Source of the DNA: Candidatus Marinacidobacterium sp.
Lineage (GTDB): Bacteria > Acidobacteriota > Vicinamibacteria > Marinacidobacterales > Marinacidobacteraceae
Reading direction: 5' to 3'
Assembly (NCBI GenBank): GCA_965220965.1
Contig: OZ244852.1
Span: 32,001-96,000 of the forward strand
Length of the DNA stretch: 64,000 bases
Positions 1 through 64,000 of the stretch are shown piece by piece; the stretch's first letter is position 1; each line of letters opens with the position of its first letter. The notes beneath the pieces were generated by a model that was given only the letters and a program-made list of their open reading frames with translations, ran no database searches and was not told the origin of the DNA. Both the position numbers and the translations under genes were made by a program.

Positions 1-1098
1 GGTGAGGACCACCCGGTCGCAGTGCGGGAGGAGCGGCGGCAGCATCGCCCCCACCTTCTTGTCCCGGCTCACCCCGAAGACCAGAACCCGCGTTCCGCGG
101 CGCGGCAGTTCGGCGAGGAAGGCGGCGAGCCCGGCGGCGCCGTTCGGGTTGTGGGCGGCGTCGAACAGCATGGGCGGCCGGTCGCTGCTGCCGGGAAGCC
201 ACTCGAGGCGTCCCGGCCAGCGGGTGTCGGCGACCCCCTGACGGACCTGCTCGGGAACCGGACCGGGGAGCCCGAGGCGGGCGAAGAGCCGCTCGGCGCC
301 GCGCACCGCGAGCGCGAGGTTGTCCACCTGGTGGCGGCCGGGAAGCGGCAGCCAGAGCGAGTCGTAGTCCCCCTGCGGCGTCCGGAGCCGGCCCCCCGAG
401 CCGGTGCGGTGCACCTCGAACTCGGCCGTCGTCTCTTCGGCCACCGAACGGAACCGGGCGCCCCGGGAACGGGCCTCCGCCTCGAGCACGCGGGCGGCCT
501 CGGGGGTCTGCCGGGCGGCGAGGAGCTCTCCCTCCGGACGGGCGACGCCCGCCTTCTCGGCGGCGATCGCCTCGACCGTGCGTCCCAGATAGCGCTCGTG
601 GTCGAGCGCGATGCGGGTCACCAGCGAGAGCGGGGCGTCGGTCGCGGTGGTCGCGTCCCAGCGCCCGCCCATCCCCACTTCGAAGACCGCGGCGTCCACC
701 CCGCGCCGGGCGAACGCGACGAAGGCCGAGGCGGTGATCGTCTCGAAGAAGGACGGCTGGAAGTCGGCGGGCAGCGCCTCGGCGGCGCCGGCGACTTCGC
801 CCACGAAACCGGCGAACTCGTCCTTCGCCAGCCGGCGCCCGTCCACCGTGATCCGCTCCTCGATGTCGACCAGGTGCGGCGAGGTGAAGCGGCCCACCGA
901 GAGGCCGTGAGCGCGGAGCACCGAGTCGAGGATCGCGGCGGTCGAACCCTTGCCGTTCGTTCCGGCCACGATGACCGACGGGAACTTCCGTTCGGGATGG
1001 CCGAGTTCGGCGGCCACCCGGCGGATGTTCCGGGTTCCCACCTTGACGTGGAACTGCTCGCGCCCCCGCAGGAAGGCGAGCGCCGACTCGTAGCGCAA
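1..1098 (-). CDS. folC: Bifunctional folylpolyglutamate synthase/dihydrofolate synthase (3' end runs off window)
   Basis: Manual minus-strand translation from TTG at 1098: LRYESALAFLRGREQFHVKVGTRNIRRVAAELGHPERKFPSVIVAGTNGKGST, then FTSPHL and LEVGMGGRWDAT motifs. Lies directly downstream of accD (common synteny). Absent from the ORF track because there is no stop in the window. Confidence 0.92.
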   Translation of the reverse strand, partial: MRYESALAFLRGREQFHVKVGTRNIRRVAAELGHPERKFPSVIVAGTNGKGSTAAILDSVLRAHGLSVGRFTSPHLVDIEERITVDGRRLAKDEFAGFVGEVAGAAEALPADFQPSFFETITASAFVAFARRGVDAAVFEVGMGGRWDATTATDAPLSLVTRIALDHERYLGRTVEAIAAEKAGVARPEGELLAARQTPEAARVLEAEARSRGARFRSVAEETTAEFEVHRTGSGGRLRTPQGDYDSLWLPLPGRHQVDNLALAVRGAERLFARLGLPGPVPEQVRQGVADTRWPGRLEWLPGSSDRPPMLFDAAHNPNGAAGLAAFLAELPRRGTRVLVFGVSRDKKVGAMLPPLLPHCDRVVLT

Positions 1099-1132
1099 CG
1101 GCTGGGGTGGAACGCGGGCCGGAGAGGCCGGT

Positions 1133-2062
1133 CTATCGATTCGAGCGGACGAGGACCCGTTCGCCGGCGGTTTCCTTCGCCGGTTCCGCCTTCGCGCTCC
1201 GCGTCGAAGCCTCCTCCGGGTCGTGGAAGAAGCGCAGCATCGCTCCGAGCACGCCGCGGAGGTCGCGTCGGTGGACCACCCGGTCGAGCATCCCGTGGCG
1301 GAGCAGGAATTCGGAGCGCTGGAACCCTTCGGGCAGCTCTCCCCGGATCGTCTGCCGGATCACCCGCGGACCGGCGAAGCCGATCAGGGCGCCCGGCTCG
1401 GCGAGGATGAGATCGCCGAGCATCGCGTAGCTGGCCGTCACCCCCCCGGTGGTCGGGTGGGTGAGCACCGAGAGGAACGGAAGCCCCTCGTCGTCGAGGT
1501 CGGCCAGCGCCGCCGAGATCTTGGCCATCTGCATGAGCGACAGCGCGCCCTCCTGCATCCGGGCGCCGCCCGAGCAGGAAACGATGATCAGCGGGATCCG
1601 TTCGTCGCGCGCCGTCTCGATCGCGCGGGTGATCTGCTCCCCGACCACGACCCCCATGCTGCCGCCGATGAAGGCGTATTCCATGGCGGCGACCACCACC
1701 GGCGTGCGCTCGATCCGGGTGCGCGCCACCAGGATCGCGTCGTCGAGCCCGGTCTTTTCCGCCGCTCGCCGCAGCCGCTCGTAGTAGTCCACCCGGTCCC
1801 GGAACCGGAGCGGGTCATTCGACCGGATCCCCCCGGAGATCTGCTCGAACTCTCCGTCGTCGGCGAGCATCCGGATCCGGTCCCGCGCCGAAATCCCCAT
1901 GTGGTGGTCGCACCGCGGGCAGACATCCAGGTTGGCGCGGAGCGCCCGTCCGTACACGATCTCGGTGCAGCCGTTGCAGCGGATGAACAGCCCGCGCGGG
2001 ACCTGGGGTCCCGGGCGTTCCGCGGAGGACGGGGCCGAAGCGGCGGACGGCGATGACGGCAT
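1133..2062 (-). CDS. accD: Acetyl-CoA carboxylase carboxyltransferase beta subunit
   Basis: C4 zinc ribbon (CNGC...CPRC), GGSMGVVVGE, SGGARMQEG, PTTGGVTASYA, IGFAGPRVI motifs. Confidence 0.96.
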   Translation of the reverse strand: MPSSPSAASAPSSAERPGPQVPRGLFIRCNGCTEIVYGRALRANLDVCPRCDHHMGISARDRIRMLADDGEFEQISGGIRSNDPLRFRDRVDYYERLRRAAEKTGLDDAILVARTRIERTPVVVAAMEYAFIGGSMGVVVGEQITRAIETARDERIPLIIVSCSGGARMQEGALSLMQMAKISAALADLDDEGLPFLSVLTHPTTGGVTASYAMLGDLILAEPGALIGFAGPRVIRQTIRGELPEGFQRSEFLLRHGMLDRVVHRRDLRGVLGAMLRFFHDPEEASTRSAKAEPAKETAGERVLVRSNR

Positions 2063-2250
2063 GAAGGTCAGGCATCGTAACAGAGCGCGGGGCTCCCGGA
2101 GCGGGGGCGTTCCTGTCGCCCGCAGCCCGCCGATGGGGGCTACCAGCGGTGGCCTTCGACCTGAGGCGCCCGGACTGGCCGGGCCCCCGGTTTCGCGGCG
2201 TCCCTCGGGCTCTCGGCCATAAGATGGCGCCCCGAGGAGGCCCTGGACCC

Positions 2251-4038
2251 ATGGAAGCCCAGACCCTGAACCAGCTTCTCGCCGCGGCGTGCGCCCGGCA
2301 CGACAAGCCGGATGCGCTGATGCACAAGGCCGACGGCGAGTGGAAGAACGTCTCTTCCGCCGAGTGGCTCGACGCCGCCCGCGACGTGGCGATGGGGCTC
2401 GCTTCCTTCGGCGTGAAGAAGGGAGACCGGGTCGTCCTGCTCTCCGAGAACCGTCTCGAGTGGTTCTTCGTGGAGGCCGGGCTCCAGATCCTCGGCGCGG
2501 TGACCGTGCCGATCTACCCGAGCCTCACCGCCTCCCAGGCGGCCTACATCATCTCGAACTCGGGGGCGCGGGTCGTCGTGGTCTCGACGGAGGAGCAGCA
2601 GGCCAAGATCGCCGAAGTCCGCGGCGACCTGAAGGACGTCGAGGCCGTCTACGCGCTCGACGCTCCGGTTGCGGAGCACGGCGCCGAGTCCTGGTCGGCG
2701 GTGACGGACGCCGGCAAGCGGGCCCGGGAGGCCGATCCGGGCGGGGCGGAGAAGCTCGCGGCGGCGGTCGAGGGCGACGACCTGGCCACGATCATCTACA
2801 CCTCGGGGACGACCGGGGACCCCAAAGGGGTGATGCTCACCCAGTCGAACCTGGTCCAGAACACGCTGGTCTCCAGCCGGATGATCGCGCTCAACGCCGA
2901 CGACCGCGCGATCTCGGTGCTGCCCTACGCGCACGTGTTCGCGCGGATGGTGGCCCAGTATCTGTATCCGCACATCGGGGTCACGATTGCGATCGCCGAG
3001 AGCATGGACAACCTGGTGGCCAACATCGGGGAGGTCCAGCCCACGGTCATGGCCTGCGTGCCGCGCTTCTACGAGAAGATGCGGGACCGGGTCATGGAGT
3101 CGGCGGCCGCCGGCAGCCCGATCAAGCAGAAGATCTTCAACTGGGCCTTCCGGGTGGGCGGCGAGATGGGCCGCCACCGCCAGGAGGGGACCGAGCCCCC
3201 GGGCGGGCTGAAGTTCCGTTACCGGCTGGCCACCAAGCTGGTCTTCAGCAAGCTCCACGCGCGCCTCGGAGGGCGCATGCGGCTGTTCGTTTCCGGGGGG
3301 GCGGCGCTCCCCCGCGACGTGGCCGAGTTCTTCCTCGCCGCCGGCTGGCTGGTGATCGAGGGCTACGGCCTCACCGAAACCTCGCCGGTCATTTCCGTGA
3401 ACCGGCTGGACCGCTTCCGCTTCGGCACCGTGGGTCCGGTCATCGACGGAGTCGAGGTGCGGATCGCCGAGGACGGCGAGATCCTCTGCCGCGGCCACAA
3501 CGTGATGAAGGGCTACTACAACAACGACGCCGCCACCGCCGAGGCGATCCGGGACGGCTGGTTCCACACCGGCGACATCGGGGAGTTCGACGCGGACGGC
3601 TTCCTGCGGATCACCGACCGGAAGAAGGACCTGCTGGTGACCGCCGGCGGCAAGAACGTGGCCCCGCAGCCGATCGAAGGCCGGCTCAAGTCCAGCCCGG
3701 TGATCGCCGAAATCGTCATGGTCGGCGACGCGAAGCCCTACCTCTCCGCGCTGGTGATCCCGGACTTCGAGACCCTGAAGCCCTGGTGCGAGGCGAACGG
3801 CCTGGCGGCCGACAGCCACGAGACGATGACGGGCCACGACCAGGTGCGCGAGCACATGATGGCCGAGATCAATCGGCTCAGCGAGGGGCTCGCCTCGTTC
3901 GAGCAGATCAAGAAGATCGCGGTCGTCGCCGCCGTCTTCTCCATCGAGGGGGGTGAGCTGACGCCAACGCTCAAGGTGAAGCGCCAGGTCATCGCGAAGC
4001 GCTACGCGGACCTGATCGAGTCGCTCTACGCCGCCTGA
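2251..4038 (+). CDS. Long-chain fatty acid-CoA ligase (AMP-dependent synthetase, FadD-like)
   Basis: IIYTSGTTGDPKG, EGYGLTETSP, GWFHTGDIG, RITDRKKD, LTPTLKVKR motifs. ATG 2251 follows a GAGGAGG RBS. Confidence 0.92.
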   Translation: MEAQTLNQLLAAACARHDKPDALMHKADGEWKNVSSAEWLDAARDVAMGLASFGVKKGDRVVLLSENRLEWFFVEAGLQILGAVTVPIYPSLTASQAAYIISNSGARVVVVSTEEQQAKIAEVRGDLKDVEAVYALDAPVAEHGAESWSAVTDAGKRAREADPGGAEKLAAAVEGDDLATIIYTSGTTGDPKGVMLTQSNLVQNTLVSSRMIALNADDRAISVLPYAHVFARMVAQYLYPHIGVTIAIAESMDNLVANIGEVQPTVMACVPRFYEKMRDRVMESAAAGSPIKQKIFNWAFRVGGEMGRHRQEGTEPPGGLKFRYRLATKLVFSKLHARLGGRMRLFVSGGAALPRDVAEFFLAAGWLVIEGYGLTETSPVISVNRLDRFRFGTVGPVIDGVEVRIAEDGEILCRGHNVMKGYYNNDAATAEAIRDGWFHTGDIGEFDADGFLRITDRKKDLLVTAGGKNVAPQPIEGRLKSSPVIAEIVMVGDAKPYLSALVIPDFETLKPWCEANGLAADSHETMTGHDQVREHMMAEINRLSEGLASFEQIKKIAVVAAVFSIEGGELTPTLKVKRQVIAKRYADLIESLYAA

Positions 4039-4126
4039 GTCGCCGGAAGTCGCCCGGGTCGCATCCCGGAGCCGTTGAGCGGCTCCGGGGGCTGCGGCGC
4101 GCCAAGCTTCCCCGTCGTTCCTCGCC

Positions 4127-5593
4127 ATGACGGACTTCGAGACAGTCATCGGGCTCGAGGTCCACGTGCAGCTCGCCACCCGGACGAAGCTCTTCTGCCC
4201 CTGCCCGAACGAGTTCGGGGCGCTCCCGAACACCCACGTCTGTCCGGTCTGCTACGCCCTCCCCGGCGCGCTGCCGGTTCCGAACCTCCGCGCCGTCGAG
4301 CTCGCGGTCGTCGCCTCGCTCACGCTCGGGTGCGAGGTTCAGCCCGAGTCGGTCTTCGAGCGGAAGAACTACTTCTACCCCGACCTCCCCAAGGGCTACC
4401 AGATCACCCAGTACGAGCGGCCCCTCGCCCGCGCCGGCGCCGTCACGATCCAGGTGGGGGACGGCCCCTCGCGGACGGTGCGCATCCACCGCATCCAGCT
4501 CGAGGAGGACGCGGGGAAGCTGGTCCACGACGGCTTCCGCGGCGACGAACGGGGCAGCGGGGTGGACTTCAACCGCGCCGGCGTCCCGCTCATCGAGATC
4601 GTGAGCGAACCCGACATGCGCTCGGCCGCCGAGGCGGCGGAGTACGCCCGCACCCTGCGGCGGCGGATCGTGGATGCCGGGGTCTCCGACGCCGACATGG
4701 AGAAGGGGAACCTGCGCATGGACGGGAACATCTCGGTGCGGCCCCGCGGTGACGACGCCCTCGGCGTGAAGGTCGAGCTGAAGAACCTGAACTCGTTCCG
4801 CTTTCTGGAGCGCGCGCTCGCCTACGAGGAGACCCGCCAGCGGGAAGTGCTCCGCTCCGGGGGCGAGCTCGTCCAGGAGACCCGGCTCTTCGACGAGAGC
4901 CAGGGCGTCAGCTTCCCGATGCGCAGCAAGGAAGAGGCGGCGGACTATCGCTACTTCCCGGACCCCGATCTGCCCCCGCTGCGACTCCCGCCCGGGATGG
5001 TGGAGGCGGCCCGCGCCGCGCTCCCGGAGTTCGCCGAGGACCGCGCCGCGCGCTTCCGGAGCGAGCTGGGGCTGCCCGCGGCCCAGGCGGAGACGATCGC
5101 CGCCCGCCGCGACCTCGCCGACTACTTCGAGGCGGTGGTTGCGGCCGCGTCGGCCGAGACCGGCGGCGGGGACGTCGCGCCGGTTGCGGCCGCGTTCCTC
5201 ACGACCGACGTCCTGTCCCGGGAGAAACAGGACGGCTCGCTCCGGGCGCCGGCCCGTCTGCTGGGCGCGCTCGTGGGGCGTCTGGCGGACGGACGCCTTC
5301 CCAGGAACGCCGCCCGCGAGGTGTTCGGCGCGCTCGCCGACCGCGGCGAGGAGGCCCCTGGGCTCGACGAGCTGATCGCCGAACTGGGTTTCGGCGACCT
5401 GGCGTCGGAGGATCGGCTCGCCGAGGCCGCCGCGCGCGTCGTCGCCGCGCATCCCGAAGAAGCCGAGGCGTACCGGGGCGGCAAGACGAAGGTCATCGGG
5501 TTCTTCGTGGGTCGGCTCCTTCGCGATCTCGGGGGGAAGGCCGACGCCCGGGCCGCCCGCGCCGCGCTCGAGCGCGCGCTGGGGAACCGCTGA
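4127..5593 (+). CDS. gatB: Asp-tRNA(Asn)/Glu-tRNA(Gln) amidotransferase subunit B
   Basis: IGLEVHVQL, RKNYFYPDLPKGYQITQ, EEDAGK, DFNRAGVPLIEIVSEPD, KNLNSF, DYRYFPDPDLPP. Confidence 0.97.
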   Translation: MTDFETVIGLEVHVQLATRTKLFCPCPNEFGALPNTHVCPVCYALPGALPVPNLRAVELAVVASLTLGCEVQPESVFERKNYFYPDLPKGYQITQYERPLARAGAVTIQVGDGPSRTVRIHRIQLEEDAGKLVHDGFRGDERGSGVDFNRAGVPLIEIVSEPDMRSAAEAAEYARTLRRRIVDAGVSDADMEKGNLRMDGNISVRPRGDDALGVKVELKNLNSFRFLERALAYEETRQREVLRSGGELVQETRLFDESQGVSFPMRSKEEAADYRYFPDPDLPPLRLPPGMVEAARAALPEFAEDRAARFRSELGLPAAQAETIAARRDLADYFEAVVAAASAETGGGDVAPVAAAFLTTDVLSREKQDGSLRAPARLLGALVGRLADGRLPRNAAREVFGALADRGEEAPGLDELIAELGFGDLASEDRLAEAAARVVAAHPEEAEAYRGGKTKVIGFFVGRLLRDLGGKADARAARAALERALGNR

Positions 5594-6291
5594 GCAGGCC
5601 GCCGGGCGGGCCCGCGCTCCTCGTCGCCATCGCCGGCGCGAGCTGCGCCGGCAAGACGCGCTTCGCTGAGAGCCTCGCCCGGAGGCTTCGGCCGAAGCGG
5701 GCGGTCGTGCTGTCGCTCGACGACCACTACCGGGACACCTCGCACCTGTCGCGCTCCGAGCGCGCGGTGGTGAACTACGACGAGCCGGCGGCGTTCCAGT
5801 TGGACGCCTTCGTCGATCGGCTCGCGGCGCTTCGCCGGGGTGAGGCGATTGCCCGGTTCCACTACGACTTCTCGACCGGCGCGGTGCGGACCGAGGGGAC
5901 GCTCGGTCCGGCGGAGGTGGTGATCGCCGAGGGTCTCTTCGCGCTCTGGGACCCGAGGATCGGCGCGGCCGCGGATCTGCGCATCCTCCTCGAGGGGGAC
6001 GCCGAGCGGCTGCTCGAGCGGCGGATCCGGCGCGACGGCGCCGAGCGCGCCTACACCGCAGAGGAGGTCCGGGTTCGCTTCGAGACTGCGGTGCTTCCCT
6101 CGCAGCGGCGCTACCTAGACGGGGCCGCCCGGAGCGCCGATCTGGTGCTTCCGATGGACTGGGACGCGGACTACGTGGCGCTCGCCGCCCGCGCTCTCTC
6201 GAGGCGCGGCCCGGGAAGGGATACTTCCGGCGCCATCGCGCCCCCTCCCGGCGCGGATCTTCCGGCCGGCCCCGGAAAGGAACTTTCGTGA
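5590..6291 (+). CDS. udk: Uridine kinase family protein (probable CTG start)
   Basis: The P-loop IAGASCAGKT lies upstream of the first GTG (5707). LSLDDHYRD, NYDEPAAF, EGLFAL, RRIRRD..ER and ADLV motifs are present. The in-frame CTG at 5590 overlaps the gatB TGA. Confidence 0.82.
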   Translation: MSRPPGGPALLVAIAGASCAGKTRFAESLARRLRPKRAVVLSLDDHYRDTSHLSRSERAVVNYDEPAAFQLDAFVDRLAALRRGEAIARFHYDFSTGAVRTEGTLGPAEVVIAEGLFALWDPRIGAAADLRILLEGDAERLLERRIRRDGAERAYTAEEVRVRFETAVLPSQRRYLDGAARSADLVLPMDWDADYVALAARALSRRGPGRDTSGAIAPPPGADLPAGPGKELS

Positions 6292-7124
6292 GCGCCCCCC
6301 TCCTCCGCATCGGGCACAGCCCCGACCCCGACGACGCCTTCATGTTCTGCGCCCTCGCCCACGGCGCGGTGCGGATCCGCGACTACCAGGTCGAGCACGT
6401 GCTCGAGGACATCGAGAGCCTGAACCAGCGGGCGATGCGGGGCGAGCTCCCGGTCACCGCGATCTCCGCCCACGCCTACCTCTCGGTGGCCGACCGCTAC
6501 TGGATCATGGCCTCGGGAGCGAGCATGGGCGAGAACTACGGCCCGGTGGTCGTGAGCCGGAGCCCGGGAACCCTCGAGGATCTCCGCGGTCGGCGGGTCG
6601 CGATCCCCGGCCCGCGAACGACGGCGGCGCTGCTGGCGCGCTGTTACATCGGCGACTTCGAGCCGGTGCTCGTTCCCTTCGACCAGATCTTCGACGCGGT
6701 GGACGAGGGGAGCGCCGACGCCGGCGTCGTGATCCACGAGGGGCAGCTCACCTACGGCCAGCGGGGCTACCACCTGCTGTCCGACTTCGGAGTGCGCTGG
6801 GAGCAGGAGTGCGGGCTGCCGCTGCCGCTCGGGCTCGATGTGGTGCGGAAGGACCTCGGGATGGAGCTCGCGCTCGAAATGAACCGCGCCATGCGCGACA
6901 GCATCGACTGGGCCTACGCCAACGAGGACGAAGCGCTCGACTACGCCCTCCAGTTCGGGCGCGGGCTCGAGCGCGAACTTGGCCGGCGCTTCGTGAAGAT
7001 GTACGTCTCGGCGCTCACCCGCGACATGGGCGACTCGGGGGAGGCCGCGCTGCGGCGTCTCTTCTCGATGGCGGCGGAAGCGGGCGTCGTGGACGAGGCC
7101 CCCGACTTCACGCTGATCCGGTAG
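6288..7124 (+). CDS. mqnD: 1,4-dihydroxy-6-naphthoate synthase (futalosine menaquinone pathway, MqnA/MqnD family)
   Basis: HSPDPDDAFMF, DIESLN, YGPVVVS, IHEGQLTY, LPLPLG motifs. Confidence 0.9.
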   Translation: MSAPLLRIGHSPDPDDAFMFCALAHGAVRIRDYQVEHVLEDIESLNQRAMRGELPVTAISAHAYLSVADRYWIMASGASMGENYGPVVVSRSPGTLEDLRGRRVAIPGPRTTAALLARCYIGDFEPVLVPFDQIFDAVDEGSADAGVVIHEGQLTYGQRGYHLLSDFGVRWEQECGLPLPLGLDVVRKDLGMELALEMNRAMRDSIDWAYANEDEALDYALQFGRGLERELGRRFVKMYVSALTRDMGDSGEAALRRLFSMAAEAGVVDEAPDFTLIR

Positions 7125-7175
7125 CCCCGCGAGGGGGTCCCCGCTGCGGCGCCGCGGGTAGGATTCGGGGAGGCC

Positions 7176-7982
7176 ATGCTCCTCGTCTTCGATGTAGGGA
7201 ATACGAAGACGGCCCTGGGCCTGCACGACGGGGAGAACTGGGTCCGCGACTGGCGGGTTGCGACCCGTCCGGGCCAGTTGCCGGACGAGCTGGCGGTCCA
7301 GCTCGACGGTCTGCTGCGCTTTGCGGAGATCCCCCGCGAATCGGTCCGCCGGCTGGCGGCGGCCTCTGTCGTCCCGGCGGTCACCGGAACGCTCCGCGCG
7401 CTGGCGGAACGCCATTTCGGGGGGCCCCTCTTCGTCCTGGACCACAAGACGGCGCACGGGATCCGGCTCGCGGTGGACACCCCCGAAGAGACCGGGCCGG
7501 ACCGGATCGCGAACACGATCGCGGTCCATCACCACTACGGGGTCGACGCCATCGTGCTCGACGCCGGGACGGCGCTGACCTTCGACGTGATTTCGGGGGA
7601 CGGCGAGTATCGCGGCGGCGCGATCGCCCCCGGACTCGGGATCTCGGCGGAGGCGCTCGTCCGCCGGACGGCGCGTCTTCCCCGGGTCGAGCTCAAGCTT
7701 CCGCGGAAAGTCGTAGGGACCCACACCGTCGCCGCGCTCCAGTCGGGGCTGGTTCACGGCTGGACCGGGATGGTCCGGGAGATGGTCCGCCTGCTGCGCG
7801 ACGAGATCGGGGGGAACCCGCTCGTGATCGCGACCGGCGGGACCGCCCGTCAGGTGGCGGCCTGGACCGGGGTGGTGGACCGGGTGGACGAGCGGCTCAC
7901 CCTCGAGGGGGTGCGCCTCGCCTGGTCGCGGAGCGCCGCGGGGGAGGTCGTCGCTCCCCCGGCGGCGCGTTCCGTCAACTGA
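7176..7982 (+). CDS. coaX: Type III pantothenate kinase
   Basis: DVGNTKT, SVVP, GPDR, LDAGTALTFD, GGAIAPG, IATGG, LTLEG motifs. RBS GGAGG. Confidence 0.95.
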   Translation: MLLVFDVGNTKTALGLHDGENWVRDWRVATRPGQLPDELAVQLDGLLRFAEIPRESVRRLAAASVVPAVTGTLRALAERHFGGPLFVLDHKTAHGIRLAVDTPEETGPDRIANTIAVHHHYGVDAIVLDAGTALTFDVISGDGEYRGGAIAPGLGISAEALVRRTARLPRVELKLPRKVVGTHTVAALQSGLVHGWTGMVREMVRLLRDEIGGNPLVIATGGTARQVAAWTGVVDRVDERLTLEGVRLAWSRSAAGEVVAPPAARSVN

Positions 7983-8790
7983 CCCGCACTCCGGCCAGCT
8001 TCCCGGCGTGGCCGATCGCGCTTCCGAAGGTCGCGAACTGCCAGAACATGCCGGGCAGGATGCCGATCACACAGAGGACGAGCGAGAACTCGGCGACGAT
8101 CGAGACGAAGATCAGGGTGAGCAGCAGCAGGACGTAGTTCCCGACGTGCTGCCGGATCCGGCCGAGGCTGTCCCCGAAGGCGAACCCCGACGCCAGCGAC
8201 CCGGTCGCAGCCAGGTTCGTCAGGCTGGCGGGCAGGACGGCCTTCACCAGCAGCGCCAGCAGGATGAGGAGCAGGATCGCGGAGAGCGCGATCAAGCCGC
8301 CGATCATCATGAGGCCCGGCGCGTCGTCGTGCTCGCCGATCCCGATCAGGAAGCCGCCGAAGAGGAACGGGATGAGCCCCGCCATGACCGCGACCGCGCC
8401 GTGGACCAGCACGATGACGGTGGCCTTCAGGCCGTCGACCAGGAGTCCGCCGAAGTCGCCCGCCCAGTCGGGCATCGGGTGCTCGTCGCCGCGCAGGACG
8501 CCGCGGGCGGTGTGGATCCCGTAGCCCATGAGGGCGAACAGCCCCAGTCCGAAGAACGGGATGAACAGGACCGCGATGGACCCGAGCACGAACTTGTTCA
8601 GGGCCTGCGGATCCCGGAACGGGAGCGCGAGCACGCCCGAGAAGTCGAAGCGCCCGGGGTCCGGTCCGGATCCGGCCGGGGGTGGAGGTGGAGGGGGCGG
8701 CGCGCCGCCTGCGCCGGCAGCGTCGCCGCCGGTCAGGGCGGGGGTCGAACCGGCGTCGGCCGCGCGCTCGGAAGCGTTCGATTCATCCAT
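7975..8790 (-). CDS. Integral membrane protein (DUF4013-like)
   Basis: PF.D..A..KF..G motif, GY...ARGVLRG...MPDW, DGLK, several TM segments; Pro-rich N-terminus. Confidence 0.7.
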   Translation of the reverse strand: MDESNASERAADAGSTPALTGGDAAGAGGAPPPPPPPPAGSGPDPGRFDFSGVLALPFRDPQALNKFVLGSIAVLFIPFFGLGLFALMGYGIHTARGVLRGDEHPMPDWAGDFGGLLVDGLKATVIVLVHGAVAVMAGLIPFLFGGFLIGIGEHDDAPGLMMIGGLIALSAILLLILLALLVKAVLPASLTNLAATGSLASGFAFGDSLGRIRQHVGNYVLLLLTLIFVSIVAEFSLVLCVIGILPGMFWQFATFGSAIGHAGKLAGVRVS

Positions 8791-8845
8791 GTCTTGAGGT
8801 CCTTCCGGGGTCTCCGCCCCGCTATTCTTGCTACCACTAACGCAA

Positions 8846-11539
<2,694 letters not shown>

Positions 11540-11554
11540 ACCACGGGGGCGGTT

Positions 11555-12100
11555 TTGTCCACCGGCGCGCACTTTCGCCCCTGGATCGGGGAGCGATATC
11601 GCGTGGCGTCGGGGTTTGGGGTTCGTGTCCTCGTGGTGGGGGAGTCGCACTACGGCACGAAGGGGCAGGGAACAGACCGCGATTTCACTCACAGTTTGGT
11701 GTCAGGAATCGTCGACGGCGCCAAGCCGCCTGTCTTCTTCACGAAGGCGTCCAAGGTGCTGACGCTGGATGACGTTGGGAGCGCCCAGGTTTGGCGCGAC
11801 GTCGCGTTCTGCAACTACTTGCAGGTCTTTAAGGAGGCAAACCCACGGGGTACAGCGCCCCAGGAGGCTTGGGCCGCCAGCCGGTCGGCTCTGGACTGGA
11901 CCGTCGCGCAGCTAGATCCTCAGGTCATTCTGGTGCTGAGCAACCGAGTCGGCCACTACCTAGGGTTCAAGCCACTTCGAGGCCAGCCAACGGCCTTCTG
12001 CCACCATCCGAGCTCCAGCGGGCAGACTCGAGCGGCAAGGCAGGAGGAATTCCGCGTCGCGCTTGGGGATGCGGGCGGCGCCCCGTGGTCGCGTCCGTGA
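11555..12100 (+). CDS. Uracil-DNA glycosylase-superfamily-like protein
   Basis: FRPWIG..Y, VLVVGESHYG (motif A-like), VAFCNYLQ, P.VILVLS, HHPS (motif B-like). Visibly more A/T-ending codons than neighbouring genes. Confidence 0.6.
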   Translation: MSTGAHFRPWIGERYRVASGFGVRVLVVGESHYGTKGQGTDRDFTHSLVSGIVDGAKPPVFFTKASKVLTLDDVGSAQVWRDVAFCNYLQVFKEANPRGTAPQEAWAASRSALDWTVAQLDPQVILVLSNRVGHYLGFKPLRGQPTAFCHHPSSSGQTRAARQEEFRVALGDAGGAPWSRP

Positions 12101-12246
12101 GGCGCGGCCCCTCGGCATTGCCGGTTGTCGTCGGATAGCGACAACGGCGGCCGGATTCGGCGAGGGAAAGGACTCGCCCGGAGCAGCCTGCGCCCTAACC
12201 GACCAGGACTGGGGACGGGGAGAACAGGGGATTGACCCGCCGGGGC

Positions 12247-14190
12247 TCAGCGGGCCGAGGTCGGGGTCTCGCCGGCGAGGATGCGCTGGAAGACGCCCAT
12301 CTCGATGTTCCCGCCCGAGACCACGCAGACGAGCTTGCGGGGACGGTCCTCCTCTCCGGCGCGGCGCGGAACCCGGTCCTCGAGGACGGCGGCCAGCGGG
12401 CAGGCCCCGGCGCCTTCGGCGATGACCCGGGCGCGGGCGGCGAGGACCCGGACCGCCTCGGCGACCTCCTCCGGGGAGGTCACCAGCGGCTCGGCGAGCA
12501 GCTCGCGGACCAGCGGCCACATCGGGTCGAGAACGGTGTTGCCTCCGATCCCGTCCACGAAACTGGGGCTCGTGTCGATCCAGCGGGGGGCGCCGTCGGC
12601 CACCGCCGCCGAGACCTTGGCTGATGTCGAGACCTCCACCGGGTGGACCCGGGCGCCCGAGCCCGACTGACGCAGCGCGCTCGAGATCCCGCAGCTCAGC
12701 CCGCCGCCGCCGAACGGGACGAGCACCGCGTCCACCTCCGGTAGGTCCTCGAGGATCTCGAGGCCGGCGGTGCCGTTGCCGGCCATGACCGCCACCTCCT
12801 CCACCGGGTGGACGAACCGGGCGTCGAAGCCGGGGTGGCGGTGCGAGACGATGGCCTCCCACCACTCGGCGAACGGGGCCACCACGATCCGGGCGCCGAG
12901 CGCGGCGATCGCCTCGCGCTTGTTCTCCGGGGAGGTCTCGGGCACCACGACGGTGCACTCGACGCCCCGTTGGCGCGCCATGAACGCCACCGCCTGCGCC
13001 CAGTTGCCGGCGCTCGCGGTCATCACCCCGCGCTTCAGGTCGTCCTCGCCAAGCGAGTCGAAGAGCGCCGCCGCGCCGCGGATCTTGAACGAGGCGAACG
13101 GCTGGATGTTCTCCAGCTTGAGCCAGACCTCGTCCGGCCCGTTCCCCGGGAGCCGGACCATGGGCGTCCGCACTGCGAACGGGGCGATCGCCCGGCGAGC
13201 GGCCTGGATCGACTGGATCGGGATCATGCGCGGCGCGGAGTGTACGGGCCGGAGCCGGTCCCGGCGCCGCTCGGCGGCGGCCACCGTTCGCGGCCAGCTC
13301 TTCTTCAGCAGGACCGACATCCCGCGGTCCCGGAGCAGGCGCCCGCCGGTCTGGCACTTCGGGCAGTAGTTGAACTCGTTCTCGGCGCGGCGCACCCGCT
13401 GGACCCTGGTCCCGCAGTCGGGACACGGTTGGCCGAAGCGGCCGTGGACCGCCATCCCCTCGCGGAAGGCGGTGACTCTCGTGGGGAAGCCGTCGCCGCA
13501 CTCCTCGGCGAGCCGGGAGGTCCATTCCGTCAGGACCGAGACGGTGGCCTCGTGAAGCCGGGCGGTCTCCTCCGGGCTGAGGTTCCGGCACGGCTTCATC
13601 GGCGAGAGCCGCGCCGCGTGGAGGATCTCGTCCGACCAGGCGTTGCCGATCCCGGCGAATCGGGCCGGCTCGGTGAGCGCCCGCTTCAGCGTCCGGGTGG
13701 AGCCCGCCAGCCGGGCGGAGAACGCCGCGAGCGTCGAGCCCGGAACCTCGAGGCCACCGCGGTCGAGTTCCTCGAGCGCCGCCTTGCCTCGGCCCAACCG
13801 GATCGAGGCGCGCTTCTTCCGGCTGCGCTCGCGAAGCCGGAGCGCCCCGCCCTCCGGGCCGTCGCGGTCCGCCGGCCCGAACCGCCACTCGGCCAGGATC
13901 CCCCGCGGCGAGAGCCGGGGCTCGTCGCGGCGGCTCCCGGCAGGCGTCCACGAGAATCGGCCGGCGATCGCCAGGTGGATGGCGAAAAAGTGCTCTCCCT
14001 CGAACTCGAGCGCGAGCTGTTTGCCGATGCGGCGGACGTCCGTGGCCACGAGGCCCACGAGGTCCTCCGGCGGCGGGGCGACCGAGGCCAGCAGGTGGGG
14101 GGAGGCCACGCGGAAGCGGGTGAGCCGGGTCCCGAGGATCCGCCGCCGGATCGCTTCGCGGTAGACCTCGAGGTCGGGAAGCTCGGGCAA
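12247..14190 (-). CDS. Single ORF: Fpg/Nei-family DNA glycosylase (aa 1-~310) fused in frame to a PLP-dependent threonine/serine dehydratase-family enzyme (from Met322, ATG at 13227)
   Basis: MPELPD N-terminus, RRIGKQL, H2TH GIGNAWSDEILHAARLSP, Zn finger CPDC...CPKCQ; then RTP, KLENIQPFASFKIRGA, SAGNWAQ, PFGGGGL, VVSGGN. No stop between the two domains. Confidence 0.88.
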   Translation of the reverse strand: MPELPDLEVYREAIRRRILGTRLTRFRVASPHLLASVAPPPEDLVGLVATDVRRIGKQLALEFEGEHFFAIHLAIAGRFSWTPAGSRRDEPRLSPRGILAEWRFGPADRDGPEGGALRLRERSRKKRASIRLGRGKAALEELDRGGLEVPGSTLAAFSARLAGSTRTLKRALTEPARFAGIGNAWSDEILHAARLSPMKPCRNLSPEETARLHEATVSVLTEWTSRLAEECGDGFPTRVTAFREGMAVHGRFGQPCPDCGTRVQRVRRAENEFNYCPKCQTGGRLLRDRGMSVLLKKSWPRTVAAAERRRDRLRPVHSAPRMIPIQSIQAARRAIAPFAVRTPMVRLPGNGPDEVWLKLENIQPFASFKIRGAAALFDSLGEDDLKRGVMTASAGNWAQAVAFMARQRGVECTVVVPETSPENKREAIAALGARIVVAPFAEWWEAIVSHRHPGFDARFVHPVEEVAVMAGNGTAGLEILEDLPEVDAVLVPFGGGGLSCGISSALRQSGSGARVHPVEVSTSAKVSAAVADGAPRWIDTSPSFVDGIGGNTVLDPMWPLVRELLAEPLVTSPEEVAEAVRVLAARARVIAEGAGACPLAAVLEDRVPRRAGEEDRPRKLVCVVSGGNIEMGVFQRILAGETPTSAR

Positions 14191-14285
14191 TTTCTGGTGG
14201 ACCGGCGGTAGTCTCCCGCACCGGGATCTCCGCCTTCCACGGGTGCCGCCGCCGGGCGCGCCCCCCTTCTCCAGGGAGCACTTCG

Positions 14286-15068
14286 TTGTCCGAGAGCCAG
14301 TCCAGTTTCGCCGGCCGCGTCGCCATCGTCACCGGAGCCTCCAGCGGGATCGGCCGCGCCACCGCCGCCGCACTGGGCGCCGCCGGAGCCTCGGTCGCGA
14401 TCGCCGCCCGCCGCCCGGAGCGCCTCGAGGCGCTGGCGGGCGAGATCGAAGCCGCCGGCGGCGCCGCCCTTCCGCTGGCCGGGGACGTTACGGACCCGGG
14501 TTTCCGGTCCCGCCTCGTCGGGGAGACGGTGGACCGGTTCGGCGGCCTCGACCACCTGGTGAACTCGGCGGGAGTCATCGCCTTCGGCACGATCGAGGAC
14601 ACGACGCTCGAAGGCTGGCGCGGCATGTTCGCCCTGAACGTGGAGGCGGTCTTCGGGCTGATGAGCCTCGCGGTCCCGCACCTGCTGAAGCGGAGCGGCA
14701 GTGTGGTGAACGTGTCCAGCGTGAACGGGATGCGCTCCTTCCCGGGAGTGCTCGCCTACAACTCGAGCAAGTCGGCGCTGGACCAGCTCACCCGTTGCTC
14801 CGCCCTGGAGCTCGCGGCGAAGGGCGTCCGAGTGAACTCGGTGAACCCGGGCGTCACCCGGACCGAGCTCCACACCGCCGGCGGCCTCGACGCCGAGCGC
14901 TACGCCGCCTTCCTCGAGCGCAGCAAGACGACCCATCCCATCGGACGGGTGGGCACGCCGGAGGAGGTCGCGGGAGTCGCGCTCTTCCTGCTCTCGGACG
15001 CGGCGGCGTTCCTGACCGGAGTCACGATCCCGGTGGACGGCGGACGGCACCTGACCTGCGCCCGGTAG
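14286..15068 (+). CDS. Short-chain dehydrogenase/reductase (SDR)
   Basis: TGASSGIG, VNSAG, NVSS, YNSSK (YxxxK), VNSVNPG, VDGG. TTG start with AGGGAG RBS. Confidence 0.93.
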   Translation: MSESQSSFAGRVAIVTGASSGIGRATAAALGAAGASVAIAARRPERLEALAGEIEAAGGAALPLAGDVTDPGFRSRLVGETVDRFGGLDHLVNSAGVIAFGTIEDTTLEGWRGMFALNVEAVFGLMSLAVPHLLKRSGSVVNVSSVNGMRSFPGVLAYNSSKSALDQLTRCSALELAAKGVRVNSVNPGVTRTELHTAGGLDAERYAAFLERSKTTHPIGRVGTPEEVAGVALFLLSDAAAFLTGVTIPVDGGRHLTCAR

Positions 15069-15184
15069 GTCGGGGGCGCGGCAGGGTGGCTCAGCCGCTG
15101 CGGCGCCCGATTCGAGCTTCGGATCTGCGGGATGACGCGCCGCTCCGCGACACCTTCCTGAAGTCAGCCGAAGGGTCGGCCCCC

Positions 15185-15718
15185 TCAAGCGTTCGCTTCG
15201 CGCCGCAGGTTCCTTGCGGTGGGGGCGGCGCGACCAGGTCCCGCGTCGCGATGGACCCGATCGTTCATCGCCCCGATCAGATCCTGGGGCGGAAGCGGTC
15301 TCCGCTCGGCCCGGGCGCTCGCATCGAGGGCGCGCCGTGTCGCCGGCCTGCTCACTGCGCCGCGTCCGAGGCGCGCGCCTGCTTCCTGGTATTCCTCCTC
15401 GGCGAGAGGGTCGAAGGGCGACCGGCCGTGGGACACATCGAGGAGACGGGAGCGGTTGCGCTGCGTGTCGCCGGAATCGGCCCGGCGGACGACCTCCAGG
15501 ATCGCCATCAGGCGCCGCTCCAGGGCGGGGTTCATGGGCCTGCCGCTGACCCAGAAGAGCACGCTCTGTCGGGAGACTCCGAAGAGTTGCGCAAGTTGCG
15601 CCCAGGTCAATGCTGACCTGCGGCGCAGTTCGGAGATCGCCCGGCTTGTGCTGAGGCCGGCAGCCCGGGCGACGGCTGCGCCCGGTCGACCTGAGGCGGT
15701 CGGATGGTCGTTCGTCAT
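15185..15718 (-). CDS. XRE-family helix-turn-helix protein
   Basis: ISELRRRSALTWAQLAQLFGVSRQSVLFWVSG is an HTH_XRE pattern. ATG at 15718 lies 1 nt after the upstream TGA. Confidence 0.72.
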   Translation of the reverse strand: MTNDHPTASGRPGAAVARAAGLSTSRAISELRRRSALTWAQLAQLFGVSRQSVLFWVSGRPMNPALERRLMAILEVVRRADSGDTQRNRSRLLDVSHGRSPFDPLAEEEYQEAGARLGRGAVSRPATRRALDASARAERRPLPPQDLIGAMNDRVHRDAGPGRAAPTARNLRREANA

Positions 15719-15719
15719 C

Positions 15720-15980
15720 TCAGTCGCTTCCGGCGGCGTCGCCAGTCGCGGCCTGCGCGCGGAGGCGTTCGAGCGCCTCCTCGGCGTAGCCGATGACCGC
15801 CCCTTCGTATTCGGCGACGACGCGTTCGAGGAGCGGGATGGCGCGGGTCTCCCGGAACTCGGCGAGCTGGAAGAAGAGCGTGATCGCGAGTCCGGGCGCG
15901 GGGAAGTAGCGGTCCTCGAGCGAGCGCTCCGCCAGCCGTTTCCGCCCGGCTGTCCTGTTGCGGTGGGAGCTGCGCGCCCT
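15720..15980 (-). pseudogene. Open frame without a standard start encoding a HEAT-repeat-like helical segment (gene remnant, CTG-started small ORF, or read-through extension)
   Basis: Translates as RARSSHRNRTAGRKRLAERSLEDRYFPAPGLAITLFFQLAEFRETRAIPLLERVVAEYEGAVIGYAEEALERLRAQAATGDAAGSD*. Host-like GC3 in the latter part; in frame with the upstream Cys-rich ORF. Confidence 0.5.
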
Positions 15981-16238
15981 TCAGGCCTCACAGTAGTCCT
16001 GACACACGTTGTAGTGCAGGCCGCAGTACAACAGATCCAGGTCGTAGTCCGCCCAGCACTGATCCCGGTCGGACTGGCTTGTGGCCTGACTCAGGCAACT
16101 CGTGCGCGTGGACTGCGCGTTCCATCTGCACGTCCAGTATTCCGAGACGCAGAGCTGACAGAGTTGCGCCGTGGATCGCGTCGGGAGAGTCAATGCCACG
16201 GCAGCCCCCAGGGCCAGGCCCGCTATGAGCCGGATCAT
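15981..16238 (-). CDS. Secreted cysteine-rich small protein (signal peptide + 8 Cys)
   Basis: Signal MIRLIAGLALGAAVALTLPTRSTA, then a 61-aa mature part with C-x2-C-x6-C-x10-C-x12-C-x10-C-x6-C-x3-C. Rich in Y/W/C, unlike GC-rich shadow ORFs. Confidence 0.8.
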   Translation of the reverse strand: MIRLIAGLALGAAVALTLPTRSTAQLCQLCVSEYWTCRWNAQSTRTSCLSQATSQSDRDQCWADYDLDLLYCGLHYNVCQDYCEA

Positions 16239-16256
16239 TTTCGTGGCGGGTCGCCA

Positions 16257-16694
16257 TCAAGAAGGCGGGCGACCTCTTCGGGGGGGGTAGCCCGCGTCGA
16301 GGAAGATCCGGGCGGCCCTCTCCTCCTTCGCGCGGATCCTTCGCCGGAGCGCGTCCATCGTGAACCACTCGGCCGGCTGCGTCCGGATGTCCGCGATCAT
16401 TCGTTCCAGACCATTCCGGCGCATGTAGGCGATGTAGTCCTCGGACCGGCCGGCTTCCCTCCACGCCTTCGCCCTTCGGTCAAAGTCTGCCCGGGTCCGT
16501 TCCTCAAGCGCCTCCCGATGCGCCAGCGAACCGGGGGCGACGCCTCCGTCGCCTCCGGGGCCGGACGATCGCCGCGTCACATTCGGAGCGGGAAGCGTTG
16601 TGGGCGGCTCCCCCTCCGGAATCGGACCGCACGCCACCACGGTGATTGGCCCCGCAGCCACCGCTGCGAGGACCGCGAGAGCAATTCGGTTCAC
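16257..16694 (-). CDS. Putative lipoprotein, unknown function
   Basis: GTG at 16694 with strong RBS AGGGAGG. N-terminus MNRIALAVLAAVAAGPITVVA-C (lipobox-like), Pro-rich linker, then a helical domain. Confidence 0.68.
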   Translation of the reverse strand: MNRIALAVLAAVAAGPITVVACGPIPEGEPPTTLPAPNVTRRSSGPGGDGGVAPGSLAHREALEERTRADFDRRAKAWREAGRSEDYIAYMRRNGLERMIADIRTQPAEWFTMDALRRRIRAKEERAARIFLDAGYPPRRGRPPS

Positions 16695-16865
16695 AGACCT
16701 GTACCTCCCTTGGGACGCCCTGGGCGCATTGGTCGGGGCAGGCGACGCCTCCCACGACATCCCGCGCCGGCGCCGTGTGCGCCGGCGGCTTCATGCCCTG
16801 AGACCCTGTTCATGCCATCACCCCTGAAGGCGACACCCGGCCGCTTCCCCCAGCGGCTCACTGTG

Positions 16866-16894
16866 GGTCTAGCGCAGCGCTACACGGTTGTCAA
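16866..16894 (-). promoter_or_regulatory. Sigma70-type promoter for the lipoprotein/Cys-peptide islet, with a palindrome in the spacer
   Basis: Minus strand TTGACA-17 nt-TAGACC. Inverted repeat TAGCGC-A-GCGCTA at 16870-16882. Confidence 0.55.
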
Positions 16895-16955
16895 GTGACC
16901 TGGGCCATCGGCCATCGGGGCATCAGGGAGCCGCCTCCGCGACAGACACCGCCGA

Positions 16956-16985
16956 TTGACAGGTTCCGCGCCCGGCCCGTAGTCT
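16956..16985 (+). promoter_or_regulatory. Sigma70-type promoter for the CocE/NonD gene
   Basis: TTGACA-18 nt-TAGTCT. Confidence 0.6.
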
Positions 16986-17052
16986 CGGGCCTTCGCCCGG
17001 AGGCGGTCCGACGAGAGCCGCCTTGCCCTGGGCGACGCGCGGGAGGCGACGG

Positions 17053-18858
17053 ATGGCTTCGAAGAGCACGAGGATCCTGATCGGGCTGGGCTCGTTTGCG
17101 GTCGCGCTGATGGTCAGCGCGAGCGCGGCGGCGCAGCCGGTGAGTTGCGAGGAAGTCATGGTCCCCATGCGGGACGGCGTGCAGCTCGCCACCGATGTCT
17201 ACATGCCGGTGAACCAGGGGGACGGCCCGTTCCCGGTCATCCTCGAGCGCACGCCCTATAACAAGGGCGACTGCGACAACGAGCACGCGCTCTACTTCGC
17301 GTCGCGCGGCTACGTCGCGGTCCGTCAGGACGAGCGCGGCCGCTACGACTCCGAGGGCGTCTACTACTGGCTGCTCGACGAGGGCTGGGGCGAGCGTCAG
17401 GACGGCTACGACACGATCGAGTGGGCCGGAACCCAGCCCTGGTCCACCGGGAAGGTCGGCACGATGGGGCTGTCCTTCACCTGCTTCAACCAGTACCTGA
17501 CCGCGCCGACCCGGCCGCCGCATCTGGCCGCGATGTTCTGCGCTCACTCGGCGTCCAACGCCTACAAGGATCTCTACTGGGCGGGCGGGGCGCTCCACAT
17601 GATCATGCCCACCTGGCTGCTGACCCAGAACGAGATGGTCCAGCCGGTGCGGCTCTACGACCCCGGGCGGAGGGGCGGCTACGTCGGCGGCGAGGCGACC
17701 TGGCTCGAATGGCACCAGCGGCGCCTCGAGACCGGGGCCTCCATGTCCCAGAGCATGATCACCACGATGATGACGGACATGATCGAAAACCCGTACTACA
17801 ACGACTACTGGCGGCAGTACGCGGTGGACGAGCACTGGGACGAGATCGATGTGCCGATCTTCCACTACGCCAGTTGGTACGACCGGTATCCGCACTCGCA
17901 GGTCAAGCACTACAACGGCATCCGGACCCAGGGTCGTCCGGGCGCCCGCGACAGCCAGAAGCTCTATATCGGCCCCTGGATCCACGGGGCCGGGATGGTC
18001 ACGAACCGCGTCATCGGCGACATGGACTTCGGCCCGGAAGCGGCGATCGACTACAACGGCCTCCGCCAGCGGTGGTTCGACTACCACCTGAAGGGCATCG
18101 ACAACGGCGTCATGGACGAGCCGCCGGTCGAGATCTTCGTCATGGGCGCGAACACCTGGCGCCACGAGAACGAGTATCCGCTGGCCCGCCAGGTGCTGAC
18201 CGACTACTACTTCCGGGCGGACGCTTCCGGCTCGGTGGCGTCGCTCAACGACGGGACGCTTTCCACGGAGCCGCCGGGGGACGAACCGTCGGTCACCTAC
18301 GCCTACGACCCCCGCGACCCGGTTCCCTCGATCGGCGCCGATCTGTTCGTCCGGCCGAACGGGGCGCAGGACCACCGCCCGGCCGACGTCCGGAGCCTCA
18401 CCTTCACGACCCCGGTGCTGGACCAGGATGTCGAGGTGACCGGCCTTCCGATGGTCGAGCTCTGGGCCTCATCGAGCGCGGTGGACACCGACTGGACCGT
18501 GGCCCTCACCGATGTCCACCCCGACGGCTACTCGCAGATCCTGCGGCAGAACATCCTGCGCGCCCGCTACCGGGAGGGAGACGAGGCGCCCGTCCTGATG
18601 ACTCCGGGCGAGGTCTACCGCTTCCAGATCTGGATGTACCCGGTCTCCAACCTGTTCAAGGCCGGCCACCGCATCCGGCTTACGGTGTCGAGCAGCGCGT
18701 TCCCCAAGTGGTATCCGAACGGCAACACCGGCCGGGAGATGAACGAGGACCTGCCGGTGATCATCGCCAACAACACCGTCTACCTCGACGCCGACCGCCC
18801 CTCGAAGGTCGTCCTGCCGATCATCCCGGCGGGGAGCGCCGCCGCCGAACCGCAGTGA
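17053..18858 (+). CDS. Exported CocE/NonD family hydrolase (X-Pro dipeptidyl-peptidase S15-like)
   Basis: Signal peptide; VPMRDGVQLATDVY, LERTPYNK, QDERGRYDSEG, DGYDTIEW, nucleophile GLSF, WYD, IGPWIH; C-terminal GHRIRLTVSSS. RBS GGAGG. Confidence 0.92.
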   Translation: MASKSTRILIGLGSFAVALMVSASAAAQPVSCEEVMVPMRDGVQLATDVYMPVNQGDGPFPVILERTPYNKGDCDNEHALYFASRGYVAVRQDERGRYDSEGVYYWLLDEGWGERQDGYDTIEWAGTQPWSTGKVGTMGLSFTCFNQYLTAPTRPPHLAAMFCAHSASNAYKDLYWAGGALHMIMPTWLLTQNEMVQPVRLYDPGRRGGYVGGEATWLEWHQRRLETGASMSQSMITTMMTDMIENPYYNDYWRQYAVDEHWDEIDVPIFHYASWYDRYPHSQVKHYNGIRTQGRPGARDSQKLYIGPWIHGAGMVTNRVIGDMDFGPEAAIDYNGLRQRWFDYHLKGIDNGVMDEPPVEIFVMGANTWRHENEYPLARQVLTDYYFRADASGSVASLNDGTLSTEPPGDEPSVTYAYDPRDPVPSIGADLFVRPNGAQDHRPADVRSLTFTTPVLDQDVEVTGLPMVELWASSSAVDTDWTVALTDVHPDGYSQILRQNILRARYREGDEAPVLMTPGEVYRFQIWMYPVSNLFKAGHRIRLTVSSSAFPKWYPNGNTGREMNEDLPVIIANNTVYLDADRPSKVVLPIIPAGSAAAEPQ

Positions 18859-18883
18859 GTCCGGCGGCGACGCCGATCGTCGC

Positions 18884-20710
18884 CTACCAGCCGATCGCGT
18901 AGGCGGCGCGGCGTGGGTCGGCGCCGGCGGCCAGCGTGCCCCTGGCGAGGCTCTTCAGGATCCCGTTGTTGCTCCCGAGCGCCCAGCCGCCGGTGAACTC
19001 CGCCGTGTGGCCGAGCGCGGTGAGCGCGTCCACGCTCCCCGCCGGGGCGCGCCCCTCGATGCGGACCAGGATGTCGGCGCCGGGTGTGTAGAAGTTCGGA
19101 TCGGCGAACAGCGAGAGGCGCGGCGCGGCCACCGCCTCCTGGATCCCCATCCCGAAGTCGAGGATGTTCAGCAGGACCTGGAACTGGGTCTGCCCGATCG
19201 TCTCGCCGCCGGGAGTTCCGAGCGCCAGCACGAACCCGCCGTCCCGCAGCACGATGATCGGCGAGTTGTTCAGGATCGGGATCTGCCCCCCGCGGGCGTA
19301 GTTGGGGTGCTCCGCCCAGGGAGCGGTCGAGCCGATGCGGGTCCCGTTGTTGAAGGTGAGCCCGGTGCCTCCGACGACGACGCCGGTCCCGAACATGCCG
19401 CCGTGGGTCGGGGTGCAGGCCACCGCGTTCCCCTGGGGGTCCACGATCGAGAAGCTCGTCGTGCTGCCACCGAAGGCGCGGACTTCCGGTCCGTCGGCGG
19501 GAGGCAGGAAGGCCTCCGTGGCCTCGGCGCCCGGCGGTTCCCCACCGGCCGGATAAGCGATGGCGGCTTCGCGGGCGATGAGATCCCGGCGTCCCTCGGC
19601 GTAGGCCTTGGAGAGCATGCCCTCCACCGGCACCTCGAAACGCGTGGGGTCAGCGGTGTACCGATACACGTCCGCCTTGGCGACCTTGATCGCCTCCACG
19701 ATCAGATGGAGGGTCTCGGGGGAGTTGTGGCCGAGCGCCGCCAGATCGAAGCCCTCGATCAGGTTGAGCTGCATCAGGACCTCGAGTCCGCCCCGCGAGG
19801 TCGGGGGGCTCGAGTAGACGTCGTAGCCCCGGTAGGTCGTGTGGACCGCGTCGGTCCAGCGGGGCTCGTAGGCGGCGAAGTCCTCGAGCCGGAAGTCGCC
19901 GCCGTTGTCCTCGTAGAACGCCGCCATCTCCTCGGCGATGTCCCCCTTGTAGAAGCGGTCGAACGCGGCCTGGAGCGCCTCGGTCCGGCTCTTCCCGGCG
20001 GCGAGGGCGTCCCGCTCGGCGTCCACCAGCTTCTGGAAGGTGTTCGCGAGATCGGGCATCCGGAAGTTCTCGCCGACCTCGGGAGGTTCGCCGCCCGGGA
20101 GGAAGACCCGGGCGCTCGTCGGGTGGGCCTCGAAGACCTCGCGGGAGGCGTGGATCGACTGGACGACCGAAGCCTCGATCGGGTGGCCGTTCCTCGCGTA
20201 GTCGAGCGCCGGTTCCAGCACCTCGCCGAGCCGCATCGTGCCGAAGTTCTCCAGCAGCGAAATCCAGCCGCCAAACAGGCCCGGCACGACGCCGGCGTGG
20301 ATCCCCTTGTTCAGTTGCCCGGGCGTGAGGGTGTCCGCCTGGAGCGCGCGCGGCGCCGCGCCGGTGGCGCTCAGCGAGCGGACGCTTCCGGTCGAGGCCT
20401 CGAACCAGGTGAGGAACCCGTTCCCGGAAGCTCCCGACATCTGGGGCCGCACCACGTGAAGCGTCGAGAGAACCGCCACCGAGGCGTCGATGGCGTTCCC
20501 GCCGCGCATCAGGATCCGGACTCCGGCCATCGTGGCGAGCGGGTGCCCGGCGGTGACCAGCCCGTGGACGCCGGGCGCCTCCGGTCGGTTCGTGGGCCGC
20601 TGCTCGGCGAAGCGGATCGGATGGGCGGCTTCCTGGCCGGAAGCCGGAGCCGTCGCGAGAAGTCCGGCCGCCGCCAGGACCGCCGTCAGGGGAAAGAGCC
20701 GGTGGATCAC
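18884..20710 (-). CDS. Exported gamma-glutamyltransferase family (Ntn-hydrolase/acylase) protein
   Basis: GTG at 20710 after GGAGG; signal peptide; HPLA, GGNAIDA, FYKGDIA, autocleavage site GSTTSFSIVD, GTPGGETI, AGADPRR. Confidence 0.9.
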   Translation of the reverse strand: MIHRLFPLTAVLAAAGLLATAPASGQEAAHPIRFAEQRPTNRPEAPGVHGLVTAGHPLATMAGVRILMRGGNAIDASVAVLSTLHVVRPQMSGASGNGFLTWFEASTGSVRSLSATGAAPRALQADTLTPGQLNKGIHAGVVPGLFGGWISLLENFGTMRLGEVLEPALDYARNGHPIEASVVQSIHASREVFEAHPTSARVFLPGGEPPEVGENFRMPDLANTFQKLVDAERDALAAGKSRTEALQAAFDRFYKGDIAEEMAAFYEDNGGDFRLEDFAAYEPRWTDAVHTTYRGYDVYSSPPTSRGGLEVLMQLNLIEGFDLAALGHNSPETLHLIVEAIKVAKADVYRYTADPTRFEVPVEGMLSKAYAEGRRDLIAREAAIAYPAGGEPPGAEATEAFLPPADGPEVRAFGGSTTSFSIVDPQGNAVACTPTHGGMFGTGVVVGGTGLTFNNGTRIGSTAPWAEHPNYARGGQIPILNNSPIIVLRDGGFVLALGTPGGETIGQTQFQVLLNILDFGMGIQEAVAAPRLSLFADPNFYTPGADILVRIEGRAPAGSVDALTALGHTAEFTGGWALGSNNGILKSLARGTLAAGADPRRAAYAIGW

Positions 20711-20721
20711 GAGCTGCCTCC

Positions 20722-22407
20722 TCAGGAGTCGTCGAACGCCTTCCGGATGCCGGCCATCGCGGCCTCGCGGCCGACGGTGAACCGCAGGATCCCCTCGGCC
20801 ACGACGCCCACCGCGAGAAGCAGGATCGCCCCGCCCACGACGAGCAGCAGCGTGTTGCCCTCCTCCGCGTAGAGACCCAGGTTGTAGATCATCGCGGCGA
20901 TGGTGATGCCCAGCATGAACACCATCGGGGCCATGGCGAAGCCGAAGGGCTTCTTCCGGAAGTAGAGGTAGAGGGTCACGGTGAGCAGCGTGAGCCCGGC
21001 CATGATCTGGTTCGTCGTTCCGAACAGCGCCCACAGGGCGGTCCCGGCCGGGACGCCGCCGACCTCGAGCAGCGCGAAGAACGCGATGATGGCGACCGCG
21101 AGCACGGAGGCCACCAGGCGGTGGCTCAGCACCGGGGCCCGGATGCTCTGGCCGATCTCCTCGATGTTGTAGCGGAGGATCCGCGTCGCCGAATCGAGCG
21201 AGGTCAGCGCGAACGAGACGGTGATGAGCGCCATGAACGCCTTGCCGGCGTCGGTCGGGATCCCGATCGTCACCAGGAAGTTCGCCGAGCCGGTGATGAA
21301 GGCGTCCAGCTTCTGCGCCAGTCCGTTCGCCGCCTCCCAGCTCGCGAAGTGGGTGTGCCAGGCCTCCGAAGAGGCGAACCCGGCGGTCGTCGCGAGGACG
21401 GCGGCGAGGCCCAGGATGCTCTCCCCGATCATCCCGCCGTAGCCGATGAAGGGAGCGTGGCTCTCCCGGTCGAGCTGCTTGGCGGTCGTCCCCGAGGAGA
21501 CCAGTCCGTGGAAGCCGGACACCGCGCCGCAGGCGATCACGATGAAGACGAACGGCAGGATCGGCGGGGCCCCGACGGGCTCCGGATTGAAGGCGGGGGC
21601 GGCGAACTCGGGGTTCTGGAGGACGAAGGAGACGAAGATCCCGATGAGCCCCAGGTAGAGCAGGATCGAGTTCAGGAAGTCGCGAGGCTGGAGCAGCAGC
21701 CACACCGGGAGCACCGACGCGAGGAACGCGTAGCCGAGGAGCAGGTAGCTCCACTGGGTGACGCCGAGGTCGGGCGCGGGAAGCACGGCGCCCAGCGCGA
21801 TCGAGCCGAACATCAGGAGCGCGCCGATGGGCACCAGGATGCGCAGGGAGATCCCCCTCCGGTAGGACAGGTACCCGATGGCCACCGCCAGCAGCATGAG
21901 CGCGGTCGTCGGCGTGACCGTGCCCGGATAGAAGGCCACCGAGAACAGCGCCGCCACCACCTGCACGAAGACCCCCATCGCCAGCCCGATGAGGAAGACG
22001 ATGAGCGCGTGGAAGAGGAACTTGGCGCGCCGTCCGATGATGTCTTCGGCGATGCGGCCGATCGAGCGGCCTTTCGCCCGGATGCTGATGCAGAGCGCGG
22101 AGAAGTCGTGGACCGCGCCCACCAGCAGGGTGCCGACGACGACCCAGATCATCGCCGGGACCCAGCCCCAGATCACCGCGATGGCCGGCCCCAGCATCGG
22201 GGCGAGCCCCGCGATCGAGGCGTAGTGGTGCCCGAACAGGACGATCCGGCGGGTGGGGACGTAGTCCCGGCCGTCGCCCTGGGTGTGCGCCGGGGTCGGC
22301 CGGGAGTCGTCGAGCTCGAACGCCCGTCGCGCGATCCGGCGCGCGTAGAAGCGGTACCCGAGGAAGTAGAGGCCGAAGCAGACCAGGGTGGCCGCGAGAG
22401 GGCTCAT
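20722..22407 (-). CDS. cstA: Carbon starvation protein A family transporter (copy 1)
   Basis: TPAH...DGRDYVPT, LFGHHYASIAG, GAVHDF, LLLQPRDFLN, IACGAVSGFHGLVSSGTT, LWALFGTTNQ. Confidence 0.93.
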   Translation of the reverse strand: MSPLAATLVCFGLYFLGYRFYARRIARRAFELDDSRPTPAHTQGDGRDYVPTRRIVLFGHHYASIAGLAPMLGPAIAVIWGWVPAMIWVVVGTLLVGAVHDFSALCISIRAKGRSIGRIAEDIIGRRAKFLFHALIVFLIGLAMGVFVQVVAALFSVAFYPGTVTPTTALMLLAVAIGYLSYRRGISLRILVPIGALLMFGSIALGAVLPAPDLGVTQWSYLLLGYAFLASVLPVWLLLQPRDFLNSILLYLGLIGIFVSFVLQNPEFAAPAFNPEPVGAPPILPFVFIVIACGAVSGFHGLVSSGTTAKQLDRESHAPFIGYGGMIGESILGLAAVLATTAGFASSEAWHTHFASWEAANGLAQKLDAFITGSANFLVTIGIPTDAGKAFMALITVSFALTSLDSATRILRYNIEEIGQSIRAPVLSHRLVASVLAVAIIAFFALLEVGGVPAGTALWALFGTTNQIMAGLTLLTVTLYLYFRKKPFGFAMAPMVFMLGITIAAMIYNLGLYAEEGNTLLLVVGGAILLLAVGVVAEGILRFTVGREAAMAGIRKAFDDS

Positions 22408-22514
22408 CGGCGCGCGTCCTTTCGCTGCCGTCTTGCGGTCAGCCGACCGACACTATCAGACGGGGCGGTCGTTTCCGCCGCTTCCCGACCCCTGTTCGGG
22501 GGCCGGAACAAGGG

Positions 22515-24197
22515 TCAATCCCGGAAGGCGCGCCGGATCCCTTCGATCGCCGCTTCGCGGCCCACCGTGACCCGCAGGATCCCCTCGACGACCAGCCCCA
22601 CTCCGAGGAGGAAGATGATCCCTCCCACCGTCAGCAGCAGAAGGTTCCCCTGCTCGGCGTAGTGGCTCAGGTTGTAGATCATCGCGGCGAGGGTGATCGC
22701 GACCATGAAGACCATCGGGACCACGGCGAAGCCGAAGGGCTTCTTCCGGAAGTACAGATAGAGCGTCACCGACAGCAGGGTGAGCCCGGCCATGATCTGG
22801 TTCGTCGTCCCGAACAGCGCCCACAGCAGGGTTCCGGCGGGGACGCCGCCGACCTTCAGCAGCGCGAAGAAGCCGATGATGCCAACGGCGGCGAGCGCCG
22901 CCACGAACCGGTTGCCCAGGCCCGGGATCTTCAGGCTGTCCGCCACCTCTTCGAGGTTGTAGCGAAGGATGCGCGTCCCCGAATCCAGGGTGGTGAGCGC
23001 GAAGGAGACGGCGACCAGCGCCATGAACGCCTTGCCAGCGTCCTCGGGGATCCCGATCGTGGTGAGGAAGTTCGCCGCCCCGCTGATGTAGGCGTCGAGC
23101 TTCTGCGCCAGGCCGTCCGCGCTCTCCCAGTTGGAGTAGTGCGTGTGCCAGGCCTCGGGAGAGCGGAAACCGGCGGTCGTCGCGAGCACCGCCGACAGAC
23201 CCAGGATGCTCTCCCCGATCATGGCGCCGTACCCGACGAAGGGCGCGTGGCTCTCGCGGTCGAGCTGCTTGGCGGTCGTTCCCGAGGAGACCAGCCCGTG
23301 GAAGCCGGACACCGCTCCGCAGGCGATCACGATGAACACGAACGGGAAGATCGGCGGCGCCCCGGCGGGCTCCGGGTTGAACGCCGGCGCGGCGAACTCG
23401 GGGTTCAGGATCACGAACGAGACGAAGATCCCGATGAGCGCCAGATAGAGCAGGATCGAGTTCAGGAAGTCCCGCGGCTGGAGCAGCAGCCACACCGGGA
23501 GCACCGACGCCAGGAACCCGTAGACCAGGAGCAGCAGGATCCACTGGTCCACCGGAAGGTCGATGGCCGGCAGGACCTGGCCGAGCCAGATCGAGGCGAA
23601 CATCAGCGCCGCCCCGATGGGAACGAGCACCTTGAGCGGGAGGCCCTTGCGATAGGACAGGTATCCGATGGCGATGGCGAGCGCCATCAGCGACGCGGTG
23701 GGCGTCACCGCCTCGGGGTAGAAGACCGCGGAGAATAGTTGCGCCACGACCTGGACGAAGACGCCCAGGGTGAGCCCCACGAGGAAGACGATGAGGGCGT
23801 GGAACAGCAGCTTGGCGCGGCGGCCGATGATGTCCTCGGCGATCCGGCCGATCGACTTGCCGCGGGCGCGGATGCTGAGGACGAGCGCCGAGAAGTCGTG
23901 CACGGCGCCGATGAAGACGGCGCCCAGGACGACCCAGACGAACGCCGGGACCCAGCCCCAGATGACCGCGATCGCCGGTCCCAGCATCGGGGCGAGCCCG
24001 GCGATCGAGGCGTAGTGGTGCCCGAACAGGACCCACCGCCGGGTCGGCACATAGTCCCGGCCATCGCCCATCGCGTGCGCCGGCGTCTGCCGCGCATCGT
24101 CGAGCTGGAACGAGCGGCGGGCGATCCGCCGCGCGTAGAAGCGATACCCCAGGAAGTAAAGAACGAAGGCGGTCAGCGTGGCCGCCAGGGGACTCAT
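22515..24197 (-). CDS. cstA: Carbon starvation protein A family transporter (copy 2)
   Basis: Same CstA motifs; colinear and closely similar to copy 1. Confidence 0.93.
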   Translation of the reverse strand: MSPLAATLTAFVLYFLGYRFYARRIARRSFQLDDARQTPAHAMGDGRDYVPTRRWVLFGHHYASIAGLAPMLGPAIAVIWGWVPAFVWVVLGAVFIGAVHDFSALVLSIRARGKSIGRIAEDIIGRRAKLLFHALIVFLVGLTLGVFVQVVAQLFSAVFYPEAVTPTASLMALAIAIGYLSYRKGLPLKVLVPIGAALMFASIWLGQVLPAIDLPVDQWILLLLVYGFLASVLPVWLLLQPRDFLNSILLYLALIGIFVSFVILNPEFAAPAFNPEPAGAPPIFPFVFIVIACGAVSGFHGLVSSGTTAKQLDRESHAPFVGYGAMIGESILGLSAVLATTAGFRSPEAWHTHYSNWESADGLAQKLDAYISGAANFLTTIGIPEDAGKAFMALVAVSFALTTLDSGTRILRYNLEEVADSLKIPGLGNRFVAALAAVGIIGFFALLKVGGVPAGTLLWALFGTTNQIMAGLTLLSVTLYLYFRKKPFGFAVVPMVFMVAITLAAMIYNLSHYAEQGNLLLLTVGGIIFLLGVGLVVEGILRVTVGREAAIEGIRRAFRD

Positions 24198-24322
24198 CGC
24201 CGGCCGCCTCGCCGACGCCGAAGCGCGTGCATCCGTTCGAATTTACCAGAGGAGTCGGTTGTCCAACTCCGTTTCGACGCCCGTCGGCTGTGTAACATCG
24301 GTCGCCTTCCAGGAGGACTTTC

Positions 24323-24991
24323 ATGCGCGGCGAGATGGTTACGTTCCCGGCCAACAGCGGGGTGACGCGCGGCTACCTGTCGGCTCCGGACACTCCCGGG
24401 CCGGGGGTCCTGGTGATCCAGGAGTGGTGGGGCCTGGTGGGCCACATCCGGGAGGTGGCGGACCGGTTCGCGGCGGCCGGGTTCACTGCGCTCGCGCCGG
24501 ATCTCTTCCACGGGGAGAGCACGACCTCGCCCGACGAGGCGGGCAAGCTCTTCATGGCGCTCGAGATCGACCGCGCCGAGCAGGACCTGCGCGGCGCCGC
24601 CGACCACCTCGCCACCGTGGCGGCGGGAGACGCCGTCGGGGTCGTGGGCTTCTGCATGGGGGGCCAGCTCGCGCTGTTCGCGGCGAGCCGGTCGGAGCGG
24701 ATCGCGGCGTGTGTCGACTTCTACGGCGTCCATCCGAACGTCCAGCCCGACTACGCGGCGATCCGGTGTCCGGTCCTCGGGCTGTTCGCCGAGAAGGACG
24801 GCTTCGTGCCGCCGGCGGCGGTGGCGAAGCTGGACGCGGACCTGCGGGCGGCGGGGGTCACCGCCGAGCTCCACACCTACCCGGGGACGGACCACGCCTT
24901 CTTCAACGATGGGCGCCCCGAGGTCTACGACGCCGAAGCCGCGGCCGACGCCTGGAACCGCACGGTCGGGCATTTCCGCGCCAACCTCTGA
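24323..24991 (+). CDS. Dienelactone hydrolase family protein
   Basis: VIQEWWGL, APDLF, GFCMGG nucleophile, HAFFN. RBS AGGAGG. Confidence 0.93.
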   Translation: MRGEMVTFPANSGVTRGYLSAPDTPGPGVLVIQEWWGLVGHIREVADRFAAAGFTALAPDLFHGESTTSPDEAGKLFMALEIDRAEQDLRGAADHLATVAAGDAVGVVGFCMGGQLALFAASRSERIAACVDFYGVHPNVQPDYAAIRCPVLGLFAEKDGFVPPAAVAKLDADLRAAGVTAELHTYPGTDHAFFNDGRPEVYDAEAAADAWNRTVGHFRANL

Positions 24992-24992
24992 T

Positions 24993-25712
24993 TCAGTCGT
25001 CTGGGGAGGGCTCCCCGCGCCCCGCGTGGCGGACCCGCCGGGCGAAGGCGAGGAGCAGCCGGGCCTCGCGCTCGGTGACGCCGCGGCGTCCGAAGAGCTC
25101 CCGCCATTCGGCGAAGCGGGCCTCCGGTTTGTCCCGGTTCAGGAAACCCACCGAGAGCATGGCGTCGCGGAGGGCGGCGAGGGCGCGCTCCGCGAGCTCG
25201 CTTTCCGCCCGCGGCGGTTCCGGATCGACCGGATCCCGCCCGCCGAGGAAGATCTCGTAGGCGGCGACCATCGCGGCCTGGGCCAGGTTCAGCGACGGCT
25301 GTTGCGGGGCCGCGGGGATGCGCACCTGCCGCTGGCAGATGGCGCGCTCCTCGAGCGTCAGCCCGCTGGACTCGTTGCCGAACACCACCGCAGCGTCGCT
25401 TTCCGCGGGCAGCGCCGCGATCTCCCGTCCGAGCTCGCGCGGGGTGAGGTGGCGCACCCGGTCGCCGCCCCGGCCGCTCAGCCCGGCGACGTACCGGCAG
25501 TCGGCCACCGCCTCGGGCAGCGAGTCGAACCCGGCCGCCTGCTCCAGCATGTCCTCCGCCTGCCAGGCCATCCGGAACGCCTCCACCGTCCGCCAGTCGC
25601 CGGGCTGGACCAGCCGCACCGAGTCGAGCCCGGTGTTCGCCGCCACCCGGGCCACGGCGCCCACGTTCTCCGGCCGCCGGGGCCGGACGAGGACCAGATG
25701 AACGCGCGCCAC
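24993..25712 (-). CDS. trmJ: SPOUT RNA methyltransferase, TrmJ/LasT family
   Basis: VLVRPRRPENVGAVAR, VFGNESSGLT, SLNLAQA...YE. Confidence 0.85.
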   Translation of the reverse strand: MARVHLVLVRPRRPENVGAVARVAANTGLDSVRLVQPGDWRTVEAFRMAWQAEDMLEQAAGFDSLPEAVADCRYVAGLSGRGGDRVRHLTPRELGREIAALPAESDAAVVFGNESSGLTLEERAICQRQVRIPAAPQQPSLNLAQAAMVAAYEIFLGGRDPVDPEPPRAESELAERALAALRDAMLSVGFLNRDKPEARFAEWRELFGRRGVTEREARLLLAFARRVRHAGRGEPSPDD

Positions 25713-25746
25713 GGGACGTCAGGCGCGAGACTGTTCGCGGCGCCCC

Positions 25747-26043
25747 ATGGCTGATGACCGCCCGTTCCACGACCTGCGGAAGGTGGGCCCCGCCGGCGCC
25801 TTCTCGCTCCCGTTCCGGAAGTGGCGCGAGATCCTGTTCGTCGGCGCCATGCGTCGGGGGGAGGACGGCCTTTACCGGCGGGATCCAAACCGGCCGATGC
25901 CGCCGCTGCGCGAGCCGGACCTCTTCCCCGAAGCGGTGGCGTTCCGGGCGGAGGCGCTGCCCGATGCGGGGGCCGGCCGCGCCGATCCGAAGAACCCGCG
26001 CCGGCGGGAACGCGGCCGCATCCTCCTCACTCCGGTGAGGTGA
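25747..26043 (+). CDS. Hypothetical protein (98 aa)
   Basis: Fills the gap between trmJ and hisS; host-like codon usage; non-low-complexity sequence (FSLPFRKWREILFVGAM). Confidence 0.55.
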   Translation: MADDRPFHDLRKVGPAGAFSLPFRKWREILFVGAMRRGEDGLYRRDPNRPMPPLREPDLFPEAVAFRAEALPDAGAGRADPKNPRRRERGRILLTPVR

Positions 26044-27397
26044 CGAGCGCCGGCGCGCGGGCGAGCGGAACGGTCTGCTGCTGGCCGGTCGTCAGGTCGC
26101 GGACGGTGCACGCGCCGGCGGCCGCTTCGTCCGGGCCCAGGATGATCCCGAACCGGGTGTTCGCGGCGACCGCGCGGGCCAGTTGCTTGCCGAGGCGCAG
26201 CGGGTCCACCTGGACCTCCAGCCGGACCCCGGCGGCCCGGAGCGTCCGCGCGGCGGCGAGCGTGTCGCCGGGATCCACCCCCGGCAGCGGACACAGCACC
26301 GCCTCGGGAGCGGTTCCGCCGTCGAATTCGCCCCGTTCGCCGAGCAGCATGAGGATCCGCTCCATCCCCAGCGAAAAGCCCACCGCCGGCGTCTCGCGGC
26401 CGCTGAACATGCCGATCAGGCCGTCGTAGCGGCCGCCTCCGGCGAGCGACCCGGCGCCCCCGGCCGCCACCACCTCGAAGATCGGGCCGGTGTAGTAGCT
26501 GAGGCCCCGCGCGAGGCCGGGAGAGAAGCGCACGCTCGCCGCGTCCTCCCCGAGCGCTCCTTCCAGCGCGTCGAGCAGCGAGCCGAGGTCCCGGGCGGCC
26601 GCCCGGCCCGGTCCCTCGGGGAGCGCCCGCCCCACCGCTTCGAGGCGGTCCCGCGCCGGGGCGTCGGTGTCCTCGTCCTCCGGAATGAGCGCGAGGAGCC
26701 GCCGGGCCCGATCGGGGCCGACTTCGGGACGATCCGCCAGTTCGGCCTCGACCGCCTCGCGGCCCGCCTTCTCCAGCTTGTCGAGCGTGACCAGGGTCTC
26801 GTGCTCGTCTTCGGATTCGATCCCGGCGGCGCCGATGAGCCCCCGCAGCACCTCGCGGTGGTTCAGCAGCACGGTGAAGTCCTCGAAGCCGAGCGCCCGG
26901 AGCGTGTGGTGGAGGACGACCAGCGTCTCCGCGTCCGCCAGCAGCGAGGCGCTGCCCACGATGTCGGCGTCGCACTGGGTGAACTCCCGGAACCGGCCCC
27001 GCTGGGCGCGGTCGGCCCGCCAGACCGGCTGGATCTGATAGCGGCGAAACACAGGCGGCAGCTCCCCCCGGTACTCCGCCGCCACCCGGGCGAGCGGCAC
27101 CGTCAGGTCGTAGCGCAGCCCGAGTTCGGCGAGGTCGGACGGCTCGACCGGCGACCGGTCGAGCGCCTTCTCGAGGCGGCGGCCCCGGTGGAGGACCCGG
27201 TAGATCAGCTTGTCGCCTTCCTCGCCGTACTTGCCGAGCAGGGTCTGGAGCCGCTCCATCGCCGGCGTCTCGAGCGGCTGGAAGCCGTGGGCGGCGAAGG
27301 AGGCCTCGATCCGCCGCACCGCTTCGCGGCGGATCCCCGCCGCCGGCGGCAGGTGGTCGCGCATGCCGCTGACTGGTCTTGTGGAGACGGAGGGCAT
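26027..27397 (-). CDS. hisS: Histidine--tRNA ligase
   Basis: GMRD, ETPAME, GLRYDLTVPLAR, WRADRAQRGRFREFTQCDAD, LARGLSYYTG, GGGRYD, GFSLGMER. Confidence 0.96.
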   Translation of the reverse strand: MPSVSTRPVSGMRDHLPPAAGIRREAVRRIEASFAAHGFQPLETPAMERLQTLLGKYGEEGDKLIYRVLHRGRRLEKALDRSPVEPSDLAELGLRYDLTVPLARVAAEYRGELPPVFRRYQIQPVWRADRAQRGRFREFTQCDADIVGSASLLADAETLVVLHHTLRALGFEDFTVLLNHREVLRGLIGAAGIESEDEHETLVTLDKLEKAGREAVEAELADRPEVGPDRARRLLALIPEDEDTDAPARDRLEAVGRALPEGPGRAAARDLGSLLDALEGALGEDAASVRFSPGLARGLSYYTGPIFEVVAAGGAGSLAGGGRYDGLIGMFSGRETPAVGFSLGMERILMLLGERGEFDGGTAPEAVLCPLPGVDPGDTLAAARTLRAAGVRLEVQVDPLRLGKQLARAVAANTRFGIILGPDEAAAGACTVRDLTTGQQQTVPLARAPALVTSPE

Positions 27398-27533
27398 GGC
27401 GGAAGCGGGCGGCGCGGAGCGTAGCCGAGGCGCCCGGAACCGATCCTCGAACCGGAACAGGGTGGCGGATGCGGTCTCCGCGGCGATGCGCCACAATGGG
27501 GTTTCCGGCGCGCGCCGGCGGGAGGTTTCTGAC

Positions 27534-27878
27534 ATGCGGAGCATCCATCGCGCCCTCTTGGGGTCCGCCCTGATCCTTGGCGTCTTCGCCGCCGCCCTTC
27601 TGGCGGCGGGCGCCCAGGAGCGCACCTGGGACGGCCACATCACCGACACCATGTGCGGAAAGAGCCACATGATGGACGGCATGAGCCATCCCGAGTGCGC
27701 CATCGCCTGCCAGGAGATGGGCGCGTCGCTCGCGCTCTACGTGGCCTCCGAGGACAAGGTTTACGCCATCGCCAACCAGGAAGACGCGCAGCCGCACGCC
27801 GGGACCGACGTCGTCGTCACCGGAACCCTCGGCGACGATGGGGAGACGGTGACGATCCTGCGGATCGAGCCGCGCTGA
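27534..27878 (+). CDS. Small exported Cys/His/Met-rich OB-fold-like protein
   Basis: ATG 27534 with GGAGG RBS; signal peptide; ITDTMCGKSHMMDGMSHPECAIACQEMG, then beta-rich VVVTGTL...VTILRIE. Confidence 0.78.
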   Translation: MRSIHRALLGSALILGVFAAALLAAGAQERTWDGHITDTMCGKSHMMDGMSHPECAIACQEMGASLALYVASEDKVYAIANQEDAQPHAGTDVVVTGTLGDDGETVTILRIEPR

Positions 27879-27926
27879 CGGGGACCTCGTCCGCCGTCGC
27901 GGCGAACCGGAGGCCGCTGACCCTCG

Positions 27927-27935
27927 TGCTAGACT
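27927..27935 (+). promoter_or_regulatory. Extended -10 promoter for the rho leader
   Basis: TG-C-TAGACT, 7 nt upstream of the structured RNA. Confidence 0.55.
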
Positions 27936-27942
27936 GAAATCC

Positions 27943-28092
27943 GGACTTCGCAGGGGGACGAGACGGCTGTTCGAACGGCCGGATCGCGAGGGCCGGCGCA
28001 GAACCGGTCTCGCCGCGTGGGTCCGGGCGTCCGCCTGGACAGGCCGGATCGCCAGGCCCGAACTGGTCCCGCGGATGTTCTCCATGAAGTCC
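27943..28092 (+). ncRNA. Candidate structured RNA (ncRNA or rho leader element)
   Basis: Closing helix GGACUUCG(27943-50)/UGAAGUCC(28085-92) plus GGGGGAC(27953-59)/GUUCUCC(28077-83). Internal arms GAGAC/GUCUC and CCGCG/CGCGG. G-U pairs favour the plus strand. Confidence 0.5.
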
Positions 28093-28303
28093 TGACCGCG
28101 AGGTTCTCCGCGGCGCGGCGGCGCTTCGATGCGTCCCGCGGCGCCCCGGGCTGAACTCTGGCGCTCGCGCCTTCCGGCCGTATCTGCCGGCCCGCGTTGC
28201 CCCGGCCCCGCCCCCTTCGCTTTTTTCGACGGCGCGCCTCTGGCGCTCCGTCGCTCCCCCACTCTTCTCTGGTCGGCGTACGCCGGCCCTGGCGAAAGCC
28301 CTG

Positions 28304-29647
28304 ATGCCGAGCACGAGACACCATTCCTCCCGGCGGCGGCGGTTCTTCCCCGGACGCCGTCGCCCGTCGCCTCCCGGAGAAGACCGGCCTCGGCGGGGGC
28401 CCCGCGAAGCCCCGAAGACCGAAGACGGCGAAGGCCCGGGGAACGAACCCGAGAGCCAGGAGACGGAGGCGGCGGAAGCCGGAGCCGAGGGGACGGCCCC
28501 CGAGGTCGAGCTGGCCCGGAACGAAGTGACCGGCCTGCTGGACATCGGGCCAAGGGACCGGGGCCACCTGCGCCTCCAGGAGAACAACTTCCTGCCGCGC
28601 GCCACCGATGTCCAGGTCGCCTTCGGGGTGATCGACCGCTATCGCCTCCGCGAGGGGCACATGGTCTATGGCTACCACGCGCCTGGCCGGCGACGGGGCC
28701 GCCGGGGCGGGGCCCCGAGGCCGGAGCTCCACACCGTGCTCGAGGTCAACGGATACCCGGTGGAGGGGCTGCCTCCGCGCCGGAACTACGCCGACCTGGT
28801 GAGCGAACACCCCGCGCCCCGGATCGAGATGGCGCTCGACGAGGACGCCCCGATGTCCCTCCGCGTCGTCGACATGATCGCGCCCGTCGGGCGCGGTCAG
28901 CGCGGCCTCATCGTGGCCGCTCCCAAGACCGGCAAGACGATCCTCCTCGAGCAGATCGGAACCGCCATCGCGAAGCACTACTCCGGGATCCACCTGATCA
29001 TCCTGCTGATCGACGAGCGCCCGGAGGAAGTGACGCACATGAGGCGGTCGGTGCCCCACGCCCAGGTGGTGGCCTCCACCGCCGATAGCGGGAGCGCGGA
29101 CCACGTGCGCGTCGCCCGGATCGTGCTGGAGCAGGCCCGGCGGCTGGTGGAGATGAAGGAGGATGTGGTCATCCTGCTCGACTCGATCACCCGGCTGGGG
29201 CGGGCCGCCAACCGCGAGATGCGCGGCAAGGGCCGCACCATGAGCGGCGGCATCGACTCCCGGGCCCTCGAGTTCCCGCGCCAGTTCTTCGGCGCCGCGC
29301 GCAAGATCGAGGACGGGGGCAGCCTCACGATCCTGGGAACCGCGCTGGTGGACACCGGCAGCCAGATGGACGAGGTCATCTTCCAGGAGTTCAAGGGGAC
29401 CGGGAACATGGAGCTGGTGCTCGACCGCAAGCTGGCGGAGTCGCGGATCTTTCCGGCGATCGACATCCACCAGTCGGGCACCCGGCGGGAGGAGCTGCTG
29501 CTTCCGCCGGAGGAGCTTCCGAAGACCCACCTCCTCCGTCGCGCGCTGGGCGGCCTCAAGCCCCTCGAGGCGATGTCGCTTCTCCTCGGGCGGATGCAGC
29601 GCACGAAGAACAACCGCGAGCTCCTCGAGCGCATCCGGGTTTCCTGA
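28304..29647 (+). CDS. rho: Transcription termination factor Rho (atypical N-terminus)
   Basis: APVGRGQRGLIVAAPKTGKT, LIDERPEEVT, LDSITRLGRA, FFGAARKIEDGGSLTI, DEVIFQEFKGTGNME, SGTRREELL. Confidence 0.95.
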   Translation: MPSTRHHSSRRRRFFPGRRRPSPPGEDRPRRGPREAPKTEDGEGPGNEPESQETEAAEAGAEGTAPEVELARNEVTGLLDIGPRDRGHLRLQENNFLPRATDVQVAFGVIDRYRLREGHMVYGYHAPGRRRGRRGGAPRPELHTVLEVNGYPVEGLPPRRNYADLVSEHPAPRIEMALDEDAPMSLRVVDMIAPVGRGQRGLIVAAPKTGKTILLEQIGTAIAKHYSGIHLIILLIDERPEEVTHMRRSVPHAQVVASTADSGSADHVRVARIVLEQARRLVEMKEDVVILLDSITRLGRAANREMRGKGRTMSGGIDSRALEFPRQFFGAARKIEDGGSLTILGTALVDTGSQMDEVIFQEFKGTGNMELVLDRKLAESRIFPAIDIHQSGTRREELLLPPEELPKTHLLRRALGGLKPLEAMSLLLGRMQRTKNNRELLERIRVS

Positions 29648-29685
29648 CCGCCCCGGGTGGGCGGCGCGCGGGAGTTGCGTGCGGG

Positions 29686-29717
29686 TTCCATGATTCGATA
29701 TACTTCGAAACATGGAA
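29686..29717 (+). promoter_or_regulatory. ArsR operator: inverted repeat bracketing the -10 box and overlapping the start codon
   Basis: TTCCATG-A-TTCGA-[TATACT]-TCGAA-A-CATGGAA. A -35-like TTGCGT at 29675-29680; ATG 7 nt after the -10 box (leaderless). Confidence 0.75.
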
Positions 29718-30029
29718 AGGACAGCCGCCCGCGACGCGCTGGCGGCGCTGGCGCACGAGACCCGGCTGGACATCTTCCGCCTTCTCGTCCGCGCCGGGCC
29801 CGGCGGGCTCCCCGCCGGTCAGGTCGCCGGAACGCTCGGCGTCCCGTCGCCCACGCTCTCCTTCCACCTCAAGGAGATGCGCTTCGCCGGGGTGATCCGT
29901 TCCCGGAGGGAGGGCCGGTCCCTCATCTACAGCCCCGATTTCGCCGCCATGGACGCCCTGGTGGCTTTCCTCACCGAAAACTGTTGCCGGGACGCGAGTC
30001 CCGATTGCGCGGAGGATCCGACCCCATGA
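29712..30029 (+). CDS. arsR: ArsR/SmtB family arsenite-responsive repressor
   Basis: ALAHETRLDIFRLLV, TLSFHLKE, REGRSLIY, C-terminal ENCC....C metalloid-binding site. Confidence 0.88.
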   Translation: MERTAARDALAALAHETRLDIFRLLVRAGPGGLPAGQVAGTLGVPSPTLSFHLKEMRFAGVIRSRREGRSLIYSPDFAAMDALVAFLTENCCRDASPDCAEDPTP

Positions 30030-30466
30030 GACTGCAGCTTGCCCTGAACGTGCGCGATCTGGAGGAGGCGGTGGGCTTCTACACGAAGCTCTTCGGCGTC
30101 GCCCCGAAGAAGCGGAAGCCCGGCTACGCCAACTTCGCGATCGCCGAGCCGCCGCTGAAGCTGGTCCTCTTCGAGAACCCCGATTCCGCCGAGCGGATCA
30201 ATCACCTGGGCGTCGAGGTCATGGAGGACGCCGAGGTGGACACCGCCATGGCCCGGATCCAGGAGGCCGGCCTGTCCCACGAGATCGAATCGGAGGTCAC
30301 CTGCTGCCACGCCCGGCAGAACAAGGTGTGGGCCTACGAGCCCGAGGGCCTCCGCTGGGAGTGGTACCGGGTGATCGAGGACGTGGAGGAAGAGTCCGCC
30401 TGCGCGACGCCCGCGCCCGCTTCCGGGCCGGTTGCGATCGCGCCGCCCCCGGCGTCCGGAGCGTGA
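30026..30466 (+). CDS. arsI: ArsI/CadI family VOC (glyoxalase-fold) metalloenzyme, probable C-As lyase
   Basis: MRLQLALNVRDLEEAVGFYTKLFG, GYANFAIAEPPLKLVL, NHLGVEV, vicinal TCCHARQNKVW, WEWY. ATGA overlap with arsR. Confidence 0.85.
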   Translation: MRLQLALNVRDLEEAVGFYTKLFGVAPKKRKPGYANFAIAEPPLKLVLFENPDSAERINHLGVEVMEDAEVDTAMARIQEAGLSHEIESEVTCCHARQNKVWAYEPEGLRWEWYRVIEDVEEESACATPAPASGPVAIAPPPASGA

Positions 30467-30523
30467 CCTGAGGAAACCGGGGCGCCCCACTTGCTAGAAT
30501 CCGCGCCCTTTCCGGGCCCCGAT

Positions 30524-30850
30524 ATGTACGCAATCTTCGAGAGCGGCGGCAAGCAGCACCGGGCGGAGCCCGGGCAGCGCGTCGCGCTGGAGCGCCTTCA
30601 CGCCGCCGAGGGCGACGAGGTCTCGTTCGACCGGGTGTTGCTGGTGCGCGACCCCGGGACCGGCGAGATGAAGGTGGGGACGCCGTACGTGGAAGGGGCG
30701 ACGGTCTCCGCGACCGTCCTGAGTCACTACCGCGACCCCAAGATCCGGGTCTTCAAGCGGAAGCGCCGCAAGGGCTACCGGAAGCTGCAGGGGCACCGGC
30801 AGGACCGCGTCCAGGTGCGCATCGAAGCGATCCACCCGGCGGCCGGATAG
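30524..30850 (+). CDS. rplU: 50S ribosomal protein L21
   Basis: [43 protein letters not shown] promoter upstream. Confidence 0.96.
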
Positions 30851-30914
30851 CCGTCAGCCAGAGCAGGACACTCCGGAACGAACCCCGACCCCAACCCCAC
30901 AAGAGGACAGCGCC

Positions 30915-31187
30915 GTGGCTCACAAGAAGGGACAGGGAAGCTCCCGCAACGGACGGGACAGCCATTCCAAGCGGCTTGGCGTGAAGCGGTTCGCCGGCGA
31001 GCGCGTGCTCGGCGGGACGATCCTCGTCCGGCAGCGCGGAACCCGGTTCAAGCCGGGGCCGGGCGTCGGCCGGGGCGGGGACGACACCCTGTTCGCCCGC
31101 ATCTCCGGCGTCGTGTCCTTCCGCAATCGGGGACGGCTGGGACGGTTCATTTCCGTTTCCGCCGAGACCCCGGCGGCGTCGTCGTAA
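30915..31187 (+). CDS. rpmA: 50S ribosomal protein L27
   Basis: [34 protein letters not shown]. Confidence 0.97.
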
Positions 31188-31271
31188 GTCCGTCCGCCCG
31201 CCCCGCGGGCGCGCCCGGAAGACCCGTCGCTCGGGACCGGCCCGGCGAGGCCCGTTTCCGCGTCGTCGCCC

Positions 31272-32306
31272 ATGCTCGTTGACGAAGTCGTCCTGCGCGT
31301 GGCCGGAGGACGCGGCGGGAACGGCGCGCTGAGCTTTCGCCGGGAGAAGTTCGTCCCCCGGGGCGGCCCCGACGGCGGCAACGGGGGGCGGGGCGGCCAC
31401 GTGATCCTGGTCGCCCGGCGCGGCCGCAACACGCTGGCCGCCTTCCGCTACCGGCCCAACTACCGGGGCGGGGCCGGGGGTCACGGCGGCGGCGGGCGAC
31501 GCCAGGGACGTTCGGGCGAGGACGTTCTCCTCCGCGTGCCGCAGGGGACCGGCGCCTGGGACCACGAGAGCGGCGTCCTGCTCGGCGACCTGGTGGACGA
31601 GGGCCAGACGCTGACGGTGGCCGAGGGCGGCCGCGGCGGACGCGGAAACGCCGTCTTCCGCACCGCGACGAACCAGGCGCCGCGCCGGTCGGAACCCGGC
31701 GGGGCGGGGGAGGAGCGCGACATCCGGCTCGAGCTCCGCCTGCTCGCCGATGTGGGGCTCGTCGGGTTCCCGAACGCCGGCAAGTCTTCCTTCATCGCCC
31801 GGGTCAGCGCAGCCCGCCCGCGGATCGCCGACTACCCCTTCACCACCCTGGCGCCCAACCTCGGGCTCGTGCGGATCGGGGACGACGCCGAGATCGTGGT
31901 GGCGGACCTTCCCGGGATCGTCCCGGGGGCCAGCCAGGGAGCGGGACTCGGCCTCCGGTTCCTGAAACACCTCTCCCGCACCGCGTTCCTCGTCTACTTC
32001 GTGGACCTTTCCGAATCGTCCGGTCGCCACCCGGAAGAGGACTTCCGCGTGCTTCGGGAGGAGGTCCGGAACTACGGCCACGGCCTCGCCTCGAAACCGG
32101 CCGTCGTCGTCGGGAACAAGACGGACATCCTCCAGGGGAACGACCGCATCGAAGCGCTGGAGCGGGCCGCCGCCGCCTGCGGGCTTTCCCACTTCTCCGT
32201 CTCGGCCGCCACCGGGGACGGGTGCTCCGAGCTCGTCCGCAAGCTGGGCGCGCAGCTCGCCTCCCGCCCGCCGGACGCCCCGGTCGTAGACTCGCCTCCA
32301 GCTTGA
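31272..32306 (+). CDS. obgE: GTPase Obg
   Basis: FRREKFVPRGGPDGGNGG, GFPNAGKS, YPFTTL.PNLG, DLPG, NKTD. Confidence 0.96.
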   Translation: MLVDEVVLRVAGGRGGNGALSFRREKFVPRGGPDGGNGGRGGHVILVARRGRNTLAAFRYRPNYRGGAGGHGGGGRRQGRSGEDVLLRVPQGTGAWDHESGVLLGDLVDEGQTLTVAEGGRGGRGNAVFRTATNQAPRRSEPGGAGEERDIRLELRLLADVGLVGFPNAGKSSFIARVSAARPRIADYPFTTLAPNLGLVRIGDDAEIVVADLPGIVPGASQGAGLGLRFLKHLSRTAFLVYFVDLSESSGRHPEEDFRVLREEVRNYGHGLASKPAVVVGNKTDILQGNDRIEALERAAAACGLSHFSVSAATGDGCSELVRKLGAQLASRPPDAPVVDSPPA

Positions 32307-32989
32307 GCCCGTCCCCCCGTCCGGCCGCTCCGGTTCCCCGCCCGGGAGTCGTTGCGGTGTTCGGGGGAACGTTCGACCCGCCGCACTGGGGTCACGTGCG
32401 CGCCGCCGAGGCGGTCCGCGATCAGCTCGGGGTGGAAGAGGTCTGGTTCGTCCCGGCCGCGGTTCCGCCGCACCGCGAGACGCCTCCGCGGGTCGCCGCC
32501 GGAGAGCGGCTGGCCCTCGTCCGGGAAGCGATCCGGGGACGCGAGCGGCTGGTCGCGAGCTCCATCGAACTCGAGCGCGAGGGGCCTTCGTTCACGATCG
32601 ACACGCTCGATCAGATCGCGGCGCGCCGCCCTCCCGGCCCGGAAGGGGACGCCCGGGTGATCTTCGTCGCCGGAAGCGACGCCTTCGCCGAGATCCGCAC
32701 CTGGTCGCGTTACCGGGAGCTGCTCGAGCGCCATCCGGTGGTCGTGGTCTCGCGGTGCGGCGCCCCCCTCGCGGAGGCGCTCGCCGCCGCGCCGGAAGAG
32801 TTCCTCGGCCGCGTCACCGACAACCCCGAGACCCGGCTGGTCCCGCCCCGCATCATCGCCCTCGAGATCCCGCTGCCCGACCCGGCCTCGAAGGACATCC
32901 GCGATCGGGTCGGGGCCCGGCTCCCGGTCGGGAGCATGATGCCGTCGGCGGTCTCTTCCCGGATCGGGGAACGGGGGTACTACCGCTGA
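32303..32989 (+). CDS. nadD: Nicotinate-nucleotide adenylyltransferase
   Basis: FGGTFDPPHWGH, PPHR, SFTIDTL, GSDAF..I.TW. TTGA overlap with obgE. Confidence 0.92.
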   Translation: MSPSPRPAAPVPRPGVVAVFGGTFDPPHWGHVRAAEAVRDQLGVEEVWFVPAAVPPHRETPPRVAAGERLALVREAIRGRERLVASSIELEREGPSFTIDTLDQIAARRPPGPEGDARVIFVAGSDAFAEIRTWSRYRELLERHPVVVVSRCGAPLAEALAAAPEEFLGRVTDNPETRLVPPRIIALEIPLPDPASKDIRDRVGARLPVGSMMPSAVSSRIGERGYYR

Positions 32990-33459
32990 CTCCAGATCCC
33001 GCCCTCCCCGCGTCCGGGCTGCAGGCCCGGCTCGCCGCATCGACCGCGCTCGCCGAGAAGGCCGAGGATGTCCTCGTGCTCGACCTGCGCGAGCTGGTCG
33101 GGTTCACCGACTACTTCGTGATCGCAACGGCGTCCTCGGAGCGGCGCCGAAAGACCGTGATCGAGGCGATCGGGGAGCGGCTCCTCGAGGAGTTCCGGCG
33201 CAAGCCCACCCATATCGAGGGGACGCCGGCCGCCGGCTGGCTGCTCGCGGACTATGTGGACTTCGTGGTCCACGTCTTCGCGCCCGAGAGCCGGGAGCTC
33301 TACCAGCTCGAACGGCTGTGGGGCGACGCCCCCCGCTGGGCGCCCGAACTGGTCGGGGCGGCGGAAGGCGCGGGGCCGTCCGTTCCGGACGCGGCGGATG
33401 AGGAACCCATTTCCGGCGAGACCGCAGAGCCACCGCCCGGGCCGGAAGAGCCCGCGTAG
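32986..33459 (+). CDS. rsfS: Ribosome silencing factor (probable CTG start)
   Basis: EKAEDVLVLDL, DYFVIAT, EG....WLLADYVDFVVHVF..ESRELYQLERLW. CTG at 32986 overlaps the nadD TGA. Confidence 0.92.
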   Translation: MTPDPALPASGLQARLAASTALAEKAEDVLVLDLRELVGFTDYFVIATASSERRRKTVIEAIGERLLEEFRRKPTHIEGTPAAGWLLADYVDFVVHVFAPESRELYQLERLWGDAPRWAPELVGAAEGAGPSVPDAADEEPISGETAEPPPGPEEPA

Positions 33460-33485
33460 AATCCGGCCACAGTCGGACATCCGTC

Positions 33486-34847
33486 GTGCGAACGCTCCTC
33501 TTCTTCTTCGGCGTCCTGGTGACCGCAGCGCTGCTGCTGGTCCTGATGGAGGGGAACTCCCAGTTGGTCACGGTGTGGCTGCCGCTGTTCCTCCCTATCG
33601 AGGTCGAGCTGTGGAAGGTGATGCTCGGCGGGGTCGGGATCGGCGCGGCCGTTGCGCTGGCGTTCGACGGGGCGGGCCGGATCCGGCGGCTCATCCGCGA
33701 GCGCCGCATCCGCCGGGGGCTGCGCGACCTCCACGAGGGGGACCGCCTCTTCCGGGAGGCTGTCGGCGAGATGGCTTCCGGCCGCTTCGCCAAGGCGCTC
33801 CTCAGTCTCGAGGCGGCGGAGGAGTACGCCGGGGCCCACGGGGACACGCTGCGGCGCAAGGCGGAGTGCCTGATGCGCCTGGATCGTCCGGCGGAGGCGG
33901 CCGCCGCGCTCGAGGAGGCGGTCGAGGATGACCGGGGGAACCGGGAGGTCGCCTATGCCCTCGCGGAGGCGCGGATCGCCACCGGCGACCCCGGCAAGGC
34001 CCGCGACCTGCTCGAGAAGACGATCGCGGAAGATCCCGACCCGCCGACGCACGCGCTCCGGACGCACCGCGACCTGCTCGCCGCTTCCGGCGACGCGCAG
34101 GCCGCGCTCGCCGTCCAGCAGCGGCTGCTCTCGGTCATTCCGCGCTCCGGACGCGCCGCCGAAGAGGCCCGGGCGCTGGCGCTGCGCCACGCGCTGGGCC
34201 TCCAGTTGCTGGAGCGGGGCGAAGCGGTGGAGGCGGCGCGGGTGTTTCGCGCGGTGCTCGAAGAGGACCCGCGCGCCGTGCCCGCCTGGGTGCGCCTCGG
34301 GGCCGCCTACCTCGAGGCGGGCAACGAGCGGGCCGCCGTCGAGGCGTGGGAGCGCGGTTTCCGCGAGACCGGCGCCACGCCGCCGCTCACCGCGCTCCAG
34401 GACTACTACCTGGACCGCACCTCCCCGGAGGACGCGATTTCGGTGTGGAAGCGCGCGGTGGCCGAGACCCGCGCCGAGGGGGGCGCCGCCTCGCTCGAAT
34501 CGCAGTACCTGCTCGGCAAGCTGTACGACCGGCTCTTCATGCTGGATGAGGCGGTGGGCGCTCTCGCCGGGCTGCCCAATCTTGACTCTCCCGCCCTCGC
34601 CGCGCGTCTGACCCGGATCCTCGAGAGCCGGGGCGACCTGAGCGGCGCGGTCGCGCACGCGCGCCAGTTGCTCTCCCGGAGTCCGTCGGTGGCCGCCGAG
34701 TACGCCTGTTCCGGGTGCGGCGCCCGATATGCCGAGTGGGCGGATGTCTGCGAGCGCTGCGGCGCCTACGGCCGCGTGGGGCTCGATCTCGGCGCGTCGT
34801 CCGCGGAGCGCGAGGCGGCGGTCCGCGAGTCGGCCCCGGTCGTCTGA
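33486..34847 (+). CDS. LapA-like membrane anchor + TPR + C-terminal rubredoxin-type Zn ribbon (LapB-like LPS assembly protein)
   Basis: Two N-terminal TM segments with N...V.V, multiple TPR repeats, YACSGCG......CERCG. Confidence 0.75.
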   Translation: MRTLLFFFGVLVTAALLLVLMEGNSQLVTVWLPLFLPIEVELWKVMLGGVGIGAAVALAFDGAGRIRRLIRERRIRRGLRDLHEGDRLFREAVGEMASGRFAKALLSLEAAEEYAGAHGDTLRRKAECLMRLDRPAEAAAALEEAVEDDRGNREVAYALAEARIATGDPGKARDLLEKTIAEDPDPPTHALRTHRDLLAASGDAQAALAVQQRLLSVIPRSGRAAEEARALALRHALGLQLLERGEAVEAARVFRAVLEEDPRAVPAWVRLGAAYLEAGNERAAVEAWERGFRETGATPPLTALQDYYLDRTSPEDAISVWKRAVAETRAEGGAASLESQYLLGKLYDRLFMLDEAVGALAGLPNLDSPALAARLTRILESRGDLSGAVAHARQLLSRSPSVAAEYACSGCGARYAEWADVCERCGAYGRVGLDLGASSAEREAAVRESAPVV

Positions 34848-34911
34848 CCGGGCGGCGATCCGGCGCCCCCGGCTTCCAGTCTTCCGAGCCGCGCGCCGGC
34901 GAGGTCTTTCC

Positions 34912-35685
34912 GTGCGTGTTCAGGCCGTGGTCCCCGGGCTTCGCCGGGGGCTGGGCCAGCTCCTGTTTCCGGTCGGCTGCCCGCTCTGCGACGGGCCGCT
35001 CGCCGATCCGCTCCGCGCGCCGGTGTGCGGCGGGTGCCGGACCCGGCTCCTCCCGCTGCCCCATCCGGCGTGTCGCCGGTGCGGCCGGTTCTTCGCGCCG
35101 GGGGCCGCTCCCGGCGTCTGCGGCGCCTGCCGCCGCGCTCCGCCGCCGTTTCTCCGCGCCGTGGCGGCGGCGTCCTACGAAGGGACGGCCCGCCGGGCGG
35201 TCCAGGAGCTGAAGTACCGGCGGCGGGAGGCGCTCGCTCCGCTCCTCGCGGAGGCGGCCGCTACGGCGTGGCTCGCCGCGACCTGGACCGGCGAGGCGGC
35301 CCGGGCGGAGGCCCCGGCCGCGGTGATCCCGGTCCCCTCCCCGTTCTGGCGCCGGGTGCGTCGGGGCTTCCAGCCGGCCGCATCCATCGCCGAGGGCGTC
35401 GCCGCGCGCCTCGAGCTCCCGCTGGCCGGGAACGTCCTGCGCCGCCGCCACTCCCCGCCGCAGACGCTCGTCCCCGCGGGCGCCCGCCGGCGCAACGTGA
35501 GCCGGGTGTTCCGCGTCCGGCGCCTGCCGCCGGCCCTGAACGGCCGGATACTGCTGCTCGTGGACGATGTCCTGACGACCGGGAGCACGGCGCGCGCCGC
35601 GGTGCGGGCGCTTCGCCGGGCGGGCGCCGGACCGGTGGCCGTTCTCACCTTCGCGCGCGCCGCCGGTCCGGGCGGCGGCTCGTAA
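34912..35685 (+). CDS. comF: ComF family phosphoribosyltransferase-like protein
   Basis: LFPVGCPLC..CGGC..CRRC..CGAC double zinc ribbon, LKY, PVP, RGFQ, LLVDDVLTTGST. Confidence 0.9.
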   Translation: MRVQAVVPGLRRGLGQLLFPVGCPLCDGPLADPLRAPVCGGCRTRLLPLPHPACRRCGRFFAPGAAPGVCGACRRAPPPFLRAVAAASYEGTARRAVQELKYRRREALAPLLAEAAATAWLAATWTGEAARAEAPAAVIPVPSPFWRRVRRGFQPAASIAEGVAARLELPLAGNVLRRRHSPPQTLVPAGARRRNVSRVFRVRRLPPALNGRILLLVDDVLTTGSTARAAVRALRRAGAGPVAVLTFARAAGPGGGS

Positions 35686-35741
35686 CGGGCCGCTACAATC
35701 CGGACCGTCGCGGTCCGGAGCGCCGGCCCGGCATGTGAGCC

Positions 35742-36581
35742 TTGCGTTACACCGGATCTGTGCACCGGACGCGGCGGGGGACGGCCGCCCTAGCGCTGGT
35801 TCTCGGGGGCGTGCTGGCGGCCGGCTCCGTCGAGGCGTGGGGCCCCGAAGGGCATCGACGGATCGCCGAGGAGGCGATCGATTCGCTGCGGGATCCGCTG
35901 AAGGAGTTCTTCGAGGATCGGGAAGACGAGCTCATCGAGCTGCTGGACGACCCCGGCCGAGGCCGGGCGGCGGCGCACTTCCACCTCGAGGCCTACGACG
36001 AGTTTCCGTTCTGGGACGTGCCGGCGACCCGCGAGCTGGCGGAGCGGCGGTTCTCCGAGGAGGAGATCGAGGCGCAGGGCGACGCGCTCTACCGGCTGCT
36101 CGAGGCGTGGGCCGGGCTGGTGGAGGCGTTCACCGCGCAGGACTTCGAGGAGGTCCTGGGGCTCGCCGCCGATGTGTCGTGGCTCGTCGGAGAACTCAGC
36201 GTGCCCCTCAACGTCTCGGACCGGGGCGACGGGCAGGCGACCGAGCAGGACGGCCTCACCCGACGCTTCGACACGCAGCTCCTGGAGATCTTCGCCAACG
36301 AGTTGCGGGTGGACGACTCGGCCGGTCTCTACATCGACCGGCCGGAGGAGTTCATGCGCTCGCTCCCGCTCAAGGTCCACATCTGGGTGGACAACATCTC
36401 CTTCGTGGACGCCCTCTCCCGCCGCGGGGTCACGGGGTACGACCGCTTCTACATGGACGGGATGTGGAGGGAGCTCGGGCCGCTGGTGAACGCGCTCACG
36501 AGCGACGCCGCGGCCGACACCGCGAGCCTCTGGTACACCGCCTGGGTGGCGGCCGGACGCCCCGAGGTCCCGGAGACCTGA
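35742..36581 (+). CDS. Exported S1/P1 nuclease / zinc phospholipase C-fold protein with degenerate metal sites
   Basis: Signal peptide ending VEA, then WGPEGH (family N-terminal W/H ligands). HF.. motif; WLVGELSVPLN in place of H..GD.HQPLH; C-terminal ASLWYTAW. Confidence 0.7.
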   Translation: MRYTGSVHRTRRGTAALALVLGGVLAAGSVEAWGPEGHRRIAEEAIDSLRDPLKEFFEDREDELIELLDDPGRGRAAAHFHLEAYDEFPFWDVPATRELAERRFSEEEIEAQGDALYRLLEAWAGLVEAFTAQDFEEVLGLAADVSWLVGELSVPLNVSDRGDGQATEQDGLTRRFDTQLLEIFANELRVDDSAGLYIDRPEEFMRSLPLKVHIWVDNISFVDALSRRGVTGYDRFYMDGMWRELGPLVNALTSDAAADTASLWYTAWVAAGRPEVPET

Positions 36582-37273
36582 CCGAGCCTTCGGAGGCCGG
36601 CCGCACGCCATCGAACGGCGACGCGGCCGGCGAGGACTCGAACGCGCTCGACCTCGCCACCATCGAGGCCCTGCGCGCCGGCGAGATCGACCGCAACAGG
36701 GCCTGGGAAGACCTGATCGGCCGCCATCAACGCCGGCTGTTCTCGCTCGCCTACCGGTTCACCGGCCGCTACCAGGACGCCGAGGAGCTGACCCAGGAGC
36801 TCATCGTGCGCCTCTACCACCAGCTTCCCCGGTTCGATCCGCGGGCCCACTTCGTGGTCTGGCTGAATTCGGTGGCCCGCAACTACTGCATCGACCGCTA
36901 CCGGGCGCGGGTTCGCGAGCGGCAGCGGCTCCTTCCGCACGACGGTCCGATGGACCGCTGGGCCGGCGAGGCGGCCCCCGGCCCCGAGCGGGCGCTCGAG
37001 CTTCGGGAGACCCGCGACCAGTTGTGGGACGCGCTCGAGTCGCTCTCGCCCCGGCTGCGGGAGGTCGTGCAGCTCCGGTTCTTCCAGGACCTCTCCTACG
37101 AGGAGATCGGGGAGCGGCTCGGCGTTCCGGAAGGGACGGTGAAGAGCCGGATCCACCGGGGACGGGCGGAGATGCGGACGAAGCTGCGGGAGGCCCAGCG
37201 GCCTCCCGCGGACACAGGAGTGGACGAGGACAACGCCGGCCGGCGCTCGCCGGCCACGGAGGCAGAGCCATGA
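36578..37273 (+). CDS. ECF-type RNA polymerase sigma factor (probable CTG start)
   Basis: Region 2 LFSLAYRFTG..DAEELTQE..F..WL..VARNYCID; region 4 LSYEEIGERLGVPEGTVKSRIHRGR. CTG 36578 overlaps the upstream TGA. Confidence 0.92.
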   Translation: MTEPSEAGRTPSNGDAAGEDSNALDLATIEALRAGEIDRNRAWEDLIGRHQRRLFSLAYRFTGRYQDAEELTQELIVRLYHQLPRFDPRAHFVVWLNSVARNYCIDRYRARVRERQRLLPHDGPMDRWAGEAAPGPERALELRETRDQLWDALESLSPRLREVVQLRFFQDLSYEEIGERLGVPEGTVKSRIHRGRAEMRTKLREAQRPPADTGVDEDNAGRRSPATEAEP

Positions 37274-37647
37274 CGATGACCACGAGCGTCCGGACCGAGT
37301 CCGGCGTCACCGTGTTCCGCCCGGAGGCCCCGCGTCTGGTCTACGCGACGCTCGACTCCTTCGTCGAGCAGGTCCACGGCCGGCTGGGAGAGGGGGCGCC
37401 GCGCGTCCTGCTGGACTTTGCGGTCGTGACCTATGTCGATTCCGCCGCCATCGGGTGCCTCATGGACCTCTACCGGCGCATCGCCAGCCGGAAGGGACGG
37501 CTTGCGCTCGCCGCGCTCGAGGAGCGGGTCGAACGGATGCTGCGCATGACCGGGGCGCACGAGTTCATCCCGATCCACCCGACGGTGGAGGCCGGGGTCG
37601 CGGCGCTCGGAGAAACGGCGGAGTCCGACGGTGGGGAGGATCGCTGA
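37270..37647 (+). CDS. STAS-domain anti-sigma factor antagonist (SpoIIAA/RsbV-like)
   Basis: VLLDFAVVTYVDSAAIGCL, ERMLRMTG. ATGA overlap with the sigma gene. Confidence 0.88.
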   Translation: MTMTTSVRTESGVTVFRPEAPRLVYATLDSFVEQVHGRLGEGAPRVLLDFAVVTYVDSAAIGCLMDLYRRIASRKGRLALAALEERVERMLRMTGAHEFIPIHPTVEAGVAALGETAESDGGEDR

Positions 37648-37925
37648 TGCGCTCCATCACGATGCGCGACGGGCGCGTGATCCAGCTCGACGGGGATCTG
37701 CTCGCGATCCTCGAGGCGCTCTACCAGGAAGTCTCCGTCCGCAGCGAGTTCCAGAACACCTACGAGACGATGATGGGCGAGGTGACCCACATCGTGGAGT
37801 CGATGACCGAGGACGAGCGGCGCAGTTACCTGATCGAGAGCCTCTTCCTGAACATCGTCCGCTACGAGAACGAGCGGCTGGCGGCCTTCCTGAAGATGGT
37901 GGAGTCCTCCGGGGGAGATGACTGA
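37647..37925 (+). CDS. Small acidic helical hypothetical protein (92 aa)
   Basis: TGATG overlap, GGAGG RBS, host-like codon usage: MRSITMRDGRVIQLDGDLLAILEALYQEV...YLIESLFLNIVRYENE. Confidence 0.8.
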   Translation: MRSITMRDGRVIQLDGDLLAILEALYQEVSVRSEFQNTYETMMGEVTHIVESMTEDERRSYLIESLFLNIVRYENERLAAFLKMVESSGGDD

Positions 37926-37979
37926 CCGGGAGCCCGCGCATCCCGGCCTCCGGGCGGCGAAGGCCGCCCGGAGATCGGC

Positions 37980-38393
37980 CTATCTTCCAGCGGCGATGAG
38001 CCAGGCCCAGTTCAGGGCGAGCGCGGCGAGCGCCACCCGACCGTTCAGCAGGCGCCTCACGGCGTCGGGCGGCTTCCAGCCCAGCAGAAGCGCCGCGCCG
38101 GAGATCACCCCGGCGGCGATTGCCACCGTCACCAGCGGGTTCCAGGCGAGCGCTTCGAGCGGGGCGCCGGTCGCGAGCGAGGCCGCCGCCCTCGTCCCGC
38201 CGCAGAGCGGGCAGGGGATCCCGGTGGCGGCGTTCAGCAGACAGAGCCGCACGCCCCCCGGAAACTCCTCGCTGATGCGGTGGACCCACGGGGCGGCGGC
38301 GAGCGCCCCGCCGCCCACGAAGAGCAGGGAAAGACCGGACCCGCGGTCGGAGGAACCCTCTCGGGGCGGCGCGCCGCGGGCCGGGTTCGCCAT
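37980..38393 (-). CDS. DUF2752-like membrane protein
   Basis: [19 protein letters not shown]...AL.WNP motif and TM helices. Confidence 0.78.
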
Positions 38394-38420
38394 GGGCTCC
38401 GGAGCCTACTGCCGGAGGGC

Positions 38421-40760
38421 GTGATGGCGGGGAAGTCCGGCGGCGCGAAAACCGGCGCCCGACTCCCGCTCGGCGAGCAGCGCGGCCCGGGGTCCCGCGA
38501 GGTCCAGCTCGCCTCGGTCACCGAGGAGCGCTACCGCACCTATGCGCTGTCGGTCATCACCTCGCGCGCCCTCCCCGATGTCCGCGACGGCCTGAAGCCG
38601 GTCCAGCGGCGGATCCTGGTCGCCATGTGGCGGCAGGGGTTGCGGCCCGGCGGGCGGCACCGCAAGTGCGCCAAGGTCGTCGGCGACGTCATGGGCGCCT
38701 ACCACCCCCACGGCGACTCCGCGATCTACGACGCGCTCGTCCGGCTGGCGCAGCCGTTCGCGTCGCGCCTGCCGCTGGTGGAGGGCTCGGGCAACTTCGG
38801 GTCGCTCGACGGCGACCCGCCGGCGGCGATGCGCTACACCGAGTGCCGCCTCCCGCCGGTCGCCGACGACCTGCTGGGCGATCTCGCCTCCGACACCGTT
38901 CCCGACCGCCCGACCTACGACGGCGCGCGCACCGAGCCGGTCGTTCTCCCCACCCGGCTCCCGCTGCTGCTGATCAACGGCTCCACCGGCATCGCCGTCG
39001 GCGTCGCGACCTCGATCCCGCCGCACAACCCCGCCGAGACGCTCGATGCGCTCATCGCGCTCCTCGACGACCCGAAGTGCTCCGACGAGGAGCTGGCGCG
39101 CCTCCTCCCGGGTCCGGACTTCCCGACCGGCGGCGAGATCCTCGATCCGCCGGAGAAGATCGCCGAAATCTACCGGAGCGGTCGGGGCTCGCTGCGGGTC
39201 CGCGGGGTCCTCGAGGACCAGGGCGCCCGCGGCCGGGTCCGGACGCTCCACATCACCTCGGTTCCGTACGGCGTGGACAAGGCGCAGCTCGTCCAGCGCC
39301 TCGGGGAGATCGTGGCGGACCGCTCGCTCCCCGCTCTCCTCGACGTGAGCGACCTCTCCACCGACGACGTCCAGATCCGCCTCGAGGTCCGGCGCGACGC
39401 GCCGGTGGACCGGATCGTCGCGTTCCTCTCGAAGCGCACCCCGTTCCAGTCCTCGGTGTCGGTGGACCTCACCTGTCTCCGGTTCGAGGGCTCGTCCGGC
39501 GGGGTTCCGGAACGCGTCGGCGTGCGGACGCTGCTCGCCGACTTCCTCGATTTCCGGCGCGAGGTCGTGCGGCGACGGCTCGAGGACGAACGGTGCCGAC
39601 TCGCGGCCCGCCTCCATCTGCTGGACGGGTTCTCGCTGGTCTTCGACGCGCTCGACCGGGTGCTCGAGATCGTGCGGGCCTCGTCGGGGAAGGCGGACGC
39701 CGCCCGGAAGATCATGGCCGAGCTGCCGCTCGACGAGGCCCAGACCGATGCGATCCTCGAACTCCGGGTCTACCGCCTCGCCCGCCTCGAGATCCGGGTG
39801 CTGCTCGACGAGATGAAGAAGCGCAGGGCCCGGCTGAAAAAAGTGGAGTCGCTGCTGAAGACCGCCCGGAAGATCAACGCCGAGGTGCGCCGCGAGCTCG
39901 TGGAGGTCCGGGAGCGCTACGCGGAACCCCGCCGCACGAGCTTCGCCACCGGTCCCGAGCCCGCCGACTTCGCCGAGGAGGAGCTCCTTCCCGACGAGGA
40001 GGCGATCGTGGTCCTCACCCGGGACGGCTGGATCCGCCGTCAGCGCGAGATCCGCGAGCTCGAGAAACTCCGCCTCCGCGAGGGGGACGAGCTGCTCGCG
40101 CTCGAGCCGGGGAACACCCGCGCCGCGGTCGCGCTGTTCTCGTCGCGGGGGGCGGCGTTCACCACGCGGATCGCCCGCGTCCCGGCGAGCGCCGGGTACG
40201 GCGACCCGGTCCAGACGCTGTTTGCGCTGGGGGACGGCGAGCGGATCGTGTCGCTGCTCAGCCTCGACCCCCGGTTGCTCCGGCGGGCGGGGCGCGGCGC
40301 CGTTCCCGAGCAGGCGGTGGCGGTCACCCGCTACGGCTACGCCCTCCGCTTCCGGCTCGCCGGACACGCCGAGCCCTCCACCCGTCGGGGGCGGCGGTTC
40401 GCCCGGCTCAAGGAGGGCGACGAGGTCGTGGGGGTCGTCCCCACCCTCGATGCGGGTACCCTGATCGTGGCCACCGAGGGGGGCCGCGCCCTCCTTTGCG
40501 ATGTGGAAGAGATCAACCTGCTCGCCGGGAGCGGGCTGGGGGTGCGGGCGATCTCGCTCATGGCGGGAGACCGCGTGCTCGGGTTCCGGGTGGCGTACCG
40601 GAAAGAGTCGCTCACGGTGACGACCAAGGGGGGGCAGACCCGCCACCTCGACGCCGGGCGCTTCCGCGTCGGGACGCGCGGCCGGCGCGGGACGCAGGTC
40701 GCGGTGAGCGGGTTCGCCGGGGTCGTGGCGCCGGTGGAGCTTCCGGAGCCGCTCGAATGA
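38421..40760 (+). CDS. Type IIA DNA topoisomerase subunit A (GyrA/ParC family, topo IV-like)
   Basis: [38 protein letters not shown] catalytic Tyr, GPDFPTGG, C-terminal beta-pinwheel without a canonical GyrA-box. Confidence 0.92.
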
Positions 40761-40779
40761 GGCGGCGGGAGGCCCGGCG

Positions 40780-42726
40780 GTGAGCCCTTCGGCCCGCGCG
40801 AACGCCCGGGGGGGCGAGACGGACTACTCGGCCAAGGACATCACCGTCCTCGAGGGGCTCGAGGCGGTCCGGAAGCGCCCCGGGATGTACATCGGGGGCG
40901 TGGACGCCGACGGCCTCCACCACCTCGTCTGGGAGATCCTCGACAACGCGGTCGACGAGGCGATGAACGGGCACGCCTCGACGATCGACGTCACGCTCCA
41001 CCGCGACGGCTCGGTGAGCGTCCGGGACGATGGCCGCGGCATCCCGGTGGACCTGCACCGGCCCTCGCGCCGGCCGGCGATCGAGGTGATCCTCACCACG
41101 CTCCACGCCGGCGGCAAGTTCGAGCGGGGGGCGTACCGCGCCGCCGGCGGCCTCCACGGCGTCGGCGCCTCGGTGGTGAACGCCCTCAGCGCCTCGCTCA
41201 CCGCGACCGTCTGGCGCTCCCGGAAGAAGTGGCGGATCGCCTTCGCCCGGGGGAAGCGGGTCTCGGAGCTCCAGAATCTGGGGCCGGCGCGGGGACGCGG
41301 GACCGAGGTCCGGTTCCTGCCGGACCCCCAGGTGTTCGACGATCCCCGCCCCGACGCCGACCGCATCGCCGAACGGCTCGAGGAGACCAGCTTCCTGCAC
41401 CGCGGCGTCCTGCTCACCTTCACCGACGAGGAGCGCGGAGAAACCCGGAAGTGGCGGCACGAGCGCGGTCTCCGCGACTACTTCGAGGCGCTCGTCGAGC
41501 GGCGGAAGCTCACGCTGGCGCACGAGGCGCCGTTCGAGTTCGAGAAGGATCCGCTGACCGGGGAAGGCCGGCTCGAACTGGCGCTCGGCTGGACCGAGTC
41601 GCCCCGGGAGGACTTCCGGAGCTACGTGAACGGGATCCCCACCGGGTCCGGGGGCTCCCACGAGGCGGGGCTGCGCGAGGGGCTGGCCCGCGCGGTCCGG
41701 CAGTACCTGGAGACCGGCAACCGGACGCCCCGCGGGCTCACGGTGACCGCCGATGATGCGCGCGAAGGCGTCCTCGCGGTGCTCAGCGTCTTCCTGCCGG
41801 ATCCCCGGTTCCAGGGGCAGACGAAGGACCGGCTGAACAACCCGGAGATCCGCGCGCCGGTGGACACCGCGGTCCGGGCGGCGCTCGAGAAGTGGCTCCA
41901 CCAGTCCCCGACCGCCGCCGAGCGGATCACCGGCCGGGTGGTGCTCGCGGCGCGGTCGCGCGAGGCCTCGCGGGCGGCGATCCGGTCGGTGCGTCGGCGG
42001 CCGGAGTCGCGCGCCCGCACCGTGCTGCCGGGGAAGCTGAGCGACTGCGCTTCCCGCGATCCGGGCGAGACCGAGATCTTCATCGTCGAGGGAGATTCGG
42101 CCGGCGGCTCGGCGAAGCAGGCGCGCGACCGCGTCCGCCAGGCGGTCCTGCCGCTGCGCGGGAAGATCCTGAACGCCGCCCAGGCGACCCCGGGCAAGGT
42201 GGCCGCGAACGCCGAGCTGCGCGACATCGGCCTCGCGCTCGGGTGCGGGACCGGCGACCGCTGCCGACCGGACCGCCTCCGCTACCGGCGGATCATCCTG
42301 CTCGCCGACGCGGACGCCGACGGCCACCACATCACGACGCTGCTGCTCGCCTACTTCGTGAACTACCTCTGGCCGCTGCTCGCCGAGGGTCGGGTCTACG
42401 TCGCCCAGCCGCCGCTCTTCCGCCTCGACTTCGGCGGAGAGGTGGAGTGGGCCGCCGACGACGCCGAGCGCGACCGGATCCTCGGCGCCAAGCCGAAGAA
42501 CGCGAAGCCCCCCACCATCACCCGGTTCAAGGGGCTCGGCGAGATGCCGCCCAGGATCCTCTGGAACACGACCCTCAACCCGAAGACGCGGAACCTGCTC
42601 CAGGTGGAGGCCCCCGACCCGAAGGCGGCGAAGGAGTTCATCGAGGCCCTCATGGGCAGGGACCCGGCGGTGCGCCGCACGCTCATCCGGTCCGGCGCGC
42701 CGGACCCCGCCGCGCTCGATCTCTAG
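40780..42726 (+). CDS. Type IIA DNA topoisomerase subunit B (GyrB/ParE family)
   Basis: LEGLEAVRKRPGMYIG, EILDNAVDE, DDGRGIP, LHAGGKF, EGDSAGGSAK, PLRGK, DADADG, RFKGLGEM. Confidence 0.95.
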   Translation: MSPSARANARGGETDYSAKDITVLEGLEAVRKRPGMYIGGVDADGLHHLVWEILDNAVDEAMNGHASTIDVTLHRDGSVSVRDDGRGIPVDLHRPSRRPAIEVILTTLHAGGKFERGAYRAAGGLHGVGASVVNALSASLTATVWRSRKKWRIAFARGKRVSELQNLGPARGRGTEVRFLPDPQVFDDPRPDADRIAERLEETSFLHRGVLLTFTDEERGETRKWRHERGLRDYFEALVERRKLTLAHEAPFEFEKDPLTGEGRLELALGWTESPREDFRSYVNGIPTGSGGSHEAGLREGLARAVRQYLETGNRTPRGLTVTADDAREGVLAVLSVFLPDPRFQGQTKDRLNNPEIRAPVDTAVRAALEKWLHQSPTAAERITGRVVLAARSREASRAAIRSVRRRPESRARTVLPGKLSDCASRDPGETEIFIVEGDSAGGSAKQARDRVRQAVLPLRGKILNAAQATPGKVAANAELRDIGLALGCGTGDRCRPDRLRYRRIILLADADADGHHITTLLLAYFVNYLWPLLAEGRVYVAQPPLFRLDFGGEVEWAADDAERDRILGAKPKNAKPPTITRFKGLGEMPPRILWNTTLNPKTRNLLQVEAPDPKAAKEFIEALMGRDPAVRRTLIRSGAPDPAALDL

Positions 42727-42842
42727 TTCGGGCGCCCGCCAGACTCGCGGAGCGGCCCATCGCTGCCTGCGGAGCGTCGCGACCTCGGGCCACTGACGCC
42801 AGTTGACCCTGCTTCGGGCGCTCTGGTAAACCTCGTTGCCGC

Positions 42843-43151
42843 ATGTCCATCCTGAAGCGCATGGACTGGAAGTCGTTCTGGGGCGGCTTTGCAGCGATCG
42901 GTTGTGGACTGGTTCTGAGCGATGCGGGGGGTCTGATGGAGCGCTACCGGATGACGGACCCGGGGTCGCCAGAGGGCCATTCGGCGCAAATTCGGGAATG
43001 CCGGGAGACGATCCGGCAGCTCGAGGAAGAAAAGTTCCGGGCGGAAATGGAGTCGCTGCATCGCGAACTGGTCCCGGGGCTGCGCGAGCCCATTCCGGGC
43101 CGCGAGGAAGCGTCTGCGGGAGCCGCGGGTCCTTCCTCCGGGTGCGGGTAG
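42843..43151 (+). CDS. Small membrane-anchored coiled-coil hypothetical protein
   Basis: Hydrophobic WKSFWGGFAAIGCGLVL, then ECRETIRQLEEEKFRAE. TTGACC...TGGTAAACC promoter-like sequence upstream. Confidence 0.55.
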   Translation: MSILKRMDWKSFWGGFAAIGCGLVLSDAGGLMERYRMTDPGSPEGHSAQIRECRETIRQLEEEKFRAEMESLHRELVPGLREPIPGREEASAGAAGPSSGCG

Positions 43152-43168
43152 CCGAGGCAGGCGCCCTG

Positions 43169-43489
43169 ATGTTCCGCACACTCCGCCCCGGGAAGGCAGA
43201 GGGGCCCCCCGGGACGCGTCCCGCACCATCGTGGTGGCGAGACCGGATGAGTCAACCCAGGAACTGGTCCTTTCTCGCCGGCGGCATGTTCGCGCTGAGC
43301 GCGTGGATCGTCGTGATCGAGACGGACGATCGACTGTCCTGGCGGGCAGAGAACAGACTGCGGTCGGAATCCGCCGAGTGCCGGTGGGAGGCGAGAGACC
43401 TGCGGCGCGAGCTGGACGCGCTCCGGCAGGCGTTGCGGACGCAGGACGAGGCGGCGGCCGCCGAACCGGGGACCGACTCCCCGCCCTGA
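43169..43489 (+). CDS. Small membrane-anchored coiled-coil hypothetical protein (possible paralog of upstream gene)
   Basis: NWSFLAGGMFALSAWIVVI, then ECRWEARDLRRELDALRQAL. GAGG RBS. Confidence 0.55.
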   Translation: MFRTLRPGKAEGPPGTRPAPSWWRDRMSQPRNWSFLAGGMFALSAWIVVIETDDRLSWRAENRLRSESAECRWEARDLRRELDALRQALRTQDEAAAAEPGTDSPP

Positions 43490-43492
43490 AGT

Positions 43493-44557
43493 TCAGCTCA
43501 CCGCGAAGCGGATGACGAGCACATCCCCGTCCTGGACCGGGTAGTCCTTCCCTTCGAGACGGAGCGCCCCTTTGGCGCGGGCGGCGTCCCACGAGCCGCA
43601 TTCGACCAGCGTGTCGTAGGAGACGACCTCGGCGCGGATGAACCCCCGCTCCATGTCGGAGTGGATCGTTCCCGCCGCCGCCTGGGCGCGGGTGTTCCGC
43701 CGGATCAGCCACGCCCGCGCCTCGGTCTCGCCGGCGGTGTAGAAGGTCGCCCGGTCCATCAGCTCGAAGACCGCCCGCAGGATGCGCTCGGTGGCGCCCG
43801 CCTCGATCCCCAGGTCGGAGCGGAACTCCTGTGCGTCCGCTTCGGGCAGCTCGGCGATCTCCTGCTCGATCCGGGCCGAGACCGAGGTGAGCCGCGTCTC
43901 CGGCCGGGCGGCGAAGTCCTTCAGTCCCGGGAGCTCCGCCGGGTCGCTCGCGACCTCGTTCTCGCCCTGGTTGACGACCAGCAACTGGGGCTTGGCGCTC
44001 ATCAGCCCGTAGCCGCGGAGCCGGTTCCGGTCCTCGCGCGAGAGCGCCTGGCGGAGCGGGCGCTCCGCCTCCACCGCCTCGCGGGCCGCCTCCAGCCGGT
44101 CGTACTCGCCGCGATTCGCCTCCGGCTTGCCGCGGGCCCGGTCGTTCTTCAGCCGCTCCATGCGCTTCTCGAGCACCGCAAGGTCGGCCACCAGCAGTTC
44201 CAGCTCGAGGTTCTCCGCATCCCGCGCCGGGTCCACCGAGTCGAACGGCGAGGCGACCATCGGGTCCTCGAACGCCCGCGCCACATGGACGATGACGTCC
44301 ACGTCCCGGATGGCGGCGAGGTTCTCGGTGGCGCCCGAGACGCCCCGGCGGAGCGCCGGGAGCAGCACGAGCTCGAGTGTCGCCGGGGTGATCTTCGGCG
44401 AGGCGTGGAGCCGGGCGAGCGTGTCGAGGCGCGCATCCGGGACCGCGAGCACGCCGCGCCGGGCCTCCCGCGTGTATCCCACCGCCGCCGCCTGCGTCAG
44501 CAGCGAGAACAGGGTCTTCTTGCCGGAGGCGGCGAACCCGACAACTCCGGCGCGCAC
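43493..44557 (-). CDS. ychF: YchF/Ola1-like P-loop NTPase (degenerate motifs, DUF933 C-terminus)
   Basis: VPDARLD, HVARAF, LELELLVADL, TFYTAGETEARAW, AAGTIHSDMERGFIRAEV, LEGKDYPVQDGDV. Confidence 0.85.
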   Translation of the reverse strand: MRAGVVGFAASGKKTLFSLLTQAAAVGYTREARRGVLAVPDARLDTLARLHASPKITPATLELVLLPALRRGVSGATENLAAIRDVDVIVHVARAFEDPMVASPFDSVDPARDAENLELELLVADLAVLEKRMERLKNDRARGKPEANRGEYDRLEAAREAVEAERPLRQALSREDRNRLRGYGLMSAKPQLLVVNQGENEVASDPAELPGLKDFAARPETRLTSVSARIEQEIAELPEADAQEFRSDLGIEAGATERILRAVFELMDRATFYTAGETEARAWLIRRNTRAQAAAGTIHSDMERGFIRAEVVSYDTLVECGSWDAARAKGALRLEGKDYPVQDGDVLVIRFAVS

Positions 44558-44593
44558 GGCGGCGAATGCTAGTGCGAAGTCCCTCGCGGGACT

Positions 44594-45301
44594 TCAGGAG
44601 CGCGCGGGCCGGGCGCCGGATCGTTTTCGCAGGAAGGGAAGCAGCGCGAGGAAGAACATGCCCACCCCCAGGAACTCGAGGAAGACGAGGTACCAGGGCC
44701 AGGGCAGGAAGAAGAACGGGGACACGGTCCCCGGCGGCGGGCTGCTCAGGAAGAGGTAGTTCGTGCCGAGGAGAACGTTGGCGACGGCGGCGACGACCGC
44801 CAGCAGATTCAGATAGACGATCGAGCGGACGAACCCCTTGAGATCCGGCCGCATGCCGAGGCCCCAGGTGGCGAACACCACGCCGCCGAAGATGCCCGAG
44901 TGGGCGATGAAGTACTGGAAGAAGCGGTACTCGGGGAATCCGACGTCCAGGTTCCCGGGGGTGAGCACGGCGTTGCCCGCGCCCACCAGACCCCAGAAGT
45001 AGACGATCTCGTAGAGGCGCTGGTTGGGCCGGATCAGCGTCGCGATCGTGAGCAGAACCGCCGCTCCGCACAGGTTGAGCGGCAGGTGGTAGCGGAGGAA
45101 CCCCCCGAGGCCGACCTCGCCGACCCGGATGGTCCAGTAGACGAGTTCGTTCGCCAGCATCATCAGCGCCCAGCCGAGCGCGATGGCCCGGGCGGTTCGC
45201 GCATCTCTCCGCCGCGCGATCCACGCGAGCGCCACCGGCAGCAGCACCGTGAGCGCCATCGCCACCAGGTGGGGCGCAGCGAAGGTCCGGAACCCGCTCA
45301 C
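44594..45301 (-). CDS. YwaF/TIGR02206-type integral membrane protein
   Basis: F...H N-terminus, LPLNLC, A.LTP, FF..FIAH, NYLFL..PP, PWPWY. Confidence 0.8.
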   Translation of the reverse strand: MSGFRTFAAPHLVAMALTVLLPVALAWIARRRDARTARAIALGWALMMLANELVYWTIRVGEVGLGGFLRYHLPLNLCGAAVLLTIATLIRPNQRLYEIVYFWGLVGAGNAVLTPGNLDVGFPEYRFFQYFIAHSGIFGGVVFATWGLGMRPDLKGFVRSIVYLNLLAVVAAVANVLLGTNYLFLSSPPPGTVSPFFFLPWPWYLVFLEFLGVGMFFLALLPFLRKRSGARPARS

Positions 45302-45430
45302 GACCCGCGCGCCTCCGACGGAGCGTCGGTCCGCGTTCCGGATCGCCGGAGAAAGCCGCCCGTCACGGCGAGGGAATGTATCCGCAGTCCCGGCGACCCG
45401 ACGGGCGCCCTGGACGCTCTCGGGGGCGAC

Positions 45431-45460
45431 AAGTGGAAAAGAGTGGCAAATTGTGGTAGA
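45431..45460 (+). promoter_or_regulatory. MraZ operator: three GTGG boxes in 10-nt register
   Basis: aaGTGGaaaa gaGTGGcaaa ttGTGGtaga, in an AT-rich patch upstream of mraZ, overlapping a TG-n-TAGAAA -10-like element. Confidence 0.75.
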
Positions 45461-45558
45461 AACCGCTCTTATCCCGAGACTGCCGGACGGGTCCGCCCTC
45501 GAGTCGTCTCCGCAGCGTACTCGGGCGCGCCGGTCCGAACCTCCCGCTCCCCCATCCC

Positions 45559-45999
45559 GTGTTCCGCGGCAACCACCCCGCCACCGTGGACGCCAAGGGG
45601 CGACTCAAGCTGCCCCAGGCGTTTCTCGGGCCGCTGATGGAGCGGTACGGCCCCGACCTGTTTCTCACGAGCGTCGACGGGGAGAGCGTCTCGATCTATC
45701 CGCTGAAGATCTGGGAAGCCCTGGAGTCGCGGCTCGCGACCCGGGGCGACCTCGACCCGGCGAAGTCGCGGTTCCTGCTGCGGGTCAGCTACTTCGGCCA
45801 GCAGACCGCGATCAGCGCGCAGGGCCGGGTTCTCATCCCCTATCGGCTCCGCGTCGCGGCCAACACCTCGGGCCCGGTGGATGTCCTCGGCAAGGGCCGC
45901 TGTCTCGAGGCGTGGGACCACGAGAAGCTGCTCGCCCGGCTCGAGGCGAACCCGCCCTCCGAGGCCGACCGCGCCTTCCTCGGGGAGCTGGGGATCTGA
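45559..45999 (+). CDS. mraZ: Division/cell wall cluster transcriptional repressor
   Basis: MFRG....VDAKGRLKLP, QGRVLIP..LR, EAWD. First gene of the dcw cluster. Confidence 0.93.
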   Translation: MFRGNHPATVDAKGRLKLPQAFLGPLMERYGPDLFLTSVDGESVSIYPLKIWEALESRLATRGDLDPAKSRFLLRVSYFGQQTAISAQGRVLIPYRLRVAANTSGPVDVLGKGRCLEAWDHEKLLARLEANPPSEADRAFLGELGI

Positions 46000-46087
46000 G
46001 TCGCGCTCCGTGGCCCTCGCCCTTCGCGCGACCTCTCTCCGGGGAGCGCCGCCCGCCTCCGTTCTCCCCCTCGCGGGACCGTTCGGC

Positions 46088-46975
46088 ATGACCGGCGCGA
46101 GCCACCAGCCGGTGCTGGTGGCGGAGGTCCTCGACTGGATGGCCCCCCGCTCCGGCGGGCGCTACGTCGACGCGACCTTCGGACGCGGCGGACACTCGCG
46201 GGCGCTCCTCGACATGGCGCCCGGCGCCGAGGTCGTCGGGCTGGACCGCGACCCCGAGGCCGCCGCCGCCGCGCAAGACCTGGCCACCGCCCAGCCGGGG
46301 TTCCGCTTCCTGGCGGCCGACTTCGCCGACCTGCCCGGGGCGCTGGAGCGCGCCGGCTGGGACCGGGTGGACGGTCTGCTCCTCGATCTGGGCGTCTCCA
46401 GCCCCCAGCTCGAGGACGAGGCGCGCGGGTTCTCGCTTCGCCGCGACGGCCCCCTCGACATGCGGATGGACCCCGCGACCGGCGAACCGGCTTCGGCCCT
46501 TCTCGACCGGCTGGACCAGCCGGAGCTGGCGGACCTGCTCTACGCCTCCGGCGAGAGGCGGTCCCGGGCGATCGCCCGCCGCATCGCGGCGCGGCGGCCG
46601 CTCCGCACCACCGGGGACCTGCGCGCCGCCGTCATCGCCGCCACCGGGCCCCGGCGGGGCCGGCTGGATCCGGCCACCCGGACCTTCCTCGCGGTCCGGC
46701 GGGCGGTGAACCGCGAGGACGAGGCGCTGGCTTCGGTCCTCGCCTCGGGGCCGGACCTCCTGCGCCCCGGCGGGGTCATGGTCGTGATCTCGTACCACTC
46801 GGGGGAGGACGGACCGGTCAAGCGGCGCTTCCGGGATCTCGCCCGGGCCGGAGGGTTCCTCGTGGAGACCCGCCGGCCCATCCGTCCGGGGGACGAGGAG
46901 CGGGAGGCGAACCGCCGGGCCCGCAGCGCCTGCCTGCGCGTTCTGCGCCGCGCCGAGGGAGGCGGCGAGTCGTGA
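46088..46975 (+). CDS. rsmH: 16S rRNA m4C1402 methyltransferase
   Basis: HQPVL, DATFGRGGHS, DLGVSSPQL, GPLDMRMD, ISYHSGED, ARSA.LR. Confidence 0.95.
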   Translation: MTGASHQPVLVAEVLDWMAPRSGGRYVDATFGRGGHSRALLDMAPGAEVVGLDRDPEAAAAAQDLATAQPGFRFLAADFADLPGALERAGWDRVDGLLLDLGVSSPQLEDEARGFSLRRDGPLDMRMDPATGEPASALLDRLDQPELADLLYASGERRSRAIARRIAARRPLRTTGDLRAAVIAATGPRRGRLDPATRTFLAVRRAVNREDEALASVLASGPDLLRPGGVMVVISYHSGEDGPVKRRFRDLARAGGFLVETRRPIRPGDEEREANRRARSACLRVLRRAEGGGES

Positions 46976-47346
46976 GCCCCGAGCGCGACTTCGCCGTCGG
47001 CTACCACCCCCGGAACCGCTGGATCCGGCGGCGGATCGACCGCGTCCGCTACCGCCAGATGTTCGGCCTGTTCGCCGCCGTCGTGCTCGGTCTGCTCGCG
47101 GTGGCGGCCGCCGCCTGGCCGAGGCTCGAGGCGGCGCGGCTCGGCTACCGGATCGAGGAGCTCCGGACGATCCGCGACCAGCTCGAACAGGACATCCGCC
47201 GCTACGAGCTGCAGGTCGCCGAACTGACCGATCCGCGCCGGGTCGTCCGGCTCGCGCGCGAACGGGGGCTCGAGCCGGCGACCGCCGAAGTCGTGATCGA
47301 GGCGCCGTCTGACGGCTCGGCGGGCGCGTCGGGAGGGTCGCGGTGA
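46972..47346 (+). CDS. ftsL: Cell division protein FtsL
   Basis: Single TM, GYRIE.L coiled coil, L..P.RV...AR..GL; lies between rsmH and ftsI. Confidence 0.85.
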   Translation: MSPERDFAVGYHPRNRWIRRRIDRVRYRQMFGLFAAVVLGLLAVAAAAWPRLEAARLGYRIEELRTIRDQLEQDIRRYELQVAELTDPRRVVRLARERGLEPATAEVVIEAPSDGSAGASGGSR

Positions 47347-49442
47347 GCGCCCGGGGCGGCGGTGGCCGGTCCGGCGGAGCCGGGTCCCGGTCGGGAGAGC
47401 GGGCGGCGCCCCGCTCGCTGTTCCCCGACCAGCCCGGGAAGGCGCCCCCTCCGCGCCGGTCGCGCGCCGGGGCCTCCGGGCGTCGCCGAACGCGAACGCC
47501 GCTCCGGCTGCCGGCCTCCGGAACCCCGCTCCGCTTTCCGCCCCCGCCGCCGGGCGATCCGCCGGCGAGGCCGCCCGGCGTCCGGATCCGGCGACGGGCG
47601 TTGGTCTGCGGGGTCTTCCTGGCGGCGTGGGGCCTCGTGCTCGCCGGCCGGCTGGTGGACACCCAGGTCCTCGAGCACGACGCGATGGTGGCCCGCGCCG
47701 CGGCCCAGCACTCGCACCAGTTCGAGATCCTGCCGCTCCGCGGTGAAATCACCGACCGCGCCGGCCGACCGCTCGCGACCTCGGTGGTGGTGGACTCGGT
47801 CTACGCCTCGCCCCCGGACTACGAGGATCTCGACCGGAGGGACGCCGCCCGGCGGCTGGCCGCCTGTCTCGACGTCTCGCCGGCTCTGGTGCGCCGCCGG
47901 CTCGAGCGCGATTCCCGGTTCTCCTGGCTGCGGCGGAAGGCGTCCGCCGATCAGGTGGCCTGCGCCCGGCGCACCGGATTGCCGCTCGGGACGATCGAGG
48001 AGTACGGCCGGTTCTACCCCGGAGGATCCCTCGCCGCCCAGGTCGTCGGGCACGTCGGTGTGGACGGGGACGGACTGGGCGGAGTGGAGCACGCGCTCGA
48101 CGCCGAGATCCGGGGCGAGCCCGGGCTCCGGATGCTGTGGACCGACGGGCGCCGCACCGGCCACCAGAGCCGGGTGGTGTCCGAGCCGCGCGCCGGCGCC
48201 GATCTCGAGCTCACCCTCGACATCCGGGTCCAGGCCATCGCCGAAGAAGAGCTCCTGGTCGGCATCGAGGAGACCGGCGCGCGCGCCGGAGCGGTCATCG
48301 TGGTGGAGACCGGAACCGGCGACGTGCTGGCGATGGCGAGCGCGCCGTCGTTCGATGCGAACCGCCCGGGCGACGCGCCGGCGATCGCCCGCGTCAACCG
48401 CACGATCACCGATCCCTACGAGCCCGGCTCGGTCTTCAAGATCTTCACCGCCGCCGCCGCGCTCAACGAGGGCGTGACCCACGAGAGCGAGGAGTTCGAC
48501 ACCTTCGACGGCCGCTACCGGATCGGGAGGCGGACGATCCGCGACTGGAAGCCCCTCGGGCCCCTGAGCTTCGCCGGCGTCATCCAGCAGTCGTCGAACA
48601 TCGGAACGCTCCAGGTCGGAAGCCGCCTCGGCGCCGCGCGCCTCGCGGCCTATGTCGAGGCCTTCGGTTTCGGGCGGCGAAGCGGGCTGGGTCTGCCCGG
48701 GGAGAGCCGCGGGATCGCTCCGCCGACGGGCGACTGGCGGCCCATCCGCCTCGCCACCGTCTCCTTCGGCCACGGCATCGCCGCCACACCGGTCCAGGTG
48801 GCCCGCGGCGTGAACGCGGTGGCGAACGGCGGGGTGCTGCTTCCCCTGCGCCTGATCCGCCGCATCGGGGACCGGGCGCCGGCCCCGGAACCGGGACGGC
48901 GCATCGTCTCGTTCCGGACCGCCGAGCGGCTCCGCACCCTCCTCGCGGGGGCGGTGAGCGACGGCACCGGCGGGTCGGCGGCGGTGGCCGGTTTCGAGGT
49001 CGCCGGGAAGACCGGGACCGCGCAGAAGGCGGTCCCCGGGGGCTATTCGGAGACCGACTTCATCGCCTCTTTCGGCGGCTTCGCGCCGGCGCGCGCGCCC
49101 CGCTTCACCGCCGTCGTGATCCTCGACACCAGCATCCCGAACCACAGCGGCGGGAACGCCGCCCGGGTGTTTGGCCGGATCGCCGGTCGACTCCTCCAGC
49201 ACTACAGGGGCGTCGGGCGCGACGCGGTCCGGATCGCCGCCTCCCCTCTCCAGCCGGGAGTGGCGGTCGTTCCCGCCCGGGGCGCGGGTGCGGTCGCGCC
49301 TCCGCTTTCGCGGCGGGACGCGCTGGCGAACGCGCTGCGCCAGGCGGCGCCCGCGACTCCCGACCCGCCGGACTCGGTGATCCGGGTCGCCGAGGCCGCG
49401 TCGCGGCCCCTTCCTCCGGGACGCGCAGGTTCGGGTCGATGA
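47343..49442 (+). CDS. ftsI: Peptidoglycan D,D-transpeptidase (PBP3)
   Basis: RGEITDRAG, RFYP, YEPGSVFK (SxxK), SSN, KTGTAQK. Long Pro/Arg-rich N-terminus makes the start uncertain. Confidence 0.92.
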   Translation: MSARGGGGRSGGAGSRSGERAAPRSLFPDQPGKAPPPRRSRAGASGRRRTRTPLRLPASGTPLRFPPPPPGDPPARPPGVRIRRRALVCGVFLAAWGLVLAGRLVDTQVLEHDAMVARAAAQHSHQFEILPLRGEITDRAGRPLATSVVVDSVYASPPDYEDLDRRDAARRLAACLDVSPALVRRRLERDSRFSWLRRKASADQVACARRTGLPLGTIEEYGRFYPGGSLAAQVVGHVGVDGDGLGGVEHALDAEIRGEPGLRMLWTDGRRTGHQSRVVSEPRAGADLELTLDIRVQAIAEEELLVGIEETGARAGAVIVVETGTGDVLAMASAPSFDANRPGDAPAIARVNRTITDPYEPGSVFKIFTAAAALNEGVTHESEEFDTFDGRYRIGRRTIRDWKPLGPLSFAGVIQQSSNIGTLQVGSRLGAARLAAYVEAFGFGRRSGLGLPGESRGIAPPTGDWRPIRLATVSFGHGIAATPVQVARGVNAVANGGVLLPLRLIRRIGDRAPAPEPGRRIVSFRTAERLRTLLAGAVSDGTGGSAAVAGFEVAGKTGTAQKAVPGGYSETDFIASFGGFAPARAPRFTAVVILDTSIPNHSGGNAARVFGRIAGRLLQHYRGVGRDAVRIAASPLQPGVAVVPARGAGAVAPPLSRRDALANALRQAAPATPDPPDSVIRVAEAASRPLPPGRAGSGR

Positions 49443-51079
49443 CCGCGTTCGCTCCGGCGGTTCGTTCCACGGGCGGCCTCCTCGCGTCCCCCGCCGGCCT
49501 CGAGGCCGGGCGCGGGCGCCCGAAGCCGACCGCCGCCGGCCGCCGTCTGGGGCCGCTCCTCGACGAGGCCTTCGAGGGCCGCCCGGGGCTGGTCGCAGGG
49601 CCCGGGTCTCCCGGCGCGGGCGAGGTCACGGTCACCGGCGTGGCCAGCGATTCCCGGCGGCTGGCCCCCGGCCACCTGTTCGTCGCGGTTCCCGGCGCGC
49701 GCTTCGACGGCCACGACTTCCTCGCCGAGGCGCTGGACGCCGGCGCCGCGGCGGCGCTGGTGGAGCGGCCGGGAGGGCCGCCCGGCCTCCCCTGGGTCCA
49801 GGCGCCCGACACCCGGCGGGCCGCCGGTCCGGTGGCGGCGGCCTTCCACGCGCGCCCTTCCCGCCGCATGCGCCTCGTCGGCGTGACCGGGACGAACGGC
49901 AAGACAACGGTGGCCTGGCTCCTCGACCACCTGTTCTCCCGCGCCTTCGGCGGGAGCCTCTTCGCCGGCACCGTCGGTCACCGCCTCCGGATCGCGGACC
50001 GCGAAGTCGACCCGCCGGGCGCCGGCCTCACCACCCGCGAGGCGCCGGAGTTCCAGTCGCTCCTCGCGCGGGCGCGCGCCGCCGGGGTGCGCGCCGGGGC
50101 GGTGGAGTGCTCTTCGCACGGCCTGGCCCAGGCCCGGCTGGACGGAACCGCCTTCGAGGTCGCGGTCTTCACCAACCTGACCCGCGACCACCTCGACTTC
50201 CACGCCGGCTTCGAGGACTACTTCGCCGCCAAGCGGTCGCTGTTCACCCGGCTGCTGCGCCCCGACGGGACCGCGGTGATCACCGCGGACGGGAGCTTCG
50301 GCCCCCGGCTGGCGAAGGAGCTCGAGACCGCCCGCCCCGATGTCCACCGGGTCCTCTTCGGGTCCGGCGCCGGCGCCTCGGTGCGGATCGCGTCGGTGTC
50401 GTCGGACCTGGACGGCCTTCGCGTCACCCTCGACACCGCGGCCGGGACCCAGCAGATCGAGAGCCCGCTGACCGGGGACTTCCACGCCGCGAACCTGGCG
50501 GCGGCGTGGGCGGCGGCGACCGCGCTCGGCGTCCCCGCCGACGAGGCCAGCGCGAGGCTCGGCGAGGTGGGGCCGCCGCCCGGTCGGATGGAGCGGATCG
50601 CTGGCGAGGGCGGCGCCGCCGGCGCGCCGGCGGTCTTCGTCGACTACGCCCACACTCCCGACGCGCTCGCGCGGGCGCTCGCCGCCGCGCGGTGCCTGGT
50701 GGGCGCCGGGCGGCTGACGGTGGTCTTCGGCGCGGGGGGCGACCGCGACCAGGACAAGCGCCCGCTCATGGGAGACGCCGCCGCGCGGCTGGCGGACCGG
50801 GTGGTGCTCACCTCGGACAACCCGAGGAGCGAGGACCCGGCGGCGATCCTCGCCGCGATCCGCCTGGGAGCGGACAACCCGGGGCTCTCGGCGGAGGTCG
50901 AGGAGGAGCCCGACCGGGCCGCCGCCATCGAGGGCGCGGTCGCCCGGGCGGCGCCCGGCGACCTCGTGCTGATCGCCGGGAAGGGGCACGAGACGACGCA
51001 GCAGGTGGGCGATGTCCGCCTGCCCTGCGATGACCGGGCGCTCGCGAAGGCGGCGCTCGAGCGCTGGAGCCCCCGGTGA
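49439..51079 (+). CDS. murE: UDP-MurNAc-tripeptide synthetase (meso-DAP adding)
   Basis: GVTGTNGKTT, ECSSHGL, FTNLTRDHLDFH, VDYAHTPD, SDNPRSE, AGKGHE. Confidence 0.95.
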   Translation: MTAFAPAVRSTGGLLASPAGLEAGRGRPKPTAAGRRLGPLLDEAFEGRPGLVAGPGSPGAGEVTVTGVASDSRRLAPGHLFVAVPGARFDGHDFLAEALDAGAAAALVERPGGPPGLPWVQAPDTRRAAGPVAAAFHARPSRRMRLVGVTGTNGKTTVAWLLDHLFSRAFGGSLFAGTVGHRLRIADREVDPPGAGLTTREAPEFQSLLARARAAGVRAGAVECSSHGLAQARLDGTAFEVAVFTNLTRDHLDFHAGFEDYFAAKRSLFTRLLRPDGTAVITADGSFGPRLAKELETARPDVHRVLFGSGAGASVRIASVSSDLDGLRVTLDTAAGTQQIESPLTGDFHAANLAAAWAAATALGVPADEASARLGEVGPPPGRMERIAGEGGAAGAPAVFVDYAHTPDALARALAAARCLVGAGRLTVVFGAGGDRDQDKRPLMGDAAARLADRVVLTSDNPRSEDPAAILAAIRLGADNPGLSAEVEEEPDRAAAIEGAVARAAPGDLVLIAGKGHETTQQVGDVRLPCDDRALAKAALERWSPR

Positions 51080-52482
51080 AGACGACCGCGGAAGCCGCCG
51101 CCCGCGCCATGTCGGGGGAGCTCTCGGGTCCGGATGAAGCCGGAAGCCGTCCGCTCGAGGGCGTGTCGATCGACAGCCGCACGATCCGGCCCGGGGAGCT
51201 CTTCTTCGCGGTCCGCGGGGCGCGGCTCGACGGGCACGACTTCGTCCCGGCGGCGTTCGCCGGCGGCGCCGCCGGCGCGGTCGTGAGCCGGGAGTTCCGG
51301 GGTTCTCCCCCGTCGCCCCCCGGGTTTCTGATCCGGGTGCCGGACACCACCGCCGCCCTCGGCGAGTTGGCGCGCCGCGACCGTCTGGAGAGCGGCGCCC
51401 GCATCGTCGCGATCACCGGAAGCGTCGGGAAGACCACCACCAAGGAGGCGGCCGCGGCCGCGCTGGGCTCGACCTGGCCGGTCTTCCGCTCGCGCGGCAA
51501 CCACAACAACCAGTGGGGCCTGCCGCTCTCGCTCCTCGCCCGCCGGGACGAAACGGTGGGCGTCGTCGAGCTCGGGATGTCGGCGGCGGGCGAGATCGCG
51601 GAACTGACGCGGATCGCGGCGCCGGACTGCGGCGTGATCACCCGGGTGGCGGAGGCTCACCTCGAGTCCTTCGGTTCGCTCGAAGGGATCGCGGCGGCCA
51701 AGGGGGAGCTCTTCGACACGATGGGGCCGGACGCGGTGTCGGTCGTGAACCGGGACGACGACCGCGTTCGCGCGCTGGGGCGCCGCCGCCGGGAGCGGGC
51801 CCCGGGAGCGAAGCAGGTCGCCTACGGGTTCGCCGCCGGCGCCGATGTCGAGGGGCGCGGCTACCGGGCGGGACCGGGCGGGCTGGCCTTCGAGGCCCGC
51901 GCGTTCTCCGGGCGCTGGACTCCGGTCTCCTGTGGCCTCGCCGGCCGCCACAACGCCTCGAACGTGCTCGGCGGGCTGGCCGCCGCCGCCGCGATGGGCG
52001 CGCCTTTCGAGGCCGCCGCCGCAGCCGTCGAAACGCTGGCGCCGCTCCCCGGACGGGGACGCCGCGTCCGCCATCCCAGCGGGGCCATCCTCTGGGACGA
52101 GACCTACAACTCCTCGCCCACCGCGCTCCGCAGTCTGGTCGCCGAGCTGGCGGCGACGCCCGCCCGCCGCCGGATCCTGGTGGCCGGCGACATGCTCGAA
52201 CTCGGCGAGCGGGCGGAGGAGCTCCACGCCGCCTGCGGGGCCGCGGCGCGGGACGCCGGACTCGATCTGGTGGTGGGCGTGGGGCCGCTCGGAGGCGCGC
52301 TGGCGGCGGCCGCCGGGGACTCCGGCCCGGACGCCAGGCCCCGGGCGCTGGCGGCGGACTCGGTCGAGGCCGCCGCCTCCCTCCTCGAGGACGAACTCGG
52401 CCCGGGCGATCTGGCGCTGTTCAAGGCGTCGAGGTCGGTCGGGCTCGAAGCCGCCGTCAAGCGGCTCAGCGCGAGGGACTGA
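51076..52482 (+). CDS. murF: UDP-MurNAc-tripeptide--D-Ala-D-Ala ligase
   Basis: IDSR, ITGSVGKTTTKE, GNHNNQWGLPL, ELGMS, ETYNSSP, GDMLELG, KASR. Confidence 0.95.
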   Translation: MKTTAEAAARAMSGELSGPDEAGSRPLEGVSIDSRTIRPGELFFAVRGARLDGHDFVPAAFAGGAAGAVVSREFRGSPPSPPGFLIRVPDTTAALGELARRDRLESGARIVAITGSVGKTTTKEAAAAALGSTWPVFRSRGNHNNQWGLPLSLLARRDETVGVVELGMSAAGEIAELTRIAAPDCGVITRVAEAHLESFGSLEGIAAAKGELFDTMGPDAVSVVNRDDDRVRALGRRRRERAPGAKQVAYGFAAGADVEGRGYRAGPGGLAFEARAFSGRWTPVSCGLAGRHNASNVLGGLAAAAAMGAPFEAAAAAVETLAPLPGRGRRVRHPSGAILWDETYNSSPTALRSLVAELAATPARRRILVAGDMLELGERAEELHAACGAAARDAGLDLVVGVGPLGGALAAAAGDSGPDARPRALAADSVEAAASLLEDELGPGDLALFKASRSVGLEAAVKRLSARD

Positions 52483-52492
52483 GGGCCTCATC

Positions 52493-53572
52493 GTGATCGG
52501 AGAACTGCTTTACGGCCTCGCGGACGAGTGGACCGTGTTCAACGTGTTCCGCTACGTCTCGGTGCGCGCGGCGGCGGCCGCCGCGACCGCGATCGTCGCC
52601 TCGCTGGTCGCCGGGCCGTTCGTGATCCGGTGGCTGACCCGCCTGCGGATCGGCGAGACGATCCGCGACGACGGGCCGTCGCACCACCGGTCCAAGGCGG
52701 GGACGCCGACGATGGGCGGCGTCCTGGTGGTGGGCGCCGTCCTCGCGTCCACCGTGGCCTGGGCCGATCCCGCCAACGTGCTGGTGTGGGCCGCGGTGCT
52801 GACGACCCTCGGCTACGGAGCGCTCGGTTTCGTGGATGACTGGAACAAGCTCCAGCGCCGCAAGGGGATCTCCGCCCGCACCAAGATGGCGATCCAGATC
52901 CTCCTCGCGCTCGCCACCGGGGCGTTCCTCTACTTCTACGCCGGAACCGGCGGCTTCACCACCCAGGTCGTCTTCCCGTTCGCCAAGGAGTTCCAGCCCG
53001 AGCTCGGCTGGCTGCTCATCCCGGCCGTCATCCTGGTGCTGGTCGCCTCCTCGAACGCCGTCAACCTGACCGACGGGCTGGACGGGCTCGCCGCCGGATG
53101 CGTCCTGGTGGCCGCCTCGGTCTACACCGCGTTCACGTATCTGGCGGGGCACGCCGAGTTCTCGGCCTACCTCGACATCCGCCACGTCCCCGGCGCATCC
53201 GAGGTGACCATCTTCGGCGCCTCGCTCGTGGGGGCGGCGCTCGGGTTCCTGTGGTTCAACGCCCACCCGGCGCGGGTCTTCATGGGAGACGTGGGATCGC
53301 TCGCGCTGGGGGCTGCCATCGGGATGCAGGCGATCCTGATCCGGCAGGAAATGCTCCTGGTCGTCGTCGGGGGCGTCTTCGTCCTCGAGGCGATGTCGGT
53401 GATCCTCCAGGTGGGGGGTTTCAAGCTCACCGGGCGGCGGCTGTTCCGGATGGCCCCGCTGCACCACCACTTCGAACTCGCGGGCTGGAAGGAGTCCCAG
53501 ATCAGCGTGCGGTTCTGGATCCTCGCGGTCCTGTGCGCGCTCGCCGCGCTGACGACGCTGAAGCTGCGCTGA
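52493..53572 (+). CDS. mraY: Phospho-N-acetylmuramoyl-pentapeptide transferase
   Basis: KAGTPTMGG, GFVDD, SNAVNLTDGLDGL, FMGDVGSL, MAPLHHHFE. Confidence 0.96.
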   Translation: MIGELLYGLADEWTVFNVFRYVSVRAAAAAATAIVASLVAGPFVIRWLTRLRIGETIRDDGPSHHRSKAGTPTMGGVLVVGAVLASTVAWADPANVLVWAAVLTTLGYGALGFVDDWNKLQRRKGISARTKMAIQILLALATGAFLYFYAGTGGFTTQVVFPFAKEFQPELGWLLIPAVILVLVASSNAVNLTDGLDGLAAGCVLVAASVYTAFTYLAGHAEFSAYLDIRHVPGASEVTIFGASLVGAALGFLWFNAHPARVFMGDVGSLALGAAIGMQAILIRQEMLLVVVGGVFVLEAMSVILQVGGFKLTGRRLFRMAPLHHHFELAGWKESQISVRFWILAVLCALAALTTLKLR

Positions 53573-53576
53573 GACG

Positions 53577-55058
53577 ATGGTCCGCTCCTCTCCGCCCGGG
53601 ATCCCCGAGGGCGGGGTTCTCGTGCTCGGCGCCGGGGTCAGCGGTCTGGCGGCGGCCCGGTTCCTCGCGTCCGGGGGTCGTCCGGTGGCCGTCGTCGATG
53701 ACCGCCCGGCGGAGGAGATCGAGCGCGCGGAGGACTTCCGGAGCCTTGGCGTCCGCCTCCTGGGCGGCGGCATCCCGGCGACTCCCCCCGAAGACGTCCG
53801 GCTCATCGTGGCGAGTCCCGGGATCCTCCCCTCGGCGCCCATCTTCCGGGCCGCCGGGGAGGCCGGGGTCCCGGTGTGGGGCGAGCTCGAACTCGGCTAC
53901 CGGGCGCTCGGCGAGCCGGCGGAGCGGATCGTCGCGGTGACCGGCACCAAGGGGAAGTCCAGCGTCGTGACGCTGATCGCCGAGGCGCTTCGCCGCGAGG
54001 GGGTCCCCGCCGTCGCGGCCGGCAACCTGGGCACGCCGCTGACCCGGTTCGCGGCGGAGGACCCGGATGAGGCGTCCGGTTCCGCCGGGCCCGGGCCGGA
54101 CCCGGTGTTCGTGGTCGAGGCGTCCAGCTTCCAGTTGGCCCGGATCGAGCGGTTCCGCCCGCGGGTGGCGGTGCTCCTCGCGGTGTCCGGCGACCATCTC
54201 GACTGGCACCCCGACCTCGATCATTACCGCAGCTCCAAGGCGCAGCTCTTCCGCAACCAGACGGCGGAGGACTGGGTCGTCTTCGACGGCCGCGATGAGG
54301 TGGCCTCGGGGATCGCCCGCGCCGCCGTCCGCCGGACCGGCGCGCACCCGCTCCCGTTCGGCGATCCGGACGCCGCCGCCGACCCGGCGGTCGTGATGGA
54401 GGACGGCGCCCGGGGCCGGGCGCTGCGCCGCGACGGATCGCGGCTCACCCCGCTCGCCCGTTTCGCGGCGCTCCGCGTCCCCGGGGCCCACGCCCGCCGG
54501 AATCTCGCGGCGGCGGCCGCGGCGGCGAGCGTCTTCGGCGCGGGCCAGGAGGCGATCGAGGCGTCCGCCCGCGCCTTCGAGGGAATGCCCTATGCCCTCG
54601 AGGAGGTCGGGACGGTCGACGGGGTGCGCTTCGTGAACGACTCGCGCGCCACCTCTCTCGCGGCGACGACCGCCGCGCTCGAGGCGCTCGCGGAGGAGGT
54701 CCCGCCGCGATCGGTCGGCCTCATCCTCGGCGGGATCCTCAAGGCGGGCCGCTACCGGGATCTCGAAGGCAACCTGGACCGCGTCGCCGGCGTATGGGCG
54801 ATCGGCCAGAGCCGCTCGCGGGTCGCGGATGACATCGAAAGCGTTCCGGTCACGCTCTGCGACAGCCTCGAAGAGGCCGTCCGGGGCGCGTTCGACGCCG
54901 TCCGGGAGCGCGGCGCGGCGGCGAGCGGCGAAGGCCGCGGCGTCGTCCTCCTTTCCCCCGGCTGCTCCAGCTTCGACCAGTTCGCCAGCTACGCCCGACG
55001 GGGCCAGGCGTTCGCCGAGGTCGCCCGCGACCTGGGCGCCCGGGAGGTCGTCGGGTGA
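53577..55058 (+). CDS. murD: UDP-MurNAc-L-Ala--D-Glu ligase
   Basis: GAGVSG, SPGI, VTGTKGKS, GNLG.P, EASSFQL, DHLDWH, VNDSRAT, LSPGCSSFDQF. Confidence 0.93.
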   Translation: MVRSSPPGIPEGGVLVLGAGVSGLAAARFLASGGRPVAVVDDRPAEEIERAEDFRSLGVRLLGGGIPATPPEDVRLIVASPGILPSAPIFRAAGEAGVPVWGELELGYRALGEPAERIVAVTGTKGKSSVVTLIAEALRREGVPAVAAGNLGTPLTRFAAEDPDEASGSAGPGPDPVFVVEASSFQLARIERFRPRVAVLLAVSGDHLDWHPDLDHYRSSKAQLFRNQTAEDWVVFDGRDEVASGIARAAVRRTGAHPLPFGDPDAAADPAVVMEDGARGRALRRDGSRLTPLARFAALRVPGAHARRNLAAAAAAASVFGAGQEAIEASARAFEGMPYALEEVGTVDGVRFVNDSRATSLAATTAALEALAEEVPPRSVGLILGGILKAGRYRDLEGNLDRVAGVWAIGQSRSRVADDIESVPVTLCDSLEEAVRGAFDAVRERGAAASGEGRGVVLLSPGCSSFDQFASYARRGQAFAEVARDLGAREVVG

Positions 55059-56140
55059 GCGGGCGCAGGATGGCGCCCGACGGGTGGCTGTTCGCCGGGA
55101 CCGTGCTCCTGCTCGGTTTCGGGCTCGTCATGCTCTACAGCGCCTCGGTCTTCGTCGCCGAGGCCAATGCGCAGGAGCCCGGCTGGTTCTTCGCGCGGCA
55201 GGCGGTCTGGGCGGCGCTGGGGTCGGTCGCCATGCTGCTGCTGGCGCGCTCGGACTACCGCGTCCTGGACCGGGCCGGCGTCCCCTGGCTGCTGTTTGCG
55301 GTCGTGGTCGTCGCGCTGGTGATCGCGCTCCTCTCCGCGCCGATCAACAGCGCCCACCGGTGGGTGCGGATCGCCGGGTTCGCCTTCCAGCCGTCGGAGC
55401 CGGCGAAGCTCGCGCTCGTTCTGCTCCTCGCCCACCTGTTCTCCCAGCGGAGCGGGGAGACGCTGCGCGGGTTGGCGACGCCGCTCGCGGTGACCGCCGT
55501 GCTCGTGGGGCTGATCTTCGTCCAGCCGGACCTGGGGACCGCCACCTTCGTGGGGCTGGTTGGGGCGGCGATGGCCTTCCTCGGCGGCGCCCGGCTCCTC
55601 CATCTGGCGGCGCTCTCCGCCGGCTGCGTCGCGCTCTTCGCCGCCGGGGTGATGACCGCCGACTACCGGGTGGCGCGGATCCTCGCCTTTCTGGATCCGT
55701 TCGGGGATCCGCTGGGCCAGGGCTTCCAGCTCAGCCAGTCGCTCATCGCGCTGGGAAGCGGCGGGGTCACCGGGGTCGGCTTCACCGCCAGCCAGCAGAA
55801 GCTGCTCTATCTCCCCGAGCCCCACTCCGACTTCGTGTTCGCGGTGATCGGAGAGGAACTCGGGCTCCTCGGAACCGGTCTGCTCGTTGTCGCCTTCCTC
55901 GCCTTCGCGCTCCGCGGCATCCAGGTCTCGCTCCGCGCGCTCGACCGGTTCGGGATGCTCCTCGGGATCGGCGCGGTCCTGATCGTGGCGCTCCAGGCCT
56001 TCCTCAACGTGAGCGTCGCCACCGGGCTCGTTCCCACCACCGGGATCCCGCTGCCGTTCGTTTCGGCGGGGGGATCCTCGCTGCTGACCACGCTGGCGGC
56101 CGCCGGCCTCCTCCTCTCGGTCTCGCAGAGGGCGTCCTAG
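55055..56140 (+). CDS. ftsW: Peptidoglycan glycosyltransferase FtsW
   Basis: GLVMLYSAS, RW......QPSE.AK, QPDLGT, LPEPHSDFVFAVIGEELG, GIPLPFVSAGGSS. Confidence 0.95.
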   Translation: MSGRRMAPDGWLFAGTVLLLGFGLVMLYSASVFVAEANAQEPGWFFARQAVWAALGSVAMLLLARSDYRVLDRAGVPWLLFAVVVVALVIALLSAPINSAHRWVRIAGFAFQPSEPAKLALVLLLAHLFSQRSGETLRGLATPLAVTAVLVGLIFVQPDLGTATFVGLVGAAMAFLGGARLLHLAALSAGCVALFAAGVMTADYRVARILAFLDPFGDPLGQGFQLSQSLIALGSGGVTGVGFTASQQKLLYLPEPHSDFVFAVIGEELGLLGTGLLVVAFLAFALRGIQVSLRALDRFGMLLGIGAVLIVALQAFLNVSVATGLVPTTGIPLPFVSAGGSSLLTTLAAAGLLLSVSQRAS

Positions 56141-56144
56141 CCGC

Positions 56145-57221
56145 ATGCGCCTGCTCGTCGCGGCCGCCGGAAGCGGGGGCCACATCTACCCCGGTCTGGC
56201 GGTGGCGTCCGCCGTGACCGAGGCGCGGGAGGCGGAGGTGCTGTTCGTCGGCACGTCCGCCGGCATGGAGTCGCGGATCGTGCCCGCCCACGGAATGCCG
56301 CTGGAGCTGACCCGGGTGCCGCGTCTTCGGGGCCGTTCGCTCTCGCGACTCGCCCTCGCGCTTCTCGATCTCGGCCCGTCGCTCTACCGGATGCGCCGGC
56401 TGATCCGCCGGTTCCGGCCGGATGTCCTCTTCGGGACCGGCGGATCGGTCTCGGGCGTCGCGACCCTCGCGGCGCGACTCTGCCGCGTTCCCTCGCTCAT
56501 CCTGGAACCGAACGCCCAGCCCGGTCTCGCGACCCGCTGGAGCGCCCCCTTCGCCACCCGCCTGGCGCTCGGGTGGGAAGGCCCCCTGATCCGGCGCCAT
56601 CGGCAGGCGTTCCTTTCCGGGATCCCGGTTCGCGCGGAGTTCTTCCGGATGGCCCCGCCCCCCGGCGAGCTCTCCGACGAGGTCTCGGTGCTCGTCACCG
56701 GGGGCAGTCAGGGCGCATCCCGGCTCAACCGGCTGGTGACCGCGTCGCTCGCTCACCTCTCCGGGATGACGAGACCCCTCCGGATCACCCACCAGTGCGG
56801 CCCGGTCGACGAAGCCCGGGTCCGCGCCGCCTACGAGAGCGCCGGGCTGGCGGCCGCCGTCACTTCCTACATCGAAGACATGCCCCGCGCGATGGAGGCC
56901 GCCGACATCGTGGTGGGCCGGGCGGGCGCGATCACCTGCGCCGAGGTCATGGCCAGTGGCCGGGCGGCGATCCTCGTTCCCGCGCCGGTGGCCGGCGCGC
57001 ACCAGCGGGACAACGCCGAGACGCTCGCCGCCGCCGGCGCCGCCATCGTCCTGGACGAAATGGCGGCGCCCGGCGAGTTCGCCCGGGAGCTCGCCGGGCT
57101 CGCCAACAACCCCGAGCGCCGACAGTACATGGCGAGGACGGCCTCCAGGCTCGTTTCGGCGTCGGCGACGGCGCGGCTGTCGGCCGAACTCCTGCAACTG
57201 GCGGAGGAGCCCGCCCCGTGA
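56145..57221 (+). CDS. murG: Lipid II GlcNAc transferase
   Basis: AGSGGHIYPG, EPN..PG, G.PVR, GGSQGA, RAGA.T.AE, HQ..NA. Confidence 0.94.
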   Translation: MRLLVAAAGSGGHIYPGLAVASAVTEAREAEVLFVGTSAGMESRIVPAHGMPLELTRVPRLRGRSLSRLALALLDLGPSLYRMRRLIRRFRPDVLFGTGGSVSGVATLAARLCRVPSLILEPNAQPGLATRWSAPFATRLALGWEGPLIRRHRQAFLSGIPVRAEFFRMAPPPGELSDEVSVLVTGGSQGASRLNRLVTASLAHLSGMTRPLRITHQCGPVDEARVRAAYESAGLAAAVTSYIEDMPRAMEAADIVVGRAGAITCAEVMASGRAAILVPAPVAGAHQRDNAETLAAAGAAIVLDEMAAPGEFARELAGLANNPERRQYMARTASRLVSASATARLSAELLQLAEEPAP

Positions 57222-58657
57222 CCCGCGACCGGCGCGCCGTCTCCGCCGGGGAGGCCCGGCAGGGGCTCCTCTTCCCCCTGCGCACCCGGGTCCACTTCGT
57301 GGGCATCGGCGGGGTCGGGATGAGCGGCATCGCCGAGGTGCTGCTCAACCTGGGGTACCCGGTGAGCGGTTCCGACCTGCGCTTCGGCCCCACCGCCCGC
57401 CGCCTCGCCGACCTCGGGGCCCTCGTCTTCGAGGGACACGCCGCGGAGCACGTGGAGGGGTGCGATGTGGTCGTCGTCTCCTCCGCCGTTCCCGACGACA
57501 ACCCGGAGGTTCTCCGGGCCCGCGAGCGCCACCTCCCGATCATCCCGCGCGCCGAGATGCTCGCCGAGCTCATGCGGATGAAGTTCGCGGTGGCGGTCGC
57601 CGGCTCCCACGGCAAGACGACGACCACCACGATGATCTCGGCGCTGCTCGACCACGCCGGCCTCGACCCGACGATGGTCGTCGGCGGACGGGTGGCCGCC
57701 ATCGGAAGCGGCGTCCGGCTGGGGAAGTCCGAGATCCTGGTCGCCGAGGCGGACGAGTCGGACCGCACCTTCCTGCGGCTCCTGCCGGTCGTGGCGGTGG
57801 TGACCGGCATCGACCGGGAACACCTCGACGCCTACACCGACATGGGGGATCTCTGCGACTCGTTCCTCCAGTTCGTCAACATGACCCCGTTCTACGGAGC
57901 GGTCGTGCTCTGCCTCGACGACGGGCGCCTCCGGGAGCTTCTCCCCCGGATCCGCCGCCGGGTCGTGACCTACGGCCTCGGCGAGGAGGCCGACGTGACC
58001 GCGACCGGGATCGAGATCACCGCGACCGGCTCGCGCTACCGCCTGCAGATCCGCGGGGGACTCGCCGGCGAGGTCCGGCTCTGCCAGCCCGGGGTGACCG
58101 CGGTGGTGAACAGCCTGGCGGCGGCGGCGGTGGGACTCGAGTTCGGAGTCGGGGGCCGCGACCTCGCCGCCGGTCTCTCGGCCTATCCGGGTGTGGACCG
58201 GAGGTTCCAGCACCGGGGCTCGGCGGCCGGCGTCCGGGTCGTGGACGACTACGCCCACCACCCGACGGAGATCCGCGCGACGCTCGCCGCGGCGCGGGCG
58301 GGCGGCCCGGCCCGGACGGTGGCGATCTTCCAGCCGCACCGCTACACCCGCGTCGAAGCGCTCCACGCCGACTTCTGCGAGGCGTTCGGCGACGCCGACC
58401 TGGCGGCGGTGACCGACATCTACCCGGCGGGCGAGGCGCCGCTTCCCGGGGTGGACGGAGAGAGCCTCGCCGCCGGGATCCGCGCGGCCGGCCATCCGGA
58501 CGCCCGCTACGTCGGGTCGCTCGAGGCCGCAGCCGAGCGGATCGTCCCCGACCTCGAGAGCGGCGACCTCGTCCTGACGCTCGGGGCGGGAAGCATCACC
58601 ACCCTCCCCGACCGCCTCCTGGAGGCGCTCCGCGCCCGGGAAGGCGTGAGCGGCTGA
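57218..58657 (+). CDS. murC: UDP-MurNAc--L-alanine ligase
   Basis: HFVGIGGVGMSGIA, AGSHGKTTTT, EADESD, DDYAHHPTEI, FQPHRYTR. Confidence 0.96.
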   Translation: MTRDRRAVSAGEARQGLLFPLRTRVHFVGIGGVGMSGIAEVLLNLGYPVSGSDLRFGPTARRLADLGALVFEGHAAEHVEGCDVVVVSSAVPDDNPEVLRARERHLPIIPRAEMLAELMRMKFAVAVAGSHGKTTTTTMISALLDHAGLDPTMVVGGRVAAIGSGVRLGKSEILVAEADESDRTFLRLLPVVAVVTGIDREHLDAYTDMGDLCDSFLQFVNMTPFYGAVVLCLDDGRLRELLPRIRRRVVTYGLGEEADVTATGIEITATGSRYRLQIRGGLAGEVRLCQPGVTAVVNSLAAAAVGLEFGVGGRDLAAGLSAYPGVDRRFQHRGSAAGVRVVDDYAHHPTEIRATLAAARAGGPARTVAIFQPHRYTRVEALHADFCEAFGDADLAAVTDIYPAGEAPLPGVDGESLAAGIRAAGHPDARYVGSLEAAAERIVPDLESGDLVLTLGAGSITTLPDRLLEALRAREGVSG

Positions 58658-58659
58658 CG

Positions 58660-59577
58660 ATGCGGATCAGGGAACGCGCCCCGGCGGCGCCGCCCGAACT
58701 GCGCCTCCTGCTGGACGGCGAGCGTCGGAGCCGGGGGCCGGATGCGCGGCTGATCGTCCCGCGGGCGCCCGAGCGCGGGGTGGTCGTCGTCCTGCTGCGG
58801 GTGGGGGCCGCGTCGCTGGCGCTCGTCCTCCTGCTCGGGATCCTGCTGGGACTCGCCTTCGCCGGGGAGATGGACCCGGTCGCGCCGGAGATCGCGATCC
58901 ACGGGCCGGGCCGGCTGGCCCCCGGAGAGGTTCGCGCGCTGCTCGGCTCGCCGCCGGTGACCGACGCCGTCACCGTGAGGTCCCGGCTCCTCTCGACCGG
59001 GTTGCTGGCCGAGGTGGTCGCCGAGGGAAGCGCGTTCGGGAGGCTGCGGGTCCGGGCCACCGAAAAGCGCGCGGTCGCGCTGGTCGACGCCGATCCGCCG
59101 CTGGCGCTGGCCGCCGACGGAACCGTGCTGGGCCGGGCGACGGCGGCGGACCTCGACTGGTCGGAGGCGACCGACCTGCCGGTGGTCCAGGGGGTCTTCG
59201 CCGCGGACGGGACGGCGTCCCGGTCCGGAAGCTGGGCGCCGCCCGAAGCCGGCGGCGCGCTGCGCCTGGCCTCGCGCCTGGCGGGCGAGCTGCGGCGGCG
59301 CCCGCGGCTCGACCGGCTCGTTTCCGAGATCCGCGTCGACCGGGGGCCGCTCGAAGTCATCGCGGTGACGCGGCCGGGCGGACTCGAGGTGCTTCTGACC
59401 CGGGACCGGTTCCTCGCCGGCCTCGAGGTCGTGGCGGGCGTGCTTCCGGCGCTGACCGCCAGGTGGCCGGATCTTGCGGGGATCGATGCGCGCGCGCCGG
59501 ACCGGCTGTTCCTGACCGAAGCGCAACCCGCTCCGGCCGAAACGCGTCCGGACGAACAAGGAGGGAGCCAGCCGTGA
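58660..59577 (+). CDS. ftsQ: Cell division protein FtsQ/DivIB-like (divergent)
   Basis: Single TM, short POTRA-like segment, LRVRATEK.AVA, DLPVV.G, C-terminal IDAR. Lies between murC and ftsA. Confidence 0.7.
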   Translation: MRIRERAPAAPPELRLLLDGERRSRGPDARLIVPRAPERGVVVVLLRVGAASLALVLLLGILLGLAFAGEMDPVAPEIAIHGPGRLAPGEVRALLGSPPVTDAVTVRSRLLSTGLLAEVVAEGSAFGRLRVRATEKRAVALVDADPPLALAADGTVLGRATAADLDWSEATDLPVVQGVFAADGTASRSGSWAPPEAGGALRLASRLAGELRRRPRLDRLVSEIRVDRGPLEVIAVTRPGGLEVLLTRDRFLAGLEVVAGVLPALTARWPDLAGIDARAPDRLFLTEAQPAPAETRPDEQGGSQP

Positions 59578-60869
59578 GGAACCAGCCCGATGTGGTCGCC
59601 GCGGTGGATCTGGGCTCGGACGCGGTCCGGACGGTGCTGGTCCGGGTCCCCGACGAGGCCGCGGAGGCCGAGAACCCCGACGCCCTCGAGGTTGTGGCCC
59701 AGGGACAGGCGGAGAGCGAGAACTCGATCCGCTACGGCGAAGTCGTCCGCGAGGCGAGCGCTTCGGAGGCGGTGCGGCTGGCGCTCGAAGAGATGGAGCA
59801 GGCCGCCGGAATCGAGGTGAACACCGCGTGGGTCTCGCTCGGAAGCCGGACCCGCCGGAGCATCAACTCCTCGGGTTCGGTCGCGGTGCTCGACCCGGCG
59901 CGCCCGATCACCGAGCGGGACGTCCGCCGGGCGGTGGAGGCGGCGATCCCGCGGGGCGGCGGCTGGCTGCGCCCGCCCTACGAGCTGCTCCATGCGCTTC
60001 CCCAGGAGTTCTGGGTGGACGATCTGGATGCGACCGACGACCCGGTGGGGTGGCGGGGGGCGAGCATCCAGTCCTTCGTCCACCTGATCGCCTGCCCGCG
60101 CTCGGTGCTCGTCGGGCTGGAGAAGGCGGTGAACGGCGCCGGGCTGGCCGTCGCCGGGCGCGGCGCCGGCGGCGTGGTCGCCGCCCCGCTGGCCGCCGGC
60201 TACGGGGTGCTCCACCGCGAGGAGCGCGGGGGCGACGTCCTGCTGCTCGACATCGGCGCGATGACGACCGACATCGCGGTCTTCCGGCGCGGCGTGCTCT
60301 GGCACTCCGATGTCATGCCGAGCGGGGGCCGGGCCTACACGAACGACATCGCCCGCGGACTGGGCATCGCCCACGCCAGCGCCGAGCGCATGAAGCGCCG
60401 CTCCGGCACGGCGCTCGTCGAGTCGGTGGACGCAGACGACCTGATCGAACTGGACCGGACCGCAGCTCCGACGGCCTCGCTCCTTCCCAGGCGGCTGCTG
60501 GCCGAGATCCTGCAGCAGCGGGCGCTCAGCGACTTCATCAAGATCCGCGACCAGCTTGGACGGGCGCTCTCCTCCGGGCTCCCGCGCCAGGTCGTCCTCA
60601 CCGGCGGCGGAGCGCGACTCGACGGCCTCAGCGAGGTGGCCCGGGTCGTGTTCGGCGTCGATGTCCACAGCCGCGGCCCCGGCGATCTTTCCGGCCAGAG
60701 CGATGTGGCCTCCCAGCCGCAGTTCGCCGGCGCCGTGGGCCTCGCCCGCTACGGCGCGCGCCAGCTCCGCATCGCCCCCCGGTCGCCGGCCCTCCCGCTG
60801 AAACCGATGCTGGAATCCGTCCGCGGCCATCTGCGCCGCGTCACCGGACGGCTCCGCCGCGCCCCATGA
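59574..60869 (+). CDS. ftsA: Cell division protein FtsA
   Basis: AAVDLGS, LHALPQEF.VD, LLDIGAMTTD, GG...TNDIA, AERMK, VVLTGGGARL. Confidence 0.92.
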   Translation: MRNQPDVVAAVDLGSDAVRTVLVRVPDEAAEAENPDALEVVAQGQAESENSIRYGEVVREASASEAVRLALEEMEQAAGIEVNTAWVSLGSRTRRSINSSGSVAVLDPARPITERDVRRAVEAAIPRGGGWLRPPYELLHALPQEFWVDDLDATDDPVGWRGASIQSFVHLIACPRSVLVGLEKAVNGAGLAVAGRGAGGVVAAPLAAGYGVLHREERGGDVLLLDIGAMTTDIAVFRRGVLWHSDVMPSGGRAYTNDIARGLGIAHASAERMKRRSGTALVESVDADDLIELDRTAAPTASLLPRRLLAEILQQRALSDFIKIRDQLGRALSSGLPRQVVLTGGGARLDGLSEVARVVFGVDVHSRGPGDLSGQSDVASQPQFAGAVGLARYGARQLRIAPRSPALPLKPMLESVRGHLRRVTGRLRRAP

Positions 60870-60911
60870 GCAGCGGTCGACTCCCCGTACTCCCCATCCA
60901 GGAGGCTATCC

Positions 60912-62411
60912 ATGGCCATGATCCTCTTCGCTGACGAACCGGCTTCCTCCTCCGTCGAGAAGCTCGCGCCCCCTCCGATCGCGTTCGCGGCGCCCTCCCC
61001 GTCGCCGCCAGCCGGGGACGCCTCCGCGCCGGCTTTCCCGCCGCCGCCCTCGAAGCCCGCCGCGCCGCCGCCCCCGAAGCCGGCCAGGCCGAGGCCGCGA
61101 CGCGCGGCCGACCGCGCCGTCATCAAGGTCGTCGGCGTCGGTGGCGGAGGCGGCAACTCGGTGAACCGCATGATGGAGGCCGGCGTCTCCGGCGTCGAGT
61201 TCATCGCGGTGAACACCGACGCCCAGGTTCTGGACCGCTCCGGGGCGCCGGTGAAGATCCAGATCGGCCGGGACCGCACCGGAGGGCTCGGATGCGGCGG
61301 GGATCCCGAGCAGGGGCGGCTCGCCGCCCGGGACGACATGGACGAGATCATCGACGCGGTCCGCGGGGCCGACATGGTGTTCCTCGCTGTCGGCGAAGGC
61401 GGGGGCACCGGGACCGGCGCCGCGCCGGTGGTCGCCTGCGCCGCGCAGGAGCTGGGAGCGCTGTGCGTTGCGGTGGCGACTCGCCCGCTCACCGTCGAGG
61501 GGCGGCGGCGCCGCGAGGCGGCGGACGACGGAATCCGCGAGCTGCGCGAGTACGTGGACACCCTGATCTGCGTCCCGAACGACCGGGTGCTCGAGGTCTA
61601 CGGCAGCCAGCCGATCCGCGCCGCGTTCCGTTGCGCGGACGATGTGGTGCGGCAGGCGGTCCAGGGGATCTCCGACCTGATCCAGACACCCGGCGAGATC
61701 AACCTCGACTTCGCTGACGTCCGCGCCGCGATGCGCGCCCGGGGCGACGCCGTCATGGGGATCGGAGTCGCCTCCGGGGCGGACCGGGTGGAGCGCGCCA
61801 CCCAGGCGGCGATCGAGTCTCCGCTGCTCGAGGACACCTCGATCCGCGGCGCCACCAGCATTCTCGTGAACGTCACCGGCGGCGAGAGCCTGACGCTCGA
61901 CGATGTGAACCGGGTCATGGAGCTGGTGCGCGAGGCGGTGGCGCCCGACCTGTCGGCCGGGCCCGGCGTCGAGCTGACCGACCCCGGAGACAACATCTTT
62001 CTCGGCACCGCGTTCGACCCGGAGATGGACGAAGAGGACGGCGGCCGGATCCAGGTGACGGTGGTGGCCACCGGCTTCCCGGACCGCAACCGCCGGGGCG
62101 CGACGCCGAGGGACTTCCTCAACTACGCGGCCCGCGCCCAGGCCAACGGAACCGACGGGCGGGCGAACGGTGGGGTCAACCCGGCGGAGGAGGAGGAACA
62201 AGGGCCGGCTTCGACGCCGGAGGAGCCCATCCGGATCTTCCGATCGGGAGGCGGGGAGGCGCGGCCGGCGCCGGAGCCCGCGCCCGCGACGTCGGCGGCG
62301 CCGGTCGAGGACGCGCCTTCGGTCTTCGACGCCCAGGAAGACGGCGACAGCCGCTGGGGCGACCTGGACACGCCGCCGTTCCTGAACCGCGGCGGCCGCC
62401 GGGAGCACTAG
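60912..62411 (+). CDS. ftsZ: Cell division protein FtsZ with Pro-rich N-terminal extension
   Basis: IKVVGVGGGGGN, NTDAQ, GGGTGTG, INLDFADV, VTVVATG, C-terminal DLDTPPFL. AGGAGG RBS. Confidence 0.95.
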   Translation: MAMILFADEPASSSVEKLAPPPIAFAAPSPSPPAGDASAPAFPPPPSKPAAPPPPKPARPRPRRAADRAVIKVVGVGGGGGNSVNRMMEAGVSGVEFIAVNTDAQVLDRSGAPVKIQIGRDRTGGLGCGGDPEQGRLAARDDMDEIIDAVRGADMVFLAVGEGGGTGTGAAPVVACAAQELGALCVAVATRPLTVEGRRRREAADDGIRELREYVDTLICVPNDRVLEVYGSQPIRAAFRCADDVVRQAVQGISDLIQTPGEINLDFADVRAAMRARGDAVMGIGVASGADRVERATQAAIESPLLEDTSIRGATSILVNVTGGESLTLDDVNRVMELVREAVAPDLSAGPGVELTDPGDNIFLGTAFDPEMDEEDGGRIQVTVVATGFPDRNRRGATPRDFLNYAARAQANGTDGRANGGVNPAEEEEQGPASTPEEPIRIFRSGGGEARPAPEPAPATSAAPVEDAPSVFDAQEDGDSRWGDLDTPPFLNRGGRREH

Positions 62412-62423
62412 GAGTTCGTCGAC

Positions 62424-63245
62424 CTGATCGAGGTCCTGCCCGCCGGGTTCGGGTGGCGGCTTTTTCCGCCGGGCCCGGGGCAACTCCCGGTCGAACGGCC
62501 GGTCGGGCTTCTCGTCGCGCCCGACTTCCCGGCGACGCACGGCTTCGCCTGCCGTTTCCGGGAGTCCGCGGCCGGGGACCTGGGACGCCGGGAGGCGGCG
62601 GCCTCCGACCTCGCGCTGCTCGCCGGCGCGCTGGGCGCCAGCGGGCTCCACGAACTGCGCCAGGTCCATGGCCGGAGCGTGCGCCGCTTCGGGACGGACC
62701 CGCCGGCGGCGGGGGCGCCCCCTCCGGAAGCGGACGGCTTCGTTGCGCTTCCCGGCGCGGCGGGCGCGGTGATCAAGACCGCGGACTGCGTTCCGGTCCT
62801 CCTCGCCGATCCCGCGACCGGCGCGGTCGGGGGGGCCCATGCCGGATGGCGGGGGAGCTGTCTCGGTGTGGCGCGGGCCGCGGTGGAGGCGCTCGCCGAA
62901 GCCACCGGGAGCGCGCCGTCCAGCTTCCACGCGCTGATCGGACCGGCGATCGGCCCCTGCTGTTTCGAAGTGGGGCCGGAAGTCCCGGCGGCGTTCGCCG
63001 CCGCCGGCAGGGATCCGGCGCGGATCACCGCCGCTGCGCCGAGCGCCCGCGGGAGGCCCTGCCTCGACCTCCCGAAGGAGAACCGGCTCCAGCTTCTGGA
63101 GGCCGGACTCGACGCCTCCCGGGTGACGGTCGCCGAAGTGTGCACGCGCTGCGAGCCCGCCTTCCACTCCTACCGGCGGGAGGGGTCGGGGGTCGGCCGG
63201 AACTGGTCGGTGGTCGTCCCGGCGGCCGTTCCCCCCGAACCGTAA
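62424..63245 (+). CDS. pgeF: Peptidoglycan editing factor / purine nucleoside phosphorylase YfiH-YlmD family (probable CTG start)
   Basis: HGF, QVHG, ADG, TADCVPVLL, HAGWRG, GPAIGPCCFEV, CTRC..FHSYRR..GR. HGF and QVHG lie upstream of the first GTG; AGGAG RBS 9 nt before CTG 62424. Confidence 0.9.
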   Translation: MIEVLPAGFGWRLFPPGPGQLPVERPVGLLVAPDFPATHGFACRFRESAAGDLGRREAAASDLALLAGALGASGLHELRQVHGRSVRRFGTDPPAAGAPPPEADGFVALPGAAGAVIKTADCVPVLLADPATGAVGGAHAGWRGSCLGVARAAVEALAEATGSAPSSFHALIGPAIGPCCFEVGPEVPAAFAAAGRDPARITAAAPSARGRPCLDLPKENRLQLLEAGLDASRVTVAEVCTRCEPAFHSYRREGSGVGRNWSVVVPAAVPPEP

Positions 63246-63255
63246 GAATCACCCC

Positions 63256-64000
63256 ATGTCCAAAGCGTCCCACCTCCTCGCTGTCACCCTCGTCCTCGCT
63301 CCCGTCGCGGCCGCCGCCCAGGCGCAGGAGCCGCCCGCCCGCGACCCGCGCCACTACGAGCTGCTGGAAGCGGTCTCCGCCGAGCGGATCGAGGCGGATA
63401 TCCGCACCCTCGCCGGATTCGGGACGCGGCACACGCTCTCGGAGACCGAAAGCGACACGCGGGGGATCGGGGCCGCCCGCCGCTGGATCCACGCCGAGTT
63501 CACCCGGATCTCGGAGGCCTGTGGAGGCTGCCTCGAGGTGTCCTTCCAGCGGACCGTCGTCCCCGGGAGGGAGGGGAGCCGGATCCCGGTGGACACCGAG
63601 GTCGTGAATGTCATCGCCAGACTCCCGGGCGCCTCGGACCCGAACCGGGTCGTCATCATGTCCGGGGACATCGACAGCCGGGTCTCGGACGCGAACGACT
63701 TCACCAGCGACTCCCCGGGGGCGAACGACAACGCCTCGGGCATGGCGGGCGCCATCGAGGCCGCCCGGGTGCTCACCCGGTCCGCCGGGTCCTTCGCGGC
63801 CACGATCATCCTCGCCGGCCTCTCGGGCGAGGAGCAGGGGCTCTTCGGCGGCCGGCACATGGCCGAACTGGCGACCCGCGAGGGCTGGGACGTCCAGGCC
63901 GTCCTGAACAACGACATGATCGGGAACATCGAGGGCGTGGACGGGGTGATCCAGAACAACTCCTTCCGGGTGTTTTCCGAGCCGACTCCGGTGACCGAGA
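63256..64000 (+). CDS. Exported M28 family metallopeptidase (runs off window)
   Basis: Manual translation from ATG 63256: signal peptide, GFGTRHTLS, NVIARLPG, SGDIDSR, GANDNASG, GEEQGLFGG, LNNDMIG. Confidence 0.9.
   Translation, partial: MSKASHLLAVTLVLAPVAAAAQAQEPPARDPRHYELLEAVSAERIEADIRTLAGFGTRHTLSETESDTRGIGAARRWIHAEFTRISEACGGCLEVSFQRTVVPGREGSRIPVDTEVVNVIARLPGASDPNRVVIMSGDIDSRVSDANDFTSDSPGANDNASGMAGAIEAARVLTRSAGSFAATIILAGLSGEEQGLFGGRHMAELATREGWDVQAVLNNDMIGNIEGVDGVIQNNSFRVFSEPTPVTE

Follow-up and report, generated by a model that had tools for sequence, protein, structure and literature searches.

The window, by which we mean the whole 64,000-nucleotide stretch of DNA that was analysed, contains two small adjacent genes on its minus strand. 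The downstream gene (15981..16238, as given in the list of open reading frames, stop codon included) encodes a precursor of 85 amino acids with eight cysteines; it reads from an ATG at 16238 to a TGA stop at 15981-15983. Its first 24 codons (16167..16238, minus strand) specify a signal peptide, MIRLIAGLALGAAVALTLPTRSTA, which was identified by eye from the sequence. The signal combines a single basic residue and a hydrophobic core with small residues at the -3 and -1 positions (S-T-A), and is followed by QLC; cleavage would fall after STA. Every full-length relative has a comparable hydrophobic N-terminus, with an alanine immediately before the first cysteine region. The signals begin with MIRL in the window protein and with MKRL in its relatives, and none of them contains a twin-arginine motif.

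The mature part of 61 amino acids (15984..16166, minus strand) is acidic, with a pI of 4.2 and a net charge of about -5 (-5.2). The cysteines lie at positions 3, 6, 13, 24, 37, 48, 55 and 59, giving gaps of 2-6-10-12-10-6-3, and are referred to below either by order (C1 to C8) or by position (C24, C37). A Sec-type signal followed by a 61-residue mature part with this spacing had been described in an earlier sequence-only reading of the locus, and the open reading frame reads exactly as it was quoted there. The two central cysteines form a turn staple, C24-x12-C37, CLSQATSQSDRDQC (16056..16097, minus strand), which is the part resembling the DC-EC repeat of CagY; the family profile matches the CagY repeats over its positions 19-45. 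Read-through of the TGA at 15981-15983 into an in-frame open reading frame at 15720-15980 was considered and rejected, as several homologues likewise stop right after CEA or CDA.

Eighteen bases upstream of the hairpin gene, on the same strand, is a gene for a lipoprotein of 145 amino acids (16257..16694, minus strand). It starts with a GTG at 16694 and has the lipobox VVAC, with the cysteine codon at 16629-16631. A Shine-Dalgarno-like sequence, GGGAGG (16704..16709, minus strand), identified by reading that strand, precedes the GTG at a spacing of 9 bases. This conserved upstream gene had been overlooked in the sequence-only reading.

The hairpin open reading frame has a G+C content of 62.7%, and the window one of 72.4%. 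By codon position its G+C content is 0.55, 0.52 and 0.80, and GC3 is highest in this frame, as would be anticipated for coding sequence in a genome of this kind. DNA was available for one homologue, at locus L002 of genome G012. When the two were compared by the method of Nei and Gojobori, dN/dS was 0.24 over the full precursor and 0.15 over its mature portion (dS 1.23). By these measures of base composition and substitution, the open reading frame is a protein-coding gene under purifying selection. An identical 85-residue protein has been called in a public collection (P0001), and a search for sequencing runs that contain the stretch returned two DNA runs and no RNA run. We consider it very likely that the product is a real exported hairpin protein.

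Relatives are few. Apart from the query protein, a word-indexed search of 5.8 billion clusters returned a single relative (P0002, 65% identity). An exhaustive HMMER search of 1.84 billion representatives, made with a three-sequence profile and without length restriction, returned five proteins at E≤0.001, four of them at E≤1e-10, and all of 60 to 98 amino acids. The clusters of these matches, together with that of P0002, hold 16 member sequences. Counting the window protein, there are 10 distinct mature cores, which are 32 to 79% identical to the window core. All eight cysteines are kept in 8 of the 10 cores, one of these having x4 instead of x3 as the last gap, and C3 to C7 are invariant across all ten. 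P0002 lacks C2 and keeps the other cysteines; P0008 has seven cysteines, being without C1 and C8 and carrying one extra cysteine. No histidine or methionine is conserved. The full cysteine pattern occurs a single time in a six-frame translation of the whole 3.25-Mb genome, as does the turn-staple motif. Both the genome-wide pattern search and the search for homologues that keep the pattern had been put forward in the sequence-only reading; their outcomes, a single occurrence in the genome and conservation in relatives, indicate that the pattern is more than a chance arrangement.

The family is tiny and unannotated. Its named records are all labelled as metagenome-assembled genomes of Acidobacteria or Acidobacteriota. 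The Pfam search of the hairpin gave a Plexin PSI domain at E 0.056 and the NCBIfam search gave Shiga-toxin B-subunit models at E of about 0.1; both were treated as noise. Scores in the ESM Atlas were under 0.85 for the hairpin and for the lipoprotein, and these matches serve as leads only. The one match in a scan of metagenome contigs, L010, was a DNA methyltransferase sharing the string YVSEY and was discarded as a false positive. In the viral contig collection searched there were no relatives of either protein.

The fold of the mature protein was predicted with AlphaFold2 from an alignment of eight rows, the first being the mature window protein. The model is an antiparallel hairpin made of one helix at residues 2-27, a three-residue loop at 28-30 and a second helix at 31-60, with a mean pLDDT of 95.5 and a pTM of 0.78. 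At 100 degrees per residue, simple arithmetic on the sequence places the four cysteines of each helix within about 60 degrees of one another on one face. The positions of mirrored cysteines sum to 61 for the pairs 24 and 37, 13 and 48, and 6 and 55, and to 62 for 3 and 59; sums of 61 or 62 are what an antiparallel ladder requires. The sequence-only reading, which had placed the cysteines on one helical face and mirrored them around a central turn, is borne out in this by the arithmetic. It had gone further and proposed a hairpin closed by four nested disulfides. The hairpin itself is supported by the AlphaFold2 model, a solid result for a computed structure, and a ladder of four bonds (C1-C8, C2-C7, C3-C6 and C4-C5) is probable.

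The variant members bear on this ladder in different ways. P0008 has lost C1 and C8 together, a single event that agrees with a C1-C8 pair; P0002, having lost only C2, is left with an unpaired C7 and does not fit the ladder. The existence of two members with seven cysteines suggests that an unpaired cysteine is tolerated and that the outer rungs are not essential. The genome encodes enzymes that could make such bonds. VKOR (68.9 bits) and DsbA-like Thioredoxin_4 (70.2 bits) domains are found in one open frame of 434 amino acids (G000:C1:518598-519773, G000 being the genome of the window), and a second Thioredoxin_4 match lies elsewhere; the VKOR/DsbA-like oxidase indicates that the genome is able to form disulfides of this kind.

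Comparison of the model with known structures, also suggested by the sequence-only reading, gave no Foldseek match in the PDB at E≤0.001. The best Z in a wide VIA search was 8.5, to generic helical hairpins of at most 12% identity, a Z that is common for helical models. Neither the Foldseek search of the PDB nor VIA returned a disulfide-rich relative, a result by which no family is excluded.

The product of the upstream gene has also been called in its 145-residue form in a public collection (P0003). The AlphaFold2 model has a pLDDT below 50 for residues 1-49, which comprise the signal and then a linker, and block means of at least 87 for residues 51-130. The head consists of three helices (residues 57-133) and is strongly basic, with a pI of 10.9 and a charge of +6.9. 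A single-sequence search found only the protein itself, and a profile search then gave five relatives of 157 to 159 amino acids. The lipobox alanine and cysteine are invariant in all seven sequences (7/7), and dN/dS is 0.175, indicating purifying selection on this gene also. No family in Pfam, NCBIfam, PADLOC or PHROGs matched the lipoprotein significantly. Its best VIA match was generic (Z 7.8), and its profile matched the PDB at best with E 0.0074, to TraK, over profile positions 26-78, which are mostly linker.

In G012 the hairpin and lipoprotein genes are again adjacent, overlapping by 4 bases. The surrounding genes differ from those in the window, a sigma-70-type gene and a tRNA-Leu lying upstream and unrelated open reading frames downstream. 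Hairpin and lipoprotein proteins were also found on contigs of equal size in six cases (658676, 55063, 58264, 5994, 11598 and 3986123), one of which is the G012 contig; equal sizes were taken to mean the same contig. Linkage of the two genes is tight in two genomes and probably extends to five more records. The pairing is not obligate, as judged from both sides. A homologue of the lipoprotein (E 4.9e-43) lies in genome G005 in yet another setting; neither a hairpin gene nor a remnant of one adjoins it, and the entire genome gave no hairpin match. The contig sizes of the divergent hairpins P0005 to P0008 and P0023, for their part, match no lipoprotein found. A complex prediction of the hairpin with the lipoprotein head gave a score of 0.02, which is uninformative either way. 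Whether the two products function as a pair is, in our judgement, evenly balanced.

The hairpin gene is rare. Two genomes gave credible matches among the 28 of the family, two, both with the whole module, among the 55 of the order, and two among the 401 sampled from the class. In a sample of 401 genomes from the phylum the only credible match was in the window's own genome; a second row at E≤0.001 (7.2e-4) contained two in-frame stops and was taken as noise. G036, an unpublished genome, was counted only among the genomes without a credible match. A single-sequence search of 61 relatives gave matches in 44 genomes at E≤1, and only those in G000 and G012 were better than E 0.005; the others look like noise.

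The genes on either side of the locus are well conserved. The flanking SDR gene (14286..15068) and S15 peptidase gene (17023..18858) have 77 to 83% DNA identity in both same-genus genomes, G002 and G001. The SDR and peptidase genes lie roughly 2.1 kb apart in the window, 4.4 kb apart in G002 and 3.7 kb apart in G001, and the contents of this gap change. In the window it is occupied by the genes for the lipoprotein, the hairpin and an HTH regulator, together with a frame of 86 codons that has no canonical start. G002 has open reading frames of 445 and 924 amino acids with P-loop motifs, and G001 has open reading frames of 580, 108 and 298 amino acids; read by eye, all are unrelated to the two genes studied here. 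The hairpin gene has a G+C content of 0.63, against 0.72 for a neighbouring gene. No tRNA was found within positions 8000-24000 of the window, no convincing repeats flank the two genes, and a consensus scan found no promoter-like or terminator-like sites. The hairpin and lipoprotein genes thus form an accessory module, patchy in distribution and located in a variable locus.

We propose that this two-gene module of a few Acidobacteriota-labelled genomes works as follows. The first gene would produce a membrane-tethered lipoprotein carrying its basic three-helix head on a long linker, which is predicted with low confidence. The second would produce the acidic 61-residue protein, exported by Sec and cut after STA by signal peptidase I, with an N-terminal glutamine that might cyclise. 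Outside the cytoplasm the chain would be oxidised by the VKOR/DsbA-like system and fold into an antiparallel hairpin, its core-position cysteines bridging the helices as a ladder. The product would be a highly stable rod that resists proteases and has a surface both acidic and rich in aromatic residues. Such a rod would most likely act as a binding ligand in the envelope or outside the cell, with or against the co-encoded basic lipoprotein, whose head it may bind; the two carry opposite charges (-5.2 against +6.9). As a whole, an oxidised, stable ligand working with the lipoprotein is the best explanation we can offer, and we hold it with no more than even confidence.

Our leading guess as to purpose is a secreted antagonistic peptide with an immunity or receptor lipoprotein, and we put a toxin/immunity pair specifically at well below even odds. 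Its circumstantial support is the two-gene arrangement, the patchy occurrence, the changeable locus and the lone lipoprotein gene of G005. That gene could be an orphan immunity gene, but a lipoprotein with an independent role would account for it just as well. Several considerations count against a classical bacteriocin. The dN/dS values do not point to diversifying selection, a frequent mark of toxin/immunity pairs. The acidity of the hairpin, unlike most membrane-active antimicrobial peptides, also speaks against one, as does the further route across the outer membrane that a diderm cell would need.

The foremost alternative dispenses with conflict altogether. The hairpin could be a regulatory or structural accessory of the envelope, for example a stable periplasmic ligand modulating a stress-sensing or anchoring lipoprotein. 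Genes that are very close or translation-coupled, products of opposite charge and purifying selection on both genes are all compatible with such a role, and if the main function lay with the lipoprotein, its occurrence without the hairpin would come as no surprise. A distribution this sparse and patchy, in a context that changes, is however unusual for housekeeping functions of the envelope, and no sensor kinase or sigma/anti-sigma pair is conserved adjacent to the module, the sigma-70-type gene being present in G012 only. We regard this role as rather unlikely, though it is the strongest of the competing accounts.

A thiolate metal binder is less probable still. Here the cysteines would remain as free thiols in the interior of a dimer of two hairpins, a four-helix bundle storing or buffering Cu(I), Zn or Cd in the manner of Csp or Cox17. 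Csp proteins are four-helix bundles with a cysteine-lined core, and Csp1 is exported by the Tat pathway. In the hairpin, eight cysteines on one face occupy core positions by arithmetic and in the AlphaFold2 model, and there are members with seven cysteines, a number that would not be foreseen from a disulfide ladder alone; Pfam COX17 also gave a faint match (E 0.88, with COX6B at E 0.96, each in 1 of 12 members and not significant). Against this, the lack of a twin-arginine motif implies export in an unfolded state into a compartment with a VKOR/DsbA-like oxidase, the cysteines are mirrored within a single hairpin, conserved histidine and methionine are absent, and so are metal-resistance genes from both known contexts, the window and G012. 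The hairpin fold and sequence searches returned no Csp.

We give still less credence to a miniature thiol-disulfide oxidoreductase or redox sensor, in which a structural twin C-x10-C hairpin would carry a redox-active N-terminal C-x2-C. The model for such a protein is Mia40, which combines a CPC motif with a twin CX9C hairpin. C3 to C6 are invariant in the family, variation at C1, at C2 and at C8 being confined to a single member each, and the C-x2-C reads CQLC in the window protein and CQHC in several members, recalling the CPHC motif of DsbA. NDUFA8, a CHCH subunit of complex I, was matched at E 7e-4 when signal-peptide columns were kept in the profile, but at E 0.13 once they were removed. 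The C-x2-C is, moreover, incomplete in P0002 (without C2) and P0008 (without C1), which would abolish activity, and a structural C1-C8 bond better explains why P0008 is missing both of these cysteines.

A chance open reading frame can be set aside almost completely: GC-rich genomes have many long spurious frames, and a clear Shine-Dalgarno sequence is absent before the hairpin ATG, but this account is already contradicted by the conservation data, namely a dN/dS of 0.15 at that dS and a cysteine pattern kept by homologues of 32 to 79% identity, as well as by the highest GC3 falling in this frame and by the pLDDT reached with only 8 alignment rows.

The oxidised hairpin that we prefer can be set beside several known systems. 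When the family profile was searched against 177,635 distinct PDB sequences, the sole strong match was the middle repeat region of Helicobacter pylori CagY, with E 2.8e-12 for the full-length profile and E 3.3e-19 (72 bits) for a profile of the mature part only. The hairpin shares with the CagY DC-EC repeat (PF07337, CagY_M) the motif C-[LIV]-x2-A-x-T-x2-E-[RK]-x2-C, with 12-residue cysteine spacing and a helix-short loop-helix arrangement. The aligned part is the turn, of consensus C-L-x2-A-x-T-x2-E-R-x2-C; here the window protein has CLSQATSQSDRDQC, with the predicted loop 28-30 between C24 and C37, in agreement with the CagY-type turn. The CagY E-value sums 28 stretches in closely related repeats, so that its statistical weight is much below what the figure suggests; taken individually, the highest-scoring repeat reaches 16.3 bits (i-E 0.076), roughly level with NDUFA8, the top unrelated match, at 15.6 bits.

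Searches with the CagY_M model point the same way. The best family member, P0007, scored 17.8 bits (E 0.0025), below the Pfam gathering cut-off of 21 bits, and 5 of 12 hairpin members were matched at E≤1, the window protein not among them. A six-frame search with this model gave no match at E≤10 in any of the four genomes G000, G012, G005 and G002, and weak matches, none above the cut-off, occurred in 8 of 14 control genomes. In published experiments the CagY cysteines proved important for stability and assembly of isolated motifs (PMC2581425), and a modelling study describes one intrachain disulfide per module, joining a short helix to the next helix with 3-residue spacing (PMC10706595). This published disulfide geometry is that predicted for C4-C5 of the hairpin.

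CagY is a VirB10-type type IV secretion protein of 1927 amino acids, rich in lysine and glutamate, whose modules stand in tandem arrays with one disulfide each, whereas the hairpin is a single free-standing unit of 61 amino acids with four predicted rungs. No tandem arrays or fused forms were found in the family; the motif is single-copy, and all five matches of the length-unrestricted search are of 60 to 98 amino acids. To judge from these comparisons, the likeness to CagY is a resemblance at the level of the motif, possibly a remote relationship, and not membership. The supposition of the sequence-only reading that the protein is closer to eukaryotic toxins or pheromones than to typical bacterial proteins is not supported: the only resemblance found at sequence level is to bacterial CagY, and the fold searches gave generic results.

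A second Helicobacter system offers a looser parallel. HcpB and HcpC consist of Sel1-like repeats, units of 36 amino acids with one disulfide per helix pair (PMC2581425). Like the hairpin they are exported bacterial proteins with disulfide-bridged antiparallel helix pairs; unlike it they are multi-repeat solenoids, and the Pfam and PDB searches showed no similarity of the hairpin to them.

The CHCH proteins Cox17, Mia40 and NDUFA8 of the mitochondrial intermembrane space are helical hairpins with two parallel inter-helix disulfides formed from two C-x9-C motifs. The hairpin resembles them in design only, through an invariant twin C-x10-C core (C3/C4 and C5/C6) and probable oxidation outside the cytosol. 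It differs in having x10 instead of x9 in both helices of all 10 cores, two extra predicted outer rungs and bacterial Sec export. Plant alpha-hairpinins and animal Cs-alpha/alpha toxins are likewise small secreted two-helix hairpins with nested disulfides and CX3C pairs; they are eukaryotic and mostly basic, with two disulfides in about 30 to 40 residues. The outer motifs of the hairpin, C-x2-C and C-x3-C, recall these CX3C pairs, whereas the hairpin is acidic. Neither group was matched in the hairpin sequence or fold searches.

Ribosomally synthesized and modified peptides (RiPPs) have precursors with a leader and a modifying enzyme encoded nearby, such as a radical SAM enzyme, a cyclodehydratase or a lanthionine synthetase. 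The hairpin has a Sec signal instead, and its neighbours (the HTH regulator, the SDR gene, the lipoprotein without a family and the S15 peptidase) include no RiPP-modifying enzyme, as the sequence-only reading had stated.

If the disulfide ladder is correct, the hairpin would offer a small natural scaffold, probably of high stability, that could be produced in the bacterial periplasm, and a simple model for the CagY repeat unit, which lacks an experimental structure. A bolder view, which we think improbable at present, is that it represents a new bacterial class of disulfide-ladder alpha-hairpins, free-standing four-rung relatives of the unit that Helicobacter has multiplied in CagY, serving soil or sediment Acidobacteriota as a hyperstable secreted antagonist or signal, together with a dedicated tethered lipoprotein as immunity protein or receptor. 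Such a class would add a family of Sec-exported, unmodified, disulfide-rich peptide effectors to those of bacteria and provide a natural minimal scaffold for protein engineering. The small size of the family makes its impact uncertain. The hairpin and lipoprotein are a concrete two-protein candidate, from a phylum that has received little study, for a new envelope system of the toxin/immunity or ligand/receptor type. Our literature search, in which coverage of subscription journals was thin, yielded no account of this family, nor of any free-standing helical hairpin with several disulfides from bacteria. Mitochondria, plants and venoms are known sources of small helical hairpins rich in disulfides. 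The disulfide-stapled alpha-hairpin is in this sense a known fold; what is new is its predicted four-rung, free-standing bacterial form with a dedicated lipoprotein.

Directly 3′ of the TGA of the hairpin gene, which encodes the precursor of the secreted eight-cysteine helical hairpin, an open frame of 86 codons continues in the same frame on the minus strand (15720..15980). The GC content of its third-position phase peaks at 0.90 in 180-base windows. No ATG, GTG or TTG start within it would yield a product of at least 40 aa; a CTG at 15935, if used as a start, would give 71 aa. The frame has no family match, and no relative was found among 30 related genomes. This frame may represent a small gene whose start is unusual; alternatively, it may be a remnant.

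Between the stop of this frame and the start codon (ATG) of the following gene lies a single base (TGAgATG). On the same strand, 15185..15718 encodes a protein of 177 aa with an XRE/HTH_3-type helix-turn-helix close to its N-terminus, and NCBIfam gave weak MqsA/HipB-antitoxin-like matches (E 0.002 to 0.02). The helix-turn-helix gene and the small frame that lies upstream may form a pair.

A 647-aa single open frame (12247..14190, minus strand) carries Fpg/Nei DNA glycosylase domains at residues 1-281 and a PLP-dependent PALP domain at residues 338-626. Either the domains form an unusual fusion, or two genes share the one frame. Outside the window, a single 434-aa open frame in the same genome (G000:C1:518598-519773, plus strand) joins VKOR and DsbA-like Thioredoxin_4 domains, and is likely to be the organism's extracytoplasmic disulfide-forming enzyme.

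The homologue of the partner lipoprotein in genome G005 (L028 1501..1977, corresponding to G005:C1:2041350-2041808, plus strand; 158 aa, lipobox WVAC) stands alone as an 'orphan' copy without a hairpin gene, and is adjoined by MoaD/MoaE-like open frames identified by eye.

The hairpin and helix-turn-helix genes share the gap between the SDR and S15 peptidase genes. Comparison of 15070..17020 with the corresponding loci of two genomes of the same genus, L018 (G002) and L019 (G001), showed that this gap is a variable spot within the genus. In G002 it holds two large open frames of 445 and 924 aa, assigned as P-loop proteins by eye, and in G001 open frames of 580, 108 and 298 aa. Read by eye from their sequences, the gap contents of G002 and G001 appear defence-island-like.
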